From Vulcanisaeta sp. AZ3 (GTDB lineage: Archaea > Thermoproteota > Thermoprotei > Thermoproteales > Thermocladiaceae): DNA of 64,000 nt. Below the pieces are notes generated by a model. That model made no database searches, was not told where the DNA came from, and saw nothing but the letters and a program-made list of their open reading frames with translations. Each line of letters begins with the position of its first letter. The stretch's first letter is position 1. Below are positions 1 through 64,000 of this stretch, in pieces. The stretch spans positions 1 through 64,000 of the forward strand of contig JZWU02000006.1 of NCBI GenBank assembly GCA_000960865.2, in the 5' to 3' direction. A program made the translations under genes and the position numbers.

Positions 1-47
1 AGACCGGCTATTCCAGTCCCTATAACCAGGACCATTTTTCCGAACAT
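1..47 (-). CDS. N-terminus of an FAD/NAD(P)-dependent oxidoreductase (runs off the window edge)
   Basis: Reverse strand reads MFGKMVLVIGTGIAG, a Rossmann GxGxxG dinucleotide-binding start; AT-rich TATA-like sequence upstream. Confidence 0.7.
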   Translation of the reverse strand, partial: MFGKMVLVIGTGIAG

Positions 48-98
48 GTGTTCGATGATATAAAATCTTTTCTATAATAAAAAAGGTCTTTATTTATT

Positions 99-356
99 TT
101 AGGTTACTCTAAAGTTTAATGTCTCGTGGGCGTCATGTATGAGAGCCATTGATAAACATTTACCTAAGTCAATGCTCGTACCTAACCTCCTAGCCTCACT
201 ACATATTATTAGGGTTAGGTAACTTGTGAGTAATTCATGTTCTCCAACACTCTCAGCAATATCCTTAGGAACGCCCCGTTGTACCCAACCTACTCTGGGT
301 ATGTTTAAGGCTGTGTCTAGGATATTTAGGATCTTAATTAGTAACGATGACACCAA
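99..356 (-). pseudogene. Truncated HD-domain phosphohydrolase (YfbR/HDDC2-like)
   Basis: Motifs PRVGW, ESVGEH and IHDAHE are present, but the ORF stops a few residues after the HD motif at 85 aa, about half the usual length. Confidence 0.7.
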
Positions 357-413
357 TATGTGGAATAGGCTAACTTAAAAACTTATTAGTAAAATTCGCG
401 GATCCGACGAGAG

Positions 414-1262
414 ATGTTACCTGAGCTTAATGAATTAACGAGAGATTATTTAGTGAGATTAATTAATAAATTCAAATTAAAGCCCAAAAGGAGACTTAGT
501 CAGCATTTCGTTATTGAACCAACTCTCATAAAGGACGTTATTAATCATGTAGAACCAAACTTAAGGGTCCTCGAAATAGGTACTGGCATTGGTGTACTCA
601 CTTACTACTTGGCTAAGGTATCGTCTAATGTTGTGAGTATCGAGATTGATGGAAACCTTGTTAAAATTGCTGAGAGGATCTTGAGAGGCGTTAATAACGT
701 ATCTATTATTCAGGGAGATGCCTTAAGTGTGCCTTGGCCTTCGGTAGATGCTATTGTTTCAAACGTCCCTTACTCCATAACCTCGGCATTAATAATAAGG
801 ATAATTAGGGAGGGAGTGCCTAGGGCCTTGTTAACGATACAGAGGGAGGTTGCTAATAGACTCCTCAGTGGTCCTGGTGGTGATGATTATGGTAGATTAA
901 GTATAGTAACTCAATGTCACTACATGGTAGAGTTATTGGGCATTTATTCACCTGACTCGTTTTATCCAAGCCCTGAGGTTTATTCATCACTAATAATGAT
1001 GACTAGGAGAAATCCTTGTTATTGGGATTTGGAGGTTCTTGAGTTGGTCACTAACATGCTCTTTAGGCATAGGAATAGGGTCGTTAGGTGGGTTCTTAAT
1101 AAGTACCTGGGTCCTGAGGCCGTAAGTGAGGCAGTTAAGGGTGGTGTTGATGTGAATGCTAGGGTGAGGCAGTTGGGTGTTAATGATGTTGTAGCAATTA
1201 TAGAATCCTTGAGACCATATATGGATAAGATAAGGGCCTTAGTTAATAGTTCAGGAGATTAG
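414..1262 (+). CDS. rsmA: 16S rRNA (adenine-N6,N6)-dimethyltransferase KsgA/Dim1
   Basis: SQHF, VLEIGTGIG, SNVPYSI and YGRLSI motifs. Confidence 0.95.
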   Translation: MLPELNELTRDYLVRLINKFKLKPKRRLSQHFVIEPTLIKDVINHVEPNLRVLEIGTGIGVLTYYLAKVSSNVVSIEIDGNLVKIAERILRGVNNVSIIQGDALSVPWPSVDAIVSNVPYSITSALIIRIIREGVPRALLTIQREVANRLLSGPGGDDYGRLSIVTQCHYMVELLGIYSPDSFYPSPEVYSSLIMMTRRNPCYWDLEVLELVTNMLFRHRNRVVRWVLNKYLGPEAVSEAVKGGVDVNARVRQLGVNDVVAIIESLRPYMDKIRALVNSSGD

Positions 1263-2182
1263 GCGTTCATAACAATGCTAAGAAGGTCTCTAGCAGCAAT
1301 TACATTAGGGAAGATTTCGGATGCCTCGTAGGAAAGAACTTCTGGGTCAGGGTACCTATTACTTATATGTGTTAATATTAATTTATCAACACCAGTCTCT
1401 TTAGCTATAGACGCAGCGTCAATTGACCTTGAGTGACCTTGATTCCAGACTAAGTTTCCATCCTCATCGGCTGAGAATGTAGAATCATGTATTAAGAGCT
1501 GGGCGTCCTTAGCTATGCTAACCACATTCTTGGTTGGAGCAGTATCACCAGTGTACACGAGTTTCATGATTCCGCTGGATGTAACATTAACTACATCCTC
1601 AGGTTTCACAATCCTACCGTCATCTAGTACTACTACGTAACCCATGTGTAACTTCTTCCAATAAGTCACGGGTATTCCAAGTTCCCTGGCTCTCTCAGGA
1701 TTGAACTTACCTGCGTAAGTCCTCCAGGTCAGGGCGTAGGCGCAGTCAGGTACTGTGTGTTTGGCTGAGATGCACTGTAGATTAAAGCCCTCCTCATTAA
1801 TCACATCCTTAATTTCATCAGTGGGTTCAACCTCATATACCCTAACAGTAAAGGATGGATCACCAACGATCTCCATGGAACTCTTTACGAAATTTAAAAC
1901 GCCTCGAGGTCCACTAATTACGAGGTCCTCCTTCCTGCCTAGCATTGCCATGGTTGCCAGCAGACCTGGTAATCCAAACACATGATCCCCATGTAAGTGT
2001 GTAATGAATATATGCGTTATTTTCAGTGGACTAACACCAACCTCAAGCAACCTATATTGAACACCCTCACCAGCATCGAGTAGTATCCTCCTATTACCAT
2101 CTTCAATGAATATGGCTGGTAGAAATCTATCCTTACCTGGGATCCCCGCTCCCGTGCCTAAGAATGTGGCTTTAATAATCAT
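1259..2182 (-). CDS. rnz: Ribonuclease Z (tRNA 3' processing)
   Basis: FLGTG, THLHGDH, exosite arm, YTGDT, HDST and THISNRY motifs. Confidence 0.95.
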   Translation of the reverse strand: MIIKATFLGTGAGIPGKDRFLPAIFIEDGNRRILLDAGEGVQYRLLEVGVSPLKITHIFITHLHGDHVFGLPGLLATMAMLGRKEDLVISGPRGVLNFVKSSMEIVGDPSFTVRVYEVEPTDEIKDVINEEGFNLQCISAKHTVPDCAYALTWRTYAGKFNPERARELGIPVTYWKKLHMGYVVVLDDGRIVKPEDVVNVTSSGIMKLVYTGDTAPTKNVVSIAKDAQLLIHDSTFSADEDGNLVWNQGHSRSIDAASIAKETGVDKLILTHISNRYPDPEVLSYEASEIFPNVIAARDLLSIVMNA

Positions 2183-2240
2183 CCTAAATTAATAATTCGA
2201 GTTCATTTAAATATGAAACTAATTTAATTATTAAAATTAA

Positions 2241-2966
2241 ATGAATAATATAGATGACGTAGATATTAAGGAGATCACTAAGAACTTTAGGTTGAGCTAT
2301 AGTAAGGACGGAGTAGTAATGTACGTAATACCCAGAGAAGATGCTAAACCATTAATGGCTAAGGGTTTACCAACAAGTAATGAAGATATGATACTCTATG
2401 GAACGAGAATAATCCTCCACATACCCTGTGATGGTACTATTTACGGCAGACACCTAATTCAGTTGGATTATGCATTGTGGGGTGTTTACGTAGTAACTAC
2501 AGTTAGGGATTGCAAGATTAGTATTGATTGGAACGAACAAGGCATAAGTACGGGGATTGACTTAAGGGATTATGAAGCATTGTTGATTATTGTGAGATTG
2601 ATGGGACTGAGCAGACGTAGGGCTAGGCCTAGTAGTGACGTGCTAAGAATCATGAGGATTCTGGGCATTTGGGGTAAATTATTATACTCTGATCTGGGCC
2701 GAGAAATACAGGTCTTTGGTATTGTGAAGGGGCCTAGTTATTCATCTCAGGGTGATTGTGTGATTGAGGTGGTTATTGGTAATTGGAGGCTTTCGTTTAT
2801 TGGCTGCGGTTTTGTTCTCAAGGATTGTGTTAATAATGTTCAATTTCTAATAATCACTAACATAGGGGGTATAATCGTTAGTCGGTATTATCCTTCATTG
2901 GGTTACTGGTATGAGTTAGGTAGAGTGAGGGGTTTCGATAGGTACTTCATTGCCTTAAAAGGTTAG
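2241..2966 (+). CDS. Hypothetical protein
   Basis: 241-aa ORF with typical codon usage; no recognised motif. Confidence 0.7.
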   Translation: MNNIDDVDIKEITKNFRLSYSKDGVVMYVIPREDAKPLMAKGLPTSNEDMILYGTRIILHIPCDGTIYGRHLIQLDYALWGVYVVTTVRDCKISIDWNEQGISTGIDLRDYEALLIIVRLMGLSRRRARPSSDVLRIMRILGIWGKLLYSDLGREIQVFGIVKGPSYSSQGDCVIEVVIGNWRLSFIGCGFVLKDCVNNVQFLIITNIGGIIVSRYYPSLGYWYELGRVRGFDRYFIALKG

Positions 2967-3629
2967 ACCTGCATGCTTTAGGAATATGGAGTTTAAGCGT
3001 GGGCTGTCGAGCATCATCATATTACTAATCATGTACATTCTGAACTCCTTAAGTATTAATTGAGTGTATAGACTAATGAGCGCTCTTGCTGCATCATCCT
3101 CATCTACATTAACATGGTACTGTTTTCCAGTCTTCTTAACCCAGTCGAGGCATATGTCATGGCTTGGGCACACATTTCTGCACTCATGCGTATTTGATGT
3201 TGGTGTTAACATTATGAATCTATGGGCCTTCATGTCGATGAAAGCTCCGTAATTCGCAGGTATTAATATCCTCATACTATTCCCATTAACATCAAGCTTA
3301 AAGCCGAGGTATACTATGGCTGATGGCACGTAGTATATCCTATTAGCCTCCCTACTTAGCCCGATAGCCCTGACCTCCTCATTATTTAACTGTCTAACCC
3401 ATCCGAAATCCTCAAGCATCTTAACGTGCCTATGAACAATGCCCTTAAGAACTCCTAATTCCTGAGCAATCGATGTTACAGTCATTGGACCCCTACTCAA
3501 CATATTCATTATTTTAATCCTCATGTCATTACTCATCAATGCCTCAAAGGACTCAATAGGTAAAATAACCACTGACTTAACATTCATTCTAAAGAGATCC
3601 AAGCCCTCTAGCGTGCTTATCTTAATCAT
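2955..3629 (-). CDS. ArsR-like winged-helix transcriptional regulator with Cys/His-containing C-terminal domain
   Basis: RIKIMNML..GPMTVTSIAQELG..VHRHVKMLEDFGWV helix-turn-helix; HECRNVCPSHDIC cluster. Confidence 0.8.
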   Translation of the reverse strand: MIKISTLEGLDLFRMNVKSVVILPIESFEALMSNDMRIKIMNMLSRGPMTVTSIAQELGVLKGIVHRHVKMLEDFGWVRQLNNEEVRAIGLSREANRIYYVPSAIVYLGFKLDVNGNSMRILIPANYGAFIDMKAHRFIMLTPTSNTHECRNVCPSHDICLDWVKKTGKQYHVNVDEDDAARALISLYTQLILKEFRMYMISNMMMLDSPRLNSIFLKHAGLTF

Positions 3630-3715
3630 CCTATTCCTTAGGATTTAACATGAAGAGTAAGTTTAAAACTCTATTTCGGCAGATTTTAAGAAGGAATAAG
3701 GGGCTCGGTGTTTTA

Positions 3716-4777
3716 ATGTGGAGAGTTAGTATTAATAGAATTGAAAGAAGTAGGGAAATAATTAAGATAAATGGCGATACACCTCAGGTTGGAACGCTAG
3801 CCTTTGGAATCGTAGATAGAGGTACAAACATAATAGAGGTTAGACCAACAACCCTATGCCCGCTCTCTTGCATATACTGCTCAGTCAATGCAGGCCCAAA
3901 CTCAACTAATAGATGGGCTGAGTTTATCGTGGAGCCCGACGCCCTAGTAAGTGCGTTAGAGGAGGTTGTTAGGTTTAAGGGGGTTAATGATGCCGAGGCT
4001 CATATAGATGGTATGGGAGAGCCTGGAGTCTATCCTCACTTGGTCAAGTTGATTCGTGAGATTAAGTCAATAAGTGGTGTAGCTAGGGTCTCAATGCAGA
4101 CAAGGCTTTATATGCTAAGTGAAGATTCCCTTAAGGAGTTAGCCGAGGCTGGCCTAGATAGGATAAATCTAAGCATTGATTCTCTAAATCCCGAACTTGC
4201 GAGAAAAATAAGTGGAGCGCCTTGGTATAATGTTAACCGTGTAATGGAACTAGCAGCTAAGGCCGTTGAGCTTGGTATAAACGTTATTGCTTCACCGGTC
4301 TGGTTACCTGGTATTAATGATATTGACATGATTGATATTATTAAGTGGGCAAGCAATACAGGATTTGGTGGTAAATTACCACCGGTCCTAATTCAGAAGT
4401 ATATACCTCATAAGAGGGGTAGGAAGGTCAGGGTTAGAGTCATGACTTGGCATGATTTTTGGAGTATGTTAAAAGACCTTGAGAAGGAGCTAGGTATAAG
4501 GTTGACTGTAACTAATGAAGAGTTAAACATTCATAAGGCACCGCAGTTACCCAAGCCCTTTAGGGTTAATGAGGATGTTAAGGTTAGGATTATAGGCAGG
4601 GGGTTAATTAAGGGTGAGTTCCTGGGCATAGTTCAGCCATTAAGAGGCTCTGCGATTTATGATAGGGCAATAACCGTAATAGCAGAGCCACATCTTGAGA
4701 GAGTTATAATGAATAGCCAGGTTAGGGTTAGGATTATCGAGAATGGGAATAATATATACATTGGTAGGTTGGTTTAG
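3716..4777 (+). CDS. Radical SAM protein with C-terminal TRAM-like domain
   Basis: CPLSCIYC (CxxxCxxC), DRGTN and IDGMGEP motifs. ATG 3716 fits promoter spacing better than the ORF-track start at 3650. Confidence 0.88.
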   Translation: MWRVSINRIERSREIIKINGDTPQVGTLAFGIVDRGTNIIEVRPTTLCPLSCIYCSVNAGPNSTNRWAEFIVEPDALVSALEEVVRFKGVNDAEAHIDGMGEPGVYPHLVKLIREIKSISGVARVSMQTRLYMLSEDSLKELAEAGLDRINLSIDSLNPELARKISGAPWYNVNRVMELAAKAVELGINVIASPVWLPGINDIDMIDIIKWASNTGFGGKLPPVLIQKYIPHKRGRKVRVRVMTWHDFWSMLKDLEKELGIRLTVTNEELNIHKAPQLPKPFRVNEDVKVRIIGRGLIKGEFLGIVQPLRGSAIYDRAITVIAEPHLERVIMNSQVRVRIIENGNNIYIGRLV

Positions 4778-4849
4778 TTATTTAGTTATTTACTACTATA
4801 TTGATTATTTATAAATTATTTAAGAAACACTTAATTAATACAGTCACTA

Positions 4850-5647
4850 GTGTTAGTGATGGTTAGTAGAGTTGCTATTATTTCAGGGAGCGGGCGCGGT
4901 ATTGGCAGGGCTATAGCCATTAGATTAGCCAAAGAGGGTTTTGGCGTTGTTGTGAACTATAAGAGGCATGATGAGGAGGGTGAGGAAACGATGAGGCTAA
5001 TTAAGAACGTGAATGGCGAGGCAATGATGGTTAAGGCAGATGTGGCCACCGCTGATGGGGCAAAGACTGTCATTAATGAGGCGATTAAGCAGTGGGGTTC
5101 TGTGGACATTCTCGTTAATAATGCAGGTCTTGGTATAATGATGCCCTTCGTAGATGTGGATGAAGAGTTATGGGATAAGATAATAAATACAAACCTAAAG
5201 TCGGCATACCTACTTAGTAGATTTGCTATACCCCATATGGTAAAGAGGGGTTGGGGTAGGATAATAAACATAAGCTCAATAGAGGGCATAATAGGCGCTG
5301 CCTACAATGTGCCCTATGCAACAGCCAAGGCAGCCTTAATAGGCTTCACGAAAGCCCTCGCAGCTGAATTAGCCCCATATGGCATTACAGTGAATGCCAT
5401 AGCGCCTGGTCTCGTTAGAACTAAAATGGGCATGAGCCTACTCCAGGTGCTAAATATTAAGGAGGAGGAGTGGATTAGGAGTAGTACGTTGACTGGTAGG
5501 CTTATAGAGCCTGAGGAGATTGCTGAGACCGTGGCCTTCCTAGTGAATGATTTGGCTAAGAATATAACGGGGCAAGTCCTTGTGGTAGATTCCGGAATAT
5601 CAATATTACCTGCCTCAAGGCACCTAGCTAATGCGCTAGGGCAGTGA
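4850..5647 (+). CDS. Short-chain dehydrogenase/reductase (FabG-like)
   Basis: SGSGRGIG, NNAG and YATAK (YxxxK) motifs. Confidence 0.92.
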   Translation: MLVMVSRVAIISGSGRGIGRAIAIRLAKEGFGVVVNYKRHDEEGEETMRLIKNVNGEAMMVKADVATADGAKTVINEAIKQWGSVDILVNNAGLGIMMPFVDVDEELWDKIINTNLKSAYLLSRFAIPHMVKRGWGRIINISSIEGIIGAAYNVPYATAKAALIGFTKALAAELAPYGITVNAIAPGLVRTKMGMSLLQVLNIKEEEWIRSSTLTGRLIEPEEIAETVAFLVNDLAKNITGQVLVVDSGISILPASRHLANALGQ

Positions 5648-5657
5648 CAAAACGCAT

Positions 5658-6336
5658 TCAAGACTCAAAAGGCCACTGCTCCTCTCTATACGCCATATCC
5701 CAAAAACATATATTCATAGATACTTGCCTGCCTGAAGATCGATAGTAATTTATTGAATTCTCTCATTAAATAGTCACTAGCTCTATCAATTATGCCTCTT
5801 AAATCATTGACTATTCTCTCGTAATCAAGGCTTAGGTAAACCCTTGCCCAGTCCCTATAAACATCAATAGGATTGGCCTTAAGCCTCTCTGCATGATACC
5901 TTGCAATCTCAAGGTAAGTCCAATAGCATGGTAATATTGCCACTAAACCCTCATATGGTGTCCCTAGAGTACATGTATTTAGTAGGAAGTTCATATACGC
6001 TGTATTAGTGGGGCTTGGTTTGATCTTAATAATATCTTCAAGCCTTAAGTCAAGTCTATTGAGTAATTTATTATAGTTCTCAAGTTCTGTTGTAACATCA
6101 GCCAGGGCTAGCTCGAGTACTGTTCTCATTACCTGTGGATCTTCAAGTTTAGACACAATTATTGCTTGACACTTGGTTAATGTTATTAGGTAATTATAGT
6201 CTTGAATCACGTAAAAATTAAACTTATTCATGGGCAGCGAACCGTTAAATAATTCTATGACAAATGAGTGATTAAGTATCCTACTCCAAATATCGTTGGA
6301 GGAGGATCTCAATAATTCTGTAATCCCTGAACCCAC
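5658..6336 (-). CDS. tenA: Thiaminase II / TenA family protein (one extra base near the 3' end)
   Basis: YVIQDYNYL, LPCYWTY and YEYMF motifs. Removing one base from the A5 run at 5702-5706 restores the family C-terminus FWDMAYREEQWPFES*; the ORF as given ends at 5686. Confidence 0.88.
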
Positions 6337-6373
6337 AATAATTATAATCGTTTATCCCCCTATATAAAATTCA

Positions 6374-8251
6374 TTACCTCTTACTATTACTCCTCTTTTC
6401 ACTTAATGATTCCCTTAATGCCTTTATGAGCTCTGCAGAGACCTCGTTCTGTCTGTCCATGAATTTTGCATAAATCTTTCTGGCCTCATCCTTAAAGGTG
6501 AACAGTACGTCGTTGGGCTTTAGAGAACCCTTCGTTATTTCCATCAGGGCCTTCTCCATACGTGATCTAAACCAAGGATCAATTAATTCCTGACCAGTCC
6601 TACTCAATATGCTTATTACCGCCTTACCGAGAGGCGTTGGTACACATTGCTTATTTCTAATCCTGAAGTATCCACGGATTACGTTTGTGTGTATGTGATC
6701 CTGCATTGTGGCATCAGTCCCAATGCCATACCTTTTCATTAATCTTAATAACTCAGACTCAGAGAGGTATGGTGGCGGTTCCGTCTCCCTCTCCTCAATC
6801 CACGCCTTTATTATCTTCAGTTCCTCGCCTTGCTTAAGCCTCGGCAAAACTCTCTCATTGGGTTCCTCGAATGGATAAATCTCTAAGTAACCCCTACTGA
6901 TTATCCTTAAACCATTTGTCCCAAATCTGTGTCCAGCAACCTCAAGAACTATTCTCTGCCTCTCCACAATGGCTGGCGGACTAAGAGTCGCTAGAAAATG
7001 TCTCACTACTAGGTCGTAAATCCTCCAATACCTCTCATTCTTAAAGTACTTAAGTAATTCCTGCCTCGTGGTGCCCCTCGTTGGGTATATTGGTGGGTGC
7101 GCTCCGTCATTACTATCACCATGAGTTGGCCTTATTAGTGCTCCCAATAACGATTTAGCATAGTCTCCATACTCGCTACGGGTTAATTCGAGCAATATAT
7201 GCTTGAGGTTTAAGGATTGTGGGTAAATATTTGTCTCGGTCCTTGGGTACGATATATAACCATGCCTATACAACTCCTCGGCAATGTCTAAGGCCGCCTT
7301 AGGCCTAATGTTGAGGAACCTACTAGCCCTTCTCTCAAGTTCTATCGTGTCGAGGGGTATTGGTGGATTTAGGGGTTCTTCTTTATAGTTAGCCATGGTC
7401 ACCTTAGCCATGCCACTACTCTTCACAAGATCCAAAACTTTCTCTGCTTCATGTCTGTCTTTAAATGAACCATCGTGATTTAGAGTTAATTCTTTGCCGT
7501 TTGCATTAACAGTTATGCGTATCTCATAATACTTCTCAGGCTTGAAATTCTCTCTTTCTAGTGCTCTCTGAACTACTAGGTTAAGTACTGGTGTTTGGCA
7601 TGGCCCATAACTCAGGAAACTACCCCTGGGTAATGCTTTTCTGTCTACTTTCTCGACGCTTATGGTTAATGTTCTCGTAAATACGGCACCTAGTGTTAGG
7701 TCTAGAATCATCCTCGTGAATACTCTCTTTGCAAGTCCTGGGTTTAAAGTTGATGGTGAATTGAAAGCCTCGACGATATCATCCTTAGTCACTGCCGAGA
7801 ATAGAACCCTCTTAAATATGGCTCCTGGGTTGGAATTCCTAATTACTAACATGGCCTCGTATGCTATGGCCTCACCCTCAGGGTCTGCATCAAGGGCTAA
7901 GTAAACGATCTTAGCATTGGAGCCTTGGTTAATTAAGGCTCTCACGTAGTTCACATTTTCCTCTCTAATCATTAGTATGGGATCCACGTCGAATAATTTC
8001 GAGGGTTCTACTGAGTACCACCTATTCATATTCTCAGGGAAATCGACATTCATTATATGACCCCTAAGTCCAATGCTCACCCACTGTTGGTTATTCCTCA
8101 CGAACCAGTAAGTCTTAATATTATTTATCTTCCTAACATCAACATTACCTTGGGCTAGGTACTTGGCTATTGCTCTAGCCACTGAATCCTTTTCTGCAAC
8201 AACTAGGGAACCAATTGCCATTATTCTAACCCAATTATTTTCTCGAAACAT
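6374..8251 (-). CDS. topA: DNA topoisomerase type IA (crenarchaeal Topo III/TopA)
   Basis: Toprim AEK and DADPEGE, catalytic YISYPRT, GAHPPIYPT and GIGTDAT; the start may be ATG 8221. Confidence 0.95.
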   Translation of the reverse strand: MFRENNWVRIMAIGSLVVAEKDSVARAIAKYLAQGNVDVRKINNIKTYWFVRNNQQWVSIGLRGHIMNVDFPENMNRWYSVEPSKLFDVDPILMIREENVNYVRALINQGSNAKIVYLALDADPEGEAIAYEAMLVIRNSNPGAIFKRVLFSAVTKDDIVEAFNSPSTLNPGLAKRVFTRMILDLTLGAVFTRTLTISVEKVDRKALPRGSFLSYGPCQTPVLNLVVQRALERENFKPEKYYEIRITVNANGKELTLNHDGSFKDRHEAEKVLDLVKSSGMAKVTMANYKEEPLNPPIPLDTIELERRASRFLNIRPKAALDIAEELYRHGYISYPRTETNIYPQSLNLKHILLELTRSEYGDYAKSLLGALIRPTHGDSNDGAHPPIYPTRGTTRQELLKYFKNERYWRIYDLVVRHFLATLSPPAIVERQRIVLEVAGHRFGTNGLRIISRGYLEIYPFEEPNERVLPRLKQGEELKIIKAWIEERETEPPPYLSESELLRLMKRYGIGTDATMQDHIHTNVIRGYFRIRNKQCVPTPLGKAVISILSRTGQELIDPWFRSRMEKALMEITKGSLKPNDVLFTFKDEARKIYAKFMDRQNEVSAELIKALRESLSEKRSNSKR

Positions 8252-8298
8252 TTATTAACTTATTAAATAACTAAGTTGATAACCAACGGTGTAATAAC

Positions 8299-9015
8299 AT
8301 GAGCGAAAAGAAACCAGAGGAGAAGCAGGGTAGGAGACCACCATACCAGCAACAATACCCAGCCTATCCACCCCCACCACCTCCGCCTCCACCATACCCT
8401 ACCGTACCGCCTCCATACCCACCCCCACCACAGTATAGAACACAACCACAAGTTCCACCACAACCATATACACAGCCTTATCAATTACCACCAAGACCTA
8501 CACCACCAAGCAGACCTATTCAACAACCAAGAATTGAGGAATTGACACCAAACGTTAGTAAGATAGTACTTTACGTAGGAATACCCTTGGCATTAATAGC
8601 TATGGTCTTTACCATCACGTTCATGGTACTATTCCCAACTGCAAATGATGCATATGCACCCTACTCCTCAATAGCATTTATGGCATCCTTAATAGCCATA
8701 GCTGCAGCCTTAATAGTGAGCTTCGTGGCTATGTACCAAATAGCCATGGGACTTGATAAGAAGTTCGAATATATATTAAGAACTATGAGACAGCAATCCG
8801 TAACTCAATCCGTACAAGTAGCTCCGCCCGCTCAGCCACAGTACGCGGCACCGCAACCTCCACCAACACCAGAGAGATTATTTGCACCTGCGCCTAGACC
8901 GCAACAACTACAAAAATCACAACCACCGCAACAGCAGGAACAGACAACAACGCCTCCTGGTGTAAATGAGGAAGGTAAGAAGCAAGGTGAGGATGAGGAG
9001 TTTAGTGAGGAGTAA
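8299..9015 (+). CDS. Pro/Gln-rich membrane protein with two transmembrane helices
   Basis: Polyproline N-terminus, two hydrophobic segments, PQ-rich then acidic C-terminus. Confidence 0.8.
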   Translation: MSEKKPEEKQGRRPPYQQQYPAYPPPPPPPPPYPTVPPPYPPPPQYRTQPQVPPQPYTQPYQLPPRPTPPSRPIQQPRIEELTPNVSKIVLYVGIPLALIAMVFTITFMVLFPTANDAYAPYSSIAFMASLIAIAAALIVSFVAMYQIAMGLDKKFEYILRTMRQQSVTQSVQVAPPAQPQYAAPQPPPTPERLFAPAPRPQQLQKSQPPQQQEQTTTPPGVNEEGKKQGEDEEFSEE

Positions 9016-10870
9016 TCATTAGTCTATTGATTAATTCATCCTCGTTTATTATTGAATACTTACTGAAGTAATTCTCGAGGATCCTCATAAGCTCACCCTC
9101 ACGAAATCTCCTATCCATGAGTATTACCAAGGCTCTATCACCCTCAGACCTGAAGGCTCTACCTACGGCCTGCTTAATCTTCACAATGGCTGGCCATTGA
9201 TAAGTCGACTCCCATGCTAATCTCTTATCACCGAGCCTTGCCGCAAGTATATCCATAACCTCATCTAAATACTCATTAGGCTCTGGGTAGGGTACGCCAA
9301 CGATGATTATCATACCAAGTAGATTCTCAGTGCCAAGCCTATACTCAACACCCTCAACTAACTTACCTCCTGCCACAGCCATGATTAATCTCTTACGATC
9401 TCTCCTCAATTCCGTAATTAAATTATCAACCGATGTATTACCCAGCTCCATTATATACCTGACACTCGGATCTAAGTACTTTCTAACAGCCTTCAGGACT
9501 GCATATGATGGAAATATTGAGAGTATCGCCTTGTCCAATGAGTAGGCCTTGTAAATCCTACTCAAGACTCTTGCTATTTTCATGTACTCTTCCTCATCCC
9601 TCTCTGTATATCTCGTAGTTACACCATCATATACAAGAACATCATAATTCTCAGGCCTCACATAATCCCTAAATCCAACCCTATATTCCGCAATTTCTTT
9701 CTTTATCCCAAGCATACTTGTTATGTAATCCCTGGGTGGTAATGTACCACTCATTAATACGACACCTCCAGCCTCATTGATTATAGGCCCACTTATTATT
9801 GATGGATCGATGCACTTATTAATCAGAGAGACGCCTTGCTCCTCTCTGGCCAGGAAAATACCAAAACCACTCACCTTACTTAATACGGCCCTGTGAAATT
9901 CAAGTACCCGAGATAAGGGAGTATATGGTATTGGCACACCAGCGCTCCTCTTCTTCCTAATAACTTCGTAATATGCTTCAGTTATTGCTGGAAGGTCCTC
10001 AAAAAACTGTAATACATCACCAAGCTCCAGCGAAGCCATAGTTTCTTCCTCAAGGACCTTACTAAGCCTAACCATGTATGTTTGCAACCCCTTGAGTACC
10101 CTTAATGCTCTATTCCTCAATTCCTCATCATCGACAAATCTCTTAACCTCCATCATGGAGGCAATAATGGACGTAAGTGATAGGCTCACTGTATTGAGGT
10201 TAGTGATAGCCTCGGGCAGGTTATGGGCTTCATCAATTATTAAGATAGTGTTTCTAAGGTCTATGTTTATTGTTTCTGGTTTATATATGCTAAATACGTA
10301 GTAATACGTCATAACACCAACCCCAGCCCTAAGGAGGTATTCTCTGGATGCCTCGTAAGGGCATACACCCAGTGAGCATAGCGAAGATATATAACTATTA
10401 ACGTTGTCGGCATTCTCCGTGACCTTAAACATTACATCATTAATGTCTACCTTCCCAACTCTTACGTAATATGGACACCCACCGCTAGACCTGAGAAACC
10501 TACATTCTCCGAGAAACTCATCATAGGGCAATTTGCGAGTACTAGCCATGCAGCACATGTCAGGTCTATTCCTAATTATGGCATAATCAACACCAACACC
10601 TTTATTCCTCAACCTACGTAACTCCCTAATTGGAGCTTGAGCCTCATTCTTAGTCCTAACTAAAAATAAGACTTTAACGCCACTCTCCTCGGAGTAGGCC
10701 AGAGACGCAGCAAGGGCGCTAGCTGTCTTGCCGACACCCGTAGGAGCCTCGATTAAGGCAATCTTATTGCTGGTTAGAGCATCGTAGATTGACTTAGCAA
10801 TCTCCCATTGATATCGTCTAAACGCTGTGTATGGGAAGTACTTCCTAATTAGTGAGGCGGTGCCTGACAT
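9002..10870 (-). CDS. xpd: XPD/Rad3/DinG family Fe-S DNA helicase
   Basis: APTGVGKT, Fe-S cysteines (DMCC, CPY, CPYE), DEAHNL, SGTL and QAVGRAFR. Confidence 0.92.
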   Translation of the reverse strand: MSGTASLIRKYFPYTAFRRYQWEIAKSIYDALTSNKIALIEAPTGVGKTASALAASLAYSEESGVKVLFLVRTKNEAQAPIRELRRLRNKGVGVDYAIIRNRPDMCCMASTRKLPYDEFLGECRFLRSSGGCPYYVRVGKVDINDVMFKVTENADNVNSYISSLCSLGVCPYEASREYLLRAGVGVMTYYYVFSIYKPETINIDLRNTILIIDEAHNLPEAITNLNTVSLSLTSIIASMMEVKRFVDDEELRNRALRVLKGLQTYMVRLSKVLEEETMASLELGDVLQFFEDLPAITEAYYEVIRKKRSAGVPIPYTPLSRVLEFHRAVLSKVSGFGIFLAREEQGVSLINKCIDPSIISGPIINEAGGVVLMSGTLPPRDYITSMLGIKKEIAEYRVGFRDYVRPENYDVLVYDGVTTRYTERDEEEYMKIARVLSRIYKAYSLDKAILSIFPSYAVLKAVRKYLDPSVRYIMELGNTSVDNLITELRRDRKRLIMAVAGGKLVEGVEYRLGTENLLGMIIIVGVPYPEPNEYLDEVMDILAARLGDKRLAWESTYQWPAIVKIKQAVGRAFRSEGDRALVILMDRRFREGELMRILENYFSKYSIINEDELINRLMITPH

Positions 10871-10962
10871 TAAGTCAGTGATTAATTTCTGGTAATTAGC
10901 TTATAAAGCATATGAATGGATGTTACGCATTTATAAGCGCCTCAGTTAATAAATGCTGAATA

Positions 10963-12495
10963 ATGAGTACCACTAGGATTAACTTAGGCAGGTTAAAGCC
11001 CACAAGGACCATATCCGGCGTGGTCCCAGTGGCCATTATGGTTGCTCCTGTAGCATGCCCATTCAACTGTACATACTGCCCTGGAGGAATTAAGACTAAT
11101 ACTCCAAAGTCTTACCTCCCAGACTCACCAGTAGTGTTAAGGGCTTCACCACTGAATTATGATCCTTATAGGCAAGTGGTCGCTAGGATAAAGCAGTACG
11201 AGGCACTGTATCATCCGGTCTCTAAAGTTGAGTTAATAGTTATGGGTGGTACAATAACCTCGCTGCCTGAGAAGTATCTTGAGTGGTTTGTTGGTAATGC
11301 CATTAAAGCTGTGAATGATTACCTCCTAATTGGGCAAGGCTCTGTTGGCGATGTGGATGTTGAGGCTGAGCATAGGCGGAATGAGAAGGCTAGAGTTAGA
11401 GTTGTGGCGTTAGAGTTAGAGACAAGACCAGACTTTGCTAGGCCAAAGCACATAGACCTCATGCTTAAGCTTGGTTTTACTAGGATTGAGGTTGGTGTTC
11501 AATCAATATACGACGATGTCCTCAGAAGGGTTAAGAGAGGTCATGGAGTGAAAGAGACCGTAAATGCAACTCAGTACTTAAAGGACGCTGCCTACAAAGT
11601 TTGCTACCACATAATGCCTGGATTACCTGGCTCTGACCCAGATAGAGACTTAGAGATGATTAAGACAATATTTAACGACCCAAGATTTATGCCAGACTGT
11701 ATTAAGGTTTATCCAACATTCGTAGTAAGAGACACGGAGCTATATGAGGAATGGTTAAGGGGCCTCTATAGAAGTTATGATGAGGAGACTTGGCGTTGGC
11801 TATTGGCTAGGATAATGGCCTTAATACCCAGGTGGGTCAGGGTTATGAGGTTTGGTAGGGATATACCACTCCATTGGGTTGTTGATGGGCCTAGGATTGG
11901 GAATATGAGAGAGGTTGTGTTAAGTGAGATGGATAGATTAGGCTTGAATTGTGTGGAAATTAGGTGCCGTGAGGTTGGTCATAGGTATATAAAGAGGGGA
12001 TTAATACCGAAGCCAAGGACCTTGAGGATTAATAGGATTGATTATGATGCATCTGGTGGGCATGAAGTATTTCTCGAAGCTATTGATGATGAGGATACAC
12101 TCTATGGAATACTCAGACTTAGGATACCCAGCGATAATGCCCATAGGCCTGAGGTGAGGATTGGTAGATCAGCTTTGATTAGGGAGTTGCATGTCTATGG
12201 GCCTGAACTACCCGTGGGTAGCAGGATGATGGAACCCCTCTGGTGGCAGCATAGGGGTATTGGTAAGGCTTTGATGGCTAAGGCAGAGAACATAGCCTTA
12301 CACGAATTCAATGCATATAGGATGCTCGTAATATCTGGAGTGGGTGTTAGGGAGTACTACAGGGCGCTTGGTTATAGGAAGTATCCAAGTAGCTTTTACA
12401 TGTTTAAAAACTTGAAGAAGTCAATACTTAGCGAAATGGAAATAAGCATAGAAATGCCCCGAAGCCTTAGTAAGGAGGAGTTAATAACTGGTTGA
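10963..12495 (+). CDS. elp3: Elp3 tRNA U34 carboxymethyltransferase (radical SAM + KAT)
   Basis: RTISGV, CPFNCTYCP, ETRPD, RELHVYG, QHRGIG and SGVGVREYY motifs. Confidence 0.95.
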   Translation: MSTTRINLGRLKPTRTISGVVPVAIMVAPVACPFNCTYCPGGIKTNTPKSYLPDSPVVLRASPLNYDPYRQVVARIKQYEALYHPVSKVELIVMGGTITSLPEKYLEWFVGNAIKAVNDYLLIGQGSVGDVDVEAEHRRNEKARVRVVALELETRPDFARPKHIDLMLKLGFTRIEVGVQSIYDDVLRRVKRGHGVKETVNATQYLKDAAYKVCYHIMPGLPGSDPDRDLEMIKTIFNDPRFMPDCIKVYPTFVVRDTELYEEWLRGLYRSYDEETWRWLLARIMALIPRWVRVMRFGRDIPLHWVVDGPRIGNMREVVLSEMDRLGLNCVEIRCREVGHRYIKRGLIPKPRTLRINRIDYDASGGHEVFLEAIDDEDTLYGILRLRIPSDNAHRPEVRIGRSALIRELHVYGPELPVGSRMMEPLWWQHRGIGKALMAKAENIALHEFNAYRMLVISGVGVREYYRALGYRKYPSSFYMFKNLKKSILSEMEISIEMPRSLSKEELITG

Positions 12496-12559
12496 TACAT
12501 AACTATTTGGGGTTAATTACATAGCCTTTATTTGGCCTTATTGTTATCCTCACCTAATT

Positions 12560-13351
12560 ATGGGAGGATTGAGAGTTGGGGTTGGCCAAGTTAGGAGGTT
12601 CAGTCATTTTAGGGAGGGGGTTGATTGGTTGAGGGATTTAATTAAAGGGTTGATTGCTGACGTTATCGTATTACCTGAGAATTGGATTGGAGTTAAAGTA
12701 CTTAGTAAGAGCGAGTTTGATGAGTATGTCGATTTATTAAGAGAATTAAGTAGTGAGGTTGGCAGTATTATTATTGGTGGCTCTGCATATGTGGACTTAG
12801 GCGGTAGAACCATCAGTATATGCCCTATTGTGAGTAGTAAGGGCTTGATTAATTACTCAGAGAAGATTAGGCCTTCGAGAGCTACAGGCGAGAGATTAAG
12901 CGTCAGTGGTGGTAGTAGGTTAGGTGTTATTGATCTTGGTGATTGGAGGGTTGGTTGTGTAGTATGTATTGATGCTATGTATCCAGAGATAACTAGGGCG
13001 TTAGCAAGGCATGGAGTTGATATTATTGTGAATCCGAGCTCCATAAGTGTTGATAGGGCTCAATTATGGAGGAGCTTAGGGCTAATTAGAGCCTTCGAGA
13101 ACTCTGCATACTTTGCATCGGCCATGGGCACTGGGTATAAGTATCCGGATGGCCGTGATGTCCTTGGAGGTAGTTTTATAGCGTCGCCTAATGGTGAATA
13201 CGTACTTACTGTGGAATTAGGTGCGGAGGGTCTGTACACAGTTAATCTTAATCATGAAGAGATAGAGTACGCAAGGGCTAGGAGAGGATATATAGAGGAT
13301 TTAATCAATGATTACTTAAGCAAAGTTCAGGTGAGTATTGTTGAGGCTTGA
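12560..13351 (+). CDS. Carbon-nitrogen hydrolase (nitrilase superfamily)
   Basis: Catalytic E-K-C triad contexts LPE, EK and VCID..YPE; RAFEN. Confidence 0.88.
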   Translation: MGGLRVGVGQVRRFSHFREGVDWLRDLIKGLIADVIVLPENWIGVKVLSKSEFDEYVDLLRELSSEVGSIIIGGSAYVDLGGRTISICPIVSSKGLINYSEKIRPSRATGERLSVSGGSRLGVIDLGDWRVGCVVCIDAMYPEITRALARHGVDIIVNPSSISVDRAQLWRSLGLIRAFENSAYFASAMGTGYKYPDGRDVLGGSFIASPNGEYVLTVELGAEGLYTVNLNHEEIEYARARRGYIEDLINDYLSKVQVSIVEA

Positions 13352-13383
13352 TTCTGTTAATAATAAAAAAGCGCCAGTAATCA

Positions 13384-14343
13384 ATGAAGTACGTGAAGGC
13401 TGTCGTTCTTAAAGGACCTAAAGACTTGTCCGTTGAGGATGTACCCATACCTAACATGCAGGGCTGGGCATTAGTGAAGGTAGAGCTTGTTGGCATTTGC
13501 GGCACGGATAAGGCATTCTACGTTGGTACATATCCACTGCTCAAGAAGCCGTTAATCCCTGGACATGAGGTTGTGGGTATTGTTGTTAAGGGACCTAAGG
13601 AATTAGTGGGTAGGAGGGTGGTTAGTGAGATTAATTTCCCCGATGGAACTTGCGAATACTGCAGGGCTGGACTCTATACTCATTGTCCAAATAGGAAGAC
13701 TCTAGGCATAGATTTTGATGGCGGCATGGCTGAGTACTTCGTGGCACCATCCATAGCTCTGCACATATTCAATGGACTGTTTGAACTAGGCATATTCGTG
13801 GAGCCCCTCGCTGCTGTACTAAACTCCTTTAGTCAATTCCCAATAAAACCAAATAATAAGGTTGCCGTAATAGGTACGGGTAATCTAGCTCAATTAACGG
13901 CTCAGGTGGTTAGGCACCTTGGTGTATCTAGAGTCGATGCCATTATAAGAAGGGGTAGTAAGAAGGCTGAGCTTATGAGTAAGTACGTAGATTCCTTAGT
14001 TGAGGAGCCTAAGGATCAGTATTACGACATAGTTGTAGAAGCGTCAGGTGATCCGAATGCATTAGATTTAGCAGTTAGGATTGTTAAGCCTAGGGGTTTC
14101 GTTCATTTAAAGTCCACGCCTGGCTCATCGTCAATCTTTAACGCTACATTAGCGGTGGTTAAGGAGACCAGGATAGTAGGTACTAGATGCGGAACGTTTA
14201 ATGAGTTCGACGAGGCCATTAGACTCCTCACAAACGGTATTGTTAAACCTAAGCTTGACGCCATATATCCACTGGATAAAGCTAAGGATGCCTTTGAATT
14301 CGCCGTTAATGAGAGACCTACCAAGGTCGCCCTTAAGCCATAA
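13384..14343 (+). CDS. Zn-dependent alcohol dehydrogenase (MDR family)
   Basis: GICGTD, PGHE, structural Zn cysteines and VIGTG. Confidence 0.92.
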   Translation: MKYVKAVVLKGPKDLSVEDVPIPNMQGWALVKVELVGICGTDKAFYVGTYPLLKKPLIPGHEVVGIVVKGPKELVGRRVVSEINFPDGTCEYCRAGLYTHCPNRKTLGIDFDGGMAEYFVAPSIALHIFNGLFELGIFVEPLAAVLNSFSQFPIKPNNKVAVIGTGNLAQLTAQVVRHLGVSRVDAIIRRGSKKAELMSKYVDSLVEEPKDQYYDIVVEASGDPNALDLAVRIVKPRGFVHLKSTPGSSSIFNATLAVVKETRIVGTRCGTFNEFDEAIRLLTNGIVKPKLDAIYPLDKAKDAFEFAVNERPTKVALKP

Positions 14344-14362
14344 TGCATGCTTGTTAATCTAG

Positions 14363-14379
14363 TTAGAAATATATTCTAA
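14363..14379. promoter_or_regulatory. Inverted repeat TTAGAA-N5-TTCTAA upstream of the rubrerythrin-VIT1 gene; candidate operator
   Basis: Perfect 6-bp inverted repeat plus a further TTCTAA at 14391, just upstream of a TATA-like element; AT-rich, so it could be chance. Confidence 0.3.
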
Positions 14380-14431
14380 TTAAATATAATTTCTAAGAAA
14401 GCTTTAAGAAAACACTCGAAAAGATCATTAA

Positions 14432-15562
14432 GTGATGGATCTAAGCCTTAGTAGCGAGGAGATCATTAATAATTATAAAGATGAATTAACAGATGCTGAG
14501 ATATATGCAGCTCTAGCTAAAATTGAAAGAAACGAGAAGTTGAGAGAAGAATTAACTAAGTTGTCGCAGTATGAATCTGGACATGCAGAATTCTGGAGAG
14601 ATGTAGCCAGAAAGGTAGGTGTTGATGTGAGTAATGTGAGACCTTCGAGATTCACAATATTAACATCAATGTTGATCAGGCGACTATTTGGGCTTGGTTT
14701 TCTCGTTAAGCTTAGAGAGAGTGCTGAGATTGAGGCCATTAGGAGGTATGGTGAATTAATTAGTAGGAGAGCCCTTGGGCCATATACTGAGAAGCTTAGG
14801 GCTATACTTCTGGATGAGGTAGCCCATGAGGAGGTCTTTAAGGAGGAAGCTTCGAGGTTTGAGGCATTCATAAATAATATTAGGGATGCTATGTACGGTA
14901 TGAGTGATGGTCTCGTGGAGGTGCTTGCGGCAGTCGCGGGTTTAGCTCCTGTTGTTGCTAACCCACTGTTAATAACACTTGCTGGGTTAATAGTTGGTGC
15001 TGCTGGGACTCTCTCTATGTCTGTTGGCGCCTACATGTCCACCAAGGCCCAGAGAGATATTAGAGAGACGAGACTCTCAAAAGTCGATATAGAACTAGAG
15101 AATTTGAATCTAGAAGATAGAGTTAGGAGGGTTAGAGATGCGTTAGTTGAGCTTGGTATTGATGAACAAAGGGCATCGAACACAGCACCGAACTTGGCCG
15201 AAAGTGTTGATATTAGTAAGAGAATTGTTGGAATTAATGAAGTTGGAGTCTCTAAGGAAGCTCTCGAAAGCCCTGGCAAGTCAGCCTTGTACACAGGGTT
15301 ATTTTATTTAATTGGAGCATTACTCGTAGTTGCTCCATTCCCTATCGTTGGGCGTATTATTGGTAATATAGGTTCATTGTATATATCGATAGCGATTGTG
15401 GCCGCAGCCCAGGCAATCAGTGGATTGTTAACAGCCATATCAGGCAGTGGTAAGATAAGTAGGACAATGCTCATTAACATAGCCCTATCTCTAGGCGCCG
15501 CTGCAGCCACATACACAATAGGAACAATAGCACACGAGCTACTTCACGTAGCAATAACATAA
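14432..15562 (+). CDS. Rubrerythrin-like ferritin domain fused to a VIT1/CCC1 metal transporter
   Basis: ExxH di-iron motifs (ESGH, EVAH) and VIT1 signatures RDAMYGMSDGL and SMSVGAYMS. Confidence 0.9.
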   Translation: MMDLSLSSEEIINNYKDELTDAEIYAALAKIERNEKLREELTKLSQYESGHAEFWRDVARKVGVDVSNVRPSRFTILTSMLIRRLFGLGFLVKLRESAEIEAIRRYGELISRRALGPYTEKLRAILLDEVAHEEVFKEEASRFEAFINNIRDAMYGMSDGLVEVLAAVAGLAPVVANPLLITLAGLIVGAAGTLSMSVGAYMSTKAQRDIRETRLSKVDIELENLNLEDRVRRVRDALVELGIDEQRASNTAPNLAESVDISKRIVGINEVGVSKEALESPGKSALYTGLFYLIGALLVVAPFPIVGRIIGNIGSLYISIAIVAAAQAISGLLTAISGSGKISRTMLINIALSLGAAAATYTIGTIAHELLHVAIT

Positions 15563-15617
15563 AATTAACAGCTCAAGCTGCTTTGATTTTAAGCAAGAGG
15601 AGTTGTTTATTTATGCT

Positions 15618-17480
15618 TTAGGTATTGAATGGAGTTCTATAATTCTTCTTTCTCTCCTCATATTCTTGGAAATCCTTCTTAACCCTATCGTATGTGAACT
15701 TACTAATCCTACCCTCCTTATAAGCTTCCTCGATTACCTTTACACTCTTCTCCTCAAGCCTATCAATTATTGGTATCCTGACACCCTTCTCCCTGGCAAC
15801 CATAAGTGACCTTGGATAACCAGCATGGGCATGCCTAACAACACCACTACCTGGATCAACAGTAAATACCCTGAGAGCCCTCTCCTCGGCTAACTCAGTT
15901 CCGTCAACTACCATGCCGAAACCCGCATGTATAGCATAACCAATGCCCACACCACCACCGTGGTGGAAACATGTCCAAGTAGCTCCCGCTGCTATGTTTA
16001 AGGCATAATTAAGTATGGGCCAATCACCAATAGCATCACTACCATCCAACATCCCCTCAGTCTCCCTGAATGGTGAAGCCACAGAACCACTATCGAGATG
16101 ATCCCTACCAAACCATATAGGACCACTCAACTCTCCCTTCCTAACCATCTCACTAACCACCTTACCGAAGAGAGCCCTCTCCCCATAACCTAGGTATACA
16201 ACTCTAGCCGGCAGTCCCTGGAACTTAACATATTGATGAGCAGCCCTAATCCACCTAGCAAGCCTTGCATTTCTCTCAAACAATGTCAGTAGGACGTCGT
16301 CGAGTTTATATATGTCGTTTGGATCACCAACAAGACTTGTCCATCTAAACGGCCCACGTCCCTCCTCAAAGAGCGGCCTCATGTACTCCATTTGCCCAGG
16401 TATCTTAAACGCATCCTCAACACCCGCATCATATGCTTGCTTCCTCAGGTTATTCCCATACTCAAAGGTTACGGCACCACGTCCCTGTAACTCAAGCATT
16501 AACTGCACATGTCTCTTCATGCTCTCCTTGGCCATGGTTATGTATTTCTCTGGATCACTTCTCCTCAATTGCTCTGCCTGCTCTATTGTCAATCCTTGAG
16601 GGACGTAGGAGAGCGGATCGTGAGCTGGCGTTTGATCTGTCAGTATGTCAGGGACTATGTTATCCCTAATTAACCTCTCTAAGAGATCCACGGCATTAGC
16701 TAAAACACCAATACTCGTGGCTTGCCTCCTTTCCTTCGCATCCAGCGCCATGTCAATAGCCTTATCAATACTATCCGTCCACGTGTCCAGATAACCAGTC
16801 TCAATCATTCTCTTTATCATCCTAACATCAACATCAGCAATAAGACCAACACCACCAAGCATCTTTATGGCTAGGGGTTGAGCACCACCCATATTACCAA
16901 GACCAGCACTAACAACCAACCTACCCTCTAAGGAACCGCCGTAATGTCTATCAGCCGCAGCCCCTATGGTCTCATAGGTACCTTGTAAAATTCCCTGAGT
17001 ACCTATATAAGCCCAGCAACCTGCAGTCATTTGATGAAAACTTATTAAGCCCTTAGCCTCCAGATCCCAGAATACCTTCCAATCGGCCCACTTAGGCACA
17101 AGCATGGCATTGCTCATCAAAACCCTAGGTGCATGCTTACCTAGCCTCCAAATAGCTACAGGCTCACCACTCTGAATTATTAAAGTATCCTCACTATCCA
17201 TAGTCAATAGGGAATCAACTATAGCCTCAAAATCATCCCAATTACGAGCAGCCTTACCCGTACCACCATAAACAATCAAGTTCTTAGGATCCTTAGCCAC
17301 CATAGGATCAAGAACATGAAAAAGCATGCGCAAGGGCCCCTCTAACTGCCAATCCCGACTATGGACATGGAGTTCAAGCCCCTTAATGGCTCTAACAGTT
17401 CTCGTCTCAGGGTCATAATAACCCGCGGATATTAATTCTTCAATGGGCCTACCCCTATACCTACTGGGGACGCTCATCAA
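15618..17480 (-). CDS. hutU: Urocanate hydratase
   Basis: VYGGTGKAARNW, QMTAG..YIGTQGILQGTYET, TDQT.AHD, GRDHLD and HHGGGVG. Confidence 0.97.
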   Translation of the reverse strand: MMSVPSRYRGRPIEELISAGYYDPETRTVRAIKGLELHVHSRDWQLEGPLRMLFHVLDPMVAKDPKNLIVYGGTGKAARNWDDFEAIVDSLLTMDSEDTLIIQSGEPVAIWRLGKHAPRVLMSNAMLVPKWADWKVFWDLEAKGLISFHQMTAGCWAYIGTQGILQGTYETIGAAADRHYGGSLEGRLVVSAGLGNMGGAQPLAIKMLGGVGLIADVDVRMIKRMIETGYLDTWTDSIDKAIDMALDAKERRQATSIGVLANAVDLLERLIRDNIVPDILTDQTPAHDPLSYVPQGLTIEQAEQLRRSDPEKYITMAKESMKRHVQLMLELQGRGAVTFEYGNNLRKQAYDAGVEDAFKIPGQMEYMRPLFEEGRGPFRWTSLVGDPNDIYKLDDVLLTLFERNARLARWIRAAHQYVKFQGLPARVVYLGYGERALFGKVVSEMVRKGELSGPIWFGRDHLDSGSVASPFRETEGMLDGSDAIGDWPILNYALNIAAGATWTCFHHGGGVGIGYAIHAGFGMVVDGTELAEERALRVFTVDPGSGVVRHAHAGYPRSLMVAREKGVRIPIIDRLEEKSVKVIEEAYKEGRISKFTYDRVKKDFQEYEERKKNYRTPFNT

Positions 17481-17677
17481 TTAGTCATAAATTAATTACC
17501 CTTTAAGTATTTACTTTAGGTATTTAATGATGTTCACCTAAGGTATTTATATTATTGAGCCATTATTTAAGTTAAATTAATACTTTATTGATATACACGG
17601 TACATACTTACGCACAAACCAATCACTCTATAGAATATAGGTAATGCTTAAAAATAGGCTGTGTACGAGGTTCATGT

Positions 17678-18945
17678 ATGGTGGATAAACTGGAACACTA
17701 AAAACCAATAATTGGCGTAATGTAGTTGGTTCAATGTTGGGTTGGGGACTTGATGCTTATGACTATGTCGCCTATGCCTTCGTTGCGCCAATACTGAGGG
17801 ATCTATTCTTCAGCTTTCTCGGTCCTCTAGCGTCTTTAATTGCTACATTGGCATCGTTCAGTCTCTCATTAATTGTAAGACCTATTGGTGGTATATTCTT
17901 CGGTAATCTAGCCGATAAAATCGGTAGGCGTTTGGTACTATACATAACAATGCTTGGTGCAGGTCTCTCCAGCTTCCTAATGGGCTTCCTACCAACCTAC
18001 GCTCAAGCCGGTATCCTATCAATAGTGCTTTTGCTTATTATTAGATTTGCTGTGGGTCTCTTCCTGGGCGGTGAATATTCGTCAAGCGGTATTATGAGCG
18101 TGGAGAGCGTGGCTAGATGGAAAGGACTTGCAAGTGGTATAATGCAAGCAGGCTTTGATTTGGGTATCTTTGGTGCTACATTTACATACACCATGGTCGC
18201 CACATTCATGCCGAATGAACTTTCCACTATTGGTTGGAGGATTGTGTTTTGGAGCGGCATTATAACCACAGCCATAGGATTCCTATTCAGGAGAAGGTTC
18301 TTGAGCGAATCCATGGAGTGGGTATCAGTAGAGAAGGTTAGGTCGCCATACAAGCAATTATTCACTAGATACTGGTTCTCCTTAGTAGTGGTTCTATTAG
18401 CAACCATGGGATTTCTATATGAGTATTACGTAATGCTAGAGTTATCACCTTTCGTATTACAGACTGTACTTGCATATTCACCTGCCCTTGCTGGATTAAT
18501 ACTTACGGTGCTCTCAGCATCAGATGCTCTAGGCAGTGTGATGGGTGGTGTATTTGTTGATTTATTCGGGGGGTCTAGGAGAGCTCTCTTGATCACTGCA
18601 ATCATATTACTGGCCCTCATATATCCGACTATGTATGGAATATTGATACTCCGCAACGGTTGGTTAGTACTACTTTGGGACTTCATAGCCGTACTGCCTG
18701 TTGGAGTTATGCAGGTTTATATTTACGATCTATTCTCAACCAATGTTAGGGCAACGGCAGCCGGGCTTGCATATAACGGCGGTACTTGGCTTGCAGCATG
18801 GGCCGCCATAATAACGACAATGATGGCTGGCGCCGCAACAACACCAAAGCCTTGGTTATCAGCAATTATCATAAATACTGTGCTTGGCGCTGCGCTGATA
18901 ATGTTAAGCTTCATCCTGGCTAGAACAGCCATCAGACACAATTAG
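17678..18945 (+). CDS. MFS transporter (possible histidine/urocanate permease); apparent one-base deletion near the start
   Basis: GWGLDAYD, RPIGG..FG..ADKIGRR and GGEY. The frame extends upstream of ATG 17734 (NNWRNVVGS) and joins ATG 17678 if one A is added to the run at 17687-17689. Confidence 0.88.
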
Positions 18946-19046
18946 GTTAGAACCCATAACTTGTTCTTATTTAAAATATTAATAATTTAAATTTCCAGAT
19001 ATTATGAAAATAATTTTTTATATTACACCTACCTAGTATAGTCTTT

Positions 19047-19442
19047 GTGAGATTTAGGAGCTTGAGGGCGTTAAGGAATTTATTTGAGAGAGGTATAACT
19101 GTCACGATCAGGGTTCGTAAGTACCGCGTTGGGGATATAGTACCTATTTATTATTGTCACGGTGATGAGTGCCATTATGTAGGTAGGGGTATTATTGAGG
19201 GAGTTTATGAATTAAGGGAAGCTGAAAGACTTTATAGCATTAGTGGTTTTTCATCCCCTAAGGAGTGGTTGGAGACTGCAAGGAGGCTTCATAGTTGGAG
19301 CCTCAATAGGGCTAGGATCTACGTAGTTAAACTCATTAGAAGTAAGCAGAGACATAAAAAATCCATAAGTATTGATGAAGTTAAAATTAAACTGGAGTTA
19401 GAAAATGAAATATTAAAGCACTTTCATACAATCTTACTCTAG
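19047..19442 (+). CDS. Hypothetical protein, ASCH/PUA-like
   Basis: TIR...YRVGD...SGFSSPKEW pattern resembles ASCH domains. Confidence 0.6.
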   Translation: MRFRSLRALRNLFERGITVTIRVRKYRVGDIVPIYYCHGDECHYVGRGIIEGVYELREAERLYSISGFSSPKEWLETARRLHSWSLNRARIYVVKLIRSKQRHKKSISIDEVKIKLELENEILKHFHTILL

Positions 19443-19452
19443 GTGCTTAAGT

Positions 19453-20346
19453 ATGCCTTTTGTTAGGGAGTCCATGTATAAGTTCATTAAGGACCCAGGT
19501 GATGTTAGAGTTGGTGAGGTTGTAAGGAGGAGTTGGGTTAGTGGTGATGTGGGTATTTTAGGGATCCCTTGGGATGGCGCCGTGGGGACTAGACCTGGTT
19601 CGAGACTTGCTCCATCAAGAATCAGGTCCTGGCTATACTCATCACCTTTAATATACAGTGGGTTGGGTATTGTTGATCTCGGTGATGTTGATGTGGTGGT
19701 TGGTAATCATGAGGAGACTTGGCGGAGGGTGGAGGTTACAGTTGCTGAGGCCTTGGGCCTTGTTAAGGAGTTATTTATTATTGGTGGCGATAGTACTACG
19801 TCATATGCGTCCTTCCGTGGCCTAAGGAAGGCTATCAATGGTGAGTTAGCATATGTACTCTTTGACGCTCATCCAGACGTTAGGGTTATTAGCGAGGGAT
19901 TGACTAGTGGCCAAGTTATTAGGTGGATTAGGGAGTTGGATCCAAATTCATTCATAACTATAATAGGCGTGAGACCGCATTCTAATGCTCCATACTTATT
20001 TAGAGAAGCCGAGAAGTTAGGTATTAAGCTTTATACAATGGATTATATAGATGCCCACGGCATAGATGATGTAGTAAAGGAACTTACGGAACTTATTAAG
20101 GATAGAGTAGTATACATAAGCGTGAATCTAGATGTTGTGGACCCGGCCTTTGCGCCAGGAGTTAATAGTCCATCACCTGGGGGATTCACCTCTAGGGAGA
20201 TTATTAGGTTTGTGCGTGAGGTTGCAGTTAGGTTTAGACCTAGGATCTTTGATGTTGTCGAGGTTACGCCACCATTTGATGTGAATGATTTGACGAGTAT
20301 GCTGGCCTCAACTCTGTTAATAAATGCCGTGTGGGTTAATAGATGA
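19453..20346 (+). CDS. hutG: Arginase-family ureohydrolase, probable formimidoylglutamase
   Basis: RPGSRLAP, DLGDV, GGD, DAHPD and LDVVDPAFAPG; hutU, hutH and hutI are nearby. Confidence 0.75.
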   Translation: MPFVRESMYKFIKDPGDVRVGEVVRRSWVSGDVGILGIPWDGAVGTRPGSRLAPSRIRSWLYSSPLIYSGLGIVDLGDVDVVVGNHEETWRRVEVTVAEALGLVKELFIIGGDSTTSYASFRGLRKAINGELAYVLFDAHPDVRVISEGLTSGQVIRWIRELDPNSFITIIGVRPHSNAPYLFREAEKLGIKLYTMDYIDAHGIDDVVKELTELIKDRVVYISVNLDVVDPAFAPGVNSPSPGGFTSREIIRFVREVAVRFRPRIFDVVEVTPPFDVNDLTSMLASTLLINAVWVNR

Positions 20347-20452
20347 TGAAATTCTCTAAACCTTAATTCCTTGATGAATTTCTAAAACTAATAATGTGCT
20401 GATTGGTGTTTATGAAAAATTATTTTTAATCATTAACGTCCTTCTAGAACAT

Positions 20453-21082
20453 TTATTTCAAATACTTTCTAAGTCTATTCTCGGCTTCCTCCCAATTTAG
20501 TACATTCCATATAGCGTCTAGGTACCCATTCCTATTATTCTTATATTGTAGATAATAGGCATGTTCAAACTCATCAACTATTAATAATACTGGGAGCTCT
20601 GCAATATGTTGGTTATAGTGGTTTTCAAAGGTTGTGAATTCTAGGTTACTAGTCTCTGGGTCGTAATAAAGTACGGTCCATCCACAGCCTGGTAAGGACC
20701 TCATTACTTCAGTGAATAATGCCTTAAACTTATCAAAGCTACCGAACTGCTTCGTTATTAAGTCACCAAGGTAACCTCCTGGTACTCCTCCACCCTTTCC
20801 TGCCGGGGCCATGCTATTCCAGTAAAGTGTATGTAATTTATGCCCATTTACATTGAAAAATAGGTTTCTGAGTAATCCTTGTATGTCGTAACTAGTTACA
20901 TCACCCTTGATTATCTTCTCAAGTCTTTCGATTGTTGCATTAGCACCGTTAACGTAGCCCTTATGATGGCCATTGTAATGTACGTCTATTACTTGCCCAC
21001 TTATGTGGGGCTCCAGAGCGTTGATTGAGTAGGGTAGTGGTGGTAGTTCATATCTTTTAAAGAGATTTGCCGGAAGACTCAT
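20453..21082 (-). CDS. sod: Fe/Mn superoxide dismutase
   Basis: [28 protein letters not shown] and [13 protein letters not shown]. Confidence 0.97.
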
Positions 21083-21149
21083 CGTGTTCCATTGAATGTG
21101 GTAATTATTAAATGTTGCCTTAAAATTAATTTAACTTTAGCTACTTGGC

Positions 21150-22136
21150 ATGTTTTTAATTATACTAAGCATGCTAGGGGGACTTATTGTGACGATTATT
21201 GGTGGGTGGTTGTTCACGAATTCCATGGAAAACATAAGTCGTAGATATGGGCTTGGTGGTTCCTTTGTTGGCGCTGTTGTGTCGCCGATATTTACATCAA
21301 TGCCTGAGCTCATTGTTTTCCTTGTTGCTGTTTATTTACATGGCGGTTTTGAGGGTGAGGAGGTAGGTGTTGGTACTATACTTGGTGAACCTTATATGAT
21401 TGCCACGGTCATATATCCAATATTGTTTGTGGCCGTCGCTATTGGATTAATGCTGGGATCTAGGGGTGATGCTGTGCTTGAGGTTAGGAGGGAGTTGATT
21501 ATACCTTACGTAATATTTACAGTATTATACCCGATTGTCTTGTTGCCAATGGTCTTATCAAGTCATGTGGCTAGAATTATGGTTGCCGTGATGTTAGTAA
21601 TTGCCTATATACTATATATTAGGAGTATGTATAGGTCACAGGGCATAGTTATTGAGGAGGTTGAAGAATTGTACTTGGGCAGGTTTCTTAAGGATTACGT
21701 GATTTCCATGACTATTCAGTTAGTGGTATCTACCGTGCTTATTTTCATAGGTTCTAAGTATTTAGTTGATGGCGTGGTAGGTACAGCAAGGTATTTGGGT
21801 ATTGATGCTCTCACAATATCAATAATACTAATACCAATAGCAACTGTCATTCCAGAATCTATAACTGCATTAATATGGACTTACAGAGGTAGAGATACCG
21901 AGGCTGTGGCAGCTCTTATTGGGGAAAAGGTCCTATACTCTACTGTGTATCCAGCCCTTGGTTTAATTCTAACACAGTGGTCCCTAAATATTGATGCGGT
22001 GGTAAGCGTCACTGTGACTGAGGTTGTGTCTCTAGTGGTGCTTTATCATGTGCTTAAGGGTAGGATTACTTGGGATGTAGGGGTTTTGGGTTTCGTGGGT
22101 TATATCTCATACTTACTAATTAGCCACCTAATTTAG
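21150..22136 (+). CDS. Sodium/calcium exchanger family (CaCA) membrane protein
   Basis: Two alpha-repeats (TSMPE, TVIPE) and about ten transmembrane segments. Confidence 0.88.
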   Translation: MFLIILSMLGGLIVTIIGGWLFTNSMENISRRYGLGGSFVGAVVSPIFTSMPELIVFLVAVYLHGGFEGEEVGVGTILGEPYMIATVIYPILFVAVAIGLMLGSRGDAVLEVRRELIIPYVIFTVLYPIVLLPMVLSSHVARIMVAVMLVIAYILYIRSMYRSQGIVIEEVEELYLGRFLKDYVISMTIQLVVSTVLIFIGSKYLVDGVVGTARYLGIDALTISIILIPIATVIPESITALIWTYRGRDTEAVAALIGEKVLYSTVYPALGLILTQWSLNIDAVVSVTVTEVVSLVVLYHVLKGRITWDVGVLGFVGYISYLLISHLI

Positions 22137-22171
22137 TAATATTAAAAATATTTTAATTATCTAGTCTTAAC

Positions 22172-23122
22172 GTGATCAGAGGTAGATTGGGGAGATTATG
22201 GATTGGTGATGGATATAATGTGGCTATAATGGGGGTCGTAAATGTAAGTCCTGAATCTTTCTTTAAAGGGTCTATTAGGGTTACTGTCGATGATGCCTTA
22301 AAAACCGCAAGGCGCATGGTTGATGACGGTGCAGTTATTATTGATATTGGTGGAATGTCCACTGCACCGTATAATAGGACCTTCATACCTATTGATGAGG
22401 AAGTGAGGCGTGTGGTTCCCGTGGTGAAGGCATTGAGGGATGCCTTACCTGATGTGACTATTTCGGTGGATACGTTTAGATCAAGGGTTGCGGAGGAGGC
22501 TATTAAGGTTGGGGCTGATGTTGTGAATGATGTGACTGGACTCAAGGGTGACCCGAACATGGTTAAGTTGATTGCTGATTATGGGGTTTCCGTGATAATC
22601 ATGGGTAGAGAAACAAAACCAACAGTAGGCCTAGACCCAGTCACTAGGATTATAAAGGCTCTCAGAGAGAGCGTGGATTTAGCTCTTAATCATGGTATTA
22701 AGGAGGAATTAATAATAATTGACCCAGGCATTGGATTTCCGCCACTAAACTTAGACCCCGTGCTAACAAGTAGCGAGCCAGTAACCGGTGAGTATAGGCA
22801 TGGTGGTAATGATTATCCTTGGTATGTGTGGGATTCATTATTAATTCTTAATGTAGCTAAGATAAGGTTTGAGCTTGGTAGGCCAATACTCGTTGGGGTA
22901 TCAAGGAAGTCCTTCTTAACTAAACTAATGGGTAGGCAAGCACCACCAGAGGATAGGTTATACGCCTCAATAAGTGCTGAGGCCATCAGTGTAATTATGG
23001 GTGCAGATGCCATTAGGACGCATAATGTTGCCGAAACGAGAGATGCCGTGAGGGTAGCCGAGAAGTTAAGGCAATGCCTAAATGAAGCACCTAATAGATG
23101 CCTTGAAAGATTTAAGACTTAA
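22172..23122 (+). CDS. folP: Dihydropteroate synthase
   Basis: MGVVNVSPESF, DIGGMST, SVDT, DPGIGF, SRKSF and IRTHNV. Confidence 0.93.
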   Translation: MIRGRLGRLWIGDGYNVAIMGVVNVSPESFFKGSIRVTVDDALKTARRMVDDGAVIIDIGGMSTAPYNRTFIPIDEEVRRVVPVVKALRDALPDVTISVDTFRSRVAEEAIKVGADVVNDVTGLKGDPNMVKLIADYGVSVIIMGRETKPTVGLDPVTRIIKALRESVDLALNHGIKEELIIIDPGIGFPPLNLDPVLTSSEPVTGEYRHGGNDYPWYVWDSLLILNVAKIRFELGRPILVGVSRKSFLTKLMGRQAPPEDRLYASISAEAISVIMGADAIRTHNVAETRDAVRVAEKLRQCLNEAPNRCLERFKT

Positions 23123-23163
23123 TTTAACAATAACCTTATAATTAATAAACGTAGAACTAAGAG

Positions 23164-23664
23164 GTGTTACTTAGAACTCATGTAGCCTTTACCTGGGGAT
23201 TATTATCCCTATTTGCCCTTATAACTGGCAACGAATTAACTATAGCATGGGCAATCCTCGTATCAGGCACGGCCAATAGCTTAATAGATAAGTTAGGGCA
23301 TGAGGAGAGAGTCCATGGACGCCGTACCATTGTAGCTAGGTCTCCTAGAACTCACACGCCACTCAAGGCATCCTTATGGGGTTTGCTTACGTCAATAATG
23401 ATTTCCGTAATAGCCTACCTAACAAGCCCTGGTTTGTTAAATACCTTAATTGTGACTTCAATGGGCCCAATAGCTGGACTAAGCCACCTACTACTGGATG
23501 CTTTCACTGAGCATGGGATTTACGTGAGGCAAGGCAATCACTGGAAGAGGTGGGGCATAGCTCATATGAGGTATGATAATCCATTAGGTAATGGATTGGC
23601 AACACTTACAGGTATTATGCTTGTTGTACTCGTTATTGCCGTACTTTTTCACATAATTTCATGA
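23164..23664 (+). CDS. DUF1286-like membrane-bound metal-dependent hydrolase
   Basis: MLLRTH, IDKLGH, RSPRTH and SHLLLDAFTE motifs. Confidence 0.75.
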   Translation: MLLRTHVAFTWGLLSLFALITGNELTIAWAILVSGTANSLIDKLGHEERVHGRRTIVARSPRTHTPLKASLWGLLTSIMISVIAYLTSPGLLNTLIVTSMGPIAGLSHLLLDAFTEHGIYVRQGNHWKRWGIAHMRYDNPLGNGLATLTGIMLVVLVIAVLFHIIS

Positions 23665-23669
23665 TTAAT

Positions 23670-24542
23670 CTATAATTTACATGTGTAGGGCGTTATGCCT
23701 TTTATGTTTAAGCCTTCTACTGCGTATAGGTAGCCGCTGAATAATTCTTCTTGTTTACTTAGTATTGATGCTGTGGTTACGAAGAGTATTCCTAAATCCT
23801 TACCGCCAAAGATTACTGATGTTGTTCCACTCGCTGGCATCCCTATCTCGAGGAGTTTCCTACCACTCACCGGATCCCACCTAGACACCCTACCTCCCCT
23901 CGCGTGGGCTATCCAAATCATGCCTTCACTATCTATAGTCATACCATCAGGCTTACCAGTCTCATTTCTAAAGTTTATGATAACCCTCCTATTACTAATG
24001 AAGCCGTTCTTTAGGTCAAAATCGAAGGCATATACGTTTAAGGTTGGTGTATCTATTAAGTACATAGTCTTATTATCGAGACTCCACGCAATACCGTTCG
24101 ATATTGTCAAACCATCTAAGACCTTCCTAACTTTGCCATCAAGGTCTAGCACGTATAATGAACCCGTGGGTGCATTCTCATTAATGTCCATAGTGCCTGC
24201 CCAATAACGCCCCTCAGCATCACACTTACCATCATTAAACCTATTCATTGGCATGTCAGTCTCAACCTCAGCAAGTACTCTTACCTGACCAGTATCAATA
24301 TTGACCGCATAAAAACCATGCCTCATGGTAACTATTAAGCCACCACCCTCCCTAAGCTGTATTGATGTAACCACATCAGGAGTCTTTATGAAACCCTCCC
24401 TACCACTATCAAGATCCACATAATTAATCCTCCCAACATTAATATCAACCCAATAAACCCTATTCAATCCCGGATCATAGAGGGGACCTTCACCTAAGAC
24501 GGCTTTATAGTTACTTAAAGTCTTTATTGAAACCATACACAA
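23670..24542 (-). CDS. SMP-30/gluconolactonase/LRE family protein
   Basis: LGEGP, RFNDGKCD, ISNGIAWS and PDGMTID. Confidence 0.93.
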   Translation of the reverse strand: MCMVSIKTLSNYKAVLGEGPLYDPGLNRVYWVDINVGRINYVDLDSGREGFIKTPDVVTSIQLREGGGLIVTMRHGFYAVNIDTGQVRVLAEVETDMPMNRFNDGKCDAEGRYWAGTMDINENAPTGSLYVLDLDGKVRKVLDGLTISNGIAWSLDNKTMYLIDTPTLNVYAFDFDLKNGFISNRRVIINFRNETGKPDGMTIDSEGMIWIAHARGGRVSRWDPVSGRKLLEIGMPASGTTSVIFGGKDLGILFVTTASILSKQEELFSGYLYAVEGLNIKGITPYTCKL

Positions 24543-24684
24543 ACATGGACAATGCTAATCCTTTAAAACAATAACTATACGTGTTGTAAAGGATTACTTA
24601 CTTGGTAATACGGTATATTACCTTAAATAATAACGATGTAGAGTATTTAATCCCTACGAGATCAAGGGAACAACGCCGTTCCTA

Positions 24685-25104
24685 TTAGTAGTGAGTTGGT
24701 ATGCCGATGATTATTGGGCTTAAGCCCATAAGTAAAAGTAATTCAAGTGGTAATAAATTCAAGAGGAGTAGGAGCGGTATTATCGACATATATTGATTTA
24801 TCAATTCCTCAAGTTCCTCTGAACTTAGTGAACCTATTTTATTCATTATCTCTTGTACCTTAGCCTTTAACTTCTCATAAGCCTTCTCGGACTCTTCAAG
24901 GCCAGTGGGCGTTAGGTCGTAAGCCTCTTTTTTAAATATAAAGCCTTTTTTCACTTTTATGATGAGTCTATCTAGTTCTAAGTAATTGAGCTCCTCTTTA
25001 ACTTCATTGATATCTCTCCTTAGGTAATTTGCTATTTCCTCCATAGTTAATGGGCCTTGCTCACGAATTAGTATTAATATCTGTTCTCCAAGTGTTATGT
25101 CCAT
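24685..25104 (-). CDS. Winged-helix DNA-binding protein with hydrophobic C-terminus
   Basis: GPLTMEEIANYL...YDLTPTG wHTH pattern; start probably ATG 25104 (track gives 25146). Confidence 0.7.
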   Translation of the reverse strand: MDITLGEQILILIREQGPLTMEEIANYLRRDINEVKEELNYLELDRLIIKVKKGFIFKKEAYDLTPTGLEESEKAYEKLKAKVQEIMNKIGSLSSEELEELINQYMSIIPLLLLLNLLPLELLLLMGLSPIIIGIPTHY

Positions 25105-25196
25105 GTGGTCAATTTGCTTACTTAGAGAGAAATAAACCTTATGCACTGGTTTGTTTTTGGCGTAAATAATTAAAAATTCATGCCATAATCAATCCC

Positions 25197-25898
25197 GTGG
25201 ATAGTATTGATAGGGCTAGGTTAGCGGCTGCTAGAGAGGCATTAAAGTATGTGGCAAACAGCCAAGTGATTGGTGTTGGTACTGGCGCAACAGCTATTAC
25301 GTTTCTTAAGGAGTTACGAAGTGCTATTATTAATGGTAATGTTAAGGATGTGCTTTTGGTGCCTACGTCCACAGAGACTGAGATAGAGATCATCAATCTA
25401 GGTCTATCGCAATTATTGCGTTATCCTTGGCAGGTGGATCATATAGATGTGGCTATTGATGGAGCTGATGAGGTTGATGAGAATAAGAATTTGATTAAGG
25501 GTGGTGGGGGTGCTCTGGCTAGGGAGAAGATTATTGATTATTGGGCTAAGGAATTCGTAGTCATTGTTGATGAGACAAAGCTCGTTAATCGCATACCCAC
25601 AAAACACCCAATACCGATTGAAGTTTTGCCTTTCGCATGGTCTATTGTGAAGAAAAGGCTTGAGAGAGAACCTGGGGGTAAGGCTGAACTTAGGTTTGGT
25701 AGTGGTAAGAGAGGGCCTGTGGTTACTGATAATGGTAACTACATAATTGATTATATACCTTCACTCCCAATAGATTCTGCTAGGATGGAGATTGAGATTA
25801 AGGCTTTACCTGGAGTTGTTGAGGTTGGGATCTTCAATGGAGTTCATGTTTCCAAGGTAATTGTTGGTAGATTTGATGGCTCGACATTCATGCTTTAA
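25197..25898 (+). CDS. rpiA: Ribose-5-phosphate isomerase A
   Basis: GVGTGAT, DGADEVD, KGGGGAL.REK and TDNGN. Confidence 0.97.
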   Translation: MDSIDRARLAAAREALKYVANSQVIGVGTGATAITFLKELRSAIINGNVKDVLLVPTSTETEIEIINLGLSQLLRYPWQVDHIDVAIDGADEVDENKNLIKGGGGALAREKIIDYWAKEFVVIVDETKLVNRIPTKHPIPIEVLPFAWSIVKKRLEREPGGKAELRFGSGKRGPVVTDNGNYIIDYIPSLPIDSARMEIEIKALPGVVEVGIFNGVHVSKVIVGRFDGSTFML

Positions 25899-27378
25899 CG
25901 ATACCTAAATCTACAAAATTAGCTAACTCGTTAATAGCATTTGTAAGCTTGCTAATTGCCTCATGATGATATTGTGAATTACGTATATATTTATCAATAA
26001 CTCCATAAATACTCATTGTTGTTTTACTGCACCTTGAGCAAGCATCACGTTCTTTAATTACTGTGTAACTTACGTAGGCGAGTAAGGAGACAAGTTGTGT
26101 TATTATTGAGTTAATTTCGTGGAGCTTTATTACAGAGTTTGTGGCCATTGAGTTTACATCCTCTTGAAATCCACTGGTTGGTATGTTCTGTACACTAGAT
26201 GGTATGGCTAATTCTCTGAGCTTAGCCGTTAGAGCGGCGGCCGTGTATTGGGTCAGCATTAAGCCAACTCTCCAGGGGCCATTGGCCAGATAATTACTAA
26301 TATCATTAATTTCTTTCCTGAGCAGTTGTGAGATTTGTCTCTCGATTAGGTTTCCAAGTACTGTGAGTGCTATGTTCATGGTATCTATGGAGATTGCCAC
26401 GTACTGCCCGTGGAAGTGGCAGGTAGAATATACATTATTATTAATTATTATTGGATTATCACTAACGGAGTTAACTTCATTTAGTACATTGTTTAGGGAC
26501 CAAGTTAAGGAGTCGATGATGGAACCAAGAACTTGAGGTATGCACCTGAGGGAATAGGGGTCTTGAACTCTGCCGCTTGTATTAATGTTCTTACTATCAC
26601 TTAATAAGTCAGTGAGTACCTTGGCCACGAGTTTTTCCCCGCTATGGAGTTTTACGAAATTTACATCAACATTGAGCGGCGCCGTACTTGCTCTTGCTGT
26701 CTCAATTGTTAATGCAATAATTGCGAGAACCGCCTTTAGTAACTTATATGAGTCCCATATTCCTAGTGATGCTATTGCTGTGCTGTAACTAATGCCATTA
26801 ATTAATGAAAGAGCTTCTTTATAGCTAAGCTTTAACTCCCCAATACCCGCTAGCTTAAGAGCCTCGGCGCTGCTCATTACTTTACCTTCATATTTGACGA
26901 GACCCTTACCGAGTAATGCGAGGGCTATGTGCGATAGTGGCGCTAGGTCTCCTGAGGCTCCTACAGAACCGTACATTGGGACTATTGGCGTTATTCTTTC
27001 ATTTAGAAATTGAATTATTCTCTCAATGAGAATTTCCCTAACACCACTATGACCAAGAGATAATTGGTGAGCTCTAATGAGCATTGTGGCTCTAACCCAA
27101 TCATCAGGTGCGTAATCACCAACACCCAATGCATGGTCATTAAGCATTTCTAAGGAGTACTTGGCCACGTCCTCGGGATTCACAGTTATATTGTATAAAT
27201 CGCCAAGGCCTGTGTTAACACCATATATTTTAGTACCGCTATGAATTAATTCCTCAAGTACCCTCTGTGATTGCCGTATGGAATTTAATGCTGACTCATC
27301 AATCTTAACTCTCTCATAATCTCTAGCTACTTTAATTATATCAACAAGAGAAAGTTTAGTCCCAATACTTATAGTCAT
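25888..27378 (-). CDS. hutH: Histidine ammonia-lyase (MIO-dependent aromatic amino acid lyase)
   Basis: YGVNTG, GSVGASGDLAPL (ASG MIO triad), QDPYSLRC and QED; hut context. Confidence 0.88.
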   Translation of the reverse strand: MTISIGTKLSLVDIIKVARDYERVKIDESALNSIRQSQRVLEELIHSGTKIYGVNTGLGDLYNITVNPEDVAKYSLEMLNDHALGVGDYAPDDWVRATMLIRAHQLSLGHSGVREILIERIIQFLNERITPIVPMYGSVGASGDLAPLSHIALALLGKGLVKYEGKVMSSAEALKLAGIGELKLSYKEALSLINGISYSTAIASLGIWDSYKLLKAVLAIIALTIETARASTAPLNVDVNFVKLHSGEKLVAKVLTDLLSDSKNINTSGRVQDPYSLRCIPQVLGSIIDSLTWSLNNVLNEVNSVSDNPIIINNNVYSTCHFHGQYVAISIDTMNIALTVLGNLIERQISQLLRKEINDISNYLANGPWRVGLMLTQYTAAALTAKLRELAIPSSVQNIPTSGFQEDVNSMATNSVIKLHEINSIITQLVSLLAYVSYTVIKERDACSRCSKTTMSIYGVIDKYIRNSQYHHEAISKLTNAINELANFVDLGIVKA

Positions 27379-27425
27379 ACGTATGCACTTATTCCATAAA
27401 CATTTAATTTAGTTTTCCTATACCA

Positions 27426-28646
27426 TTATTTAGCCTTTAAATAGTCAGCAAGAATCTTTATGCCCTCCTCTATCGACCTTTCATCCTCCCTTGCAAACGT
27501 CATTCTAACATGGTACTTACCTGCATCACCAAATGCAGAACCTGGTATAACCGCCACATGGGCCTCCTTGACTAATTTATTCGAAAACTCCCTATCATCG
27601 ACATTAAGTTTTTCTAAGTAAAGTTTTAGGTTTGGGAACATGAATAGACCTGCCTTGGGCTTAACAACACTGGCCCCTGGTAGATATTCCTTAATTGCTT
27701 TGTACATGGTCTCCATCCTAGATTTATAGATGGGAAGAACCTCGCTTAGGTATGTCTTCTTATACTTCGTAAGGTAGAGCAGGCCGGCATACTGGGCTGG
27801 TGTGGGTGGGTTAAGGTTTGTATATTGCTTAACCCTATTGAATACCTTAATGAAGTCCTCATGAGCAACTACATAACCAAGTCTCCAACCAGGCATTGCA
27901 GGGTCTTTAGAGAAGGTGTTTAGGGCTATCACATGCTCCATATCGTACTTAATAGCATATGTATGTGTACCCTCATAGTAGAGGTGTTTGTAGGCTTCAT
28001 CATATATTAGGAAGGCGTCATAATCGCGGGCTAAGTCGACTAATAATTTAATTGTTGATTCACTAAGAACCCTACCAGTGGGGTTGTCTGGATTAACCAC
28101 AACTAATGCCTTCACCCTATTACTCATCACAGCCTTTACATCCTCCTCACTTAACTCCCAACCCAAGTCCTCTCTGGCGGTAACCTTCCTAACCTTACCA
28201 CCCAGATAATTAATGACAGGCTCATACATTAGGTAGGTTGGATCTATGAGTATCACCTCATCATTCTCATCAATTATACTCATGAAAGCAGCCAATATGG
28301 CCTCTGCAGAACCTGCCGCGACGGAAACATTACCACTACTAACACTAACCCCAGAATACCTACTGTAATCCTCAGCTATGGCGTTCCTCAACTCCTCAAT
28401 ACCACTGCTTGGCGTGTACATGCTATACTCAAAGGGTTTCTCAAGAAGTCTCTCTGTAAATTCAACAAGCAATTCCCTACTTGGGGGTAAGCCTGGTTGG
28501 CCTATGTGAAATCCATAAACCCTAGCACCAGAATGCTCAAGTTTAACAACCTCTTCATTTATACCTCGAATCATTGATCCAGGAAACACATTACTCCTTG
28601 CTGATATCCTCACACGGTGCCTGAGGTTTATCATGTTTATAAGCAT
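27426..28646 (-). CDS. PLP-dependent aminotransferase class I/II
   Basis: NPDNPTG, DEAY and FSK...PGWRLGY. Confidence 0.92.
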   Translation of the reverse strand: MLINMINLRHRVRISARSNVFPGSMIRGINEEVVKLEHSGARVYGFHIGQPGLPPSRELLVEFTERLLEKPFEYSMYTPSSGIEELRNAIAEDYSRYSGVSVSSGNVSVAAGSAEAILAAFMSIIDENDEVILIDPTYLMYEPVINYLGGKVRKVTAREDLGWELSEEDVKAVMSNRVKALVVVNPDNPTGRVLSESTIKLLVDLARDYDAFLIYDEAYKHLYYEGTHTYAIKYDMEHVIALNTFSKDPAMPGWRLGYVVAHEDFIKVFNRVKQYTNLNPPTPAQYAGLLYLTKYKKTYLSEVLPIYKSRMETMYKAIKEYLPGASVVKPKAGLFMFPNLKLYLEKLNVDDREFSNKLVKEAHVAVIPGSAFGDAGKYHVRMTFAREDERSIEEGIKILADYLKAK

Positions 28647-28664
28647 TATTTTAGTTTGAGAAAT

Positions 28665-29759
28665 TCACGAGAAATTTCCCATTAAATCTATGTATTTAAG
28701 GCCATTACCTGTAAGCACTATAACTACTTCCTCGCTCTTATTAATAAGGCCATCCCTAAGCAATCTCTGATAACCCGAGAGAGCAACTGCACTGCTTGGC
28801 TCAACTATTAAGCCATTCCTTAAGAGATCCCTCCATGCACTTACTATCTCATTATCATTCACCACCAAGGAATCCCCATTACTTGATCTCACAGCTTCGA
28901 CCATTTGATTAATCCTAGGAGGATCAGAAACTCTTAACGCGTCCGCTATCCTAGTCGGTTCTTTGCTTGATTTTCCGTGAAGCTCCTCGTATAATCGTGC
29001 ATATCCCTGGGCTTGAATGGCGTACAACCTAGGTAATTCATCTATCATGCCGAGACTAAGCAACTCCTTGAAACCTATGTATAGGCCGAGTAATAATGTT
29101 CCTGCTGACGCCGGTAGGACTATCACTCTAGGGATGCGGCCAAGTTGATCAAATAACTCATACGCCAGAGTCTTAGTTCCATGGAGAAACCAGGGATTCC
29201 AAGAATGCCCAATGTAAACCTCGCCCTCGCCTATGGATTCCATAGCCATCTTAGCAGCTTCAGCTCTGGTGGGCGCCTCAATAAGCTCAGCACCTAATGA
29301 CCTTATTAATATTTTCTTGCTCTCTGGTGCATTCTTGGGTACGTATACCTTAGCCCTAATGCCAGCTGCCGAGGAGTAGGCAGCTATTGAGATTCCAGCA
29401 TTTCCACTAGAGTCCTCAATCACGGTTTTGGCACCAAATTCGAGCGCCCTTGAAACGGCTACTGCAGAACCTCTATCCTTAAATGAACCCGTGGGGTTTA
29501 GATACTCGAGCTTTAGGTATGTGCTCTCCCCGAGAAATTTAGCCCTAATTAGTGGCGTGGAACCCTCACCGAGACTAACGAGAGGTTTAACGGGTATTAC
29601 GCTTGAGAATCTCCATAGACCTGAATGTTCACTTAATGTGAACCTTAACTCCTCAATAATTACATCAAGAACTCCGCCACACCTAGGGCATCTCCAGAAC
29701 CAAGAACTTGTCTCTGCCGTGAAGCCACACCTAGGGCATTTGTAATAGGCCTTAACCAT
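28665..29759 (-). CDS. Threonine synthase-like PLP enzyme (fold type II) with N-terminal Zn ribbon
   Basis: SLGEGSTPL, NPTGSFKDRG, SSGNAG, EPSSA and LTGNGLK. Confidence 0.85.
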   Translation of the reverse strand: MVKAYYKCPRCGFTAETSSWFWRCPRCGGVLDVIIEELRFTLSEHSGLWRFSSVIPVKPLVSLGEGSTPLIRAKFLGESTYLKLEYLNPTGSFKDRGSAVAVSRALEFGAKTVIEDSSGNAGISIAAYSSAAGIRAKVYVPKNAPESKKILIRSLGAELIEAPTRAEAAKMAMESIGEGEVYIGHSWNPWFLHGTKTLAYELFDQLGRIPRVIVLPASAGTLLLGLYIGFKELLSLGMIDELPRLYAIQAQGYARLYEELHGKSSKEPTRIADALRVSDPPRINQMVEAVRSSNGDSLVVNDNEIVSAWRDLLRNGLIVEPSSAVALSGYQRLLRDGLINKSEEVVIVLTGNGLKYIDLMGNFS

Positions 29760-29805
29760 GTGAGAGATTATTGAATTTTCGTAATATTAAAGCGTTATGT
29801 CCTGC

Positions 29806-31581
29806 TTAATTATGTACATAAACAAAGACGCTTTCTGCTTCTCTGCCTATGAGCTTAACGAATCCATACCTCATAAATTGAATTATCTCACTAACATTAA
29901 CCTGCTTTATTGACGGTTCCGCAAGACCCTTATCCTCAATTATTCTCATGCCCTCGGGTCTCTTAACGATTATTGGTATGGAGTCTTTGGGAACCCACTG
30001 AATTATTGGTGCATTAACCTTCTTAGCGCTCTCTAAGTCTTTACTATGAATTCTAGCCGTTAAACCATTATTACTCTTATCCACGACCTCTATATTCACG
30101 AGTTCCATGAGCCTAATGATAGATCCAGGACTTGCCTTCTTAAAGTCGTCTTCGCCTATGAATAATTCAATCTCACCATTAACAGGCTCGAGCATTATCT
30201 CCCTAAAGCCACGCTCTGGGTATGATGGGTGCATAGGAAGTTTAGCCATGAGCTTCTCCTTAACCTCCTCCACTGTTACCCTTACGGGGTTTATCACTGC
30301 CATGTACCTATTAGCCCTTGGTTCTATTAACTTTCTATTCTCCGCAAAGAGGTTCTCTGGGGTTATCGTAGCATCGGTGGGCTTAATGCCTACCTGAAGC
30401 ATTACGCTCCAGATAGCCTCTGGCTGTATACCTCTATTTCTAAGTCCCGCTAGTGTTGGTAGTCTAATATCGTCCCATCTAATGCCCAGTGTCTTAAGTC
30501 TCGTCTTACTCAATGTCATACCTACTATCCTAAGTCTACCGAAGTGTATTGCCTCAGGTTGCTCCCAACCCATGTGCTTATAAATGAACGATTGCTTCAC
30601 AGTATTGACAGAGTGCTCTTGAGCCCTGAGGATGTGAGTTATCCCCATTAAGTGGTCATCCACAGATACGGAGAGGTTATAGGTTGGCCAAACAAAGTAC
30701 TTAGAACCAACCCTTGGATGCGGGTATTTCTCTGTATTTATTATTCTCATGGCAACCCAATCCCTAACACTCGGATCCGGATGCCTTAGGTCAGTCTTAA
30801 TCACCATCACCGCCTCACCCTCACCATAACCACCCCTAAGCATTTTATCAAAGAGCTCAAGGTTCAGGCTTGGATCAGCATCTCTATTCTTACAGGGTAT
30901 GCCTGTTATTCTTGATTTCTTCCAATCCTCGGGTGTACACTCAGTGCCCTTGGCAGCCACGTAGGCTCCTCCCCTCTCTATTATTTTCTTTGCAATGTCG
31001 TAATAAATCTCAATCCTATCTGATTGTATATACTCTTCATCCCAATTAATGCCCAACCACCTTAAATCCTCCTTAATTACATCATAAGCCTCAGGCATGG
31101 GTCTCTTAGTCCTAGGATCAGTATCCTCAAACCTAAGTATGAACCTAGCCCTCCGCCCTAATCCCTCATACTTAAGTTTATAGGCATAATTAATTATGGC
31201 AGGCCTCGCACTACCTAAATGCAACACAAAATCTGGGTTCGGCGCAAATCTAAGTGTTATGACCTCGTACTTATTATCGTTTGGTAATGGCGGTAAATCC
31301 TCAATACCCTTCCTATAAGACTCGACCCTCTTCTCCCCAAGAGCCTCAGGCCACTTACTCATTAATACACTCCTCTGCTCCTCAATACTTAGAGAGTTCA
31401 CGTAATCAATGACTTCTCTAACCACTTGAATTACATCTTTAGCGATGGACTTTAATGATGGATCCTCAGCAAATACCTTGGATACCACGGCATTAATATT
31501 GGCCTTCCCATTGAACTTCACCGCGTTGATCAACGCATGCCTTAGTGCAATTTCCCTAACCTTCTCCCTATCGATAGACAC
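29806..31581 (-). CDS. gltX: Glutamate--tRNA ligase (archaeal type)
   Basis: RFAPNP..LHLG (HIGH-like), LRFEDTDP, DDHLMGITH and LSK. Confidence 0.96.
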   Translation of the reverse strand: MSIDREKVREIALRHALINAVKFNGKANINAVVSKVFAEDPSLKSIAKDVIQVVREVIDYVNSLSIEEQRSVLMSKWPEALGEKRVESYRKGIEDLPPLPNDNKYEVITLRFAPNPDFVLHLGSARPAIINYAYKLKYEGLGRRARFILRFEDTDPRTKRPMPEAYDVIKEDLRWLGINWDEEYIQSDRIEIYYDIAKKIIERGGAYVAAKGTECTPEDWKKSRITGIPCKNRDADPSLNLELFDKMLRGGYGEGEAVMVIKTDLRHPDPSVRDWVAMRIINTEKYPHPRVGSKYFVWPTYNLSVSVDDHLMGITHILRAQEHSVNTVKQSFIYKHMGWEQPEAIHFGRLRIVGMTLSKTRLKTLGIRWDDIRLPTLAGLRNRGIQPEAIWSVMLQVGIKPTDATITPENLFAENRKLIEPRANRYMAVINPVRVTVEEVKEKLMAKLPMHPSYPERGFREIMLEPVNGEIELFIGEDDFKKASPGSIIRLMELVNIEVVDKSNNGLTARIHSKDLESAKKVNAPIIQWVPKDSIPIIVKRPEGMRIIEDKGLAEPSIKQVNVSEIIQFMRYGFVKLIGREAESVFVYVHN

Positions 31582-31632
31582 GCCACTGATTAATTATATT
31601 CCTTATAAAACATTATATCTAATGATAGATAC

Positions 31633-32865
31633 GTGAGAAAAATCTCACTCTTAATAGGGCCCATTGGCCAATTAGTCACTGCGAAATCCATGCCCTGGAA
31701 GTATGGTGACGATGCATTAATAATTGAGAATGCAGGTATAGCCGTAAATGGAGAGAACATAGTTGATGTAGGTCCTTGGAGTAAAATATCTAAGGAGTAC
31801 GAGGGTTCTCAAATAATTGATGCGAGTAATAGTCTTGTCACTCCGGGACTTATTGACCCGCACACGCACTTAATCTTTATGGGTAGTAGGGAGGATGAAC
31901 TTGAACTTAAACTTCAAGGTGTTTCATATGAGAAGATATTGAGAAGGGGTGGTGGTATTTATAGGACCGTCAATGCTACGGCGAAAGCCAGCGATGAGGA
32001 ACTCAAGAGACTATTAATTGGTAGGTTAATTAAGGCTGCTATGCTTGGTACAACAACGATAGAGGTTAAGAACGGGTATGGTATAGACCCAGAGCAGGAG
32101 ATTAGGCTCCTGAGGATAATAAACCAGGCTATGGTAGGTTCACCGATTGATGTGGTACCTACGTACTTAGTACATGTACCGCCTAGGGACATGGATAGGA
32201 ATGTTTATATTAAGTCCGTAATGTCCATGCTTGATAGAGTTAGGAGTCTGGCTCAGTTTGTGGATGTTTTTTGCGATGAGGGTGCCTTTACGGTTAATGA
32301 GACTAGGGAGATTATGAGGGTAGCAGTTAATCTCGGCCTTAGACTTAGGCTTCATGCAGATGAGATAATGTATATAGGCTGTAGTGACTTGGTTGGAGAG
32401 TTTAAGATATCGTCTGTCGATCATCTCCTAAACATGCCAGAGAAAAACGCCAAATTATTGGCTCAGAGCGGCTCTACTGCTACATTATTACCTGTAACAA
32501 TACTAACACTCATGACAAACAAGAGACCGCCAATCAAGGCACTTAGGGAGACCGGCGTACCAATAGCGCTAGGCAGTGACTTCAGTCCAAACACTTGGTC
32601 CTTAAGCATGCAGTATGTGATGGAGTTAGCCACGTACCTACTTGGCATGACACCTCTCGAGGCTCTCATGGCATCTACTGTTAATGCAGCCCACAGTCTT
32701 GAGCTTAAGGATAGAGGTATACTACAGCCTGGTTATTTAGCTGATATTATTGTCTGGGATGTGCCTAACTATAGGTGGTTGAGCTATGAACTTGGTAGGA
32801 ATAAGGTATTAACGGTAATAAAGAGGGGAAGAATTTTACGACCTACACAAAACACTACCGTATAG
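31633..32865 (+). CDS. hutI: Imidazolonepropionase
   Basis: PGLIDPHTH, GGGIYRTV, EVKNGYG, DVFCD.GAF, HADE and SDFSP. Confidence 0.95.
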   Translation: MRKISLLIGPIGQLVTAKSMPWKYGDDALIIENAGIAVNGENIVDVGPWSKISKEYEGSQIIDASNSLVTPGLIDPHTHLIFMGSREDELELKLQGVSYEKILRRGGGIYRTVNATAKASDEELKRLLIGRLIKAAMLGTTTIEVKNGYGIDPEQEIRLLRIINQAMVGSPIDVVPTYLVHVPPRDMDRNVYIKSVMSMLDRVRSLAQFVDVFCDEGAFTVNETREIMRVAVNLGLRLRLHADEIMYIGCSDLVGEFKISSVDHLLNMPEKNAKLLAQSGSTATLLPVTILTLMTNKRPPIKALRETGVPIALGSDFSPNTWSLSMQYVMELATYLLGMTPLEALMASTVNAAHSLELKDRGILQPGYLADIIVWDVPNYRWLSYELGRNKVLTVIKRGRILRPTQNTTV

Positions 32866-32923
32866 TTTTCCTTATAATCGCCAAAGCTTTATTAAGTGAT
32901 CACGGTCCTGTTAACAAGTCATT

Positions 32924-33358
32924 ATGGATATTGAATTGAATCCCGAGGAAGAGTATGCAATAATACCCCTGGAGATACTTGAGAGATTGATTCGTTACGC
33001 AACCGTAGTATGCCAGGAACATTGCCCAGCCGGTCGTGATCCAGCTACATGTCCATACATAGTAAGTATTACAAAGCAGCTAGGGCTCGGTGAACCACCA
33101 TGCATTAAGGATTATGGTGATTATAAGAAGGAGACATTTAGAGTCATGATTAGAGATTTAGAGCGTAAGTATGGTATGGACATTGAGGAATTTATAAACA
33201 TGGTAAGGAGAAGAAAGCCAAGAAGCCTTGAGGAACAAACAGATTTCATGGAGGCAACATTTTACCTAGGTGTTCTTAGAGAATTAGATAACTTGAGGAA
33301 TATATATGTGGCTAAGGGATCAGACATAAGCCTCAGAAGGGCTGTTGTGATTAAATAA
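32924..33358 (+). CDS. Hypothetical protein with a Cys cluster
   Basis: 144-aa ORF with CQEHC..C..C and LERKYGMDIEEF. Confidence 0.7.
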   Translation: MDIELNPEEEYAIIPLEILERLIRYATVVCQEHCPAGRDPATCPYIVSITKQLGLGEPPCIKDYGDYKKETFRVMIRDLERKYGMDIEEFINMVRRRKPRSLEEQTDFMEATFYLGVLRELDNLRNIYVAKGSDISLRRAVVIK

Positions 33359-34313
33359 CTACAAGTACTAATGAGAGAGCTGCGAGGCTTGTTACCAGGA
33401 ATAGTATGATGATGTCACGCACAACCTCCCTCTCAGTCTTAGGCCTTTTAAGGACCATAAGCTTAACGAGGGTTATTGGAGAGCCCGGTGTAGTATTAGC
33501 ATGTATTACGCCGTCATTCACAATCACGGGTCTCTTAAGTGCCTCCTTGGGCTTGAAGCCCCTAGCTGTTATGACTATTAGGAAACCATTTATTATGTAT
33601 GGAAGTGCTGCAATAACACCTTGTGTACCTGCATTATACAGTACCATGAATGCGCCCATCATAGCACCCAAGGCATAACTACCCACATTACCATTAAACA
33701 CCTTAGCTGGGTACCAATTGTATGCGGCAAGTGGTAAGATCGTGAGCAGGAGGACTATTGTGACGGGTAGGGCATAGCTAAAACCAGCTAGGTAGGAGAT
33801 AACACCACTCACTGTTATTATCATTAGGGTTGATGTTGGTACTATGCCATTCATTACGTCAAGCATGTTTGCAGCATTCGCCATCACAGTCACGGCTAGC
33901 ATTGATAGGGCTGCAACCACGAAGAAATTATGTACATGGCCAATGAGGAGTATATATATGTATTCATGAACTACCACAGGTATTATGAGAGCTGGTATTA
34001 AAGGTAGAAATACTCTAATACTCACGGGAAGACCCCTTAAATCATCAATGAGACCTATTAGTCCTACTGTTATTGTTACAAGCCCCAGAGCAAGTAATCT
34101 CCAATCGCTTAGTATATATGCATATATTGTGATGAAGACCATAGATACTAATACCGAGACACCACCAATTTTTGGTATCATTACTCTATACGATTTATGC
34201 ACATCAGGTGCTACAAGCCTTGGGTTTCTTACACGTGAGATTATGTATACTGTTATTAATGATAGTATGAAGGATATTATCGCCAGTACTATGTAATTGT
34301 AATTAATTATCAT
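33351..34313 (-). CDS. Glycosyltransferase family 4 (UDP-GlcNAc:dolichol-phosphate GlcNAc-1-P transferase, AglH-like)
   Basis: DVHK, PKIGG, GLIDD, NAANMLDVMNG and NWYPAKVF.GNVG; multi-pass membrane protein. Confidence 0.88.
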   Translation of the reverse strand: MIINYNYIVLAIISFILSLITVYIISRVRNPRLVAPDVHKSYRVMIPKIGGVSVLVSMVFITIYAYILSDWRLLALGLVTITVGLIGLIDDLRGLPVSIRVFLPLIPALIIPVVVHEYIYILLIGHVHNFFVVAALSMLAVTVMANAANMLDVMNGIVPTSTLMIITVSGVISYLAGFSYALPVTIVLLLTILPLAAYNWYPAKVFNGNVGSYALGAMMGAFMVLYNAGTQGVIAALPYIINGFLIVITARGFKPKEALKRPVIVNDGVIHANTTPGSPITLVKLMVLKRPKTEREVVRDIIILFLVTSLAALSLVLVVI

Positions 34314-35191
34314 AGGTTCCGCCTATACCAATCAATCGTCGCCTTTAAGCCACTGATTAAGTCATACCTTGGTTTAAAGCCTAGCATATTCATTGCCTTC
34401 TTAATGTCTGGATAACTCCTAAAGGGCTCTGTCGTCTGTGGTTGGACCTTAATACTTGATTTAAAACCTACTAGATCTACTATGAGCTTTGCCAAGTCAA
34501 GTATTGATGTCTCAATGCCAAGCCCAATATTAAAGGCTTGACCAACAGCCTCGTTTTTCCTTAATGCCAATTCCGTGGCATCGCAGAGGTCCTCTATATA
34601 GAGGAAGTCAGTCGTATCAACACCACCATTGTTAACCACGAGCTCCTCGCCCTTAAGTGCCTTATTTACGAATATACCAACAACACCGTTATCGTACGGA
34701 CCATAGGGCTTCCAAAGCCTGAATATTGATACAGGAACTCCATGCGTTACGTAGTAAGACATAGCAGCTGCTTCAGCAGCTACTTTACTCCAACCATAGC
34801 CCTCAAATGGCCTTAATGGATAATCCTCAGTAACCGGAAGTTGTGTAGGCTTTCCATAAACATTTGATGTTGAGTATAATATAAACCTCGAATTTAACAT
34901 TCTTGCAAGTTCTAGCATATTTATTGTACCAACCACATTAACATCCAAACCCCTAAGAGCACCTGCATTAGTAAACGACCTCGGGTTTGGGAAAGCAGCT
35001 AAGTGAATTATGGCATCGAAACCCTCCCTGGACAGCCCTAGAACATCCTCTCTTCTCGTCACATCAATAATATAATCAGTAGTCTCCGCCTTAGTTATAT
35101 CTAGGCCATGAGTGTCATAACCCCTAGTCCTCATGCAATTAACCAAGTTCCTCCCAAGAAACCCTGAGGAACCACTTATTAGTATTCTCAT
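34310..35191 (-). CDS. NAD-dependent nucleotide-sugar epimerase/dehydratase
   Basis: SGSSGFLG, IHLAA, YGWSK (YxxxK) and YGP. Confidence 0.92.
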   Translation of the reverse strand: MRILISGSSGFLGRNLVNCMRTRGYDTHGLDITKAETTDYIIDVTRREDVLGLSREGFDAIIHLAAFPNPRSFTNAGALRGLDVNVVGTINMLELARMLNSRFILYSTSNVYGKPTQLPVTEDYPLRPFEGYGWSKVAAEAAAMSYYVTHGVPVSIFRLWKPYGPYDNGVVGIFVNKALKGEELVVNNGGVDTTDFLYIEDLCDATELALRKNEAVGQAFNIGLGIETSILDLAKLIVDLVGFKSSIKVQPQTTEPFRSYPDIKKAMNMLGFKPRYDLISGLKATIDWYRRNL

Positions 35192-35243
35192 CGATTCTCC
35201 GTTATCAAGCCATCTTATATTAATTACCTTACTCTCAAGGCTC

Positions 35244-36335
35244 TCACGGTTTACTTGTAGATCGCTCTCGGGACTTATTAACTAGTCTCTTTATTTCACG
35301 TATAATGAGGCTGGTAGGATCCTCCATCTTACTTAGTATAGGATTTGTATCCACATGCTCAATATCCGAGTCTAACACCTTATTTAATACATTAATACAA
35401 TCCTCATTAGCACACCTATAGAGGGGTAATCCATTACTAATCAAGTAATCATCAAGATAATAATGCTGCGGAAAATAACTAATAGCTGGAGTGCCTAATA
35501 AGGATGCTTCATGGGCCATTGTTGAGCCTCCCGTAATAACGAGCCTTGCATGCCACGATAAGTCTAAGCCATCGAGCTTCAAACCCCTGGGTATTATTAA
35601 TCTACCAAGCCTCATATAGAAACCTAGTTCAGATTTAACAAGTTCCTCCTGATATGAATATCTCGGGAATAACACCACCGAGTAACCTCTCTCGAGTATG
35701 TTCTTAGCCATTCTAATCAACAACCCTGATTTATCGCCGAAATCATAGTAAGAAGCCCTAGCCTCCTCAAATCTAATAATAACGAAACTCCTACTTCTAA
35801 GACCAAGCTTACTTAATGTCTCACCCGTTGGCTTAAACCTGCTTATCCACATAAGCTCGAAGACGCCATTAAACACCTTAACCTTATCAATCTCAGCACT
35901 AGGTATATAACGACCCCACTCATCCATTGGAATTGCCGAAGGCGCAATTACTGAGTCAGCCAGCGGAAGTGCCAGTTTATTTACAAAGTATGAATGCACA
36001 GTATCCGTCAACGCCACTATAGGTTTCCCAAGACCAAAAGCAACCCTAATTGCATCAGGTGACGTTAGAGATACATGTATATCGAAATCCCTAACCACAT
36101 CAAGCAATGCTAACTGCCTCTCAATACCCCTAACTAACTTTTCCCTCGCACTCTCTCCATGCTGGCCAACGCATTGGTAATGCATGTTAAACATATCTAG
36201 AACCTCCTCAATATAGTCATACTTCCTACAAGTGATTATGAAGTTGATACCCTCCTTCTTACCCTCAATGCTAAGAATTGCCGCTATCCTTGCCTGCTTA
36301 GCAGTTAATGCATCAAACCAAGCCTTAATTGACAT
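35244..36335 (-). CDS. DUF354-like GT-B fold protein
   Basis: WFDALTAKQ, SPDAIRVAFGLG, RFEEARASY and GGSTMAHEASLLGTP. Confidence 0.8.
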   Translation of the reverse strand: MSIKAWFDALTAKQARIAAILSIEGKKEGINFIITCRKYDYIEEVLDMFNMHYQCVGQHGESAREKLVRGIERQLALLDVVRDFDIHVSLTSPDAIRVAFGLGKPIVALTDTVHSYFVNKLALPLADSVIAPSAIPMDEWGRYIPSAEIDKVKVFNGVFELMWISRFKPTGETLSKLGLRSRSFVIIRFEEARASYYDFGDKSGLLIRMAKNILERGYSVVLFPRYSYQEELVKSELGFYMRLGRLIIPRGLKLDGLDLSWHARLVITGGSTMAHEASLLGTPAISYFPQHYYLDDYLISNGLPLYRCANEDCINVLNKVLDSDIEHVDTNPILSKMEDPTSLIIREIKRLVNKSRERSTSKP

Positions 36336-36508
36336 AGTAAACCTTTGGAGATTAATTTAATCCCTTAAATTCATTATCATTATATTTAACCCATTAATAG
36401 CCTCAGCACCATTACCGTAAAACCAATAACCATAATATAGATAATGAAAATTCAGGCTAAACTTTGAATAAAAATGATAAAATTTAACCTAATATGTTAA
36501 AGCAAGGA

Positions 36509-36706
36509 CTAGCCCTTAATACGCATTGAGATTGGTGATTTACTCAACGGACTTAAGCATACAGGGCATCTATAGCCCCATTGCCTAAGTACCTCATCAA
36601 TACTCTTTAATTGCTGGTCGTGATAAAGTACGAAGCCACAACTATGGCACTTAATAATCACTGGCACAGCAAGCTCTTTGCTCGGCATATTTATAAGTAT
36701 TGTCAT
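36509..36706 (-). CDS. Small zinc-ribbon protein
   Basis: CHSC...CPVC; the true start is probably a few codons downstream. Confidence 0.75.
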   Translation of the reverse strand: MTILINMPSKELAVPVIIKCHSCGFVLYHDQQLKSIDEVLRQWGYRCPVCLSPLSKSPISMRIKG

Positions 36707-36776
36707 TAGCTTAACAGATAATCGTTATTGTATTGATTCATGAAATATCTAAGTAAATATCACTTTCCGAAACCCA

Positions 36777-37394
36777 TTATGATACCTTCATGATTCCTAC
36801 AGATACCGAGGCTAATCCCATATATACATATACCAAACTATCTAACTCATCTGCTGATAGGTATGGATACCTACTCCTAAACCAAGTCTTCTTATCATTG
36901 ACAACACTCTCATCAATAATCTTAATCCTAACACTTGATGAATTATTCAAGGATTTAAGTAGATCATTAAGTAAATTCGAAATACCCGGACTTGTACCTA
37001 CGATTAGGTTTATTGTTGAGTACTTGGATAATTTCTTCAGTAGCTTCATGAGCCTTGTGAAGCTGAGCGTTATGTGCATTATTGGCGTGTCTCCCATGAG
37101 TATTACAATACCACATCTTGATTTACCAATGTCTACACCAACATTTAATTCCCCAAGCCCTAAACCCTTAACAAATGCTTCCACCACACCGTCAATACTC
37201 CCATCATTCAGTAGGTAGGTTCTTGGACAGTGCACTAGGTCTGCCATGTACTTCTCAACAAATACTAAATCAAGGCCTTGGCATTCGTCTTCACGATCAA
37301 TGTACCTTAATCCAACATTATCTAAGAAAATCAATTCTCTAAGTAAATTCCAGGTGGATGACTTACCAGCAAAGCCCAGATTAAGAACACCCAC
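36777..37394 (-). CDS. Hypothetical protein with a YqgF/RuvX-like RNase H-fold C-terminal domain
   Basis: VGVDIGKSRCGIVI, IKIIDES and ADELDS resemble YqgF-family acidic motifs. Confidence 0.6.
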   Translation of the reverse strand: MGVLNLGFAGKSSTWNLLRELIFLDNVGLRYIDREDECQGLDLVFVEKYMADLVHCPRTYLLNDGSIDGVVEAFVKGLGLGELNVGVDIGKSRCGIVILMGDTPIMHITLSFTRLMKLLKKLSKYSTINLIVGTSPGISNLLNDLLKSLNNSSSVRIKIIDESVVNDKKTWFRSRYPYLSADELDSLVYVYMGLASVSVGIMKVS

Positions 37395-37448
37395 CAGGCT
37401 TGAATTAAACTGTAGATATTATAAATCTTACATGCATAAACAATATAA

Positions 37449-38402
37449 ATGGATATAATACCAATAGCCGAGGAAAGTCTAGGGGTTAGGTCAATGGCTA
37501 TGTTCGTCAAAACAAGGGACTTATCAATGCTCCTTGATCCAGGCATTAGCCTATCGCCAAATCGCTTCGGGCTCCCACCACACCCCAAGGAATTAGAAAG
37601 GGTAAGAACGCTGAGAAGTGTTCTGGAGAGTTATGCAGAGAGAGCTGATTATGTATTCATAAGTCATTATCACCGTGACCACTTCACAGTACCTTATGCA
37701 AGCATCTACATGGGTACTGAGGAAGATAGTTATAGGAGAATATACATGGGTAAGACAATACTAATGAAATCACCCAATGACGTTAATTGGAGCCAGAAAA
37801 GAAGGTATTATGGACTTAAGAAGGCAATTGAGAATATTGCAAAAGAACTCATTTTTGCTGACGGTAAGGAGTTGATGGTAGGCTCAACTAAGCTCACAAT
37901 TTCGCCTCCACTATTCCATGGTGAGGAAAATGCTAAAACGGGTAAGGTAATTGCAATAACAATTGAAGAAAATAGTGAGAGACTCACCTTCATGCCTGAT
38001 GTTGAAGGTCCCGTGACTGAGCTCGCCGTTAATTACATAATGAACATGAAATCTCAAACGCTCATTGTTGGCGGGCCACCGCTCTATTTAAAAGGTAGGA
38101 TCTATAAGGATGATTATTTTAATAAGGCATTGGATAACCTCATTAACATTATTAAGGCTGGGTTTCTCAGGAAATTGGTAATTGCACATCATACTCTAAG
38201 GGATTTGAATTGGAGGGATGATGTGAAGACCCTATTTAACGAGGCTGACAAGTATGGAGTTTCAGTATTATCATATGCTAATTTACTTAATAGAAACGAT
38301 GAGCTACTAGAGGCCATGCGTAAGGAACTTTACCGCGTTGAACCACCCCCTAAGGATTACTTGGAACAGTTCAAGAGGGTTAAAGAGAGGGATGAGGATT
38401 AA
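37449..38402 (+). CDS. Metallo-beta-lactamase-fold hydrolase (UPF0282-like)
   Basis: ESLGVRSMA, SHYHRDH, HG, DVEGP and HHTLRD. Confidence 0.88.
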   Translation: MDIIPIAEESLGVRSMAMFVKTRDLSMLLDPGISLSPNRFGLPPHPKELERVRTLRSVLESYAERADYVFISHYHRDHFTVPYASIYMGTEEDSYRRIYMGKTILMKSPNDVNWSQKRRYYGLKKAIENIAKELIFADGKELMVGSTKLTISPPLFHGEENAKTGKVIAITIEENSERLTFMPDVEGPVTELAVNYIMNMKSQTLIVGGPPLYLKGRIYKDDYFNKALDNLINIIKAGFLRKLVIAHHTLRDLNWRDDVKTLFNEADKYGVSVLSYANLLNRNDELLEAMRKELYRVEPPPKDYLEQFKRVKERDED

Positions 38403-38591
38403 TTAGCGTACACGTACCTTATTAACCTTCTTATTCTGCCATGCATAACGCCTAATCCTCTTCGACCTACCCCAACCACAAGCTGCGCAATAGCCCTTAA
38501 CGGGATTATATGCATGTCTACCACACCTAGGGCATCTAATATGCGTCCAATCCTTATTCATCCTACCGAAACTCGGCGTACCCTTAACCAT
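38403..38591 (-). CDS. rpl37e: 50S ribosomal protein L37e
   Basis: [22 protein letters not shown]. Confidence 0.97.
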
Positions 38592-38698
38592 CTAACCTCA
38601 AGGACCTGAGTGACTATAGGCTTAAAAATTTTAACTCCTTAAACCATCCACCTCTGCTAAGGATTAACCTTATAAAATAAGGCCCATTCATTGCCTCA

Positions 38699-38935
38699 AT
38701 GCCTGCACGCTGTATGGAGATTATTAATGAGGAGCTACAGAAAAACCTTGGTAGGGTGATACTTGTGAAGTTAAGAAATGGTGACGAAATCAGAGGAGTC
38801 CTCGTCGGCTACGACTCTCACCTAAACCTACTCCTCACAGATACAGAGGAGGTTAATCCTAAGGGCAGTGTTAAGGTCGGCACAATGATAATTAGGGGAG
38901 ACACAATACTATTCGTAAGTCCCTCGACTACCTAA
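38699..38935 (+). CDS. Sm-like (LSm/SmAP) RNA-binding protein
   Basis: Sm1 (GVLVGYDSHLNLLL) and Sm2 (IIRGD) motifs. Confidence 0.95.
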   Translation: MPARCMEIINEELQKNLGRVILVKLRNGDEIRGVLVGYDSHLNLLLTDTEEVNPKGSVKVGTMIIRGDTILFVSPSTT

Positions 38936-41861
38936 TCAATATCGTCTTTACCTCATAGGGTCTAAAGCAAATGCGCCCAAGATCAACCTTACCATACTCA
39001 CTAAGCTCCAGCAAATCCGTCTCAACACCCTCACCACTAATAAACTCACCCTTAATGCTAAGACATGTGTTTATACCGTAGGTCTCATAAAGCCTAAGGA
39101 CAATACCAGAATCCTCACCCCACTTCAACGCCTCAAGCATTACGGCCGGATTATCGAGCTCCATAAATGAAGCCTCACCACCACTCGTACCATAAACCAC
39201 AGTTAATGGTTGATTAAACTCATAGGCAACCCTAGGCACACGTGCCTCCCTCCAATCACCAACATGCGGATATATCGCATATTTGAAATTATTAATACCA
39301 TAATCAAGGAGTGGGTTAGGAAATATTGGGGACCTGAGCAATGTTATTGATATTGTATTCTCCTCCACAGAATAACCCTGCCTCCCATCATTAATTATAG
39401 CAACGCCATAATCAGGATCCCAAACATCAACCCAACGCAATGCAGGCACCTCAAACTTAGCCTCCTCCCAAGAATTACTAGGCCTAGTCGGCCTATCAAT
39501 AACTCCATACGGTATCTCAAAGGAGGCATTACGGCCAAATATACCCAACCTATACACGGCCTTTAATAACGTCAACCTCTCCCTCCAATCAACCTCATTC
39601 TCAACATCAACACGCCTACTGAAGGCATTAAGACATATCCTCTGTCTAATGCGTGATTTCCTAAAGATATACTCAACTTCAAGGCAACCTCTCAAGGGGC
39701 CTCTCTCAACAATCCTCACATTAACAGGCTCTAACTTCCAACAGACCCTCTTGTAATAAGCATCTATGTCCCAACCATCCCAACGACCCGGCATATCCTC
39801 ACAAGCCACTAAGTAACCATCCTCAACAGCCCACCTATTAGTCTGCTTATCAAAAACCCTAAGCGATCCCTCACTAAAGCGAACCTTAAGCATTGAATTC
39901 TCAACATATTCATCACCAACAGACACATCCCCCGAAGCAACACCCTCGCCCACCTCAAAAGACCTCCAACCCAAGGCCGGCACGTCAACAAGGACCAAGT
40001 AACCATCATTAACCCTCTGCGTAGGCAACCCACTAAGAGACTCCTTACTCACAATTAATTCTCTACGAGGCCACGGAAGCGAATTAACAATACTCACCCA
40101 ACGACCATCATCCAACAACCCCTTCAAAACATTATTCAACTCCTCCTCAACCTTCCTAAGACCACCCTCTAGACCCCTCACCATCTCCTCATACACAGCC
40201 TTAGTTGAGGTAGCCCCCATGGGATCATGATACTCAGCCTCAAGCAATGGATACCAAAGCTCCTCATAACTCTTACGAACCCTCGCAATTACACTCCAAG
40301 TCTCCAACTCCCTAAGCCTCGTCTCAAACCTCCTAACTAACTGCTTAAGTTTAATACCATTCGTATAAACACCCCTATGTATCTCCAAGTAAAGCTCACC
40401 CCTCCACTTAGGTAGCGATGCATCATCATTCACAGCACTCACGAAATCCCTCAAATCACTCATTACAAGTCTAGGTAAGCCAGGCAAATCCTTATACAAC
40501 CTATACCTCTCCAGCATTAACCACGTAGGCCCTCCGCCCCCATCACCCTTACCAAAAGGTAAGAAGGCAGGTAGTTCGGGACTTGTGTGGTCTAACCAAG
40601 CCTTCTCTATCTGCCTAGGTGTTAGATCTGCGCCATAGGTTGCATAGTTTATTACCGGTATTACTGAACCATCAATACCCTCCCACAGAAATACAGAGTA
40701 TGGGAATTTATTAATGGTATTCCAATACATCTTATGCTCAAAGAACACCTTAATACCCGCCTTCCTAAGCAACTGCGGTAGCGATGCTGGAAAGCCAAAG
40801 GTATCTGGTAACCAACCCACCTCAGTCGTGAAACCAAACTCCTTAAGCAAGAACCTCTGACCATAGAGAAACTGTCTAACCAAGGATTCGCCGCCAGGCA
40901 AGTTTGTATCACTCTCAACCCACATACCACCAACAGGTATTATTTTACCAGCCTTAACAGCATCCTTAACCCTCCGCCACAGCCCTGAATCGCCCTCCCT
41001 CAACCAACTGAGGTACGCCATATTAGATACTAAAAAGGTCAGCTCCGGGTATGACTGTAGTAATGATAATACATTAATCACAGTCCTCCTAACCTTCTCC
41101 CTAGTCACATCAACATCCCACAACCAACCGAGGTCTATATGAGCATGACCAGCCACATAAACAATCCCCCTACGTCCCCTCCTACCCCTCAACTCCTCAA
41201 TACCATCCTTAAGAACCTTAAGAGCATCCCTAGCCGCCCTACCTAAATCATCAAAATTCGGAGGCCCCATATGCACTAATTCCCTAGCATCATAATAATC
41301 AAAGATAGACCTAACAAAACTAGGCGGCTCAACTACATGAGCCCTAACCGCAAACTCCAACTGCCAACTAGCCACTGAATCTAAAGAAATAACATCCAAA
41401 GCCCTATTAAGAACCTCCAAGTAATCAAGCCTAAGCTCATTAAAGGCCTCCGCAACGTCAAGAAGTAACTTAGCCCTTAAAATAAATTCAAATAAATTAG
41501 GCTCCCTATAAACAACATAAGCGCCATTAAAACTAACCCTACGTTCACCAAACATCCTAACCGGCGATAGAGATAAGGAGATGGAATACTTACCAGGCCT
41601 AACCCTAACCCAACGACTCTCACCCTCACCACCATAATTAAACACAGCATAAGTCAAATCCCCAATCCTAAGAGTACCCTCACCAATAATGTCTAGGAAA
41701 AACCAAGGATCACCAAAATCCCTAACATCAACACTACCACACAAAGAACCACCACAAGCCTCAAGATTAACACCTTCAAAACCCATTATAGAAGCAGCCT
41801 CCAAATAAAACAACTTAACCCTAACAGCATTCACATCCCTTATAGTAATATCCACGGGCAT
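38928..41861 (-). CDS. Alpha-mannosidase, glycoside hydrolase family 38
   Basis: HAHIDLGWLW, GGMWVESD, WLPDTFG, GDGGGGP, GELYLEIHRG and YHD. Confidence 0.95.
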   Translation of the reverse strand: MPVDITIRDVNAVRVKLFYLEAASIMGFEGVNLEACGGSLCGSVDVRDFGDPWFFLDIIGEGTLRIGDLTYAVFNYGGEGESRWVRVRPGKYSISLSLSPVRMFGERRVSFNGAYVVYREPNLFEFILRAKLLLDVAEAFNELRLDYLEVLNRALDVISLDSVASWQLEFAVRAHVVEPPSFVRSIFDYYDARELVHMGPPNFDDLGRAARDALKVLKDGIEELRGRRGRRGIVYVAGHAHIDLGWLWDVDVTREKVRRTVINVLSLLQSYPELTFLVSNMAYLSWLREGDSGLWRRVKDAVKAGKIIPVGGMWVESDTNLPGGESLVRQFLYGQRFLLKEFGFTTEVGWLPDTFGFPASLPQLLRKAGIKVFFEHKMYWNTINKFPYSVFLWEGIDGSVIPVINYATYGADLTPRQIEKAWLDHTSPELPAFLPFGKGDGGGGPTWLMLERYRLYKDLPGLPRLVMSDLRDFVSAVNDDASLPKWRGELYLEIHRGVYTNGIKLKQLVRRFETRLRELETWSVIARVRKSYEELWYPLLEAEYHDPMGATSTKAVYEEMVRGLEGGLRKVEEELNNVLKGLLDDGRWVSIVNSLPWPRRELIVSKESLSGLPTQRVNDGYLVLVDVPALGWRSFEVGEGVASGDVSVGDEYVENSMLKVRFSEGSLRVFDKQTNRWAVEDGYLVACEDMPGRWDGWDIDAYYKRVCWKLEPVNVRIVERGPLRGCLEVEYIFRKSRIRQRICLNAFSRRVDVENEVDWRERLTLLKAVYRLGIFGRNASFEIPYGVIDRPTRPSNSWEEAKFEVPALRWVDVWDPDYGVAIINDGRQGYSVEENTISITLLRSPIFPNPLLDYGINNFKYAIYPHVGDWREARVPRVAYEFNQPLTVVYGTSGGEASFMELDNPAVMLEALKWGEDSGIVLRLYETYGINTCLSIKGEFISGEGVETDLLELSEYGKVDLGRICFRPYEVKTILIR

Positions 41862-42166
41862 CGCTATACCAGGAATACGCCAAATTTTAAAACCTTCGTA
41901 CTATAAATTATCAACTATATAATCATAAATTAACAACCCTTCCTTACAATTTAATAATTTAAGCATTAATAATAGTGAACAAAAATCGGATAACGCTGGC
42001 CGATAAATAATTAAGTCCTTAAGCTATTAAAGCTGCATTACTCATACTATTAATGAATACATGATTAGGTCCTAAAAACCTGAGGCTTAATAATAATAAT
42101 AAAGTATCGTAAAAGTGATTGCACTTAAGGCAAGACATCTTAATAATGATCCTTAATGAATATGCC

Positions 42167-42649
42167 TTATCTCTTGTCATTTAGGCATGTTCTGTCGATT
42201 GTTATTTTTCTCACGATCCATGCCCTCTCGCTTGTTTTTATTGGTTGTAGCATTTCATTGATTATTGTTAGTGGATCGTAGTCTCTACTGAGTACTATGC
42301 ACTTTCCTTTCTCGAGGCATAGTTTAGCTGCTTTTATTTCTGCTGGTTCGTCTTCGGCTAGTTCGTAATTTAGGCTTAGGTCTGTGAGCCACTTGATTCT
42401 GGTTTTGGTAATTCTCTTGTGTTGTGGTTTTGAGTTATCGAGTATGAATACTATAATTGGTTTTAGGTAGTTGTAGTCGATTGCTAATCTGATGTTGTAT
42501 AGAAATTCTCTTGGGTTTTTAATGCCGTAGGTGATGCTTGCTAGGTCGATCATTAAGTAATCGTACTGATCATTAACTAGGTCGGCTAGTAATCCTCTGG
42601 AGATTTCTCTGATGCATTTTGTGTAGGTTTTTCTGAGTTTGGGGTCCAT
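42167..42649 (-). CDS. Hypothetical protein, PIN/FEN1-like nuclease fold
   Basis: LMID, VFILD, EPAE..AA.L and LSRDYDPL follow the order of FEN1/XPG acidic motifs. Confidence 0.6.
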   Translation of the reverse strand: MDPKLRKTYTKCIREISRGLLADLVNDQYDYLMIDLASITYGIKNPREFLYNIRLAIDYNYLKPIIVFILDNSKPQHKRITKTRIKWLTDLSLNYELAEDEPAEIKAAKLCLEKGKCIVLSRDYDPLTIINEMLQPIKTSERAWIVRKITIDRTCLNDKR

Positions 42650-42691
42650 TTTAATAGTTGTTTTATGAATGGTAATTAAGGTTTGGTTGTT

Positions 42692-44695
42692 TTATTCTTT
42701 CATTAATTCTTCCATGTATGGTTTAAGTGCTTCGAGGGCTGCGTAGAGGGCCTCTGGATTTAGTATTGCGTTTATGTTGACTGCTTTTTCTATGGGCCAA
42801 CCCATTAGTATTTTTCTAATTGGGACTTCGAGTTTCTTATAATTTCTTGTCATTGGTATGTCAGGTATTTGTATTATGTAGTCGACAATGAAGTAGGGAC
42901 CTAATTGTGTTCTTAATGCATCATTTATTTTTCTCCTTAGGTCATCGGTCAATTGAAGGCTTGGTTTGAGGGATACTAGTAGGACTAGTTTTCCCTTAAC
43001 CTCTATGGCTAGGCTTCCTTGAATCTCGGGTAGTGATTCTACGACTTTGTATATGTCTAGGGTTCCGATTCTAATGCCTTTACGTTTAATTGTTGAGTCA
43101 GAGCGTCCTGTTATGATCACTGTCCCTCTGTCGGTGATCATGGCCCAATCTCCATGTCTCCATACGTTTGGGAATTCGTTGAAGTAGCTTTCTAGGTACC
43201 ACTTGTAGTTTTGATCGTTCCAAAAGTATATTGGCATTGATGGTATGGGTTTTTCAATTACTAATTCTCCGACTTCGTTAATCACGGGTTTTCCTTCCTC
43301 GTTATAGACATTGACGGCTGTACCTAACCACCTGCATTGCATTTCTCCCTCCCAGACGGGTAGTATTGGGCAGCCGCCGACAAATGCTGAGACTACGTCA
43401 GTGCCTCCGCTTATTGGCGCTAACCAAACATCCTCCTTAACCTTCTCGTAAACCCATTCAAAACCTTGCGGTGATAGTGGGGCTGCTGTGGACCCAATTT
43501 CTCTAAGTGTTTTTAGGTTGAATTGCTTTCCTGGCTCTATGTCTGTTTTCATGGCCGCGTGAATATATGGAGCGCTGAGGCCGAGTATTGTAAGTCCCTC
43601 TTTCTCTGTGATTTCCCAGTATGGTTCGAAATTCCTGTAGGTTGGGTCTCCGTCGTAGAATAGGATTGCAGTTCCGAAGAGTAGGGCGTTGACTGTGAAG
43701 TTCCACATCATCCAGGAGGGGGTTGTGTACCATGTGAATTTATCATTGGGTTTATAGTCCATGTGAAGACCAACCTTATAGGCTTCTAGTAATACGCCGC
43801 CGTGGCTGTGTACCACGGGTTTTGGAATGCCTGTGGTGCCGCTGGTGAATAGGACCCATAGTGGTTCGTTGAATTCCATTGGTTCGAAGTAGAGGCCTAG
43901 GCCCTTGGTACTTGTTACTTCTCTCCAATCATATATGGGTTTATTGAGATTTAACTCCACTGAGTCTTTCATGTTGGGTACAATAATTATTCTCTCGATA
44001 CTCTGCATGGAATTCACTATCTGTTTAATATCGCTGTACTTATCAAAGACTTTGCCCCTGTATGGATAGCCGTCAACTGCCACAAGGACTTTGGGCTGTA
44101 GGGCGTTGAACCTATCTATGGCAGCCCTTGGGGCGAGCTCTGCACCAACACCAACCCATATGGCGCCTATGCTTGCTGTGGCTAGGAGGGTAACCACAGC
44201 CTCTGGGGTTTGACTAATGTATGCAGCGACTCTATCGCCTTTACTCACGCCAGCATTCTTTAGCCAGTTGGCTAGGGATGAAACCTCCCTGGCTAGTTGG
44301 TCCCAGGTTAAGTTTCTCCTAAGTCCATCCTCTCTAGTGTAAACCACGGCTTCCTCACCCCAACGGGCTGCCTTGAAGATATGCTCGGCGTAGTTCAGTC
44401 TTGATCCTATGAACCAGCGGGCGCCGGGCATTTTCCTTGGCTCTAAAACCTTCGTGTATGGCGTATGAGATATAACGCCGAAGTATCGCCAAATCCCCTC
44501 CCAGAATGTTTCGAGACTATCTACGGACCACCTCCACAATACATCATAATTCTTCACATTTTCTAGCGGCTTATCAATAGAGATCTCGAAGTTAAGTCCG
44601 TAGATCTCTCGTAACCAATTAATGAATCTCAAGATGCTAGAGCCCTTAATTGTGTTCTGGTTTGGGTTCCATAGTATCCTGGGTTCTTTATCCAT
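42692..44695 (-). CDS. Acetoacetate--CoA ligase (acyl-CoA synthetase)
   Basis: WF.GSRLNYAE, TSGTTGIPK, WMMWN, SGGTD, WRHGD and GRSD. Confidence 0.9.
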   Translation of the reverse strand: MDKEPRILWNPNQNTIKGSSILRFINWLREIYGLNFEISIDKPLENVKNYDVLWRWSVDSLETFWEGIWRYFGVISHTPYTKVLEPRKMPGARWFIGSRLNYAEHIFKAARWGEEAVVYTREDGLRRNLTWDQLAREVSSLANWLKNAGVSKGDRVAAYISQTPEAVVTLLATASIGAIWVGVGAELAPRAAIDRFNALQPKVLVAVDGYPYRGKVFDKYSDIKQIVNSMQSIERIIIVPNMKDSVELNLNKPIYDWREVTSTKGLGLYFEPMEFNEPLWVLFTSGTTGIPKPVVHSHGGVLLEAYKVGLHMDYKPNDKFTWYTTPSWMMWNFTVNALLFGTAILFYDGDPTYRNFEPYWEITEKEGLTILGLSAPYIHAAMKTDIEPGKQFNLKTLREIGSTAAPLSPQGFEWVYEKVKEDVWLAPISGGTDVVSAFVGGCPILPVWEGEMQCRWLGTAVNVYNEEGKPVINEVGELVIEKPIPSMPIYFWNDQNYKWYLESYFNEFPNVWRHGDWAMITDRGTVIITGRSDSTIKRKGIRIGTLDIYKVVESLPEIQGSLAIEVKGKLVLLVSLKPSLQLTDDLRRKINDALRTQLGPYFIVDYIIQIPDIPMTRNYKKLEVPIRKILMGWPIEKAVNINAILNPEALYAALEALKPYMEELMKE

Positions 44696-44837
44696 ATGCT
44701 AACTAGCATAACTAACTCCTTTAAATGCTTAATTGTTTATTCAATACTTTACCTTTGCAAACCATGAATTATGAAGAGAGCGCTTATGTATGTATTGAGT
44801 AAAGGTTATAAAATGGCTCGCCTAGGGCTTTAATCGG

Positions 44838-45425
44838 ATGTCGAAGAAGCCCGAGACAAAGGCTGAGGAGAAGGCTGGAGCTAAGGCTGCGGCAAAAGCT
44901 ACGGCCAAGGCTGCCGAAAAGCCTGAGGCCGCAGCGGCCGCACCTGCTGCAGTTAAAGAGGAGGAGGGTGCTGAGGCTGGTAGGAAGGGTTGGTTAACAG
45001 CGGCTGTGATACCGCAGGAGGAGTGGAAGAACTTTAGGTATAGGGGTTATACATTTGAGGAGATTTCCAAGATGTCTATGGAGGAATTCATTAAGTTATT
45101 GCCTGCAAGGCAGAGAAGAAGTTTAATGAGGGGGTTAAAGCCTGAGCATAGGAAGCTGCTTGAGAGGGTGAGAAGGGCTAGGAAGCTTATGGCTGAGAGT
45201 AAGAATGTGGTTATTAAGACACATGCTAGGGACATGATAATCTTACCGGAGATGGTGGGCTTAACGATATCTGTCTATAACGGTATAACGTACCTACCAA
45301 TAACCATTAGCCCGTGGCATGTAGGTCATTATTTAGGTGAATTCGTGATTACGAATAAGATAGTGCAGCATGGAGAACCGGGTCTTAAGGCAACGAGAAG
45401 TACATTACATATTGCCTCAAAGTAA
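44838..45425 (+). CDS. rps19p: 30S ribosomal protein S19 (uS19) with Ala/Lys-rich N-terminal extension
   Basis: [29 protein letters not shown] and GHYLGEF. Confidence 0.96.
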
Positions 45426-45486
45426 TCCTTAACCTAATCTTTACTTGAAAAATGCTTATAAATACTGAATTCATGGTAGTACGGAT

Positions 45487-46008
45487 ATGGCAGTAGCGAG
45501 TATAGATCCAAAGACGTTCTATGCCAATCCACCGCAGGGAAAGCCATTCTACGTGAGATTCGCGGTACCACAGGATCTCGCTGAGAAGGCCTACGAGGTG
45601 CTATCTGCGGCTAGAGAGACAGGTAAAATAAGGAGGGGTACCAACGAAGTTACAAAGGCCATTGAGAGGGGATTAGCTAAGCTTGTGCTTATTGCTGAGG
45701 ATGTTGATCCTCCTGAAATAGTAGCCCACTTACCAATACTCTGTGAGGAGAAGGGTGTTCCATACATATATGTTCCAAGTAAGGAGAGACTTGGTAAGTC
45801 AGCTGGTCTTCAAAACACGGCAGCCGCCTCGGTAGTGATTATTGACGCTGGGCAGACAGTATCTGAGTTAGAGAACCTCGTTAAGCAATTAAATGATGTG
45901 AGGGTTAAGGCAGGATTAAACCCAATACAAGTGCAGCAACCACAGGCTGCACCACCTGCAGAGAGAGCACATGCTAAGAGAGCGGCTAGGAAGGGTGAGT
46001 CTAAGTGA
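45487..46008 (+). CDS. rpl7ae: 50S ribosomal protein L7Ae
   Basis: [17 protein letters not shown] and [19 protein letters not shown]. Confidence 0.97.
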
Positions 46009-46250
46009 GTGATGCAGAGTCTAAGGTGGAGAAATTTAGTCCTTATGAAGATGCTGTAGCGGCATTAATTGTTCAAATACTTGGTAGGACGGGTGTTGCT
46101 GGTGAGGTTAATATTGTGAGAACTAGGATACTAGAGGGTAGGGATAAAGGTAGGGTAATAACGAGGAATGTGAGAGGACCTGTGAGAGTTGGCGATATTG
46201 TAATGCTAAGGGAGACTGAACGTGAGGCTAGGAAGTTAACAGTCAAGTAA
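46005..46250 (+). CDS. rps28e: 30S ribosomal protein S28e
   Basis: GRTGVAGEV and [20 protein letters not shown]. Confidence 0.97.
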
Positions 46251-46366
46251 GGTCAAATCATGTAATTTCAATCCTTAAAAGGATACTTATTGATACATTA
46301 ACAAGTTATTTTGTGGTCATAGTCACGGAGGTAATGTACAATAAGGTGCTTCCTAATTGATATTGT

Positions 46367-46729
46367 GTGAACATAATTGGGATTTTATTCACGTTAACGG
46401 TATCAATGATTGTGATACATGTTGCAATCTCGTTCATGAGCTTTAGGTACTTAACTATACCCAGGAGTGTGGGGATTGTGATTGCGCCATACGAGAGTGC
46501 ATATTATATGTTGTTGTTTTTAGAGACTCTTGTTAATAATTATGCCTTGCTGTTATTAATCATAATATTCGTCTTTTTAGTAATACATGTTGGAGGTACT
46601 TACCTATACTTAGAGAGACGCCTTAGTAATTTATCGATTAATCATGATTACCTTAGGTACTATGGTTATTACGAACTGGTTGAGGTGCTCTTTCTGATAT
46701 TCATTGCCGTCTTCCTAAGTAATTCTTAA
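46367..46729 (+). CDS. Small hypothetical membrane protein
   Basis: About four hydrophobic helices with conserved-looking H/E residues. Confidence 0.7.
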   Translation: MNIIGILFTLTVSMIVIHVAISFMSFRYLTIPRSVGIVIAPYESAYYMLLFLETLVNNYALLLLIIIFVFLVIHVGGTYLYLERRLSNLSINHDYLRYYGYYELVEVLFLIFIAVFLSNS

Positions 46730-46755
46730 TATTACCTTACTGCATAATAGCATTA

Positions 46756-48672
46756 ATGGTTAAGGGATTATCGATCGAAGATATAAAGTTAATTAGAATG
46801 GTTCACGACTTAGATGCCTACGTTAAAGGCGGTCTTTTGGCCTTCACGGTTTCGAAGGTTGCGGATTCCCTAGATGATTATGAGAGGAATATTTGGGTTT
46901 TTGATGGTGACAGACTTAAGCAAGTGACGAGAGGTAATAGTGATTTTTCACCTAGGTTTCTTAGTGATGGTAAGGGTATTGTGTTTCTCTCGAGGAGGGG
47001 TCTTGGTAAGGATGAACCTGGTGTTGGTGTTTGGTTATTACCGTTTGATGGCAGTGAAGTCTTTAGGCTTGCCTATGTCAGGGGTGGTGTTAGTAATATG
47101 CGTGTTGTTGGTAATTCTATATTTTTCCTAAGTAATGTAGGTCCTGTTCATAATGATGCGAAGTTCGTAAATACATGGCCTCTCTGGTTTAATGGTAAAG
47201 GTTTCGTACATACATTTAGGACACACCTATTTCGCCTGGATTTGGATGGTAGTATTAGGCAGATTACGAGTGGTGATTTTGATGTAGTGGCGTATGATGC
47301 TGATAGTGGTTGTAGGAGGGTTGCGGTTGCTGTAAGTTTTGATAGTCTTAGGCCTTATAGGAACGAAATTTGGATTGTGGATTTAAGAAGTGGTGAACGG
47401 TATACGGTACTTAGTAATTATAGTGTTTCGGCTATTAAGTGGTCGCCAGATGGTAAGTATTTGGCTATTGTTGGTAATGATTTGCATAGGGGTTTGGTTA
47501 CTCATGATCATGTTTTGCTCATTAGGGATAATGAGATCGTCGACCTAATGAGGGGCATTAATCGTAATGTCGGTAATAACTTAAATAGTGATGTTAGAGG
47601 TTCGCCACCTCCAGTTAGGCTAGAGTGGTTTGGTGATTATGTATATTTCGTAATGATGGATGGAGGGTCAGCTGTGCTTAGTAGAGCTGGCGTTAATGGA
47701 GGGGTTGAGGCGGTAATTGGTGGAAAGAGGAGTATTGAGGACTTTGTAGTCATAAATCAAGATCTTATTTACTTCATAGCTATGGATCCAACAAAACCAA
47801 CTGAGGTCTATAGGTGGGTTAACGGTAATGAGGAAAGACTAACTAACTTTAATGATTGGATTAGTGCAGTGAGACTCTCGGAAGTTGAACCCTTTAGGTT
47901 TAGAGCTAGTGATGGGGTTGAGATTGAGGGGTGGGTAATGAGACCCGCGGTTTTTAAGCCAGGTAATAGATATCCGATGGTGCTTGAGGTTCATGGAGGG
48001 CCGAAGACTGCCTATGGTTATTCGTTTATGCATGAATTCCAGGTATTGGCGAATGAGGGATTTGTGGTTGTGTTTATGAATCCGAGAGGTAGTGATGGTT
48101 ATGCTGAGGAGTTTGCTGATATACGTGGGCATTATGGTGAGAGGGATTATGGGGACTTGATGGAGGGTGTTGATTATGTGATTAGGAATTACGACTTCAT
48201 AGATCCAAATAGGTTGGGTATTATTGGTGGTTCTTATGGGGGTTTCATGGTTAATTGGGTGATTACTCACACTAATAGATTTAGGGCTGCAGTCACGGAT
48301 CGATCAATCTCCAATTGGGTGAGCTTCTTTGGCGCTAGTGATATAGGGCCTTATTTCGCGAATGACCAGATAGGCGGTGGAGAGGATAGGGACTTCTGGA
48401 ATTCATTTGAGGTTTATATTGCTAAATCGCCAATTATGTATGTTAGGGACGTGAAGACTCCATTGCTAATAATTCATTCGCTGGAGGATTATAGGTGTTG
48501 GTTTGAGCAGGCAATTCAATTTTACACAGCATTAAAGTATTTAGGCAAGGAGGTTAAGATGGTGGTGTTTCCTGGGGAAAATCATGATTTATCTAGATTC
48601 GGAAAGCCTAATCACAGAATTATTAGGCTGAGAGGTATTGTAGACTGGTTCAACGAGAAGCTGAAGTCATGA
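46756..48672 (+). CDS. S9 family peptidase (acylaminoacyl/dipeptidyl peptidase)
   Basis: Beta-propeller region, HGGP, GGSYGG nucleophile, D (EDYRC) and H (ENH). Confidence 0.95.
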   Translation: MVKGLSIEDIKLIRMVHDLDAYVKGGLLAFTVSKVADSLDDYERNIWVFDGDRLKQVTRGNSDFSPRFLSDGKGIVFLSRRGLGKDEPGVGVWLLPFDGSEVFRLAYVRGGVSNMRVVGNSIFFLSNVGPVHNDAKFVNTWPLWFNGKGFVHTFRTHLFRLDLDGSIRQITSGDFDVVAYDADSGCRRVAVAVSFDSLRPYRNEIWIVDLRSGERYTVLSNYSVSAIKWSPDGKYLAIVGNDLHRGLVTHDHVLLIRDNEIVDLMRGINRNVGNNLNSDVRGSPPPVRLEWFGDYVYFVMMDGGSAVLSRAGVNGGVEAVIGGKRSIEDFVVINQDLIYFIAMDPTKPTEVYRWVNGNEERLTNFNDWISAVRLSEVEPFRFRASDGVEIEGWVMRPAVFKPGNRYPMVLEVHGGPKTAYGYSFMHEFQVLANEGFVVVFMNPRGSDGYAEEFADIRGHYGERDYGDLMEGVDYVIRNYDFIDPNRLGIIGGSYGGFMVNWVITHTNRFRAAVTDRSISNWVSFFGASDIGPYFANDQIGGGEDRDFWNSFEVYIAKSPIMYVRDVKTPLLIIHSLEDYRCWFEQAIQFYTALKYLGKEVKMVVFPGENHDLSRFGKPNHRIIRLRGIVDWFNEKLKS

Positions 48673-49293
48673 TTACTGTGCTTGTACTCTCCTTAGCTCC
48701 TCAACCACATCCTTAGTCGCATTAATCACTCTAACCCCTCTCTCAATAGCTTTCTTAACAATCTCAACTCTTTTTCTAAGACCCACCGTTCTGCCTATTA
48801 CCACAGCTTCTTTAGTTGGATCAACCTTATCAACCTCTTCAGGCCTATGAACTATAATGAGCTTAAAGCCGCTTGGATGTAGGTTTCTGACTTGTCTTGG
48901 CTTCCCATAACCAACCTTAACTTTCTTTGGGTAACCTTTAATCTCAAGTCTAATCTTATTGTCATCACCTTTAGGTCTACGCCAGCTTTCTCTATGGGCA
49001 ATTCTAAGGAACTTCCACTCATCCATCCTCATCCAACGCGGCTCTCTTCCTTCCATCAAAGTCCTAACCCTTAATAAATGCCTTAGCTTACTGCTGAGCG
49101 CTGCTTTGGGTTTTGGTAGCCTAACTTCTATGGGTTTGGCCTCAACAGGCTTTACCGTGACTCCTTGAACCTGAGTTTCACCTTGTTGCTGAGGCGTGGC
49201 TTGTTGTTCCTGCTGACCTACGGCTTGTGTTGTTTGTGTTGATTGTTCGCTTTGTCCAGCCTGTTGACCTTGCTCACTCTCACCCGTGGACAT
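48673..49293 (-). CDS. rpl32e: 50S ribosomal protein L32e with Gln-rich N-terminal extension
   Basis: WRRPKG.DNKIR, GYG, HPSGF and VGLRKR. Confidence 0.96.
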   Translation of the reverse strand: MSTGESEQGQQAGQSEQSTQTTQAVGQQEQQATPQQQGETQVQGVTVKPVEAKPIEVRLPKPKAALSSKLRHLLRVRTLMEGREPRWMRMDEWKFLRIAHRESWRRPKGDDNKIRLEIKGYPKKVKVGYGKPRQVRNLHPSGFKLIIVHRPEEVDKVDPTKEAVVIGRTVGLRKRVEIVKKAIERGVRVINATKDVVEELRRVQAQ

Positions 49294-49334
49294 TGCAGAA
49301 CACCCTTAGGTTTGGGCTTTTTAAATTTACCACA

Positions 49335-49727
49335 TTAATAGACATATGCGAGTAGTACGCCTCCAACATTCATTTGCCTGGCTTCGAGGTGAGATAGTAC
49401 GCCTCTAGATGTGCTTAGTATTAATATACCTATATTCCTAGCCGGTAGGTATTTCTCTTCCCATTTCATTAATTCTGAAACCTTAACACTATATCTAGGT
49501 TTAATTGCACTGATATTATTTATCTTACCAAGCAATTGAACCTTAAACTTACCACCTCTACCATCCTCAATAAACTCAACCTCACCTACATAACCATACC
49601 TCTGCATAACCCTAAGCACATTACCCACAAGCTTAGAAGACGGCCAAATAATTACCTCCCTATGTCCTCTGGCCTCCGCATTCCTAAGTACTATTAGTGC
49701 ATTTGAAAGCACATCAAGCATTACCAT
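49335..49727 (-). CDS. rps8: 30S ribosomal protein S8 (uS8)
   Basis: DVLSNAL..NAE, DGRGG, IKPR, STSRG and GGVLLAYVY. Confidence 0.97.
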
Positions 49728-50053
49728 ACAAGTAACGAGAAGAAATAAAGAAATAAAAACTTTACTAGGGACTAGGTTAAGCCGTGGAATCTACCTTATA
49801 AACTATAATTAATGACTAACTTATATTTACATAATCTTCTCATACTTAAGCATATGCTAGCTATGCCTTATTTGTAGTATTATGATGCCGTAATTTTCAA
49901 TACGTAATGACCTGAATCTTAGCTATGAGCAGCCAAAATATCCTCGGTTGGCTTAGGTCTTTGAGAGATTACTTGCATACCATACTCCTAACCGAGGTTG
50001 GGATTAGGATATCTAAGAAAACGCATAAAAAGGTAAGATGGCAATACAAGTAT

Positions 50054-50206
50054 GGGGCCGTAGTCTAGCCTGGCTAGGGTGGGTTTCAGCCACGGTTATG
50101 ATGCGCGGCTTTACGGCACTCTAAAGTGCCGTACCGCAGCGGGTTGCCTGGTAAAGAAGCATGAGTGCCCGCGTGACCCCGGGTTCAAATCCCGGCGGCC
50201 CCACCA
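50054..50206 (+). tRNA. tRNA-Pro(CGG) with three introns (positions 22/23, 33/34, 37/38) and encoded CCA
   Basis: Acceptor stem GGGGCCG/CGGCCCC-A-CCA, T arm CCGGG-TTCAAAT-CCCGG, anticodon stem CGCGG/CCGCG. Removing 50078-50099, 50111-50139 and 50144-50167 gives a 78-nt cloverleaf with loop CT-CGG-GC; each junction has a BHB-like motif. Confidence 0.88.
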
Positions 50207-50214
50207 AATTAACT

Positions 50215-51553
50215 TTATTCGTTGTAATTAATCGTTAATGCTTTGTACACTAAGTCCATGAGACCCGTATAGGTTATTTTATAGTTGTATATTTTATTTA
50301 ATTTTGGTAAGGCCCTATCCATTTGTAATTTGCATGCAGCACATGGTACGACTATATAGTCTGCCTTCTTTGCTTGGGCCTTCTCATACCATAGTTTTGC
50401 GTATGTTATTGATAGCTCTTCCATATCTTTCGATAGCATGCCGCTTGTTCCTCCGCAACATATTGCTAGCTGTGGTTTCTCATTTAGGTATGTATAGTTC
50501 TTCGTAACCATCGATAATATGTATCTTGGTTCATTTACTAGATCGCCGCCTCTTGCATAATGGCATGGGTCCATGTATACGTAATGGGCATCTCCATTTA
50601 ATGACTTATTAACTTGTATTAATCCTCTTCTTATAGCGTCAGCCGTTAGGTATAGTATATGTGTTCCCTCTATTCCGTAATCCCTGAGCCTTGGGATTAT
50701 ATAGTTCTTGAATACGCGCCATCCATGACCGCACTCACCTGCTATTACTAACTTAACGCCTAGCTTCTTTGCTTCATCCACAATTCTCTCAGCTATTAGT
50801 TTCATGTGTCTTTCATCCATGAATAATCCATAATTCGTTATGTCAGGCGCCTTTGTACTTATTGTGAAGTCTATCCCGAGCTTACTTAGTACTAGTATGT
50901 AGCCTTTGAGGGTCTCAATAGCTATTGTATAGTCAGCACAGGCTGAGGGTAGGAGTAGGGCTTGGGCCTTCTCATCGATTTTAACCTTAATATCAATTCC
51001 CTTTCCCTTTCCTTTTAATCTCGTAAATTACGTTATTAATCACGGCCTTTATGACCTCAGGTGGCGCCCCTAAGAAGTTCCCGGTACTTTCTAAGTTATT
51101 TATTACACCAACAACGTAAGTTGGCGCTAAGCCCATCTCATAAAGTATTTGCCTAATGCTTCTGGAGACTTCACCAACGTCAATGCCAAAGGGACACGCC
51201 CAAGCACATCTCCTGCAGGTTAGGCATTGCCAGTAATAAGTATATGCATCATTAATTGTGTCCTTATTAACCTTACCATTAATTATTGCCTTGGCAAGCA
51301 TTAATCTACCTAGTGGCGAGTTCTTAATATTGTCAATGGATATATATGCAGGACATATGGCTAAGCAAGCACCGCATCTCATGCATAGCTCTATAGCTAG
51401 TCTTAGATTTCTATTCTCATGATAACTTTCGATTAATCTATGCCTTAGATAATCAGTGCCCGCTCTCCTTAATTTAATTCCCACTCTACCGTGGAGCGCC
51501 TTAATTAAATCCAATGGTGCGTAATTATGTCTATATTCATGAAGCTCTCTCAT
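50215..51553 (-). CDS. DsrK/HdrD-like Fe-S oxidoreductase (two CxxCxxCxxxC motifs plus CCG domain), split by a frameshift near 51000
   Basis: CMRCGACLAICP, CLTCRRCAWACPFGID, GECGHGWR, DPC..ARG, CCGG and PCAACK. The sequence between the two ORFs is open in the downstream frame (GIDIKVKID..LLPSACAD..NYGLFMDE). Confidence 0.82.
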
Positions 51554-51680
51554 TAACTTTAATGTAATGCATTTGTTCTTTAAAATACGTATTCTTAGTG
51601 CGTAACTTGCATAGTGCCTCTATGACGCAAGAGGCTATGGGGCAAAATTCTTTTAAAGTTATTATCTATGCTGGGTTATC

Positions 51681-52082
51681 GTGGTTAAATTATTGAGCTT
51701 TTACCAGGGTAGGGATAATAAGAAGCCTAGTGGTGGTTATAGGGCTAGGCCGTATAAGGTCAAGAGAATGGCATTGGGTGGCGGACCGCCAACAAATACT
51801 ACACTATCAAGTAAAGATGCTAGAAGAGTCATTAGGGTTTTTGGCGGTAATGTTAAGGTTAAAGCCGTGAGTATTCAATATGCTAACCTATACATACCTA
51901 AGGAGGGTAAGGCAGTTAAGGCTAAGGTATTGAGAGTTGTTGAAACACCGGCGAATAGGGAGTTGGCTAAGAGAGATATTATTGTTAAGGGTGCTATAAT
52001 TGAGACAGAAAGAGGTAGGGCTATTGTCACCTCGAGGCCTGGGCAAGATGGAGTAGTAAATGCTGTGCTTCTTGAGGAATGA
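51681..52082 (+). CDS. rps8e: 30S ribosomal protein S8e
   Basis: KKPSGG, RVFGGNVK, IVKGAIIET and VTSRPGQDGVVNAVL. Confidence 0.97.
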   Translation: MVKLLSFYQGRDNKKPSGGYRARPYKVKRMALGGGPPTNTTLSSKDARRVIRVFGGNVKVKAVSIQYANLYIPKEGKAVKAKVLRVVETPANRELAKRDIIVKGAIIETERGRAIVTSRPGQDGVVNAVLLEE

Positions 52083-52119
52083 GAAAGTAAATATAACCCA
52101 GTAGTGGCATTTCAATACT

Positions 52120-52431
52120 GTGGATAAGGAGGGTTATTGGATTATATGGGCTGTATACTTTGATTCCAGTAAAAGTAGGGGTTATGGTAGGAAAGTCCCG
52201 AGGAGTTTTGCTGTGAAATCTCCAACGATTGATGAGTTGGTTAAGGCCGTTAGTAACTTGGGTTTGGAGTTCGAGGTTTATAGAGACAAAAAATATCCGT
52301 CTACTTGGTTTGATGGCCCACATGGTTATGTTGCCGTTAAGAAGAAAAATGGGTTAAAGAAGAGAGAGTTAATTAGAAGCATTGCTAAGGAGCTAGTTAA
52401 GATTAGGCAGTCAATGATTAGAGGCGGTTAG
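52120..52431 (+). CDS. srp19: Signal recognition particle protein SRP19
   Basis: IWAVYFDS.KSR..GRKVP..AV.SP and KKYPSTW. Confidence 0.93.
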   Translation: MDKEGYWIIWAVYFDSSKSRGYGRKVPRSFAVKSPTIDELVKAVSNLGLEFEVYRDKKYPSTWFDGPHGYVAVKKKNGLKKRELIRSIAKELVKIRQSMIRGG

Positions 52432-52453
52432 TTTAGCATACTCACGGCAAATC

Positions 52454-52750
52454 TTATACGAATAACATCATTATCGCATTAAGGAGAGGTATTAATAATT
52501 CCCACCTAAAGAGTTTAATAACGCTGCCATTGGGTCTTTGGAATTCTAATTGCCGTAAGCTCGATGTTGGTATTGCCACGTTCAATTCTATCTCTAAGTC
52601 ATTAGTGTTTGTTATTCTCAACACTGCATTATTCCCATAATCCTTTAACCCAGGACTCCGAATATTTCTTGAATCTCATGTCCTTCAGTACTTTTATTAT
52701 GTTATCGAAATAAACGATCTAACGTTATCGTTGTAGTGATTGTATGACAT
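52454..52750 (-). pseudogene. Possible degraded small gene
   Basis: Protein-like segments in shifting frames (VYFDNIIKVLKDMRFKKYSESWV; KDYGNNAVLRITNTNDLEIEL...) downstream of an ATG at 52750. Confidence 0.3.
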
Positions 52751-52776
52751 ATATTGGCTATTCTCAGTCGGTCACT

Positions 52777-53139
52777 TTATAAATGAGCTATTATTATAGC
52801 AAGTAGGGCCAGTAGGAATGCTGATATTACAAGACGCCTGCCACGATATGGAGAAATCCCACTGAGCCAGAGGAAGCCTCCTATTACTCCAAAGAGTAAG
52901 GCCAGAATCTCTGAGGCATTGTAAATCACGTTCTTTAGGAAATTGGCAAATGAGACTAAGTTCATTAATGCATTATTTATTACATTCTCAACACCATTAG
53001 TTATTGAGTTCATAAAATTATTAATTGTACTTGTTATATTATTAGCTGCATCATTAACATTACTGCTCTGCGCATGTGCAATAATTGGTGTAACTATGGT
53101 TATTAATATCACAAGAAATACTTCCATTACTACTTTCAC
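52777..53139 (-). CDS. Secreted/membrane protein with VirB2/TrbC pilin-like architecture
   Basis: Signal peptide ending AHA|Q, long amphipathic helix, then two hydrophobic helices separated by a basic loop (SPYRGRR). Confidence 0.6.
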   Translation of the reverse strand: MKVVMEVFLVILITIVTPIIAHAQSSNVNDAANNITSTINNFMNSITNGVENVINNALMNLVSFANFLKNVIYNASEILALLFGVIGGFLWLSGISPYRGRRLVISAFLLALLAIIIAHL

Positions 53140-53189
53140 ACATTCTCACCATCAATTTCATTATCAATATGATTTATTAATCACTTTCA

Positions 53190-53605
53190 CCGACTTCCCT
53201 CACCGCCTTGAAGCGCATGGATTTCCAACGAGAGGGTTTTTCTAATCGATTCATGTTTATATTTTCTCATTTGAGAACTGTCGTGAAGAATAGAATCCTT
53301 GCCCATCAAACTAATACATCTTTTGTTATAAATTGATTAATTATTGCAATAGTATCTCTATCGTTTTCATAGCTACATCTTGGGAGCATTTTGAAACACC
53401 TACATCCTGATTTCTCTATAAATTTCATTTCAATTTCCATACTACACTTTAGGCAATGAGTAAATGTACAATTAGTCTTAACACACGTGGTAGTTAAGCC
53501 ATCTCTTAGCCTACCAATTAACCCAAATATTGAATCCTATCGTACTGCATAAGGATAAAGTCTATCTCTGTACTCTTTGGTTAGTTTATCAACAGTCTTG
53601 GCTAA
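53190..53605 (-). mobile_element. tnpB: Degraded IS200/IS605-family element: tnpB 3' fragment and right-end/omega-RNA region
   Basis: Minus strand gives fragments VDKLTKEYRDRLY, MQY.RIQY, HCLKC and RCSYENDRDTIAIIN (Zn finger and RuvC-III), followed by CTCAAATGAGA..ATGAATCGAT..AACCCTCTCG..CTTCAAGGCGGTGAGGGAAGTCGG, resembling crenarchaeal IS605 right ends. Confidence 0.72.
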
Positions 53606-53675
53606 TTATATAATTATTAATGAGGTTTTCTATCAATAAAAACTTTATTAAGATGCTATAATGTGATTATTTTGT

Positions 53676-55049
53676 ATGAAGATACCGAGAGCGTTAACAA
53701 TTGCGGGTCTCGACTCTGGTGGTGGCGCTGGTATTACAGCTGACCTAAAGACCTTTCATACTTTAGGGGTTTATGGTATGGTGGCCCTAACCGCAGTAAC
53801 TGCACAAAATACAATGGGCGTCAGGGCTGTTCAGGAGGTTGATCCTCAAATAGTCGAGGCTCAGATAGATACTGTGGCTGAGGATATTGGTATTGACGCA
53901 GCTAAGACGGGTATGCTCAGTAGCTCACCAATAATGGAGGCTGCAGCAAGGGCAATAAAGAGATGGAGATTTCCTCTTGTTGTGGATCCTGTTATGTATG
54001 CAAAGAGCGGTGATCCACTGATTAGGCCTGAGGCCATGGAAACTCTCAAGCGTGTAATAATACCCATAGCTAAGGTTATTACGCCGAATGCACCCGAGGC
54101 ATCGCACTTGGCGGGCTTTCCCGTGGAGACCTTGGATGATGCCAAAAGAGCAGCTAAGGTAATTGCTGAGGAACTGCATCCTGAGATTGTCATAGTTAAG
54201 GGCGGCCATTTAACGGGCCCCGAAAGCATTGATATTGTTTACTTCAGAGACACAGGTGAGTATAGAGAACTGAGCGCTCCTAGAATAGATACTAAGAATA
54301 CACATGGCACTGGTTGTTCATTCTCAGCGGCCATAGCCGCAGGCTTAGCGAGAGGAATGGATGCTTGGGAGGCTATTAAGGTAGCTAAGGAATTAATTAC
54401 CAAGGCTATAATGTACTCATTACCATTAGGCCATGGTCATGGGCCTGTCAATCCCATGGCGTGGCTAGAATTAGAGGCCTATAAAGTTGAGGTGCTTGAT
54501 GAACTAAACAAGGCCTTAACAATTATCGAGAAGAATGCCGAGCTTGTAGGCAGTTACATACCTGAGGTTCAATCAAACTTAGGCTATGCACTACCTGCCC
54601 TCTATGTAAGGAATGTAAATGATGTTGCCGCTGTACCTGGCAAGATAGTAAAATACATAGGTAAGGCTAAACCCAGCGGATCTCCAACCTTTGGCGCAAG
54701 CTCTCGCATTGCTAACTACATACTGACCGCCATGAAGTACGACTCTGAAATGAGAGCTGCAATGAACATAAAATATGATGAAGAAATAATTAGGACCGCT
54801 AGAGAACTAGGATTTGTAACCAGCGGTTATGATAGAAGACAAGAACCACCTGAGGTTAAGGCTAAGGAAGATATATCAATATCATGGGGTGCGGAACAAG
54901 CAATAAGGGCTGTAGGTAAAGTTCCAGACATTATTTATCACCAGGGTGATTGGGGCAAGGAACCCGAAATAATTATTCTAGGGAGGACACCAACAGAGGT
55001 CGTGAATAAGTTATTAATAATCATAAACCATATTAGTAAAATCCATTGA
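53676..55049 (+). CDS. thiD: Bifunctional HMP/HMP-P kinase and thiamine-phosphate synthase (ThiD-ThiN fusion)
   Basis: TIAGLDSGGGAGI.ADLKT, HGTGCSFS and the ThiN domain motifs IPEVQSN, FGASS and GDWGKEP. Confidence 0.95.
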   Translation: MKIPRALTIAGLDSGGGAGITADLKTFHTLGVYGMVALTAVTAQNTMGVRAVQEVDPQIVEAQIDTVAEDIGIDAAKTGMLSSSPIMEAAARAIKRWRFPLVVDPVMYAKSGDPLIRPEAMETLKRVIIPIAKVITPNAPEASHLAGFPVETLDDAKRAAKVIAEELHPEIVIVKGGHLTGPESIDIVYFRDTGEYRELSAPRIDTKNTHGTGCSFSAAIAAGLARGMDAWEAIKVAKELITKAIMYSLPLGHGHGPVNPMAWLELEAYKVEVLDELNKALTIIEKNAELVGSYIPEVQSNLGYALPALYVRNVNDVAAVPGKIVKYIGKAKPSGSPTFGASSRIANYILTAMKYDSEMRAAMNIKYDEEIIRTARELGFVTSGYDRRQEPPEVKAKEDISISWGAEQAIRAVGKVPDIIYHQGDWGKEPEIIILGRTPTEVVNKLLIIINHISKIH

Positions 55050-55077
55050 TTATACAATATTAATTTTACTCTCTCCA

Positions 55078-55374
55078 TTAAACGAGGACCACTTGTAAGT
55101 ATTTATCGCCATGTCTACTGATCTTATACCTACTAATCTTTCCATCCCTTAAGACAGCAACTTCACCCCTGACGCCCTTAGCCACAGGCCTCCAACTCGG
55201 TGAAAAGTAATACTCACTACTCTTATACCTGGACTTAGCCAGTGGGTAAGCATTACCATTATATAGTATTACACCAACGCTCCACTCAGGGGCCTTATCG
55301 ATAAGTGTTGAATAATTCTCACCCTCAGCCTCCTCGTTATGCGATTCATCTTCGTATCTATCTTCATCCTCCAT
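55078..55374 (-). CDS. Hypothetical protein with acidic N-terminus
   Basis: 98-aa ORF with a TATA-like element upstream. Confidence 0.65.
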   Translation of the reverse strand: MEDEDRYEDESHNEEAEGENYSTLIDKAPEWSVGVILYNGNAYPLAKSRYKSSEYYFSPSWRPVAKGVRGEVAVLRDGKISRYKISRHGDKYLQVVLV

Positions 55375-55493
55375 TACATAGGGTTTAGGTCACTTCTTTA
55401 TATACTTAACTATGTACGTATGGAAGACCGCAAACTTAATAATACCTGCTGGAAATCATTGCTCAAAATGAAATGCCATGCTTAAATAATCTA

Positions 55494-55649
55494 TTATTTC
55501 TTGAACCTCTTGGGCCTCAAATTCTTGCTTTTACATCTCCTACACTTCTCAGCACCTGGTGGATTTCTTGCTCCACAATCCCTGCATATCCAGTAATTGA
55601 ACCTATGCTCAATGGCTATCCTAAGTTTCTCTGCATCGCTAATGGGCAT
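55494..55649 (-). CDS. rpl40e: 50S ribosomal protein L40e (absent from the ORF track)
   Basis: Translates to [51 protein letters not shown] (51 aa), with the L40e C4 zinc knuckle and LRPK. Confidence 0.96.
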
Positions 55650-55703
55650 ACGAAGCACGTACTAAATGAGAACCTTTTTATGTTTTTACCCTCAACAACA
55701 CCC

Positions 55704-56027
55704 TCACTCTACTGGTATTACTGCCTTTATCTTAATCTCATCGAGAGGCTTAATTCCATACCTCTCTCTAATCTCCTTAGGTATTGTGAATTGCCTACTA
55801 GCTGTATTCCTAGTCCTCAATAACCTAACTCTCTTAAGCGTTATTTCCTGCCCTGAATACTCAATGGTTATGTCAGCATACCAAGTATTCAAAATACCCA
55901 AGGCCTTCGCCAAACTAGCCGGTATCAAGACTTGGTAATTTATGTATATTCTAGCTATGTACGGCAATTCGGTGATTTCCAAGTTTCTCCTGATTCTCCT
56001 AACCCTAGACATTTCTCCAACCGCCAT
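55704..56027 (-). CDS. AbrB/MazE/SpoVT-family DNA-binding protein (duplicated swapped hairpin)
   Basis: QVLIPASLAKALGI and QFTIPKEIRERYGIKPLD repeats. Confidence 0.85.
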   Translation of the reverse strand: MAVGEMSRVRRIRRNLEITELPYIARIYINYQVLIPASLAKALGILNTWYADITIEYSGQEITLKRVRLLRTRNTASRQFTIPKEIRERYGIKPLDEIKIKAVIPVE

Positions 56028-56154
56028 ATTTTTCGTTTACTTATTAAGGTTTCTAATTAAACTAACTAAAGCTAGAGAAGGAAGCTTAGGCTTCACGAGG
56101 CGTCCGAGGATTGTCGAATAATTTTATAAAAGACACAGTATCATGTGTTAAGTA

Positions 56155-56745
56155 ATGAATATTGCAATTGACATATTGGTAATGGTCGCTCAATTAATAG
56201 CCATAATAGACCCCATGGGAGCCCTACCCATAGTAATGAATATGCCAGGCATAGAAAAACCCATAATATTTAGAAGAGCACTTAAGACAATAGCCGTAGC
56301 AGTACCTACACTACTCATATTCTTCGCGATAGCCGGACCATATATATTGAGGGCCTTTAACATAAGCATTGCAGACTTCAGGATAGCCGGCGGAATAGTA
56401 CTGCTGATCCTCGGTATTGACACACTTAGAGAGGGGGCGCCTAGAACTATGGGACTATCTCCAGAGGATTATGTCTTCGTACCAATAGTTACGCCAATGC
56501 TTGTAGGCCCAGGTGCTATAACCTCAGTTATGCTATTCATGACTTATTACGGATTACCCGAGGTGCTTATTAGCATTATTATAGCCTCATTAATAACATA
56601 CATAATCATTAGATTTAGCCTAACAATAATAAAAGCCATAGGTGCTAACATGCTTAAATTCATCGGAAGATTCATGAGCTTAATAATAATGGCATGGGCA
56701 GTATCCCTAATAATACAAGGTGTTAGAGAAACACTACTCATTTAA
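56155..56745 (+). CDS. marC: MarC family membrane protein
   Basis: IIDPMGALP, FRIAGGIVL and VPIVTPMLVGPGAIT. Confidence 0.93.
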   Translation: MNIAIDILVMVAQLIAIIDPMGALPIVMNMPGIEKPIIFRRALKTIAVAVPTLLIFFAIAGPYILRAFNISIADFRIAGGIVLLILGIDTLREGAPRTMGLSPEDYVFVPIVTPMLVGPGAITSVMLFMTYYGLPEVLISIIIASLITYIIIRFSLTIIKAIGANMLKFIGRFMSLIIMAWAVSLIIQGVRETLLI

Positions 56746-56859
56746 TAAGAATGAGAAATAGAATAGAAAGTGGATTTTTTGGAGATTGGGCGAAGTTAGT
56801 TTCTATTCCAAATAATAGGAGATATGTCTTATTAAGTCAAGGGAGTTTAATAGTTATGT

Positions 56860-58059
56860 ATGTCCTTACGGAATATTAATCGTGAGGGGCTGCTTTTAGC
56901 CACCGCTAATTCGGTGAGCGGGATTATTTGGGGTGCTAATTCTGTCATTCTCTCAATTTATATGCTCCATATTGGCATGTCACCAACTATGATTGGAGCG
57001 GTCCTCGGCGCATTCTCTCTAATGAGCGCCCTTGGATCTCTTATTGTGGGTTATTTGGCGGATTTCATAGATAGGGTTAGACTATTCACATTATTATCAT
57101 TAGTTAGTGGCACGTTGATTCTCCTTATGGCGAGTGAAAGTCCGATCTTAGTGTCCATGGCTTACTTACTGGTTGCGTTGTTTAATCGTTATGTGGTTTC
57201 CACAGCAATCGTTGGTGAGTTTGCAAAGCAGAAAGGTATCTCTGATGAGATTTTTAGTTTGTCGTCAACCTTTAACATAACCTTTAGTGTTGTTGGTTCT
57301 GCAATGGCGTCATTACCTAATTACCTTGGGTGGCTTGGTTATGATTTAATATTTATTGTAGAGGCCGCGGCCGTATACTTGTCCATACCCATGGTGTTAT
57401 ATGCCGTTAAGAACCTTGGTTCATTAATCGTGAATGTTAGTATTGATAGACCTAGCCTGAGGGATTTAGGTAGATTACGCTCCTCCTGGCTACTAAAGAG
57501 ACTCCTCCCTGAGGCTATTATTGGGCTTGGTGCTGGTATAATCATACCACTTTTCAGCCTCTGGTTTTACTTGAAGTTTCACGTGAATATTGTTAACTTA
57601 AGCCTCGTTTACGTAATATCTAACGCCACGCTTGCCCTGGGCACGTTAATGGCTCCGAAAATATCGAGGTTAATCAATAGTAGGGTTGTCTCAGTGACCC
57701 TTCTAGAGGGCTTGGCTACCGGAGTCCTCGCCATAATGCCCTCAATATATAATCTACTAGTGCTCCTGGCGCTATTCATAATTAGGAACACTCTAATGAA
57801 CATGGCAAATCCATTATTAACATCACTAATTAATGAACTAGTACCCAGAGAGGAGAGAGGTAGAGTCTTCGGTATTTGGAATATGATATCATCAATACCG
57901 AGGGCCGTGGGCCCTGGAATTGGCGGCTACCTAATGGGCATTGGTTACCTAGACCTACCTCTCTACATAACATCAATATTATATGCCACCGCAGTAGTAT
58001 TATTTTACACCCTACTTAGGGGTGTTGAGAACAAGGTTGGGCTTACCTATAGGACCTAA
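56860..58059 (+). CDS. MFS transporter
   Basis: About twelve transmembrane segments; GYLADFIDR and VPREERGRVFG. Confidence 0.9.
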   Translation: MSLRNINREGLLLATANSVSGIIWGANSVILSIYMLHIGMSPTMIGAVLGAFSLMSALGSLIVGYLADFIDRVRLFTLLSLVSGTLILLMASESPILVSMAYLLVALFNRYVVSTAIVGEFAKQKGISDEIFSLSSTFNITFSVVGSAMASLPNYLGWLGYDLIFIVEAAAVYLSIPMVLYAVKNLGSLIVNVSIDRPSLRDLGRLRSSWLLKRLLPEAIIGLGAGIIIPLFSLWFYLKFHVNIVNLSLVYVISNATLALGTLMAPKISRLINSRVVSVTLLEGLATGVLAIMPSIYNLLVLLALFIIRNTLMNMANPLLTSLINELVPREERGRVFGIWNMISSIPRAVGPGIGGYLMGIGYLDLPLYITSILYATAVVLFYTLLRGVENKVGLTYRT

Positions 58060-58127
58060 TCGCGATTTTCTCTCCAGACTTTGTCACAGGAAAAATACTT
58101 ATTAATTAGGGCATTTGTGACTCTAAC

Positions 58128-59381
58128 GTGAATTTTCAGGAGAGAGTATCAAGAAATACAAATAGGGTTATGAGGATGCTAAGTATGCTGCTCGGACCTG
58201 GTTGGTTAGTCATGTTAGCTGATGTGGATGCGCCGAGCATACTCACGGCCATGCAGAGTGGATATTACACGGGACTTGCCATGGTGCCCTGGCTGTTAGT
58301 ATTAACAGTACCACTCTACTTCATACAAGAGTTAACAATACGTGCAGCACTCGGTAGTGGTAAGGGTATGGGCTCACTCCTCAGAGAGGTTTATGGTAGT
58401 GGTATAGCGGCTTTCTCCTTAATATCAATGCTCATAATTGATGGGGCTGCCTACTTGGGCGAGTACGCGGCTATATCAACTATAGGCCTATTGTTTGGGG
58501 TGCCCGTGGTGATCTCAGTCATACTGACACTTATCTTCCACACTTCAATAATATTAATGGGCGGCTCATATAAGAAAGTTGAGAATGTATTACTCGCGGT
58601 ATCTGCATTCATACTTGTGTATCTACTGGCCTTTGCCGTAGTACCCATAAATGCCCCGTACATTTATAGCGCATTCATATATATGTTCCAGCCTATATCT
58701 TACCTAAACTCATCATACATAGAACTCCTTGCGGCTAATGTAGGTGCGGTTATAATGCCTTGGATGCTTTATTATCAACAATCAGCCATTGTAGATAAGG
58801 GGCTTACGAGAGAGCATTATACGCATGAGAGATTTGAGACCGCGATGGGTGCTATTATAAGTGAGGCATTGATGATAGGGAGCTTACTTGTTGGTTTTTG
58901 GTTAAGGATTAGGGGTGGGCTTGTTAATAACTTCCAATCAGCATTACTATCAATTGATAAGGTTATCAACCCATACTGGTTTATGGTTGCCGCCATAGGT
59001 ATGGTAGCTGCGGCACTATTAGCCATATTCGTGATAAGCCTAGGCTTCTCATACGGATTAAGTGAGTACTTCGGATGGACTGCAGGACTTAGATGGAAGC
59101 CTTATGAAGCTAAGGGCTTTTACATATTCTACGCAATTGAGATCATACCTGCCGCTCTAATAATACTATTCGCAAGAGAACTCGCTAACTTAATACTAGG
59201 TATTATGATTTTTAACGCTATAGCTCTTGCAATACCAACCTATTTACTAATTCACATTACCTCACGTAAGGAAGTAATTGGCAGATATGCAATAAGTAGG
59301 GCTAGGGCTGTGGCACTATACGTGGTAACTACATTAATGGTTATATCTGGCATATATGGCATAATTACGTCCCTATATTAA
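58128..59381 (+). CDS. NRAMP family divalent metal transporter
   Basis: GPGWLVMLADVDAPS, QELTIR and GAVIMPWMLYYQQS. Confidence 0.88.
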   Translation: MNFQERVSRNTNRVMRMLSMLLGPGWLVMLADVDAPSILTAMQSGYYTGLAMVPWLLVLTVPLYFIQELTIRAALGSGKGMGSLLREVYGSGIAAFSLISMLIIDGAAYLGEYAAISTIGLLFGVPVVISVILTLIFHTSIILMGGSYKKVENVLLAVSAFILVYLLAFAVVPINAPYIYSAFIYMFQPISYLNSSYIELLAANVGAVIMPWMLYYQQSAIVDKGLTREHYTHERFETAMGAIISEALMIGSLLVGFWLRIRGGLVNNFQSALLSIDKVINPYWFMVAAIGMVAAALLAIFVISLGFSYGLSEYFGWTAGLRWKPYEAKGFYIFYAIEIIPAALIILFARELANLILGIMIFNAIALAIPTYLLIHITSRKEVIGRYAISRARAVALYVVTTLMVISGIYGIITSLY

Positions 59382-59419
59382 TATGAGTAAGATTAATTAG
59401 CTCCTGTATATATGGTAGT

Positions 59420-59830
59420 TTGGGATTGAGCGTGAGGATATCCAATAGAGAGCTCCTATATCTATTAATGATTAAGGAGAAAAATGATGAGGGTTATGGT
59501 GCGTCCATATTCGGTGTCGCAAAGGCTCTCGGTGTATCCACCGCAAGTGCCTATGAAGAAATAAGGCACTTGATAGCGAAGGGTCTTGTGGAGAAGAGGG
59601 ATGAGGGAATTTACGTAACTGACGAGGGTATTAAGGAAATGAATTTATTAATTAAGGCACATAGAGTCGTTGAAACCCTATTAGTAAAGGCAGGCATTAA
59701 TCCAGACAGAGCTTGTGAGCTTGCCAAATCCTTCGATTATGCAATTCCTGAAGAAGTTATTGAGAAACTTTATGAGTATTTAGGAAAACCAAGCATGTGC
59801 CCCCACGGTAGGGAGATACCAAGCTCATAA
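59420..59830 (+). CDS. DtxR/MntR family metal-dependent transcriptional regulator
   Basis: VAKALGVSTASAYE helix-turn-helix, HRVVETLL and CPHG..IP. Confidence 0.9.
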   Translation: MGLSVRISNRELLYLLMIKEKNDEGYGASIFGVAKALGVSTASAYEEIRHLIAKGLVEKRDEGIYVTDEGIKEMNLLIKAHRVVETLLVKAGINPDRACELAKSFDYAIPEEVIEKLYEYLGKPSMCPHGREIPSS

Positions 59831-59890
59831 ATTACTATATACATAATATACACAATAATGCTTAATAAGGAATCTATTGTTCAGTGAGTA

Positions 59891-60796
59891 ATGAGATATG
59901 TATGGGTGAATGGTAAGTTAGTCTCGGAAGGAGAGGCTGTAATTCCAATACTAACCCATGCTCTTCATTACGGTACATCCGTATTCGAAGGTATAAGAGC
60001 TTACTGGAATCCCAATGTGAATAATTTATTTATTTTTAGGGCTAAAGAGCACTATGTCAGGTTTCATAATTCAGCCAAAATTATGAGTATTAGGATTGAG
60101 TATGGAGTTGATGAGTTAATTGACGCTACGGTTAAGCTGCTGAGGGCTAATGAGGTACGCGAGGATGTGTATATAAGGCCCATAGCCTTTGTGTCGGCCA
60201 ATACTATCAACTTAGATATTAGGGATTTGAATGTTACGACAGCAATAATAACGGTACCCTTCGGGCATTATTTAGAGCCGAGAGGTGTTAGAGCCAAGGT
60301 GGTCAGTTGGTTGAGAATTCATAATTCCATGTTCCCTATGAAGGCTAAGGTTGGTGGTATTTATGTGAACTCAGTGATAGCGTTACTAGATGCTAAGATT
60401 AGTGGTTTTGATGAGGCAATAATGCTGAATAAAGACGGATATGTGGCTGAGGGCAGCGGAGAGAATATATTCATTGTTAAGGATGGCATTTTATACACAC
60501 CTGCAACCTACGATTCGATACTTGAGGGTATAACCAGGGATACTATTATGGAAATAGCTAAGGATCTTGGGTTAACGATAATTGAGAGAAGGATTACCAG
60601 GGAGGAACTCTATACAGCTGATGAGGTATTCTTCGTTGGAACAGCTGCGGAGGTCACGCCTGTGATTAATATTGATGGTAAGATTATAGGTAACGGGGAA
60701 CCTGGTGAGATAACGATGAAAATTAGGAATTATTACATGGACATTGTTCATGGAAGAGTTAGTAAGTACATGCATTGGCTAACGCCAATTTATTAG
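59891..60796 (+). CDS. ilvE: Branched-chain amino acid aminotransferase
   Basis: HALHYGTSVFEGIRAY, AKVGGIY, EGSGENIF, LEGITR and GTAAEVTP. Confidence 0.96.
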   Translation: MRYVWVNGKLVSEGEAVIPILTHALHYGTSVFEGIRAYWNPNVNNLFIFRAKEHYVRFHNSAKIMSIRIEYGVDELIDATVKLLRANEVREDVYIRPIAFVSANTINLDIRDLNVTTAIITVPFGHYLEPRGVRAKVVSWLRIHNSMFPMKAKVGGIYVNSVIALLDAKISGFDEAIMLNKDGYVAEGSGENIFIVKDGILYTPATYDSILEGITRDTIMEIAKDLGLTIIERRITREELYTADEVFFVGTAAEVTPVINIDGKIIGNGEPGEITMKIRNYYMDIVHGRVSKYMHWLTPIY

Positions 60797-61156
60797 ATAT
60801 CTCAAATAACTACAAACCTCAAAATGAACTATCGAGACACGTTAAAGTACTACTCATACTACTTACTTGGATCTCCTCTCTGCCTTAGTTTTAGATAGTT
60901 CATCGCTAGTAAACGGTTTTGTTATTCATTTCTACTTGTCTGGCGATAGTTCATGGGCTGGGTCTTCAGCTATATCTCTCTGGCAGAGAACCCTTCTGCA
61001 TTTCTTAGAGCTACGCAGAGAGTACTAGGTATGCATTATATTTTTCTCTGCACAGAGAAATCCATGCATTAGCTAGTATCAAGAAAACGAAGATATAAAA
61101 ATCACTAAAAACGAGTTTTATATCGTTGTGTCAAATGTTAGAATAAATAACTCTTA

Positions 61157-61176
61157 TATTTTCACCTTAGAAAATA
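61157..61176. promoter_or_regulatory. Inverted repeat TATTTTC-N6-GAAAATA overlapping the TATA region of the DUF2250-like gene
   Basis: Perfect 7-bp inverted repeat 15-35 nt upstream of ATG 61192. Confidence 0.35.
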
Positions 61177-61191
61177 GCACATGTTGTATCT

Positions 61192-61494
61192 ATGAATAAC
61201 GAGGAGCTCATACGTGCATTAAGTGAGAGGAATGAACTATTGATTGTAATGAAGCATCTTAAGAAAGCTGGAGTTGATTATGGAAAATCAATATCAAGGA
61301 ATACAGGAATACCACTTAGGAGTGTCCTTGAGATCTTGGATGAGTTAGAAAAGCTTGGTATGGTGGAGAGAGTTCAGGGTAAGGTTCTTAAAAGGAGCAA
61401 GGCTAGATTTAAGTTAAGCAATGAAGTTCGTAAGCATCACGTTTATTACAGATTGAGCAGACAGGGTGAATTAATACTTAGAGAGTTAAGGTAA
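61192..61494 (+). CDS. DUF2250-like winged-helix protein
   Basis: HLKKAGVDYGKSI and KHHVYYRLSRQG. Confidence 0.8.
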   Translation: MNNEELIRALSERNELLIVMKHLKKAGVDYGKSISRNTGIPLRSVLEILDELEKLGMVERVQGKVLKRSKARFKLSNEVRKHHVYYRLSRQGELILRELR

Positions 61495-61581
61495 CTAAGG
61501 CCGGTGTGTAGTGTAGCAAATAATAAATAATCAATGCATGAGTGAGAATAAGAACTGAGAGAATTCATCCTTTTAGATTGA

Positions 61582-62598
61582 CTAAGGTTGGAGAATCTTC
61601 CTTTTATCGAGCTCCTCCTTAAGCCTATCGATGGGTAGAGTGGTTATTGGATTAATGCCGAGCAAATCAGCTAACGCTAATGTTACTATGCCCAAGTATG
61701 CTATACCAAACATCTCAGCCTCTAGCGGTGTTGATCCTTCCAATCTAACAACTAATGGTTTTGCGCCTAGGTAGGATATTACGTCCAGTAGGGTCTCTAG
61801 GTACTTACCTTCATAATCATTAGGCCCCATAATTGCTATATGCTTCATATTGGGTTGTTTTGTAATTACGGCTGCTATGTCATTATGAGCGCCCTCGGGT
61901 ATTACGGATACTATGGAGAAGTACTTTGCGTTCTCATTAAGGTCGTTCTTCCATCTAATACCAACACCACGCCTACTCTCTGTGACCCAAATTACGGGTA
62001 CAGTATTTACTAATTCCTTCGCCAGCCTAACGGCTTCATCGATAACCTTAAGCGCTCTCTCAATACCATTAATACCACTCTCTAACTCATTCATTATGGG
62101 CATAACTCCAAATTTATCAAGTATTACAAGAGCTGGGTATAGTAAGGCTGGTAATCCGTATCTTGGTGCCGAGGCCTTGGGAATTAGAATTACTGGTACA
62201 CCCTTACTACTTAGTATTGTTTCTAATTTACCTCCAGTCGTTATACCAATAACTGGGTATCCTCTAGATAATGCCTCCTCGGCGCTTATTATGGTCTCAG
62301 CCGTATTCCCTGAGTAGCTTATGGCTATTACGAGAGGTTTTGATAATCTCCTTGGTAATCTCATGTTCTTGCTGATTATTACTGGAGCACTACAGTTCGA
62401 GAGCCAGCATATATCATTTATTATGTCGCCAACAACGCCACTACCACCCATTCCAGTGATTACTACTGAATCAATATTATCACTGTAATCAATAATCTTA
62501 CCCTCTATATTTAGCCTAATGTTTCTGATATCAGTAGGTATGCCTAGTATTGACTCGCGGGCTAACGAAGGCCATCTTGGATAGTCAAGTAAGTCCAT
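61582..62598 (-). CDS. Bifunctional phosphoglucose/phosphomannose isomerase (crenarchaeal PGI/PMI)
   Basis: GMGGSG, SYSGNTAET, PR, RWKNDLNENAK and PEGAHN. Confidence 0.93.
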   Translation of the reverse strand: MDLLDYPRWPSLARESILGIPTDIRNIRLNIEGKIIDYSDNIDSVVITGMGGSGVVGDIINDICWLSNCSAPVIISKNMRLPRRLSKPLVIAISYSGNTAETIISAEEALSRGYPVIGITTGGKLETILSSKGVPVILIPKASAPRYGLPALLYPALVILDKFGVMPIMNELESGINGIERALKVIDEAVRLAKELVNTVPVIWVTESRRGVGIRWKNDLNENAKYFSIVSVIPEGAHNDIAAVITKQPNMKHIAIMGPNDYEGKYLETLLDVISYLGAKPLVVRLEGSTPLEAEMFGIAYLGIVTLALADLLGINPITTLPIDRLKEELDKRKILQP

Positions 62599-62662
62599 GA
62601 TTCACCGCATATTGTACTCTTTTGTAAGTTTTAAGTATTTAACCTTACTTAATATAATTACG

Positions 62663-64000
62663 GTGTTATTTAGAGTCATCATTAATAGTGAGGTTGAAGT
62701 CAGGAGGGTTTGGGATTGGGATAGAGTTTCTAAGGTTAAGGATAGACTTAAGGAACTCGGCTTTAGATGGAATGGTGAGTACTGGTCAGGTAAGGTCTAC
62801 TCATTATCCCTAATTAAGGAACTTAAGGAATTACTTGATTTGAAGGGTGACGAGATTGAGAAGATCTTGAAATCAATAATGATCAATTCATCAGGTGGTG
62901 TAATTGGTATTGAGAATATTGATGGCCTTAACCTACCCAGCGAATGCATCTTAGGCGAGGAAGGTGGATTATTTGTAGTATCACTCTCATGCTTAGTGAG
63001 AAATTTCATTAAAAATGACAGAGACAATATAAGTTCTGTTTCGTCTTTCGAGGAGTACGTAGATAGGGCCTTAGAGACAATTCGAGGAATATTCATTAAT
63101 AGACCCATAACTGGCGACCTTGAACTTGCCCTGAAGAGAGCTAAAGAGTTTACATTGGCCAATGAGAAGTTAAAGGCGATCTTCACAAGAAGGCTTGAGT
63201 GGTGGACCGCAAAACTTAACCTAGACCACGTTGAACTACACTTCCTATCTAAGAGTTTCCATGAAGCCATTAGAAGCTTAACCGTGCCTTACTACGTGGT
63301 TGATAAGGATGGAAGTCTGATCAAGCATGACCTAAGATTGGTGCGTAAAGGTGACATTGAGAGAGGTGAGGGTAGGATCATTGTGAGATTTCCCATATTC
63401 ATTAGGGATAAAGTTAAGGAATTACTGATCAAGAGCGGTTATAAGGTTATTGACAATGCTTGGGCGCCCAGGACAATACAAGTACCTAAGGATGACATCA
63501 AGCTTCTACCCTTTCAGGAGAAGGCCCTAAAGGCATGGCTTGAGGCTGGTAGAAGAGGCACTGTTGTGGTTCCTACGGGTGGCGGTAAGACATTCATAGC
63601 TTTAAAGGCCTTAGCCATGGTTAAGGTACCAACCATAATTCTCGTGATTACTGAGGAATTAATGAACCAGTGGTACGAGAGGATAATGAAATACCTAGGT
63701 GTTAAGGCGGGTAGATTAGGTGGTGGATTTGATGATGTTAGGGATGTTACTGTGGCTATATACAACTCAGCCGTGAATAGGATAATGGATATTAGGGATA
63801 AGTTTGACTTAGCAATATTTGATGAGGCGCATCATGTTCCTGCAGACACGTTTAAGGAAGTTGCATTTAGACTTAGGACTCCGTATAGGCTTGCATTATC
63901 AGCTACCCCAAGGAGGAGCGATAATAATGAACATTTAATATTCTTAAGCTCAGGTGATATTGTTTATCAAGCCGATTATAGGGATATGGTGGAGACAAGG
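62663..64000 (+). CDS. XPB/Rad25-like SF2 helicase (partial, runs off the window edge)
   Basis: GTG 62663 is in frame with LLPFQEKAL, VPTGGGKT (Walker A), DEAHH and LSATP.R.D; long N-terminal extension. Confidence 0.88.
   Translation, partial: MLFRVIINSEVEVRRVWDWDRVSKVKDRLKELGFRWNGEYWSGKVYSLSLIKELKELLDLKGDEIEKILKSIMINSSGGVIGIENIDGLNLPSECILGEEGGLFVVSLSCLVRNFIKNDRDNISSVSSFEEYVDRALETIRGIFINRPITGDLELALKRAKEFTLANEKLKAIFTRRLEWWTAKLNLDHVELHFLSKSFHEAIRSLTVPYYVVDKDGSLIKHDLRLVRKGDIERGEGRIIVRFPIFIRDKVKELLIKSGYKVIDNAWAPRTIQVPKDDIKLLPFQEKALKAWLEAGRRGTVVVPTGGGKTFIALKALAMVKVPTIILVITEELMNQWYERIMKYLGVKAGRLGGGFDDVRDVTVAIYNSAVNRIMDIRDKFDLAIFDEAHHVPADTFKEVAFRLRTPYRLALSATPRRSDNNEHLIFLSSGDIVYQADYRDMVETR

Follow-up and report, generated by a model that had tools for sequence, protein, structure and literature searches.

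The window, by which we mean the whole 64,000-nt stretch of DNA that was analyzed, carries on its plus strand a 153-nt tRNA-Pro(CGG) gene that, on direct reading, begins with GGGGCCG and ends with CGGCCCC-A-CCA (Table 1). Splicing by script gave exons of 24, 11, 4, and 39 nt (78 nt) and introns of 22, 29, and 24 nt (75 nt). ARAGORN read the spliced 78-base product as tRNA-Pro(cgg) with a standard cloverleaf and a 7-nt anticodon loop. The Rfam tRNA model RF00005, run with permissive filters over 49900-50360, matched 50054-50203 with 39.2 bits (gathering score, 29; E value, 6.9e-7); the match covered model positions 1 to 71 of 71, with a 29-nt insert in the D loop and a 56-nt insert in the anticodon loop. 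Script splicing, ARAGORN, and template parsing all recovered the coordinates, the 4-nt micro-exon, and the CGG anticodon of the original prediction. The spacing usual in archaeal promoters points to a possible TATA-box role for the ATAAAAA element upstream of the gene.

Table 1. Coordinates of the tRNA-Pro(CGG) gene, its parts and flanking signals, and the other two Pro genes of the genome
Feature	Position	Strand	Basis or remark
Candidate TATA box, A/T-rich ATAAAAA	50025..50031	+	Sequence reading; center ~26 nt 5' of first tRNA base
Whole tRNA-Pro(CGG) gene, CCA encoded	50054..50206	+	ARAGORN, RF00005, template parse
Exon 1, tRNA positions 1-22	50054..50077	+	Splicing and parse
Intron 1, 22 nt, position 22/23	50078..50099	+	Relaxed motif
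Exon 2, positions 23-33	50100..50110	+	Splicing and parse
Intron 2, 29 nt, position 33/34	50111..50139	+	Relaxed motif
Exon 3, 4 nt, anticodon CGG plus G37	50140..50143	+	Splicing and parse
Intron 3, 24 nt, canonical 37/38	50144..50167	+	Strict motif once intron 2 is gone
Exon 4, positions 38-73 plus CCA	50168..50206	+	3' part 94-100% identical to same-genus Pro genes
T-rich run CTTTATT just 3' of CCA, possible transcription stop	50213..50219	+	Sequence reading; putative role
Pro(TGG) gene, one 46-nt canonical intron	C47:2735-2858		
Pro(GGG) gene, one 23-nt intron	C7:45183-45281		

To parse the gene, we took every fit of 139 nt (to position 62) to a degenerate tRNA-Pro template that allowed up to three introns and an NGG anticodon. 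Three introns were needed in every one of the 1,254 template-consistent parses. A 5-bp anticodon stem combined with a splice motif at all three introns occurred in a single parse, which has introns at 22/23, 33/34, and 37/38 and the anticodon CGG. In this parse, the register of the three motifs restores exactly a 7-nt anticodon loop.

Default ARAGORN made no call at 50054-50206 and, with introns allowed, reported a tRNA-Gly(gcc) with one 56-nt intron at the same locus. Rfam in gathering mode over the whole window gave no match there, in contrast to the permissive run. Hence, the warning that scanners may miscall the anticodon was justified: ARAGORN either misses the gene or calls it Gly(gcc). 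With a Gly(GCC) call in its place, the genome would seem to be without a CCG-specific proline tRNA. Scanners that do not remove introns iteratively miss or mislabel this Pro(CGG) gene. Elsewhere in the window (19526-19617, plus strand), ARAGORN found a 92-nt tRNA-Leu(tag), yet Rfam gathering mode over the whole window returned no tRNA at all; fast filters or an unusual gene may explain why this tRNA-Leu was missed.

Splice motifs and predicted order of removal

Splice motifs were scored with a simple geometric rule of our own. The central helix had to have four pairs and to stop two bases short of each cut, the inner helix had to begin one base into the intron, and the outer helix was sought past the 3' bulge. 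Under this rule, we found again all the helices and bulges that had been named from the original reading of the gene. The central helix of intron 1, GGCT/GGTT (50072-50075/50094-50097), has 4/4 pairs, of which three are G·U and one is C-G; its inner helix is the 4-bp GTGG/CCAC (50079-50082/50090-50093), its bulges are AG↓G and AT↓G (arrows mark cuts), and it has no outer helix (at most 1 pair). The central helix of intron 2, GCGG/CCGC, also has 4/4 pairs and joins the 5' strand of the anticodon stem (50105-50108) to 50134-50137. Its inner helix is a perfect 9-bp hairpin (50112-50120/50125-50133), with bulges CT↓T and AG↓C and 1 pair in the outer helix. The central helix of intron 3, CTCG/TGAG, spans the intron 2 junction, pairing 50109-50110 plus 50140-50141 with 50162-50165. 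Its 3-bp inner helix, TGC/GCA (50145-50147/50159-50161), is the same with or without intron 2, and its bulges are GG↓T and TG↓C. The outer helix of intron 3 is the anticodon stem itself (50104-50108/50169-50173), with 5 standard and 2 G·U pairs after removal of intron 2. A strict hBHBh' motif was therefore found for intron 3 alone, and only with intron 2 removed, while introns 1 and 2 have the relaxed HBh' form (a central helix, one closed 3-nt bulge, and an inner helix). These motif names are reportedly those of Marck and Grosjean (2003), whom PMC4090602 cites.

When the letters of each intron were shuffled 20,000 times, the observed central and inner helices were equaled 50 times for intron 1, never for intron 2, and 29 times for intron 3. 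The ensemble probability of the intron 1 central helix was 0.0 in all splicing states at 37, 60, and 80°C (ViennaRNA), so that removal of this intron would rest on the tolerance of the enzyme.

With intron 2 present, intron 3 has 2/4 central pairs and no outer pairs; with intron 2 removed, it has 4/4 central pairs and 7 outer pairs. Three of the six possible orders of removal offer every intron a motif at the time of its removal, and in all three, intron 2 leaves before intron 3. In the other three orders, intron 3 has 2/4 central pairs and no outer pair. In ViennaRNA ensembles, the probability of the intron 3 central helix was 0.0 with intron 2 present and 0.63 to 0.78 after its removal at 37°C (0.13 to 0.40 at 80°C). 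The central helix of intron 2 had a probability of 0.95 to 0.96 in the full precursor at 37°C and of 0.60 to 0.65 at 80°C; this fell to 0.18 if intron 3 left first, because GCGG would then pair preferentially with its real partner strand of the anticodon stem. Both the pair counts and the probabilities bear out in silico the earlier claim that the motif of intron 3 exists only after intron 2 has been removed. We concluded that the predicted order, intron 2 and then intron 3, is well supported in silico, since intron 3 acquires its full set of central pairs and the anticodon stem only once intron 2 is gone. By eye, the anticodon stem together with a helix of 3/4 pairs (CTTT/TGAG) could expose the 3' site of intron 3 while intron 2 is still present. 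Because crenarchaeal endonucleases accept relaxed motifs and this 3/4 helix is possible, the order may hold for the 5' cut only; in our model, dependence on intron 2 is firm only for the 5' cut of intron 3.

The catalytic subunit of the splicing endonuclease, EndA, is clearly encoded in the genome, with 111.8 bits for TIGR00324 (cutoff, 59.6), and RtcB (C4:1141-2454) scored 568.5 bits. A second PF01974 protein of about 124 amino acids, a candidate second subunit, scored 43.7 bits against a Pfam cutoff of 27 but fell far below the NCBIfam cutoffs for the beta subunit (25.4 bits against 157); the two endonuclease genes lie on contigs C41 and C39. The sole named genome record returned for EndA was that of an uncultured Thermoproteaceae archaeon, with 64% identity.

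We consider it probable that this locus is the functional tRNA-Pro(CGG) gene, present once, of an archaeon of the Thermoproteales type and that three protein-spliced introns interrupt it, at 22/23, 33/34, and 37/38; we infer its expression, the cuts, and their order. In the primary transcript, CCGC inside intron 2 would hold GCGG, the 5' strand of the anticodon stem. The relaxed motif of intron 2 would consist of the GCGG/CCGC helix, the CT↓T bulge, and the 9-bp hairpin of the intron; the splicing endonuclease would cut after U33 and before C34, and RtcB would join the ends. The anticodon stem could form only at this point, when UGAG of intron 3 would also become paired with C32-U33-C34-G35. 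The strict helix-bulge-helix-bulge-helix motif made in this way would be cut after G37 and before C38. Intron 1, with a weak, wobble-rich relaxed motif of its own, could leave at any time. Intron 2 would thus act as a decoy: it duplicates the 3' strand of the anticodon stem and would occupy the 5' strand until excision. Under ordered removal, the 4-nt exon would never be set free as a separate piece.

A functional gene might also be spliced without a strict order, either by independent cutting of the six sites, with the ligase sorting the pieces, or by early cutting of the 3' site of intron 3. We regard this as unlikely. Splicing of introns 1 and 2, which themselves have no outer helix, already demands an enzyme tolerant of relaxed motifs, and the two-subunit splicing endonuclease has a wide substrate range according to the available excerpts of PMC4090602 and PMC4033280. 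In addition, the anticodon stem can in principle form in unspliced RNA, with the TG↓C site beside the 3-of-4 helix (by eye). However, the 5' site of intron 3 in RNA that still contains intron 2 has neither an outer helix nor more than half of its central pairs, and GCGG is bound to the intron 2 strand at an ensemble probability of 0.95. Moreover, simultaneous cutting would free a 4-nt exon requiring two ligations. Ordered splicing remains the reading that we prefer, and the locus offers a compact substrate for studying it in vitro: a 153-nt transcript with three graded motifs and one clear dependency.

Copies, orthologs, and variants of the gene

The assembly comprises 1.51 Mb in 55 contigs and is 89.85% complete. 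The pattern of the Pro 5' exon matches it exactly at three places and no more, in the CGG gene of the window, a TGG gene, and a GGG gene, and the first 20 nt of exon 1 are the same in all three. Within this assembly, the gene is therefore the only Pro(CGG) gene, a point on which the original prediction had called for a check; a second one may lie in the part of the genome that the assembly lacks. By eye, its exons differ from those of the Pro(TGG) paralog at position 34 alone and are identical to those of the Pro(CGG) genes of two same-genus genomes (G001 and G011). The flanks align at 68 to 80% identity with the Pro(CGG) loci of six same-genus genomes (G001, G006, G007, G010, G011, and G012), indicating that the gene is the positional ortholog of these genes.

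Our survey of the family took in 79 Pro 5'-exon sites, drawn from 29 of its 30 other genomes; the three sites of G019 and two sites at contig ends were left out. With the gene of the window included (n = 80), 68 sites were parsed and 12 were not: a T arm was missing within 900 nt at 9 sites, 2 gave no parse, and 1 exceeded 300 nt. Weak motifs occurred in 5 of the 67 parses from relatives. Pro(CGG) accounted for 25 of these 67, with one such gene in each of the 12 same-genus genomes. Eight of the 25 have no intron, 10 have one, 7 have two, and none has three. No Pro(CGG) gene was shown in at least one other family genome (G042), and the g5 loci were unparsed. An intron at 33/34 or 22/23 was found in none of the 67 parsed genes of relatives, and the shortest exon between two introns was 8 nt among them, compared with 4 nt in the gene of the window. 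Of the 12 same-genus CGG genes, 7 have two introns (25/26 and 37/38) and 5 have a single intron. These orthologs share with the gene of the window the syntenic locus and a D-arm intron with the same hairpin core, but their canonical introns differ in sequence from intron 3. The hairpin core of intron 1 is the one found in the 25/26 intron of the orthologs, with cut sites 3 nt upstream and a different intron strand in the central helix. From its sequence, intron 1 looks like a slid copy of that intron. Since the orthologs of sister species have one or two introns, the locus would document a recent gain of an intron at 33/34 together with a 3-nt shift of an existing one.

A search of the genome itself (blastn-short) with the three introns and their 6-nt flanks returned only their own locus and chance 10- to 15-mers. 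The intron 2 pattern, with up to 3 mismatches, was found in none of the 61 other genomes of the order, and the exact pattern had no match in metagenome contigs and none in species-genome contigs, collections from which records of this genome itself may be absent. Families of transposed tRNA introns have reportedly been described, in reviews that point to Fujishima et al. (2010). The near-identical copies in other tRNA genes that mark such a family were not found for intron 2.

A bolder reading, which we think rather doubtful, is that intron 2 is a very young intron caught soon after its origin and that its CCGC strand is a decoy imposing an obligatory refolding checkpoint on the only tRNA-Pro(CGG). 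If so, the supply of the CCG decoder could depend on temperature or on the capacity for splicing. With the 3-nt slide of intron 1 added, the locus would then provide a natural series for the gain and movement of tRNA introns without transposition of an existing copy.

Three contigs of public sequencing runs bear on how the gene varies; a look for RNA runs that contain the locus returned none. X1, possibly from the source sample, spans 49800-50197 with no substitutions. X2 (4,597 nt; depth, 11), from another study, spans the same positions and has 7 substitutions and a 6-nt deletion upstream of the gene. A base missing at 50149 and an A-to-G change at 50158 are the only 2 changes of X2 within the gene. 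Both fall in the intron 3 loop, and the A-to-G change would, by eye, extend the inner helix of this intron by a fourth pair. X3 spans 49943-50133 without a change inside the gene. Variable sites among the three contigs are too few for a selection test. Joints in contigs that might have been taken for spliced forms were rejected, as they have other letters between the two sides and come from tRNA genes of other organisms that share ends with this one.

These comparisons also bear on whether the gene is decaying, with the 33/34 intron and the weakened intron 1 motif blocking splicing and CCG being read by tRNA-Pro(UGG). The wobble-rich central helix of intron 1, with its predicted probability of zero, and an intron 2 matched nowhere else searched are what decay might look like. 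Against this, the exons are unchanged relative to the TGG paralog (position 34 aside) and to the two orthologs above, and all three motifs lie in the exact register that restores the anticodon loop. Exons and introns 1 and 2 are also identical in the diverged strain represented by X2, whose spacer carries 7 substitutions and an indel, although these sites are too few for a test. Furthermore, Pro(CGG) genes recur across the family and are present in every same-genus genome. We concluded that decay is improbable and that the gene is more plausibly a working one. Least credible of all is an assembly artefact or a chimera made from several tRNA genes. In its favor, such genes have ends in common, and both ends of this one attract many contigs from other organisms. 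Against it, individual contigs of two studies (X1, X2, and X3) pass through the gene, which excludes an artefact of assembly for practical purposes, and synteny with the Pro(CGG) loci of relatives holds on both sides.

Other interrupted tRNA genes in the genome and family

A generic census of multi-intron tRNA genes (motif enumeration with an ARAGORN check) was too permissive, giving many anticodons per gene; a Pro(cgg) gene that it proposed at C8:11263-11381 was rejected as a class II Ser-like tRNA by eye. Several further genes were noted from this permissive census combined with inspection by eye. A tRNA-Ile(GAT) gene at C42:8612-8743, with a copy at C46:87-216, parses with three introns (21, 17 or 16, and 16 nt), including a canonical one. 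Its first two introns, at about 29/30 and 30/31, are separated by a single-nucleotide exon (G), which, if correct, is tighter than the arrangement in Pro(CGG). A Met-like gene at C46:891-988 has the same body as tRNA-Ile(GAT) and the first intron only. In tRNA-Asn(GTT) (C13:7590-7713), introns of 31 nt (with a 10-bp hairpin) and 16 nt flank a 7-nt exon, and the outer helix of the canonical motif grows from 1 to 5 pairs after removal of the first intron. The tight Ile and Asn cases suggest that Pro(CGG) is one of several such genes in this organism.

By eye, a nearly identical intron of about 21 nt with a GGGGC/GCCCC hairpin is present in the 5' strand of the anticodon stem of at least 10 tRNA genes of different anticodons (C13:18036-18151, C33:11705-11820, C42:8612-8743, C46:87-216, C46:891-988, C26:18630-18740, C1:63830-63956, C16:21529-21655, C8:30316-30414, and C36:10468-10566). 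By analogy, this looks like a spread family of the kind that reviews attribute to Fujishima et al. (2010).

Several Pro sites elsewhere in the family were also unusual. In three genomes of another genus (G046, G016, and G022), five sites (L104, L106, L107, L108, and L110) have Pro 5' parts running through the anticodon (TGG or CGG) and then unrelated sequence; no T arm was found within 900 nt. The five are candidate split tRNA-Pro genes. At three other sites (L091 and L093 in G024, contigs C53 and C100, and L065 at G014:C7:77927-78840), the first 27 nt of a Pro gene give way to unrelated DNA, with a Pro 3' part located 0.9 to 1.3 kb downstream. These sites might each represent either an insert of great length or an attachment site duplicated by an integrated element. 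Finally, at L034 and L036 to L039 (G009 and G003), the 3' strands of the Pro acceptor have 5 to 7 C's, compared with 4 in relatives, and the introns contain runs of G; these runs are probably homopolymer errors of the two assemblies.

Relation to known three-intron and nested systems

According to the excerpts available of PMC4033280 and PMC8450103, tRNA genes of Thermoproteales carry up to three introns. The gene of the window has three, of which two are noncanonical, and 62 genomes were grouped as belonging to the same order. Excerpts of PMC4390854 describe pre-tRNA-Pro(UGG) of Pyrobaculum islandicum as a three-intron case, and Pro(TGG) genes with three inserts were recognized by eye in 3 genomes from a different genus within the order (L176, L180, and L188). 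As the original prediction had stated, then, three-intron tRNA-Pro genes are known in this order. Those genes and the gene of the window have in common the isotype, the order, and three introns, all short and protein-spliced, of which one is canonical and another falls in the region of the D arm. Their inserts lie in three different arms, however (about 25/26, 37/38, and 53/54 or 56/57), with exons of at least 11 nt between them, so that each motif is able to form alone. In the gene of the window, two introns instead lie 4 nt apart in the anticodon loop and share motif nucleotides, and the anticodon is CGG rather than UGG.

Three-intron tRNA-Pro genes and nested archaeal tRNA introns that need ordered removal have already been published, to judge from the available text of PMC4390854, PMC3728597, and PMC8450103, and the last of these states that tRNAscan-SE 2.0 removes introns iteratively on account of nesting. 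The logic in these excerpts is the one proposed here, in which the later motif appears only after removal of the earlier intron. The text available of PMC8450103 names neither a gene nor positions, so its nested cases do not lend themselves to comparison with the 33/34 and 37/38 pair or the 4-nt exon. The excerpted account in PMC3728597 also describes the nuclear tRNA-Ile(UAU) of Cyanidioschyzon merolae, which has three introns of the bulge-helix-bulge (BHB) type whose order of removal was shown by reverse transcription-PCR (RT-PCR) intermediates. Three BHB-type introns and an order of removal are thus common to both genes; in contrast, C. merolae is a eukaryote, its introns are not nested in that account, and their order is set by the stability of the motifs and not by the dependence of one motif on another. 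Ordered splicing of nested introns is not a new idea, and the gene described here leaves the known mechanism unchanged. Its interest is local and lies in a lineage-specific intron at 33/34, an apparently slid D-arm intron, and a clean in silico dependency between two introns.
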